Assembly: GCA_027031765.1 (NCBI GenBank)
Contig: JALVPN010000207.1
Coordinates: forward strand, 1-8,820
Length of the DNA stretch: 8,820 nucleotides
Direction of reading: 5' to 3'
DNA from: Promethearchaeota archaeon
GTDB taxonomy: Archaea; Asgardarchaeota; Thorarchaeia; Thorarchaeales; Thorarchaeaceae
Shown here: piece after piece, positions 1 to 8,820 of the stretch
Position numbering within the stretch: the stretch's first letter is position 1
Layout: the number at the start of each line of letters is the position of its first letter
Translations under genes and position numbers: made by a program
The notes under the pieces: generated by a model
Database searches by the model: none
Seen by the model: only the letters and a program-made list of their open reading frames with translations
Told to the model about the DNA's origin: nothing

Positions 1-1
1 C

Positions 2-1570
2 GGGAAGAGCACGCTCCTCCGCCTCCTGTTCGGCAAGGAGCCTGCACCTGGTGGATACGTGCCCACGATCAACGTTGCCGTCGACTCGTCCGAGACCATC
101 CAGTTCGGCACTTTCCTTGTTACCATCTGGGACTTTGCAGGACAGGCCGTCTTCCAGGACCTCTGGGGCTTCTACTTCCAAGGTACCGACGTCATATTCC
201 TAATCACGGACTCGAGTTTCAGGAACGTCATGCAGACAAAGACGCTGCTCAGGAGCATCAAGAAAGAGGCGCCCGCAGTCCCCCTGTTCATCATTGCCAA
301 CAAGCAGGACCTACAAGAGTCCATGCGGGCCGACAAGATACAGCGCCTGCTGGGTGCACCGACATTCCCTATGGTTGCAACTGACAAGAGCCGTCGTGAC
401 GAGTTCATCCGCCTGATGCTCGAAGTGACAGCCAAGACCGTCGGTGTGGAGCTCCCCGACCTGCCGATCAGCGAGATGATTGTGGTACGCCGACGGACGG
501 AGGAGATTGACCGCATCGGCACGTCGACGGCGCGGGTCTCGGCCCAGTCTGGCTACGAGGACGTCCCATATACAGAGGGGGTGACTGAGACAACACACGC
601 AGGTCTTGCTGCTGTCACAACGACCGGGACGGACCCAGCAGTGACAGGCGACACGGCCGGGACCGACGGCACTGCAGACACGGCTGTACCGGCCACGGAT
701 GCGTCCGACGCTGTGGTCCGTGTGGAACCCACTAAGATCCACCACCTGCTGCTCCTTGTCCTCAAGCCAGGACTGTTTGACATCGCACTGCACATACCAT
801 ACTCTGAGGAACCAGTAGAAATCAACTCGGTGACATCCCTCATCTCGGCCCTGGACTCGTTCGCAGGCATCAGTGCCCCTCCGGACGGAGAGGCCACGCA
901 GACAGACGCCCTAGAGACAATCGAGCACGAGGGCAACCTGGTAATGATAGAGAAGTCAAGGCACTTTGCCCTAGCCCTGATTGTCTCCAACAGGAACCGC
1001 GAAGAAGAGCTCCGCAAGAAGATGGCCTCGGTACTGACAGAGGTCGAGCAGATGTTCCTCGCGTTGTGGAACCGCTGGGACGGCAGTACTGAGCCCTTTG
1101 AGATGGCCGTGTTCGACATCCTCAACGCACTACCAGTCCGCCCCCTCAGCCTCGACTACGTCATACGTTCGCGCGAGGCAGGGAAAGCCCTACCATTCAG
1201 GAACCGTGATGTCGGGCGCGCCATCGTTGAGGTGAAGATGGCCATTGAGCCAGGGATAACAGTGGGCGGCCTCATACGGAGCCTCGACATGCCTCGGGAG
1301 ACCATTCTCGGCTGTCTGCAGATACTGAGTCAGTTCGACTGGATTGACTTCAAAGTGGACATAACGGAGGAGAGCCACCTGAAGAAGAGCGGCGAGGTGG
1401 ACGAGGACACCCGGAAGGCGTACGGGGACGTGGTCGTCAAGTTCGTCGACCTGTGTGATGGCACCCGCTCCCTGCAAGAGGTCGTCCGACAGGTGAATGT
1501 GAGCCTCCAGGCCATGAAGTTCGTCGTACAGAAGCTCGTCCTCGATGGCATCCTCGAAGTCGTCGCATGA
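2..1570 (+). CDS. Arf-like small GTPase fused to a T/A/D-rich linker, a longin-like domain and two winged-helix-like modules (5'-partial; frame is open from the window edge)
   Basis: The frame upstream of the track's start at 59 reads GKSTLLRLLFGKEPAPGGYVPTI (P-loop GKST at 2-13, switch I PT). G3 WDFAGQ is at 128-145, G4 NKQD at 299-310, and LWGFYFQGTDVIFLITDSS is Arf-like. Segment ~734-1135 has a longin-like beta-beta-alpha-beta-beta-beta-alpha pattern ending WDGSTEPF. The C-terminus has IEPGITVGGLIRSL...LQILSQFDWIDF and CDGTRSLQEVVRQVNVS...VQKLVLDGILEVV. The GTPase call is strong; the C-terminal domain calls are inference. Confidence 0.9.
   Translation, partial: GKSTLLRLLFGKEPAPGGYVPTINVAVDSSETIQFGTFLVTIWDFAGQAVFQDLWGFYFQGTDVIFLITDSSFRNVMQTKTLLRSIKKEAPAVPLFIIANKQDLQESMRADKIQRLLGAPTFPMVATDKSRRDEFIRLMLEVTAKTVGVELPDLPISEMIVVRRRTEEIDRIGTSTARVSAQSGYEDVPYTEGVTETTHAGLAAVTTTGTDPAVTGDTAGTDGTADTAVPATDASDAVVRVEPTKIHHLLLLVLKPGLFDIALHIPYSEEPVEINSVTSLISALDSFAGISAPPDGEATQTDALETIEHEGNLVMIEKSRHFALALIVSNRNREEELRKKMASVLTEVEQMFLALWNRWDGSTEPFEMAVFDILNALPVRPLSLDYVIRSREAGKALPFRNRDVGRAIVEVKMAIEPGITVGGLIRSLDMPRETILGCLQILSQFDWIDFKVDITEESHLKKSGEVDEDTRKAYGDVVVKFVDLCDGTRSLQEVVRQVNVSLQAMKFVVQKLVLDGILEVVA
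593..722 (+). repeat. Low-complexity Thr/Ala/Asp/Gly-rich linker with degenerate 27-nt periodicity
   Basis: Encodes THAGLAAVTTTGTDPAVTGDTAGTDGTADTAVPATDASDAVVR. GACACGGC occurs at 650-657 and 677-684, 27 nt apart. Confidence 0.6.
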
Positions 1571-1671
1571 GCAGTACCTGCTGCACCACGCCGTCCCGGC
1601 GGCCTGTGGGGCCCCCTCGCAGTACGTGCTGGCTGAAGGGCCCTCCACGGTGGAGCACAGTGGGACGGCGC

Positions 1672-3813
1672 CTACACCTCAACCACGAACCGCTGGCCCA
1701 TCTGGGGGACCTTGAAGCCCTCAGGTGCCATCCGCAGCGGCGTGTGGACAATGAACCTCTTGCCCGTACACTGGTGTGCGAATGCCTGGAGGTTCGACGA
1801 CGAGGAGTGGGCACTGAGCCGTGCATAGTGTACAGTGCACTCGTGTGGCTCGTAGCCACGGAGAAGGTTCCAACCGGGAGTGCGGGGTGCAAGGTACCCA
1901 CACAGGACCACTGCGGCCTCCGGGTTGCGGCTGTGCTGTCGGAAGTGTTCGCGTGCGAGGCCACCACCAAGCATGCCGCCACCCGCCACGAGTATGTCAT
2001 CTGGGTCAAGCACCACTTTGTTCTTCTTCATCCCCTTCCAGTGGCCCTTTATTCCGACCAGTCGCGTGACCCGTTCTGCAAGGCCCCCGGTGATCACGTT
2101 TCGGGAGGCTGTGATACCGAGTTCTTCGAGTATCATGAGGATTTCCTGGCAACGGCCGACTGCGAATGTCGGGACTATTACTGGGCCGTGCTCCCGGACG
2201 ATGGAGGCGATGTCCTCGCGCACGCGCGTCCTGTCAAAGTCCTGTCGTCCCCAGTAGGTGCCGTCCACTATCACGACGTCGGGGTCTGTGGGCATCACAG
2301 CGCCGGGAAACAGCACCGACCGGTCCAGGTTGAAGTCGCCGGTGTAGAGTATCATGAGGCCCTCGATATCGATGAGAAAGGCCGCGCTACCTGGGACGTG
2401 GCACGCATCGAGAGGCGTGACGACAATCCCCGGCCCCACCTCGCTGCTCTTGCCGACCTCGATGGGCACGTGCTGTTTCGCCACCCTGTCGATGTTGCGC
2501 TGTCTGAACCACGAGACCGGGTCCGTAGAGTCCCGCTTCCGTGGTGGGAGCGGGGTGCCCACTGTGAGGGCATCGTCGAGGAGCGCCTTTGTTATTGCCC
2601 CCGTCAGCGGGGTGGAACACCACTTGCCGGTGAACCGCTCGAACAGTATTGGGAGGCCTCCCGTATGGTCGAGGTGGGCGTGAGTGACAAGCACGCTGTC
2701 AATCACCTCCAGTTCGGGCACCCACTGGGGAGTTGTCTGGTTGGCAACGGACAGGCCATAGTCCAGGAGGACACCCCCCGTGGCGGTCTTGATGATGATG
2801 CCACTGTGGCCGATACCGGGCCCTCCAATGAAGATGAGCTCGACCTTGCGTGTTGGGACTGAGTAGGCCACAGACGGCAGGAGTTCACGCCGCATCCTCT
2901 CAGGGATCATCTCAAAGACAACAGAGTCGAGCGGCTCTGGCGTGGGTGGCGCCGGCAGCTCATGCAGTCGTACGGGGAGCACATCGTCGCTCCCCACCCG
3001 GAACCCTAGCGACCTGAACACGTCCTGCACCGCGCTCACGGCCTCGGGCACCGACATCGATGGGGAGAGGGCCAGCTGTGCCTGTTCGTAGGCCTGGGCC
3101 CTGAAGATGTCGAAGAGGCGCATCTGGAGGCCTTCTGGTAGCCACGTCTTTGTGGCATCATAGACGTCGCTGTACCAGCGTCCCTCGACAGCCTCGGCCA
3201 TGTATTCGGGGTGCCTCACCAGAGTGTCCACGAGGCGGAGGTCGCCCTCACGGACGAGCCCCGACAGGTCGACACCCACGGTGCTGGCCGCCTCAGCAAG
3301 TCTGGAGGGGGTGACAAGCGGGGCGCCCAGGAACCGGATGTGCTCGCGGACCCGGGCGAGTACGTACTCCGGCTCATCGTCTGGGACTGCGGAGAGGAAC
3401 ACCAGGGCCTTGTAGAGCCACCTGTGGAGCTCACCGAGGCCCCTGCCATTTGACAGGGAGAACCGGTACACGTACCTGAAGTCGTCCTCGGTGTAGTTAC
3501 CGAGCAGCATCCCATACATGCAAAGTCCGAGGCAGTGTATCATCTCAGTACCCGGCAGGCCGCGCACAGCATCACGCAGTACGAGGCCGAGCTGTGCGTG
3601 CACAGCCCTTGCCGACCCGAGCCCCACGGGTTCAACGTCATGGGCCCGCAACAGCTCGAACGGGAGGAGGTCCCGCGGCAGGCCGAGGATGTCCTCACCT
3701 TCCGGGATGGCATGTCCTTCACCCGCAAGGGCAGCGTCACTGGCAGCCTGGTCGAAGAAGTCAGAGATCACCTCGTTGTCTGTGTGTGGGAGTCGTTCAC
3801 GGAGTATGGTCAT
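1672..3813 (-). CDS. Beta-CASP metallo-beta-lactamase ribonuclease (aCPSF-like) with a long N-terminal domain of unknown family
   Basis: Motifs in order: LLDYG, THAHLDH (HxHxDH at 2665-2682), ACHVPGS, YTGDF, VDGTYW, PTFAVGRCQE, GGMLGGG, CGYLAPRTPG, LSAH, FIVH. The nuclease part starts near 2844 (VELIFIGG). The start is either ATG at 3813 or GTG at 3822. Confidence 0.92.
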   Translation of the reverse strand: MTILRERLPHTDNEVISDFFDQAASDAALAGEGHAIPEGEDILGLPRDLLPFELLRAHDVEPVGLGSARAVHAQLGLVLRDAVRGLPGTEMIHCLGLCMYGMLLGNYTEDDFRYVYRFSLSNGRGLGELHRWLYKALVFLSAVPDDEPEYVLARVREHIRFLGAPLVTPSRLAEAASTVGVDLSGLVREGDLRLVDTLVRHPEYMAEAVEGRWYSDVYDATKTWLPEGLQMRLFDIFRAQAYEQAQLALSPSMSVPEAVSAVQDVFRSLGFRVGSDDVLPVRLHELPAPPTPEPLDSVVFEMIPERMRRELLPSVAYSVPTRKVELIFIGGPGIGHSGIIIKTATGGVLLDYGLSVANQTTPQWVPELEVIDSVLVTHAHLDHTGGLPILFERFTGKWCSTPLTGAITKALLDDALTVGTPLPPRKRDSTDPVSWFRQRNIDRVAKQHVPIEVGKSSEVGPGIVVTPLDACHVPGSAAFLIDIEGLMILYTGDFNLDRSVLFPGAVMPTDPDVVIVDGTYWGRQDFDRTRVREDIASIVREHGPVIVPTFAVGRCQEILMILEELGITASRNVITGGLAERVTRLVGIKGHWKGMKKNKVVLDPDDILVAGGGMLGGGLAREHFRQHSRNPEAAVVLCGYLAPRTPGWNLLRGYEPHECTVHYARLSAHSSSSNLQAFAHQCTGKRFIVHTPLRMAPEGFKVPQMGQRFVVEV

Positions 3814-3814
3814 G

Positions 3815-4897
3815 TCAATCACGTCGTCCGAGCCCTGGTGGACTACGTTGGCCTGGGGGGCCAGGGGTCACCCTATACAGGCCCTGTCTGCTGTCACGGA
3901 GGGACACTCTCTTCTGCACGAGCCCCTCTGAGATCAGTAACGAGAGTGCATGCCGGACAGTCCGGGCTGGTAGCATGGTCTCCTCAATAATCTGTCGCTG
4001 GGTCAGCTGGCCCTTGTACTCAAGGACCTTGAGCACCAGCTTTGCACTGGGTGGGAGGTCGTGGGCCGCATTGTCGAAGACCTCGGCCTTCTTCAGTAGC
4101 TTGCCCCGGAGCACTGCAATCCGTTCCTCAGAGAACTTGACGAACACGGCGTCAGAGTCGGAACGCCTTATTGTGACCGGCCCGTCGCCGACCTCCTTCC
4201 GGAGCTGTCCGTCCAGGACCGCCTCTATCTTGACCGAGCTGATGAGGTCACGGATCTCGACCTCCATCCTGTCCGATACGATGAGTGGGCGTCGTGCCGG
4301 GTTCACACTATTGACGGTGACTATCGAGAAGACCGGGGCCGAGTTGAGGACGACGGGCCCGCCCACGCTCATCGAGTAGGCCGTGCTCCCGGTGGGCGTG
4401 GACACGATGAGGCCGTCACTACCGTCCTTCCAGAAGGGCTCACCGTCGAGGACGAGGGTGTACCGCATCAGGGTCGCGCTCCGACGTGCAAAGACTGCCA
4501 CATCATTGAGGAGTGGTGGTGACTCCGAGCCCCCTATCGTTGCCACGAGCCGCATCCGTCTGTCCTCGGTCCACCTGCCATCCATGAGGTCTCCAACGAC
4601 CGTGTCGAGCGCCGTCACTGTGACGTCAAAGAGGAAGTCGGGCTGTCCTTTCGACGACACCGGTAGCACTGGGGTCTCCCGGTCACCGAGACGGATGAGG
4701 GTGTCCAGCAGACACCGGTCTGAGCCCACTACTGCAATGATGTCAGCATCAAGGTCTTCCAGTTGGGCGCCCTCCCTGCCCAGTGTCGCGGCCAGTCTCT
4801 GCTCAAGCGCGACCTCGACACCTGCCGCCTCGAACGTCGCAATTGCCGTCCGTGCGTCCTCTACGACTGTGGCCTCGGGACCCGAGACAATGCCCAC
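3815..4897 (-). CDS. NAD-kinase-like protein with degenerate GGDG motif, fused to a C-terminal MarR-type winged helix-turn-helix
   Basis: NAD kinase signatures LLNDVAV, SDGLIVSTPTGSTAYSMSVGGP and LDGQ are present. GGDGT is replaced by GSDRC (4712-4726). The C-terminal LPPSAKLVLKVLEYKGQLTQRQIIEETMLPARTVRHALSLLISEGLV...RDSRQGLY (~3869-4057) matches archaeal MarR-like wHTH proteins. GTG start with AAGGAGGT at 4918-4911. Confidence 0.9.
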   Translation of the reverse strand: MGIVSGPEATVVEDARTAIATFEAAGVEVALEQRLAATLGREGAQLEDLDADIIAVVGSDRCLLDTLIRLGDRETPVLPVSSKGQPDFLFDVTVTALDTVVGDLMDGRWTEDRRMRLVATIGGSESPPLLNDVAVFARRSATLMRYTLVLDGEPFWKDGSDGLIVSTPTGSTAYSMSVGGPVVLNSAPVFSIVTVNSVNPARRPLIVSDRMEVEIRDLISSVKIEAVLDGQLRKEVGDGPVTIRRSDSDAVFVKFSEERIAVLRGKLLKKAEVFDNAAHDLPPSAKLVLKVLEYKGQLTQRQIIEETMLPARTVRHALSLLISEGLVQKRVSLRDSRQGLYRVTPGPPGQRSPPGLGRRD

Positions 4898-4921
4898 GCG
4901 CGTCCTGCAGACCTCCTTGGA

Positions 4922-4950
4922 GTACCATATGGTACGGGCAAGTCACTTGC
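4922..4950. promoter_or_regulatory. Two adjacent palindromes, candidate operator over the inferred start site of the kinase-HTH gene
   Basis: Perfect 14-bp GTACCATATGGTAC (4922-4935) and 6-1-6 GCAAGT-C-ACTTGC (4938-4950), 2 bp apart. The sequences are seen directly; the function is inferred. Confidence 0.55.
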
Positions 4951-4957
4951 ACCCGCC

Positions 4958-4966
4958 CTCTTAAGT
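4958..4966 (-). promoter_or_regulatory. Putative TATA box of the kinase-HTH/RNase unit
   Basis: The minus strand reads ACTTAAGAG. The identical 9-mer occurs at 8399-8407 upstream of the last ORF. Confidence 0.5.
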
Positions 4967-5005
4967 GAGACGACAGGGGATGCGGCGACAGCGTAGTCAG
5001 CGGAT

Positions 5006-5018
5006 GGCAAGAATTGCC
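5006..5018. promoter_or_regulatory. 5-3-5 inverted repeat midway between the divergent TATA-like boxes
   Basis: GGCAA-GAA-TTGCC is centred at 5012; the midpoint between the two TATA-like boxes is ~5013. Confidence 0.4.
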
Positions 5019-5060
5019 TGTGCCTGCCCGTCCCTGTCCGGTTTGCCGATTGAGATTTGC

Positions 5061-5068
5061 CTTTAAGG
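5061..5068 (+). promoter_or_regulatory. Putative TATA box of nadA
   Basis: CTTTAAGG lies 33-40 nt upstream of the ATG at 5101 in an otherwise GC-rich spacer. Confidence 0.55.
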
Positions 5069-5100
5069 GCTTGGGAGGCCAGCTCCATCGGCGTCTGACG

Positions 5101-6066
5101 ATGACCTCAGACCTGAATGACATCCAGCGAGAAGTCCTCGCACTCAAGCGCGAGCGCGGGGCCCTCGTCCTTGCACACAACTACCAGCTGCTAGGAGTAC
5201 AGAGGGTCGCAGATTTTGTCGGCGACTCGCTCCAGCTGGCCCGCAAATCGGCCCAGGTCTCAGGGTACAACATGATTGTGTTCGCAGGTGTCCGGTTCAT
5301 GGCAGAGATGGCTGCAGTCCTTGCACCAGAGGTACCAGTCTACATACCGGCACCAGACGCACTGTGCCCGCTGGCCGCCTTTGTCGATGGCGAGAAGGCC
5401 CGCAAGTGCAGGGCACAGCACCCTGGCGCCCCGGTTGTGCTGTACGTGAACACGACAGCGGAGGCCAAGACCGAAGCCGATGTGATATGTACGTCCAGCA
5501 ACGCGGTCGAGGTCGTCGAGTCGCTCGGTACTGATACTGTGATATTTGGGCCCGATGCGAACCTAGCAGAGTATGTCCGCAGGCAGACAGGCGTGGAAGT
5601 CGTGGACGTCGAGCCCCGGGGCCACTGTTACGTCCACAGACAGTTTGATGTCGCACAGGTCGAGCTCCTGAGAGAGGAGCACCCCGGTGCACTGGTGCTC
5701 GTCCACCCGGAGTGCTCGCCGGAGGTACAGGACGTGGCTGACATTGTCTGCTCAACTGGCAAGATGGTGAAGGTCGTTGCAGAGAGCAGGGCAAGGGAGT
5801 TCATAGTGGCCACGGAGGTCGGGCTTGTGGAACGGCTCCAGGCAGCACACCCTGACAAGACCATCATCCCAGCCCATCCCGGGGCAGTCTGTCGCCAGAT
5901 GAAGAAGACGACCCTGGAGAAGGTAGTGCATGTCCTCCGGGAGCTGCCAGAAGAGAACCTCGTCACAGTGCCCCCTGAGAGGGCAGAGCGGATACGGCGT
6001 GCGCTCGAGCGCATGGAACTGACCGTGCACAGGCCCCCGGTCGCCAGCGTGGTGGCCCATCACTAG
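5101..6066 (+). CDS. nadA: Quinolinate synthase A ([4Fe-4S] enzyme)
   Basis: LAHNYQ, DFVGDSLQLA, FAGVRFMAE, LYVNT, CTSSNA, FGPDANL, HPEC and TEVGLVERL are present, with three cluster-ligand Cys in LCPLA, HCYVH and VCRQMKK. The ATG at 5101 (MTSDLNDIQ, 321 aa) is preferred over the track's start at 5014, which runs through the promoter. Confidence 0.97.
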   Translation: MTSDLNDIQREVLALKRERGALVLAHNYQLLGVQRVADFVGDSLQLARKSAQVSGYNMIVFAGVRFMAEMAAVLAPEVPVYIPAPDALCPLAAFVDGEKARKCRAQHPGAPVVLYVNTTAEAKTEADVICTSSNAVEVVESLGTDTVIFGPDANLAEYVRRQTGVEVVDVEPRGHCYVHRQFDVAQVELLREEHPGALVLVHPECSPEVQDVADIVCSTGKMVKVVAESRAREFIVATEVGLVERLQAAHPDKTIIPAHPGAVCRQMKKTTLEKVVHVLRELPEENLVTVPPERAERIRRALERMELTVHRPPVASVVAHH

Positions 6067-6145
6067 CCGTGGTCTGATGACCCTTGTTGTGGCGGCTTTC
6101 TAGAAGCCTACCCCTTGGTCGACGGGGACGGCACAGGCTGGCCAC

Positions 6146-6802
6146 CTAGTGGCTGGGTATCACCACCGTCAGGACTTCAGAGAGCGAGTGCACCACTGGG
6201 CCAGTATGACCGACACGTCTGAAGTCGTCCTCACCGAACATGCGGGCCACCGCAATGAACCTGCAGAACCCGACTGACCGCTCGTAGTCCTTGAGGGAGT
6301 CACCGACAAAGACCGCATCGCTGAGGTCGACCCCGTGCACACGCTGGATGTGCATGAAGTGGTGGGCGCCCTTCTCAAAACCGGGCCTGTAGCCGACCAC
6401 CTCGTCAAAGCAGTCCAGCAGTCCGCGCCGCCTGAAGTACTCCTCGATTGTGGGCTGGAATGTGGACGATGACACGAACAGTTGCATACCCATCCTGCGG
6501 AGCGCCCTGACCGTGGCCTCGGCATCGGGGAACAGCTCCTGTTCGTATATGCACTGGAGCTTGAGGGCCTCGAACTCCTCGACGGCACGCCTGTTTGCAG
6601 GGTGTCCGGGGAAATTGAGCTCGACCTGGTGCTCGTAGGGCAGGCCCGTGGTCATCCTGTAGCGGCGGGTGGCCTCCTCCTTGGAAACACCATAGTAGTC
6701 CATCATCACGCGCACGCCAATCCTCTCAAGGAATGGCATGCTGTCGGCCAGTGTCCCATCGAAGTCGAATACAATGGCACTACACCTGACGGTCGCTAAC
6801 AT
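6146..6802 (-). CDS. HAD-superfamily hydrolase (phosphoglycolate-phosphatase-like, subfamily IA)
   Basis: Motif I FDFDGTLADS, motif II VSSS, motif III Lys (FEKG), motif IV FVGDSLKD, with a helical cap after motif I. Substrate unknown. Confidence 0.92.
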   Translation of the reverse strand: MLATVRCSAIVFDFDGTLADSMPFLERIGVRVMMDYYGVSKEEATRRYRMTTGLPYEHQVELNFPGHPANRRAVEEFEALKLQCIYEQELFPDAEATVRALRRMGMQLFVSSSTFQPTIEEYFRRRGLLDCFDEVVGYRPGFEKGAHHFMHIQRVHGVDLSDAVFVGDSLKDYERSVGFCRFIAVARMFGEDDFRRVGHTGPVVHSLSEVLTVVIPSH

Positions 6803-6873
6803 TGTTGTCTGGGCCTCATATCTGTCAGTAGTGGTCGTGTGGGACGCCAGTCAGAGCACAGGTCAACTGGCAC

Positions 6874-7416
6874 CTAGTCGTCACCGCCGCTGCCAGAGTG
6901 CGCCCTCTTGTACTCTTCTATACAGCGGTTGATGGTCTGGTAGGCCTCCCCAATATCACCGAACCGCTTGATCTCTGTGTGGACGCCCTCCTGTATCTTG
7001 TATGTGGCATAGAAGTGCTTCAGTTCCTCCACCTGACTCCTTGGCACGTCCACCAGGCCAGACACATCCCTGTAGTACGGGTCTCGTATCGGGACTGCAA
7101 TCACCTTGTCGTCAACCTTGCCGGCATCGTCCATCTCCATGAGGCCGATGGGCCTCGCCCGGACAACGCAGGCGGTGAAGGTCGGCTCACTGATGAGCAG
7201 GACGACATCTAGGGGGTCGCCGTCGTAGTCAAGGGTGCGGGGGATGAAGCCGTAGTCGAACGGTGCAAACGTATAGAGCACCCTGTCGAGTCTGAACACG
7301 TTGTACTCCGGGTCGTACTCGTACTTGTTCTTGCTCGCCCTGGTCAGCTCGATGACCACGAACACCTCACTCGGTGGGTCAGGACCAGGCGGCAACTCAT
7401 GGAGGTAGTTCGTCAT
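6874..7416 (-). CDS. ppa: Family I soluble inorganic pyrophosphatase
   Basis: VIE...KNKYEYD, LDRVLY, DYGFIP, DYDGDPLDV, DDKVIAV and TYK are present. ATG at 7416 (MTNYLHELPPGPDPP, 180 aa; GTG at 7419 is an alternative). The track's extension to 7611 is not PPase-like. Confidence 0.97.
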   Translation of the reverse strand: MTNYLHELPPGPDPPSEVFVVIELTRASKNKYEYDPEYNVFRLDRVLYTFAPFDYGFIPRTLDYDGDPLDVVLLISEPTFTACVVRARPIGLMEMDDAGKVDDKVIAVPIRDPYYRDVSGLVDVPRSQVEELKHFYATYKIQEGVHTEIKRFGDIGEAYQTINRCIEEYKRAHSGSGGDD

Positions 7417-7505
7417 CACATCCGAAAACTGCGGCTCTGCTAAAGAGTGTTGCCAGTCCCGTGCGCAGCTGACCGCCCTTGATAGACAGGGCAACGTGCC
7501 ATGTA

Positions 7506-7733
7506 ATGGTTGCTGAGAGAAGGCAAGGATAGGTGGGACGGTGGGACGTATCGAAAGGGTACTGCAACCTGCCGATGAAAGTTGTCGACTCCTTCTACGT
7601 CGACGGGTCAAGACTGGTCATCCACGACAACGGGTACGTGCGCGTCTGGGCCCTCCAGTCCATGATGCCTGTGTTCCCAGTGCCTGCGGTCAGGGAACAC
7701 CTCCAAGAGGAACATTGGGTGTGCACGTCCTGA
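7506..7733 (+). pseudogene. WD40-like beta-propeller fragment (~1.5 repeats), interrupted, or a small ORF at 7533/7575-7733
   Basis: Reads MVAERRQG*VGRWDVSKGYCNLPMKVVDSFYVDGSRLVIHDNGYVRVWALQS. WDVSKGYC and DGSRLV...NGYVRVW resemble the WD40 consensus. There is a TAG at 7530-7532. 41 of 52 codons from ATG 7575 end in G/C. Confidence 0.4.
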
Positions 7734-7860
7734 AAAAGGAGGGTGCCCCCTCACAGACCCGACAGCCCGTACACTTGCTTGCGTCCGTCCGGACTGTCAG
7801 TAGTCACCACCCGCTTGTGTGCCAGCCCCTTTGTTCTGACCCGTCCTTCACCGTCCGTTT

Positions 7861-8128
7861 CTCGTCAGGGCCGCCCGACTGCTCACGGCCACCACAGGCC
7901 ACAACTACACAGCTGTGCGGCTCAGCTACCTCGTGGGACCGTATGTGGACGTCTAGCGCAAGACCAACGAGCGCTTCCACATCCTACCGGAGAGGACGAC
8001 ACCCTCCCACGCAGATTCGTAGAAGAACAGCTGCCACATGGCCATCCGCGGGCTCCACGGTCGACGTGGATAGGACGGTGGACGGATACTACCAAGCGCA
8101 CGGCTGGCGACGCAGAGGCAAGGAGTGA
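7861..8128 (+). pseudogene. Frameshifted C-terminal remnant of a tungsten aldehyde:ferredoxin oxidoreductase (AOR family)
   Basis: Three successive frames give collinear AOR-like motifs: RLLTATTGHNYT...*RKTNERFHILPER (7861-7995), EDDTLPRRFVEEQLPHG (7992-8042) and PSAGSTVDVDRTVDGYYQAHGW (8042-8107). These match the recalled AOR consensus LLxAxTGxxY..GERIxxLER, DDTLPxRF..EPLPxGP, YYxxRGW. Confidence 0.65.
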
Positions 8129-8150
8129 CTCCTCACACCTGGCCGCACAC

Positions 8151-8169
8151 GCAGGCAGGCAGGCAGGCA
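8151..8169 (+). repeat. Tetranucleotide microsatellite (GCAG)4GCA
   Basis: GCAGGCAGGCAGGCAGGCA is seen directly. Confidence 0.85.
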
Positions 8170-8389
8170 CCCGCAGTGCGTTTCGCACCGTGGCGGCAAC
8201 AGGACCACTCATGGCCGTCCGGGTGTGCACCGGTGGGAGAGCAGGCACAGTACAGACCGTCAGGAACAGCCCGACATACCCGGGTATAGGGCCGCTCCCT
8301 GCACGCGGCGGATGTGCTGCCAGCCCAGAACGTTGTCAAAGGGGCACTCGGGGCCACGATTGCTGGGAGAGCATGCCCCTTAGCAGTGA

Positions 8390-8437
8390 GAAATAAGTAC
8401 TTAAGAGAGATATCAATCAATACTATTTGCCAGGAGG
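8390..8437 (+). promoter_or_regulatory. AT-rich promoter (purine-rich BRE-like run, TATA-like ACTTAAGAG) and Shine-Dalgarno AGGAGG
   Basis: GAAATAAGTACTTAAGAGAGATATCAATCAATACTATTT is a conspicuously AT-rich stretch in this GC-rich window. AGGAGG is at 8432-8437, 10 nt before TTG 8448. Confidence 0.6.
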
Positions 8438-8447
8438 GACAGCCCGT

Positions 8448-8820
8448 TTGCAGAAAGGGAACACAGTGTCGGAGGTACTAGAGGGAGTAGTGGATGAAAC
8501 AGGTCTCGACCAGCTCGCAGTGGTGATGTCAGCGGGGGTCGTCGCAGGCGCTGTTGGGGAAGTGCCCCCACACGACTCGCGGTCTGTTACGGCCTACGCC
8601 TCTCTGGAGCTCACTACGCGGTTGCTTGGACTTGGCATGCCAGTCTACACGCGGATATCTGGGTCAAGACGTGTCTTCTATCTGTGTCACGTCGGTCCAG
8701 ACAAGGACATGCGTTCATGGCTCGTTGCGTCAGGCCCGATAGCCGTGATATCCGGTCCGGGGAACCAGTTACAGGACGTGGCAGTAGACGGGGATGGCGC
8801 GACTGACAGCACGGAGGTCG
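8448..8820 (+). CDS. Roadblock/LC7-like (MglB-like) domain protein, 3'-partial
   Basis: The frame is open from TTG 8448 (or GTG 8466) to the window end: QKGNTVSEVLEGVVDETGLDQLAVVMSAGVVAGAVGEVPPHDSRSVTAYASLELTTRLLGLGMPVYTRISGSRRVFYLCHVGPDKDMRSWLVASG. The helix-strand-strand-helix-strand-strand-strand pattern fits Roadblock. The CDS is well supported by the promoter and SD; the fold is inferred. Confidence 0.6.
   Translation, partial: MQKGNTVSEVLEGVVDETGLDQLAVVMSAGVVAGAVGEVPPHDSRSVTAYASLELTTRLLGLGMPVYTRISGSRRVFYLCHVGPDKDMRSWLVASGPIAVISGPGNQLQDVAVDGDGATDSTEV

Follow-up and report, generated by a model that had tools for sequence, protein, structure and literature searches.

The window analyzed here is a stretch of 8,820 nt from a Thorarchaeota contig. 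In it, the gene of an NAD kinase-like protein with a winged helix-turn-helix (NADK-wHTH; P0002) and the gene of a beta-CASP nuclease (P0001) form a tight pair that is divergent from nadA (Table 1). The other neighbors of the pair are genes for an Arf-like GTPase, HAD and PPase. A Roadblock domain in the Arf-like GTPase, considered as a possible tie to the Roadblock neighbor of the nuclease in another Asgard family (f10), had no support in Pfam. The start of nadA is likely ATG 5101 and not TTG 5014, and the spacer 4898–5100 is common to the divergent NADK-wHTH and nadA genes.

The minus strand across the junction of the pair reads GTG ATT GAC ATG ACC. The first-pass annotation had placed the NADK-wHTH stop and the nuclease start one nucleotide apart and had noted an alternative GTG start overlapping the upstream gene; direct reading of the letters confirms both points, the overlap with the NADK-wHTH ORF being 8 nt. 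The 1-nt spacing is not a conserved feature: across 14 related loci the distance from stop to start varies from -8 to +45 nt, and in three loci the two ORFs overlap or nearly touch. The conserved part is the tight same-strand adjacency. Judging from this layout, co-transcription of the nuclease with NADK-wHTH is almost certain in this genome. A search for sequencing runs that contain this DNA gave no RNA run and a single DNA run, from a hydrothermal-vent metagenome, possibly the sample of origin. A scan of the locus for bacterial-type promoters and terminators was uninformative for an archaeon.

Table 1. Features of the nadA locus; positions are those of the window.
Feature	Position	Strand	Details
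Long beta-CASP nuclease gene, P0001, 716 aa	1672..3822	-	Pfam Lactamase_B_2 and Beta-Casp; MBL/beta-CASP residues ~322-716
HxHxDH metal-binding motif, HAHLDH, residues 381-386	2665..2682	-	Invariant alignment columns
N-terminal all-helical domain of P0001, residues 1-326	2845..3822	-	AF2 model, pLDDT 89
NADK-wHTH/nuclease junction	3811..3822	-	GTG 3822-3820, TGA stop 3817-3815, C 3814, ATG 3813-3811
NADK-wHTH gene, P0002, 360 aa	3815..4897	-	NAD-kinase-like body, residues 1-270; C-terminal winged helix, ~276-343
Winged helix-turn-helix domain of P0002	3869..4072	-	Nearly invariant across Thorarchaeales
GGDG kinase motif position, reads G-S-D-R, residues 58-61	4715..4726	-	Alignment to NAD kinase 7mh7
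Shine-Dalgarno-like AAGGAGGT before NADK-wHTH start	4911..4918	-	GGAGG recurs there in related loci
TATA-like box CACTTAAGAGG of NADK-wHTH/nuclease unit	4957..4967	-	ATTTAAG-type box in 15/16 Thorarchaeales loci
Operator site 2 (predicted), perfect palindrome GGCAA-GAA-TTGCC	5006..5018	.	0-1 mismatch in 11/11 regulator-bearing loci
Operator site 1 (predicted), half-conserved, TTGCC on nadA strand	5035..5047	.	Just upstream of nadA TATA
nadA TATA-like box, CCTTTAAGG	5060..5068	+	TTTTAA/TTTAAG ~30 nt before nadA start, 16/16 loci
nadA, quinolinate synthase	5101..6066	+	Pfam NadA, E 3e-104; NCBIfam nadA above cut-off

The probable NAD kinase-like regulator and the nadA spacer

P0002 matches the NAD kinase families of Pfam (NAD_kinase_C, E 9e-22; PF20143, 77.6 bits versus a cut-off of 23.7), and its residues 279–338 match MarR_2, HTH_24 and other wHTH families. 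Membership among the NAD kinases was judged by PF01513/PF20143 together with the NCBIfam NAD kinase equivalogs, and P0002 is far below the cut-offs of all of the latter (best NF002984, 130.8 bits versus 326). In alignment with the solved NAD kinase 7mh7, GSDR and SSKGQPDFLF of P0002 stand opposite GGDG and GINRGSLGFL; neither the GGDG phosphoryl-transfer motif nor GxNxGxxGFL is present. The NE/ND and TPTGSTAY motifs of the NAD-binding C-domain are present as LND and DGLIVSTPTGSTAY, and the corresponding LN[DE] and DG..V.TPxGSTAY are invariant across the Asgard families.

The kinase motif is nearly invariant within Thorarchaeales, as GSD[RK]. In other Asgard families it reads GNDK, GGDG, GDDG, GRDG, GRDR, GGAA, GDTG or GGTG; the catalytic Asp is gone in f5 (GDTG, GGTG) and f16 (GGAA), while f8 retains the full GGDG. 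The wHTH domain is 47–65% identical in other Asgard families according to tblastn and is also conserved in the alignment. A canonical 289-aa NADK with GGDGT is encoded elsewhere in the same genome and also in genomes without the fusion.

Orthologues of NADK-wHTH were found in 54 of 87 Thorarchaeales genomes, and the gene is linked to NAD genes in six Asgard families. In f1, f2 and f15 its divergent partner is nadA, and in f5 it is nadA-nadC; in f20 the gene is followed by an NAPRTase-like gene, and in f16 it adjoins NAPRTase-like and isochorismatase (PncA-like) genes.

Analysis of the nadA spacers revealed a GGCAA-N3-TTGCC palindrome in families f1, f2, f5 and f15. It occurs in 11/11 Thorarchaeales, 5/5 f5 and 2/2 f15 loci, far above shuffled sequences; for the 11 Thorarchaeales loci with the regulator, the match level of site 2 was reached by 0–12 of 2000 shuffles. 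In five Thorarchaeales loci lacking the regulator gene the palindrome is decayed or deleted. Both sites hold a fixed position relative to the nadA TATA box; their starts are 29 nt apart in 10 loci and 30 nt apart in one, and the 16-nt spacer between them is unconserved. It should be mentioned that site 1 persists in genomes without the regulator, as does a similar TTGCCGAY-plus-TATA element at the tRNA-Cys promoter, and therefore part of the footprint may be core promoter or the site of another factor.

Candidate sites outside the spacer were also considered. The genome contains 11 exact palindromes versus ~3.4 expected, most of them inside ORFs, and the surroundings of nadC, of the nadB-like genes and of the canonical NADK yielded no operator. 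The promoter of an NAPRTase-like gene carries a site with one mismatch and a second one at 29 nt; this site is not conserved in 17 other Thorarchaeales genomes, and the gene's membership of the regulon is regarded as unproven. The tRNA-Cys palindrome was rejected as a mark of the regulon: the element is kept also in genomes without the regulator and so probably belongs to something else. Of the regions inspected in f8, f16 and f20, none showed a clear operator site.

Thus, P0002 is very probably a transcription factor of NAD metabolism that was derived from NAD kinase and regulates nadA. The first-pass annotation had already read the gene as an NAD-sensing regulator whose promoter/operator region is common to nadA, and motif drift, NAD-gene linkage and the palindromes, lost together with the regulator, uphold that reading. 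In the literature searched, whose coverage is incomplete, we found no published description of an NADK-wHTH regulator, nor did the search return one of any archaeal transcriptional regulator of NAD synthesis.

The long beta-CASP nuclease

The catalytic half of P0001 is complete in its motifs. PF10996 is matched with 31.1 bits versus a cut-off of 27.7, and all seven motifs (MBL motifs 1–4 and beta-CASP motifs A, B and C, the last being His) are invariant in the nuclease family; in 30 sequences the invariant residues are D354, H381/H383/D385/H386, H475, D496, D520, H672 and H693. Its best relatives in the PDB are aCPSF1/FttA, INTS11, CPSF73 and Cas14 (E 1e-55 to 1e-44), with the DNA-acting Apollo and Artemis at ~1e-5. 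In an 18-row tree, which contains no Sulfolobus reference aCPSF2 and in which the naming of the short forms is itself inferred, the P0001 group forms its own clade (support 100/100) apart from aCPSF1 and the short beta-CASPs.

The N-terminal domain has no match in Pfam at E<=1 and no fold relatives in the PDB by Foldseek (best E 0.5) or in the ESM Atlas (TM <=0.32). The top rows of VIA-align were CTD-interacting domains, those of Seb1 (Z 5.2) and Pcf11 (Z 5.0), followed by HAT/TPR repeats; since these values are under the noise level for helical proteins, no fold was read from them. Among 1.84 billion proteins the domain matches only 30 cluster representatives. Similarity to Nudix, DXO, Rossmann or other nucleotide-binding domains was found by none of Pfam, Foldseek, VIA-align and Atlas.

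From its sequence, P0001 is predicted to be a catalytically competent beta-CASP nuclease of RNA type, belonging to an Asgard-specific group with a novel helical N-domain of ~320 aa. We take its role to be general RNA processing or RNA decay and not NAD-cap-specific. To our knowledge, published surveys distinguish four main groups of archaeal beta-CASP proteins, with an N-terminal extension only in aCPSF1. The P0001 group would be a further, Asgard-restricted one with an unrelated and confidently folded domain, and no description of it was found in the literature searched (coverage incomplete). It would add an uncharacterized RNA-processing enzyme to a lineage that is studied for the origin of the eukaryotic RNA machinery.

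Linkage of the two genes and its interpretation

In every one of the ~48 Thorarchaeales genomes in which both genes were located, they are adjacent and on the same strand, and no Thorarchaeales genome with coordinates for both has the regulator apart from the nuclease. The reverse does not hold: at least 15 Thorarchaeales genomes, including seven with a completeness of 90% or more, keep the nuclease and have lost the regulator. In loci with a deleted regulator gene, it is the nuclease that stands directly behind the same ATTTAAG-type TATA box. Outside the order, the regulator has no adjoining nuclease in five families (f5, f8, f15, f16 and f20), in four of which nadA or genes of NAD salvage lie beside it; the nuclease occurs without the regulator in f10, f18 and f22, near KaiC-like or unrelated genes. 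One f5 genome (G074) contains both genes 82 kb apart. The linkage is thus confined to Thorarchaeales, where synteny extends over ~20 kb: in most genomes tRNA-Cys is found 5–20 kb from the locus, and synteny also includes the genes for the Arf-like GTPase, HAD and PPase. With gene order conserved over such a distance, adjacency inside the family says little about a shared function. The predicted complex of P0002 with the nuclease N-domain scored 0.00, a value that was obtained without controls and counts neither way.

The locus is probably best described as two units on one transcript, an NADK-derived regulator and a beta-CASP nuclease of the Asgard-specific group. The C-terminal kinase domain of P0002 would still bind NAD(P)-type ligands. 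The phosphoryl-transfer site appears remodelled, so P0002 may act mainly as a sensor. An oligomer of it could set the winged helices on sites 2 and 1 with the fixed 29-nt phasing, and binding there, just upstream of the nadA TATA box, would adjust both nadA and the divergent operon of P0002 itself to the NAD(P) pool. What P0002 binds, whether it activates or represses, and how it oligomerizes are all inferred. In Thorarchaeales the nuclease, lying directly behind the regulator, would be read from the same promoter, and its expression there therefore probably follows NAD status. The nuclease family itself is found, and is maintained, independently of the regulator.

The first-pass annotation went further and proposed one module in which the nuclease, together with the NAD sensor or under its control, removes or degrades NAD-capped RNA or decays nadA mRNA. 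We consider this very unlikely. The strict adjacency and the ORFs that in three loci overlap or come close to touching speak for it, and the report that it invoked is real: deletion of the beta-CASP exonuclease Saci-aCPSF2 in Sulfolobus raised NAD-RNA 4.5-fold (PMC10663502). However, the nuclease outlasts the regulator, either gene occurs without the other in several families, and G074 holds them far apart; moreover, P0001 lies outside the clade of short beta-CASPs, which includes the 422-aa paralogue of its own genome, and its N-domain offers no similarity to nucleotide-binding proteins. The conservation of the three-gene arrangement across Asgard archaea, which the same annotation had set as a check, holds only within Thorarchaeales. 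Given this restriction and the separate persistence of the two genes, a link of the NAD pool to RNA turnover remains unsupported speculation. A narrower version, in which NAD(P) sets the transcription of an RNase whose helical N-domain recognizes NAD-type 5' caps or another NAD-derived mark, seems to us most improbable. Nevertheless, the strict nesting, with the regulator never apart from the nuclease in the Thorarchaeales searched, is the single observation that plain synteny explains incompletely. If the module did exist, cofactor supply would be coupled to RNA decay in Thorarchaeales; it is worth stating that order-specific gene order is the only basis of the NAD-to-RNA link, as this guards the hypothesis from over-reading.

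Inherited synteny could also be the whole explanation, the nuclease being expressed, independently of NAD, from a promoter of its own within the 3' end of the regulator gene. The long conserved gene order and the many genomes that retain the nuclease alone are consistent with this, but an intergenic promoter has no room in gaps of -8 to +45 nt, and the conserved TATA box directly before the nuclease in regulator-deleted loci argues the same way, making this quite unlikely. A different doubt concerns P0002 itself, which might be bifunctional, using an altered donor site to phosphorylate NAD, NADH or NaAD while substrate and product switch its DNA binding. D60 is invariant in Thorarchaeales, S59, R/K61 and SKGQPDFLF are conserved rather than random, f8 keeps GGDG, and the archaeal RbkR, whose DNA binding is enhanced by CTP and inhibited by FMN (PMC5397151), offers a precedent. 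With the motif Asp kept in Thorarchaeales and the full motif in f8, the protein may have residual or altered kinase activity. Bifunctionality as such is unlikely: in f5 and f16 the catalytic Asp is lost while the wHTH and NAD-binding motifs persist, the same genomes also encode a canonical NADK, and every NCBIfam NADK equivalog score is far under its cut-off. The two-unit reading remains our preferred one.

Comparison with known systems

Among beta-CASP proteins, the best solved match to the catalytic half of P0001 is the transcription-termination RNase aCPSF1/FttA (2ycb, 3af5, 9bct; E 1.8e-55). Both have the same MBL/beta-CASP motifs, His at motif C and an N-terminal extension before the core; however, the extension of aCPSF1/FttA consists of two KH domains, while that of P0001 has no KH match. 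P0001 is not aCPSF1/FttA (TIGR03675, 148.7 bits versus 580; a clade separate from the KH-bearing proteins), and the genome has its own 639-aa aCPSF1 with KH_TffA. The 5'-3' exoribonuclease aCPSF2 (Sso0386, Saci-aCPSF2), implicated in NAD-RNA turnover (PMC10663502, PMC3553952), also belongs to the CPSF-73-related archaeal set of beta-CASP RNases, but its members are ~420 aa long and have no N-domain. P0001 was rejected as an orthologue of aCPSF2 (COG1236 group): in the 18-row tree it groups with neither short-form cluster, and the genome's own short beta-CASP clusters apart from it. RNase J was rejected as well (TIGR00649, 17.4 bits versus 400; PDB RNase J ~1e-10 over ~80 residues). Cas14 (8yhd), the beta-CASP effector of type VII CRISPR-Cas, is similar in the catalytic half (profile E 2e-45); the similarity begins at the Cas14 N-terminus, so the N-domain of P0001 is not shared. 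P0001 is not Cas14 (NF045584 of NCBIfam, 134 bits versus 800), and there were no cas genes among the annotated neighbors of the nuclease in four loci.

P0002 has by sequence the two-domain fold of canonical NAD kinase (PpnK/NadK; 7mh7, 1z0s, 1suw) and differs from it by the remodelled GGDG and GxNxGxxGFL and the added wHTH. As far as outlined in PMC2330246, the bacterial Nudix-related regulator of NAD metabolism NrtR likewise combines an effector resembling an enzyme of NAD metabolism, often catalytically dead, with a C-terminal wHTH, and controls nadA/nadB/nadC or pnc genes, often being encoded beside its targets. Unlike P0002, it is bacterial, has a Nudix fold and other operator motifs, and there is no sequence relationship between the two. 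NadR and NiaR are further comparable NAD regulators, and NadR is a precedent for a bifunctional enzyme-regulator. RbkR, a riboflavin kinase/wHTH regulator of archaea (Rodionova et al., 2017, PMC5397151), resembles P0002 in that the kinase domain of an archaeal cofactor pathway is joined to a winged helix; RbkR has palindromic operators at its own gene and at cofactor biosynthesis genes, and nucleotide ligands modulate its DNA binding. The effector of RbkR is an active CTP-dependent riboflavin kinase, whereas P0002 has an NAD kinase fold with a motif degenerate in most lineages; the putative targets of its family are nadA, nadC and NAPRTase-like genes. With RbkR/NrtR-type regulators P0002 shares (i) a pathway-derived effector joined to a wHTH, (ii) linkage to the pathway in distant lineages and (iii) a conserved palindrome, and it would be another enzyme turned sensor.

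Gene layout of the locus

Contig C207, covered here over all its 8,820 bp, comes from a 2.95-Mb, 95%-complete MAG. All of the contig's best protein matches carry the Thorarchaeota label, and the single sequencing run containing it is a hydrothermal-vent metagenome. The genes flanking nadA, the putative kinase-HTH regulator P0002 (NADK-wHTH) and the long beta-CASP nuclease P0001 encode a 5'-truncated Arf-family GTPase (convergent to the nuclease), a HAD hydrolase and an inorganic pyrophosphatase. Two further ORFs gave no Pfam or NCBIfam matches.

The 1-nt spacing between regulator stop and nuclease start and the overlapping GTG, described in the first-pass annotation, are correct on the minus-strand sequence. 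The 1-nt value itself is not conserved: across 14 related loci, stop and start are between -8 and +45 nt apart. The listed nadA start is preferred because translation from TTG 5014 would give a 29-residue leader that is unconserved and whose coding sequence crosses promoter elements.

Elsewhere, at C41:8658-9527, the genome encodes a canonical 289-aa NAD kinase with GGDGT; it also encodes a 639-aa aCPSF1/FttA (KH_TffA+KH+MBL+beta-CASP+RMMBL), a 422-aa core-only beta-CASP protein and another MBL protein. Thus, with housekeeping NADK and beta-CASP copies present, P0001 and P0002 are extra paralogues.

It should be mentioned that an Arf/Roc-family GTPase of 625-650 aa is a conserved convergent neighbor of the nuclease throughout Thorarchaeales (L012-L015, L037). 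It has a long C-terminal region with a weak wHTH-like match at the end; a Roadblock domain was not detected within it. In family f10 a Roadblock/LC7 protein occupies that convergent position. Farther out, 4-8 kb past the GTPase gene and outside the stretch that the window covers, loci L012-L015 carry an N6 methyltransferase-restriction fusion of the Eco57I/MmeI type together with a C5 DNA methylase.

Coordinates of genes, candidate sites and related elements in the window (C207) and in compared sequences
Feature	Sequence	Position	Strand	Remark
Arf/Roc-family GTPase	C207	2-1570	+
Nuclease P0001	C207	1672..3822	-	716 aa
Regulator P0002	C207	3815..4897	-	360 aa; TGA stop 3817-3815
Regulator/nuclease junction	C207	3817-3811	-	TGA 3817-3815, C, ATG 3813-3811
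Alternative GTG	C207	3822-3820	-	in frame with nuclease; 8 nt within regulator ORF
Regulator-operon TATA box	C207	4957-4967	-
Palindrome (site 2)	C207	5006-5018		candidate operator
Half-conserved site (site 1)	C207	5035-5047		candidate operator
nadA TATA box	C207	5060-5068
nadA start	C207	5101	+	probable ATG
HAD-family hydrolase	C207	6146-6802	-
Family-less ORF	C207	7743-8396	+	217 aa
Family-less ORF	C207	8427-8819	+	131 aa; leaves contig end
NAPRTase-like promoter	C92 (L056)	2062-2103 (1039-1080)		own genome
tRNA-Cys element	C157 (L052)	4102-4229	-	own genome
Roadblock/LC7 protein	L036	3783-4214		f10
KaiC-like ATPase	L036	6929-7744	-
KaiC-like ATPase	L040	844-2253	+
KaiC-like ATPase	L041	2948-4360	-
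HAD hydrolase	L091	6005-6700	-	f8

The kinase-HTH protein and the spacer facing nadA

P0002 matched NAD_kinase_C (9e-22), several winged-helix families matched its residues 279-338, and its score against the NCBIfam NAD-kinase models was far under every cut-off. Aligned with the solved Pseudomonas NADK 7mh7, it has GSDRC at GGDGS and SSKGQPDFLF at GINRGSLGFL, with NDV and DGLIVSTPTGSTAY retained. Among the Thorarchaeales orthologues the replacement residues hardly vary, and neither does the winged helix. The Asp of GGDG is the catalytic base of NAD kinase. Where NAD kinases have GGDG, the proteins of six Asgard families have GSDR, GNDK, GGDG, GDDG, GRDG, GRDR, GGAA, GDTG or GGTG; two of the six lack the catalytic Asp, while the wHTH and the NAD-binding motifs of the C-domain remain conserved. 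Judged from sequence, this pattern is the one expected for a ligand-binding pseudoenzyme.

A table of neighbors by Asgard family, compiled by genome search, places the NADK-wHTH gene divergent from nadA in f1, f2 and f15 and from nadA-nadC in f5. It precedes a NAPRTase-like gene on the same strand in f20 and adjoins NAPRTase-like and isochorismatase (PncA-like) genes in f16. A HAD-family hydrolase gene adjoins nadA here and in other Thorarchaeales loci, and an unrelated HAD hydrolase gene adjoins NADK-wHTH in f8. These HAD genes may supply NAD metabolism with a phosphatase or nucleotidase, or their position may be a coincidence.

In the spacer between regulator and nadA, the palindrome GGCAA-N3-TTGCC (site 2) was found with 0-1 mismatch in 11/11 Thorarchaeales loci with the regulator and was equalled by just 0-12 of 2000 shuffles; five f5 and two f15 spacers contain xGCAA-N3-TTGCC or GGCAA-N3-TTTCC. 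The start-to-start distance between sites 1 and 2 is 29 nt in ten loci and 30 nt in another, and the 16 nt between them are not conserved in sequence. Both keep a constant distance to the nadA TATA box and start, whereas the TATA box of the regulator operon lies anywhere from 5 to about 45 nt from them; this two-site architecture is therefore anchored on nadA.

In five Thorarchaeales genomes the regulator gene is gone, nadA directly faces the nuclease gene, and the sole remaining NADK is canonical (25-29% identity). Their palindrome carries mutations in L012, L019 and L035 and is deleted in L025 and L030. Site 1 is retained in all five, and part of the spacer footprint may serve another factor. 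Taken together, motif decay, gene linkage, the spacer footprint and this co-loss support well the first-pass proposal of an NAD-sensing regulator divergent from nadA, and P0002 is predicted to be a sensor-type regulator of NAD genes.

Beyond nadA, no palindrome site was found in the genome of C207 close to nadC, the nadB-like genes or the canonical NADK. The promoter of a NAPRTase-like (pncB-type) gene carries GGCAAGAATTGCG and, 29 nt downstream, a second GGCAA-type site with the same phasing as at nadA, about 45-85 nt ahead of the likely ATG; this two-site element is not conserved at the orthologues in 17 other Thorarchaeales genomes. Besides its xGCAA-N3-TTGCC site, f5 (L098, L100, L102) has another, different conserved palindrome, TTTGnTTnAGGnCAAA, near the TATA box and start of nadA.

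A look-alike, xGCAA-N3-TTGCCGAYAT followed by a TATA box, is kept family-wide upstream of the tRNA-Cys(GCA) gene (related loci L062-L087); the own genome has a perfect GGCAACAATTGCC there. Only three places in this genome, nadA, tRNA-Cys and C26:5944, combine TTGCCGAY with a TATA box. The element at tRNA-Cys is conserved whether a genome has NADK-wHTH or lacks it, which may reflect some other factor or a special class of promoter.

A distinct group of long beta-CASP nucleases

The MBL/beta-CASP core of P0001 is confined to residues about 322-716. In a 30-sequence alignment of the P0001 group from five Asgard families, the catalytic residues D354, H381/H383/D385/H386, H475 and D496 are invariant, as are D520 of motif A, H672 of motif B and H693 of motif C. 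The motif C His is reportedly, after Callebaut et al. in 2002, the mark of RNA-acting beta-CASP members. A PDB profile search placed aCPSF1/FttA on top (1.8e-55), followed by INTS11, CPSF73 and Cas14; RNase J and the DNA-acting Apollo and Artemis came much lower.

For the first 320 residues, neither Pfam, even with a limit of E<=1, nor the PDB profile search gave a match. Their predicted fold is confident (pLDDT 89, 16 helices), and no significant structural neighbor was found in the PDB or ESM Atlas. The N-domain profile matches just 30 cluster representatives of 1.84 billion proteins, the full-length ones having 664-786 aa. Within this domain, EDFRxxxR, FLGxP and YLxE stand out as conserved patches.

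In a maximum-likelihood tree of catalytic domains (18 rows from six Asgard genomes, with L004, L107, L117 and L118 excluded as partial or not beta-CASP) the proteins of 695-739 aa form one clade with 100/100 support and a long stem; the aCPSF1 proteins with their KH domains form a separate clade, and proteins of 420-460 aa fall into two other clusters. A survey of archaeal beta-CASP proteins distinguished aRNase J, aCPSF1, aCPSF1b and aCPSF2, with an N-extension in aCPSF1 alone (PMC3553952). The N-extended, separate long nuclease clade is therefore outside those four groups, although the survey predates Asgard genomes. P0001 is interesting by itself: its Asgard beta-CASP group is undescribed and its N-terminal domain novel.

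Association of nuclease and regulator, and described regulators

The N-domain nuclease was found in 65/76 sampled genomes of the thorarchaeal family and in the one sister-family genome, the regulator in 54/87 genomes of Thorarchaeales. Wherever both have coordinates (about 48 genomes), the regulator is directly upstream of the nuclease on the same strand. At least 15 Thorarchaeales genomes, seven of them at least 90% complete, keep the nuclease without the regulator, which is absent from whole genera (g4 0/7, g9 0/4); the dependence is one-sided. Gene order is kept over about 20 kb around the locus in the family: the GTPase, HAD and PPase genes keep their positions, and the tRNA-Cys gene lies 5-20 kb away in most genomes.

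The three-gene arrangement, tight in Thorarchaeales, does not hold in other Asgard families, where regulator and nuclease are apart. Families f10, f18 and f22 have the nuclease and lack the regulator; in f8, f15, f16 and f20 the regulator is present and the N-domain nuclease was not found. Family f5 has both, separated by 82 kb in the complete genome G074, where none of the nuclease neighbors is NAD-related. In f10 and f22 a KaiC-like (RecA-superfamily) ATPase gene lies just upstream of the nuclease on the same strand, and its product could be a partner of the nuclease outside Thorarchaeales.

The first-pass annotation had also suggested that the locus couples the NAD pool to RNA turnover, through NAD caps or nadA mRNA. 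What speaks for this is gene order specific to one order, outside which the two families separate, and nothing in the sequence, synteny or phylogeny results indicates an NAD-related substrate of the nuclease. The Sulfolobus finding adduced in its favor, a rise of NAD-RNA on loss of aCPSF2, was accurately cited; it concerns aCPSF2, and P0001 does not group with the short forms. We consider such a coupling improbable. The promoter ahead of the nuclease gene either gained the NAD regulator or shared it at an earlier time, and in Thorarchaeales nuclease and regulator are probably expressed together.

Our literature search found no paper describing the NADK-wHTH family. The closest described precedent is the archaeal regulator RbkR, a riboflavin kinase fused to a wHTH; CTP and FMN modulate its binding to DNA (PMC5397151). 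NrtR is the bacterial NAD analogue.

What the first reader, a model, noticed from the sequence alone, without database searches (positions are those of the whole stretch)
3815..4897. Probable pseudo-kinase: NAD-kinase fold repurposed as the sensor of a winged-helix transcription factor
Seen: the catalytic GGDGT is changed to GSDRC and the GIN.G.LGFL segment to PVSSKGQPDFL, while the NAD-binding ND and TPTGSTAYSMSVGGP motifs are kept, a DNA-binding wHTH is fused, and the gene is head-to-head with nadA. Established: the GGDG motif is needed for NAD kinase catalysis, and known NAD regulators (NadR, NrtR, NiaR, NadQ, Rex) use other folds. I recall a similar kinase-wHTH fusion in Nitrososphaerota (unverified), so the architecture may not be new, but I know of no characterised function. 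Inference: an NAD/NADP-responsive regulator of de novo NAD synthesis.
Basis: partly seen in the sequence, partly recalled or inferred. Interest (0 to 1): 0.8.

Follow-up and report, generated by a model that had tools for sequence, protein, structure and literature searches.

The report
NAD-kinase-derived regulator of archaeal nadA
A Thorarchaeota (Asgard) gene joins a remodelled copy of NAD kinase to a DNA-binding winged helix and sits head-to-head with the NAD-synthesis gene nadA across a conserved palindrome, so it is very probably an undescribed transcription factor that matches NAD synthesis to the cell's pyridine-nucleotide level.

Summary
Gene 3815-4897 (-) encodes a 360-aa protein with a full NAD-kinase fold and a C-terminal wHTH. 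GGDGT reads GSDRC and the GxNxGxxGFL loop reads SSKGQPDFL. The NE/D motif and conserved region II are intact. nadA starts 203 bp away on the other strand.

- **Spare kinase:** the genome has a separate canonical NAD kinase, so this copy need not be an enzyme.
- **Gene neighbourhood:** in all 26 genomes of the family that carry the fusion, nadA is its divergent neighbour. The link to NAD genes recurs in other Asgard families, next to nadA or pncB. In a Bathyarchaeota contig the neighbour is nadX-nadA.
- **Operator:** a palindrome, GGCAA-N3-TTGCC, lies about 95 bp before the nadA ATG (window 5006-5018), with a second site 29 bp on. It also precedes unlinked second nadA copies. It is missing before nadA in most relatives that lack the fusion.
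- **Motif decay:** 51 of 56 unfused NAD kinases keep GGDG, against 18 of 76 fused ones.

Loss of kinase activity is likely but unproven. The catalytic Asp is kept, and the altered loops are themselves invariant within the family. The ligand and the sign of regulation are inferred.

I found no paper on this family. The scan has met it before on other DNA. The closest analogue is RbkR.

The parts
3815..4897 (-). Regulator gene: NAD-kinase-fold sensor plus C-terminal wHTH (360 aa from GTG 4897; the orthologues' start codon aligns with ACG at 4901-4903)
4538..4897 (-). N-terminal (Rossmann-like) domain, aa 1-120. Fastest-evolving part (44% mean identity in the family). Pfam PF01513 no longer matches.
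4715..4726 (-). GSDR (aa 58-61) in place of GGDG. Asp kept; R or K at the 4th position in 113 of 118 orthologues.
4631..4657 (-). SSKGQPDFL (aa 81-89) in place of the NxGxxGFL loop; nearly invariant within the family
4133..4537 (-). C-terminal NAD-binding domain, aa 121-255. N131-D132 (4502-4507) and conserved region II (aa 160-181, 4355-4420) are intact.
3869..4051 (-). MarR-like winged helix-turn-helix, aa 283-343. Most conserved part (81% in the family). The RTVR-x-AL helix is kept across all fused lineages.
4912..4916 (-). Shine-Dalgarno-like GGAGG of the regulator gene, 8 nt before ACG 4903 and 14 nt before GTG 4897
4960..4965 (-). TATA-like box of the regulator promoter (family consensus CTTAAAT on the + strand)
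5006..5018 (.). Operator site 1, perfect GGCAA-N3-TTGCC, 95 bp before the nadA ATG and midway between the two TATA-like boxes
5035..5047 (.). Operator site 2, 29 bp from site 1. Only the right half-site TTGCC is kept in this window (6 of 10); 8-9 of 10 in most relatives.
5062..5067 (+). TATA-like box of nadA (family consensus TTAAAA), 15 nt after site 2
5101..6066 (+). nadA, quinolinate synthase: the target gene (the ORF listed from TTG 5014 is an over-extension)
1672..3822 (-). Beta-CASP/MBL nuclease paralogue whose start overlaps the regulator's stop by 8 nt. Probably co-transcribed from the regulator's promoter.

Best explanation
The gene encodes a transcription factor whose sensor is a duplicated, remodelled NAD kinase.

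**DNA binding (inferred).** The C-terminal wHTH, acting in a dimer or tetramer as NAD kinases form, binds the palindrome GGCAA-N3-TTGCC at 5006-5018 and a weaker site 29 bp downstream. Both sites lie between the divergent promoters, upstream of both TATA-like boxes.

**Ligand sensing (inferred).** The NAD-binding C-terminal domain still binds a pyridine dinucleotide, NAD(H) or more likely the former product NADP(H). Occupancy changes DNA affinity, so transcription of nadA, and of the regulator/beta-CASP operon, follows the NAD(P) pool.

**Sign of regulation (inferred).** Because the sites lie upstream of the promoter elements, I favour activation that is relieved by the ligand, as proposed for RbkR. 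Repression is not excluded.

**Kinase activity (inferred).** It is probably lost or vestigial, because a canonical NAD kinase elsewhere in the genome supplies NADP.

**What is shown and what is not.** Shown: the architecture, the fold, the paralogue, the gene linkage, and operator conservation with co-variation. Inferred: DNA binding itself, the ligand, the sign of regulation and the loss of catalysis.
For: 1. **Fold and domains.** NAD_kinase_C plus wHTH by Pfam. The AF2 model has pLDDT 90.9, and Foldseek top hits are all NAD kinases with TM 0.81-0.85.

2. **Redundancy.** The genome (95% complete) has a canonical 289-aa NAD kinase with GGDGT on contig C41, and a COG3199-like kinase on C128. 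Canonical paralogues also exist in four other genomes (G029, G041, G074, G108) whose fusion is degenerate.

3. **Linkage.**
   - In 26 of 26 same-family genomes with the fusion, nadA is on the same contig within about 250 bp. It is head-to-head in every locus examined.
   - The same pairing occurs in families f2, f15 and f5, down to 33-38% identity.
   - In f20 and f16 the neighbour is a nicotinate-phosphoribosyltransferase-like gene.
   - In a Bathyarchaeota contig it is nadX-nadA.

4. **Operator.**
   - GGCAA-N3-TTGCC scores 10 of 10 in 21 and 9 of 10 in 4 of 25 family loci. It lies 89 to 102 bp before the nadA ATG (93-96 bp in 21 of the 25). A second site lies exactly 29 bp on in most loci.
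   - In an alignment of the spacers, only these sites, the two TATA-like boxes and a GGTG before the ATG are conserved.
   - The same palindrome is in the Bathyarchaeota spacer. GGCAA-N3-TTGCT is found in f5.

5. **Co-variation.**
   - Second, unlinked nadA copies in two regulator-bearing genomes carry a perfect site 95 bp before the ATG.
   - 9 of 11 relatives with nadA but no regulator lack site 1 (no match above 7 of 10 at that position).
   - The two exceptions have a 9-of-10 site beside a wHTH remnant (G152) or an 8-of-10 site (G087).

6. **Active site.**
   - GGDG is intact in 18 of 76 fused against 51 of 56 unfused 50%-identity cluster representatives.
   - Sister lineages have lost even the Asp (GGAA, GDTG).
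   - The fusion with intact GGDGT in G007 has no separate canonical kinase.

7. **Conservation pattern.** Mean identity is 81% in the wHTH, 71% in the NAD-binding domain and 44% in the N-terminal domain.
Against: - No experiment exists, and no RNA data were found.
- The catalytic Asp and all residues reported as vital for Ppnk activity (PMC8553519) are kept.
- GSD[R/K] and SxGQPDFLF are nearly invariant in the family. That fits a working, altered site as well as it fits a pure sensor.
- In family f20, three of five genomes (87-91% complete) showed no NAD-kinase homologue other than the fusion (GRDG/GRDR). A degenerate GGDG may therefore not always mean a dead kinase.
- In this window site 2 keeps only one half-site.
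- The exact palindrome also occurs at 10 other places in the genome, 7 to 8 of them inside long ORFs.
- Most of the linkage evidence comes from related genomes that share ancestry.
Confidence: 0.65

Rival explanations
1. Bifunctional 'trigger enzyme', like RbkR. The protein is still an NAD (or NADH) kinase with an unusual GSD[R/K] phosphate loop. It also regulates nadA, using its own substrate and product as effectors.
For: - Asp60, N131, D132, T172 and Y174 are kept (PMC8553519).
- The altered loops are invariant in 118-119 orthologues.
- Basal fused forms keep GGDGT, and in G007 the fusion seems to be the only NAD kinase.
- Some f20 genomes show only the fusion.
- RbkR shows that the enzyme-plus-regulator combination works (PMC5397151).
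Against: - Two of the four GGDG residues, the following Thr and the whole NxGxxGFL loop are changed. GGDGT is found in 124 of 127 archaeal NAD kinases, and even T87N cripples Ppnk (PMC3769651).
- A canonical paralogue is present in this genome.
- The N-terminal domain evolves fastest and is no longer seen by PF01513.
- NCBIfam scores are far below the equivalog cut-offs (130.8 against 326).
Confidence: 0.2
2. A regulator of nadA whose effector is not NAD(P). It could be another pathway metabolite held in the remodelled pocket, such as quinolinate (the NadA product), NaMN/NaAD, or a phosphoryl donor.
For: - The remodelled, conserved GSD[R/K] and QPDFLF loops suggest a changed specificity.
- A paper title listed in PMC4518329 and PMC5890153 (Garavaglia et al. 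[quoted passage not shown] I could not open the paper itself.
Against: The motifs that contact NAD in solved NAD kinases (NE/D and region II) are the best-kept part of the sensor across all fused lineages.
Confidence: 0.12
3. No regulatory link. The adjacency to nadA is inherited synteny, and the wHTH serves another purpose, such as control of the downstream beta-CASP gene only, or no DNA binding at all.
For: - The block beta-CASP / fusion / nadA / HAD is syntenic as a whole in the family.
- Distant fused forms (DPANN, one Thermoproteota contig, f14/f22) have no NAD gene nearby.
Against: - Linkage to NAD genes recurs with different partners and orientations in different phyla.
- The operator precedes unlinked nadA copies and disappears where the regulator is missing.
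Confidence: 0.03

Closest known systems
RbkR, the archaeal riboflavin kinase / MarR-type wHTH regulator (Rodionova et al. 2017, PMC5397151)
   Same: - A cofactor-pathway kinase domain is fused to a MarR-like wHTH.
- Palindromic operators lie upstream of the promoter elements of the pathway's biosynthetic genes.
- The regulator is found by the same comparative-genomics logic.
- It is a likely activator whose DNA binding responds to substrate and product.
   Different: - The enzyme fold is unrelated (CTP-dependent RibK against the NAD-kinase fold).
- The wHTH is N-terminal in RbkR and C-terminal here.
- RbkR is usually the only RibK of its genome and keeps activity. Here a canonical paralogue exists and the catalytic loops are remodelled.
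- RbkR is biochemically and structurally validated; this protein is not.
Canonical NAD kinase (NadK/Ppnk; solved examples 7qvs, 1u0r, 1suw)
   Same: - Same two-domain fold (TM 0.81-0.85).
- NE/D motif, conserved region II and the catalytic Asp are kept.
   Different: - GGDGT reads GSDRC and the NxGxxGFL loop is replaced.
- An extra linker helix and a wHTH are added.
- It scores far below all NCBIfam equivalog cut-offs.
- It is not the genome's housekeeping copy.
Bacterial NAD regulators NrtR, NadR, NiaR and NadQ (NrtR: PMC2330246, PMC6800001)
   Same: - Each has an enzyme-derived or nucleotide-binding sensor domain fused to an HTH.
- Each controls nadA/nadB/nadC or salvage genes through palindromic operators, often from a divergent position.
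- NrtR is likewise a catalytically degenerate enzyme homologue (Nudix).
   Different: - The sensor folds differ (Nudix, NMNAT/RNK, 3H domain).
- They are bacterial repressors.
- No sequence or fold relation to this protein; Pfam finds none of their domains.

Membership tests
NAD kinase (EC 2.7.1.23; Pfam PF01513 + PF20143) | Two-domain NAD-kinase fold | tested here: met
   AF2 model pLDDT 90.9. Foldseek top 50 are all NAD kinases, TM by target 0.81-0.85.
NAD kinase (EC 2.7.1.23; Pfam PF01513 + PF20143) | C-terminal domain profile above the gathering score, with NE/D motif and conserved region II | tested here: met
   PF20143 scores 77.6 bits against 23.7. N131-D132 and DGLIVSTPTGSTAY are kept.
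NAD kinase (EC 2.7.1.23; Pfam PF01513 + PF20143) | GGDG(T) motif and N-terminal domain profile | tested here: not met
   The motif reads GSDRC. PF01513 gives no match to this gene, although it finds the two other paralogues of the genome.
NAD kinase (EC 2.7.1.23; Pfam PF01513 + PF20143) | Score above a curated NCBIfam equivalog cut-off | tested here: not met
   The best hit is NF002984, 130.8 bits against a cut-off of 326. All 18 models fall below their cut-offs.
NAD kinase (EC 2.7.1.23; Pfam PF01513 + PF20143) | Phosphorylates NAD(H) | not testable with these tools
   Needs an enzyme assay.
MarR-like winged-helix transcription factors | wHTH domain by profile and by predicted topology | tested here: met
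   MarR_2 E = 5e-6 (26.9 bits, 0.1 bit under the cut-off), plus HTH_24, HTH_9 and TFIIE_alpha hits. The model has three helices and a two-strand wing at 283-343. Weak PDB sequence matches to MarR and TFE wHTHs.
MarR-like winged-helix transcription factors | Conserved palindromic operator in its own or its target's promoter | tested here: met
   GGCAA-N3-TTGCC lies at a near-fixed distance in 25 of 25 family loci and in a Bathyarchaeota locus. It co-varies with the regulator.
MarR-like winged-helix transcription factors | Sequence-specific DNA binding | not testable with these tools
   Needs EMSA or fluorescence polarisation.
RbkR family (riboflavin kinase/regulator) | Homologous RibK kinase domain with an N-terminal wHTH | tested here: not met
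   The sensor has the NAD-kinase fold and the wHTH is C-terminal. This is an analogue, not a member.
RbkR family (riboflavin kinase/regulator) | The enzyme domain is the genome's only orthologue, with catalytic residues conserved | tested here: not met
   A canonical NAD kinase is present on C41 and GGDG is altered.
NrtR / NadR / NiaR / NadQ (bacterial NAD regulators) | Nudix, NMNAT/RNK, 3H or NadQ-type sensor domain | tested here: not met
   Pfam and NCBIfam scans show only NAD-kinase and wHTH models.

The most novel reading that the evidence does not exclude
This would be the first NAD-homeostasis transcription-factor family of Archaea. It would have begun as a bifunctional NAD kinase-wHTH, still seen with GGDGT in DPANN and in one Asgard family. 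In lineages that kept a second kinase it would have turned into a pseudoenzyme sensor. The basic residue that replaces the fourth Gly (GSD[R/K]) would make the pocket read NADP(H), the former product, so that de novo NAD synthesis answers to the NADP pool. The co-transcribed beta-CASP nuclease would tie pyridine-nucleotide status to RNA processing.
Probability: 0.15. Interest if true: 0.8.

Novelty: new variant of a known kind. Interest (0 to 1): 0.62.

Why it matters
I found no description of transcriptional control of NAD synthesis in Archaea in the searchable literature. The known NAD regulators (NadR, NrtR, NiaR, NadQ) are bacterial.

This family offers a concrete candidate that is easy to test:
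- a soluble 40-kDa protein;
- a defined 13-bp operator;
- a short list of ligands.

It is also a clean natural series for watching an essential enzyme become a sensor. Fused forms with an intact site, forms with a remodelled site, and forms that have lost the catalytic Asp all occur in related archaea.

The operator motif lets NAD regulons be predicted in uncultured Asgard and Bathyarchaeia genomes. It also corrects a common annotation: these proteins are filed as 'NAD(+)/NADH kinase' or 'sugar kinase'.

Tried and rejected
- **Homodimer prediction with NADP:** no verdict (score 0.12 against a mark of 0.42). Not used either way.
- **Sequencing runs:** no RNA holder listed. The one DNA holder is a hydrothermal-vent metagenome.
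- **Sigma-70 promoter and terminator scan:** nothing found, and not relevant to an archaeon.
- **Conserved RNA structure in the regulator's 5' leader:** mean z = 0.08 over 27 loci, so none. The 14-bp palindrome at 4922-4935 is private to this genome.
- **Operator before other NAD-related genes of this genome:**
  - No site scoring 9 of 10 or better before nadC on C144 or the COG3199-like kinase.
  - The one 9-of-10 match in the canonical NAD kinase locus lies inside a neighbouring ORF, so it was taken as chance.
  - Nothing above 8 of 10 before the nadB-like genes.
- **pncB-pncA operon on C92:** a 9-of-10 site lies 94 bp before it in this genome. It is not conserved before the orthologues of 19 relatives, so it stays a weak lead.
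- **Other exact genomic copies of the palindrome:** most lie inside ORFs, and none is next to a recognisable NAD gene.
- **Same consensus in the spacers of f20, f16, G007, DPANN and Thermoproteota fusions:** not found. Their operators, if any, differ.
- **Family tree of the kinase domain:** FastTree only, with weak deep branches. Used only as a rough picture.
- **Literature searches:** no paper on an NAD kinase-wHTH regulator. Many subscription papers are not in the library.

Full report
**What is there.** The window is contig C207 of a 2.95-Mb Thorarchaeota (Asgard) genome bin, 95% complete. The taxon comes from the source names of its closest homologues. The only sequencing run that holds the stretch is a hydrothermal-vent metagenome.

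ORF 3815-4897 (-) gives a 360-aa protein.
- Pfam finds NAD_kinase_C (9e-22) and a MarR_2/HTH_24-type winged helix at 279-338. It does not find the N-terminal NAD_kinase domain.
- NCBIfam NAD-kinase models match residues 14-269, but all fall far below their cut-offs (best 130.8 bits against 326).
- Against solved NAD kinases, GGDG aligns with G58-S-D-R, the following Thr with Cys, and 'IN-RGSLGFL' with 'VSSKGQPDFL'. N131-D132 and 'DGLIVSTPTGSTAY' are kept.
- An AlphaFold2 model built on 110 relatives has pLDDT 90.9. It shows the two-domain kinase fold (1-255), a long linker helix and a three-helix, two-strand wHTH (283-343).
- Its best 50 Foldseek matches are all NAD kinases, with TM 0.81-0.85 by target.

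nadA is full length. Its orthologue-supported ATG is at 5101, so the divergent spacer is 203 bp.

**Is it the cell's NAD kinase?** No. The same genome has two other homologues:
- a canonical 289-aa NAD kinase with GGDGT, NKGTVGF, NE and TPTGSTAY on contig C41;
- a COG3199-type 376-aa kinase on C128.

Both are recognised by PF01513, which no longer sees the window's gene.

**Family and neighbourhood.**
- More than a hundred close homologues (58-73% identity; 67% the highest full-length match) come from Thorarchaeota. They are named NAD kinase, sugar kinase, MarR regulator or hypothetical protein.
- In 201 Asgard genomes, full-length matches that include the wHTH occur in eight families or more.
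- Within the window's own family, 26 of 44 sampled genomes have the fusion. In all 26, nadA lies on the same contig within about 250 bp. In every locus I fetched it is head-to-head.
- The same pairing holds in families f2, f15 and f5, down to 33-38% identity.
- In families f20 and f16 the neighbour is a nicotinate-phosphoribosyltransferase-like gene.
- In a Bathyarchaeota contig the fusion (GGDS) is divergent from nadX-nadA.
- Fusions that keep GGDGT behave differently. In Asgard genome G007 the fusion faces an NfnAB-like pair, and no separate canonical kinase was found. In Micrarchaeota and Diapherotrites there are no NAD genes nearby.

**Operator.**
- The spacers of 25 family loci do not align except at four blocks:
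  - the regulator's TATA-like box;
  - a palindrome GGCAA-N3-TTGCC;
  - a second, weaker copy followed by the nadA TATA-like box;
  - a GGTG before the ATG.
- The palindrome scores 10 of 10 in 21 loci and 9 of 10 in 4. It lies 89 to 102 bp before the nadA ATG, and 93-96 bp in 21 of the 25. The second site lies exactly 29 bp on in most loci.
- In the window, site 1 is 5006-5018, midway between the two TATA-like boxes. Site 2 (5035-5047) keeps only its right half.
- Related sites occur in f2, f15 and f5. The identical consensus occurs in the Bathyarchaeota spacer. This fits the near-invariant recognition helix RTVR-x-AL across the whole fused family.

**Co-variation test.**
- Two regulator-bearing genomes have a second nadA elsewhere. 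Both copies carry a perfect site 95 bp before the ATG.
- Of 11 relatives with nadA but no regulator, 9 have no match above 7 of 10 at the site 1 position. One of the nine (G204) keeps an 8-of-10 match at the site 2 position.
- One relative has an 8-of-10 site at the site 1 position.
- One has a 9-of-10 site next to a decayed wHTH fragment.

This is the strongest single argument that the wHTH binds this site and that nadA is its target.

In this genome the exact palindrome occurs 11 times, against about 3.4 expected. Most copies lie inside ORFs.

**Pseudo-kinase or not.**

For loss of activity:
- Among 50%-identity cluster representatives, GGDG is intact in 51 of 56 unfused proteins but in only 18 of 76 fused ones. 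The five unfused exceptions look like truncated fusions. Clusters are not independent, so I give no weight to the p value.
- Sister Asgard lineages have lost even the Asp (GGAA, GDTG), and they possess canonical paralogues.
- GGDGT is found in 124 of 127 archaeal NAD kinases, and T87N already cripples Ppnk (PMC3769651).
- The N-terminal domain is the least conserved part: 44% identity, against 71% for the NAD-binding domain and 81% for the wHTH.

Against:
- The Asp that abstracts the proton is kept, and so are the Asn, Asp/Glu, Thr and Tyr that the review lists as vital for Ppnk (PMC8553519).
- GSD[R/K] and S-x-G-Q-P-D-F-L-F are almost invariant in 118-119 orthologues. The site has been rebuilt, not abandoned.
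- Three of five f20 genomes showed no NAD-kinase homologue other than their GRDG/GRDR fusion, though those bins are only 87-91% complete.

I therefore rate 'little or no kinase activity' at about 0.6. I keep a bifunctional, RbkR-like protein as the main rival.

A basic residue at the fourth motif position recurs in many fused lineages. It could contact the 2'-phosphate of NADP. This is a guess that a structure would settle.

**Mechanism proposed.**
- A dimer or tetramer binds the two sites between the divergent promoters. NAD kinases form their NAD site at a dimer interface (PMC8553519).
- Ligand occupancy of the kinase-derived domain changes DNA affinity.
- Both sites lie upstream of the promoter elements, as do the RbkR sites for which activation was proposed (PMC5397151). 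So I favour activation of nadA when the nucleotide is scarce. The sign is open.
- The regulator's own promoter also drives a beta-CASP nuclease paralogue whose start overlaps the regulator's stop by 8 nt. That gene order is conserved in the family.

**Novelty.**
- Four full-text searches found no paper on an NAD kinase fused to a DNA-binding domain, nor on an archaeal NAD regulator of this kind.
- The principle, an enzyme-derived sensor fused to an HTH that controls the enzyme's own pathway, is well known (RbkR, NadR, NrtR, BirA; PMC5397151, PMC2330246).
- I therefore class this as a new variant of a known kind.
- This scan has already met the same family on other genomes and reached the same reading. 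My tests were run independently on this genome and its relatives.

Noticed in passing
window 1672-3822 (-): 716-aa beta-CASP/metallo-beta-lactamase nuclease. It is distantly like aCPSF1/FttA and Cas14 (148.7 bits against an aCPSF1 cut-off of 580.2). Its 330-aa N-terminal region has no family match. Its GTG start overlaps the regulator's stop by 8 nt, and the gene order is kept in the family and in f2. It is probably co-transcribed with the regulator.
   Followed up: partly
window 4901-4903 (-) and loci L008-L032: The ATG start of 8 orthologues aligns with ACG in 14 of 27 loci, including this window, two codons before GTG 4897. In two of those loci a stop codon lies directly before the ACG or one codon further up. 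A GGAGG lies 6-9 nt ahead. The family seems often to use a non-canonical (ACG or AUU/AUC) start, perhaps to keep the regulator scarce.
   Followed up: partly
window 4922-4935: Perfect 14-bp palindrome GTACCATATGGTAC in the regulator's 5' leader. It is not conserved in relatives, and no conserved RNA fold was found there.
   Followed up: yes
window 6146-6802 (-): HAD-family phosphatase convergent with nadA. It is syntenic in 18 family loci. In Asgard genome G007 a HAD gene overlaps the 3' end of the GGDGT fusion. It could be a pyridine-nucleotide or NADP phosphatase.
   Followed up: partly
G000 contig C92 (L056:1039-1080, genes 1132-2304 and 2301-2873): A pncB-like phosphoribosyltransferase and a pncA-like isochorismatase form an operon. 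A 9-of-10 operator match with the same GAA spacer as the nadA site lies 94 bp before it, and a GGCAA-N2-TTGCG lies 30 bp further on. The site is not conserved before the orthologues in 19 relatives.
   Followed up: yes
G000 contig C157 (L052:4217-4229; tRNA-Cys 4102-4176, -): An exact GGCAATTGTTGCC lies directly upstream of the TATA-like box of a tRNA-Cys gene. Coincidence or a real second target is undecided.
   Followed up: partly
L089 (G152:C17:55645-56545), about 313-465: Beside nadA, a relative that lacks the regulator keeps a frame with 63% identity to the wHTH alone (residues 293-343) and no kinase domain or clear start. It still has a 9-of-10 operator. This looks like a recently decayed regulator.
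   Followed up: partly
window 2-1570 (+) and 1567-2862 (+): The first ORF is an Arf/Ras-like small GTPase (first ~120-140 aa) with a ~380-aa extension of no known family, typical of Asgard genomes. The 431-aa ORF that follows has no family match. It lies antisense to the beta-CASP domain, so it is probably a shadow ORF of this GC-rich DNA.
   Followed up: partly
window 6874-7611 (-): Inorganic pyrophosphatase whose Pfam domain starts only at residue 85 of the 245-aa ORF. Either it has an N-terminal extension or the start is called too far upstream.
   Followed up: no
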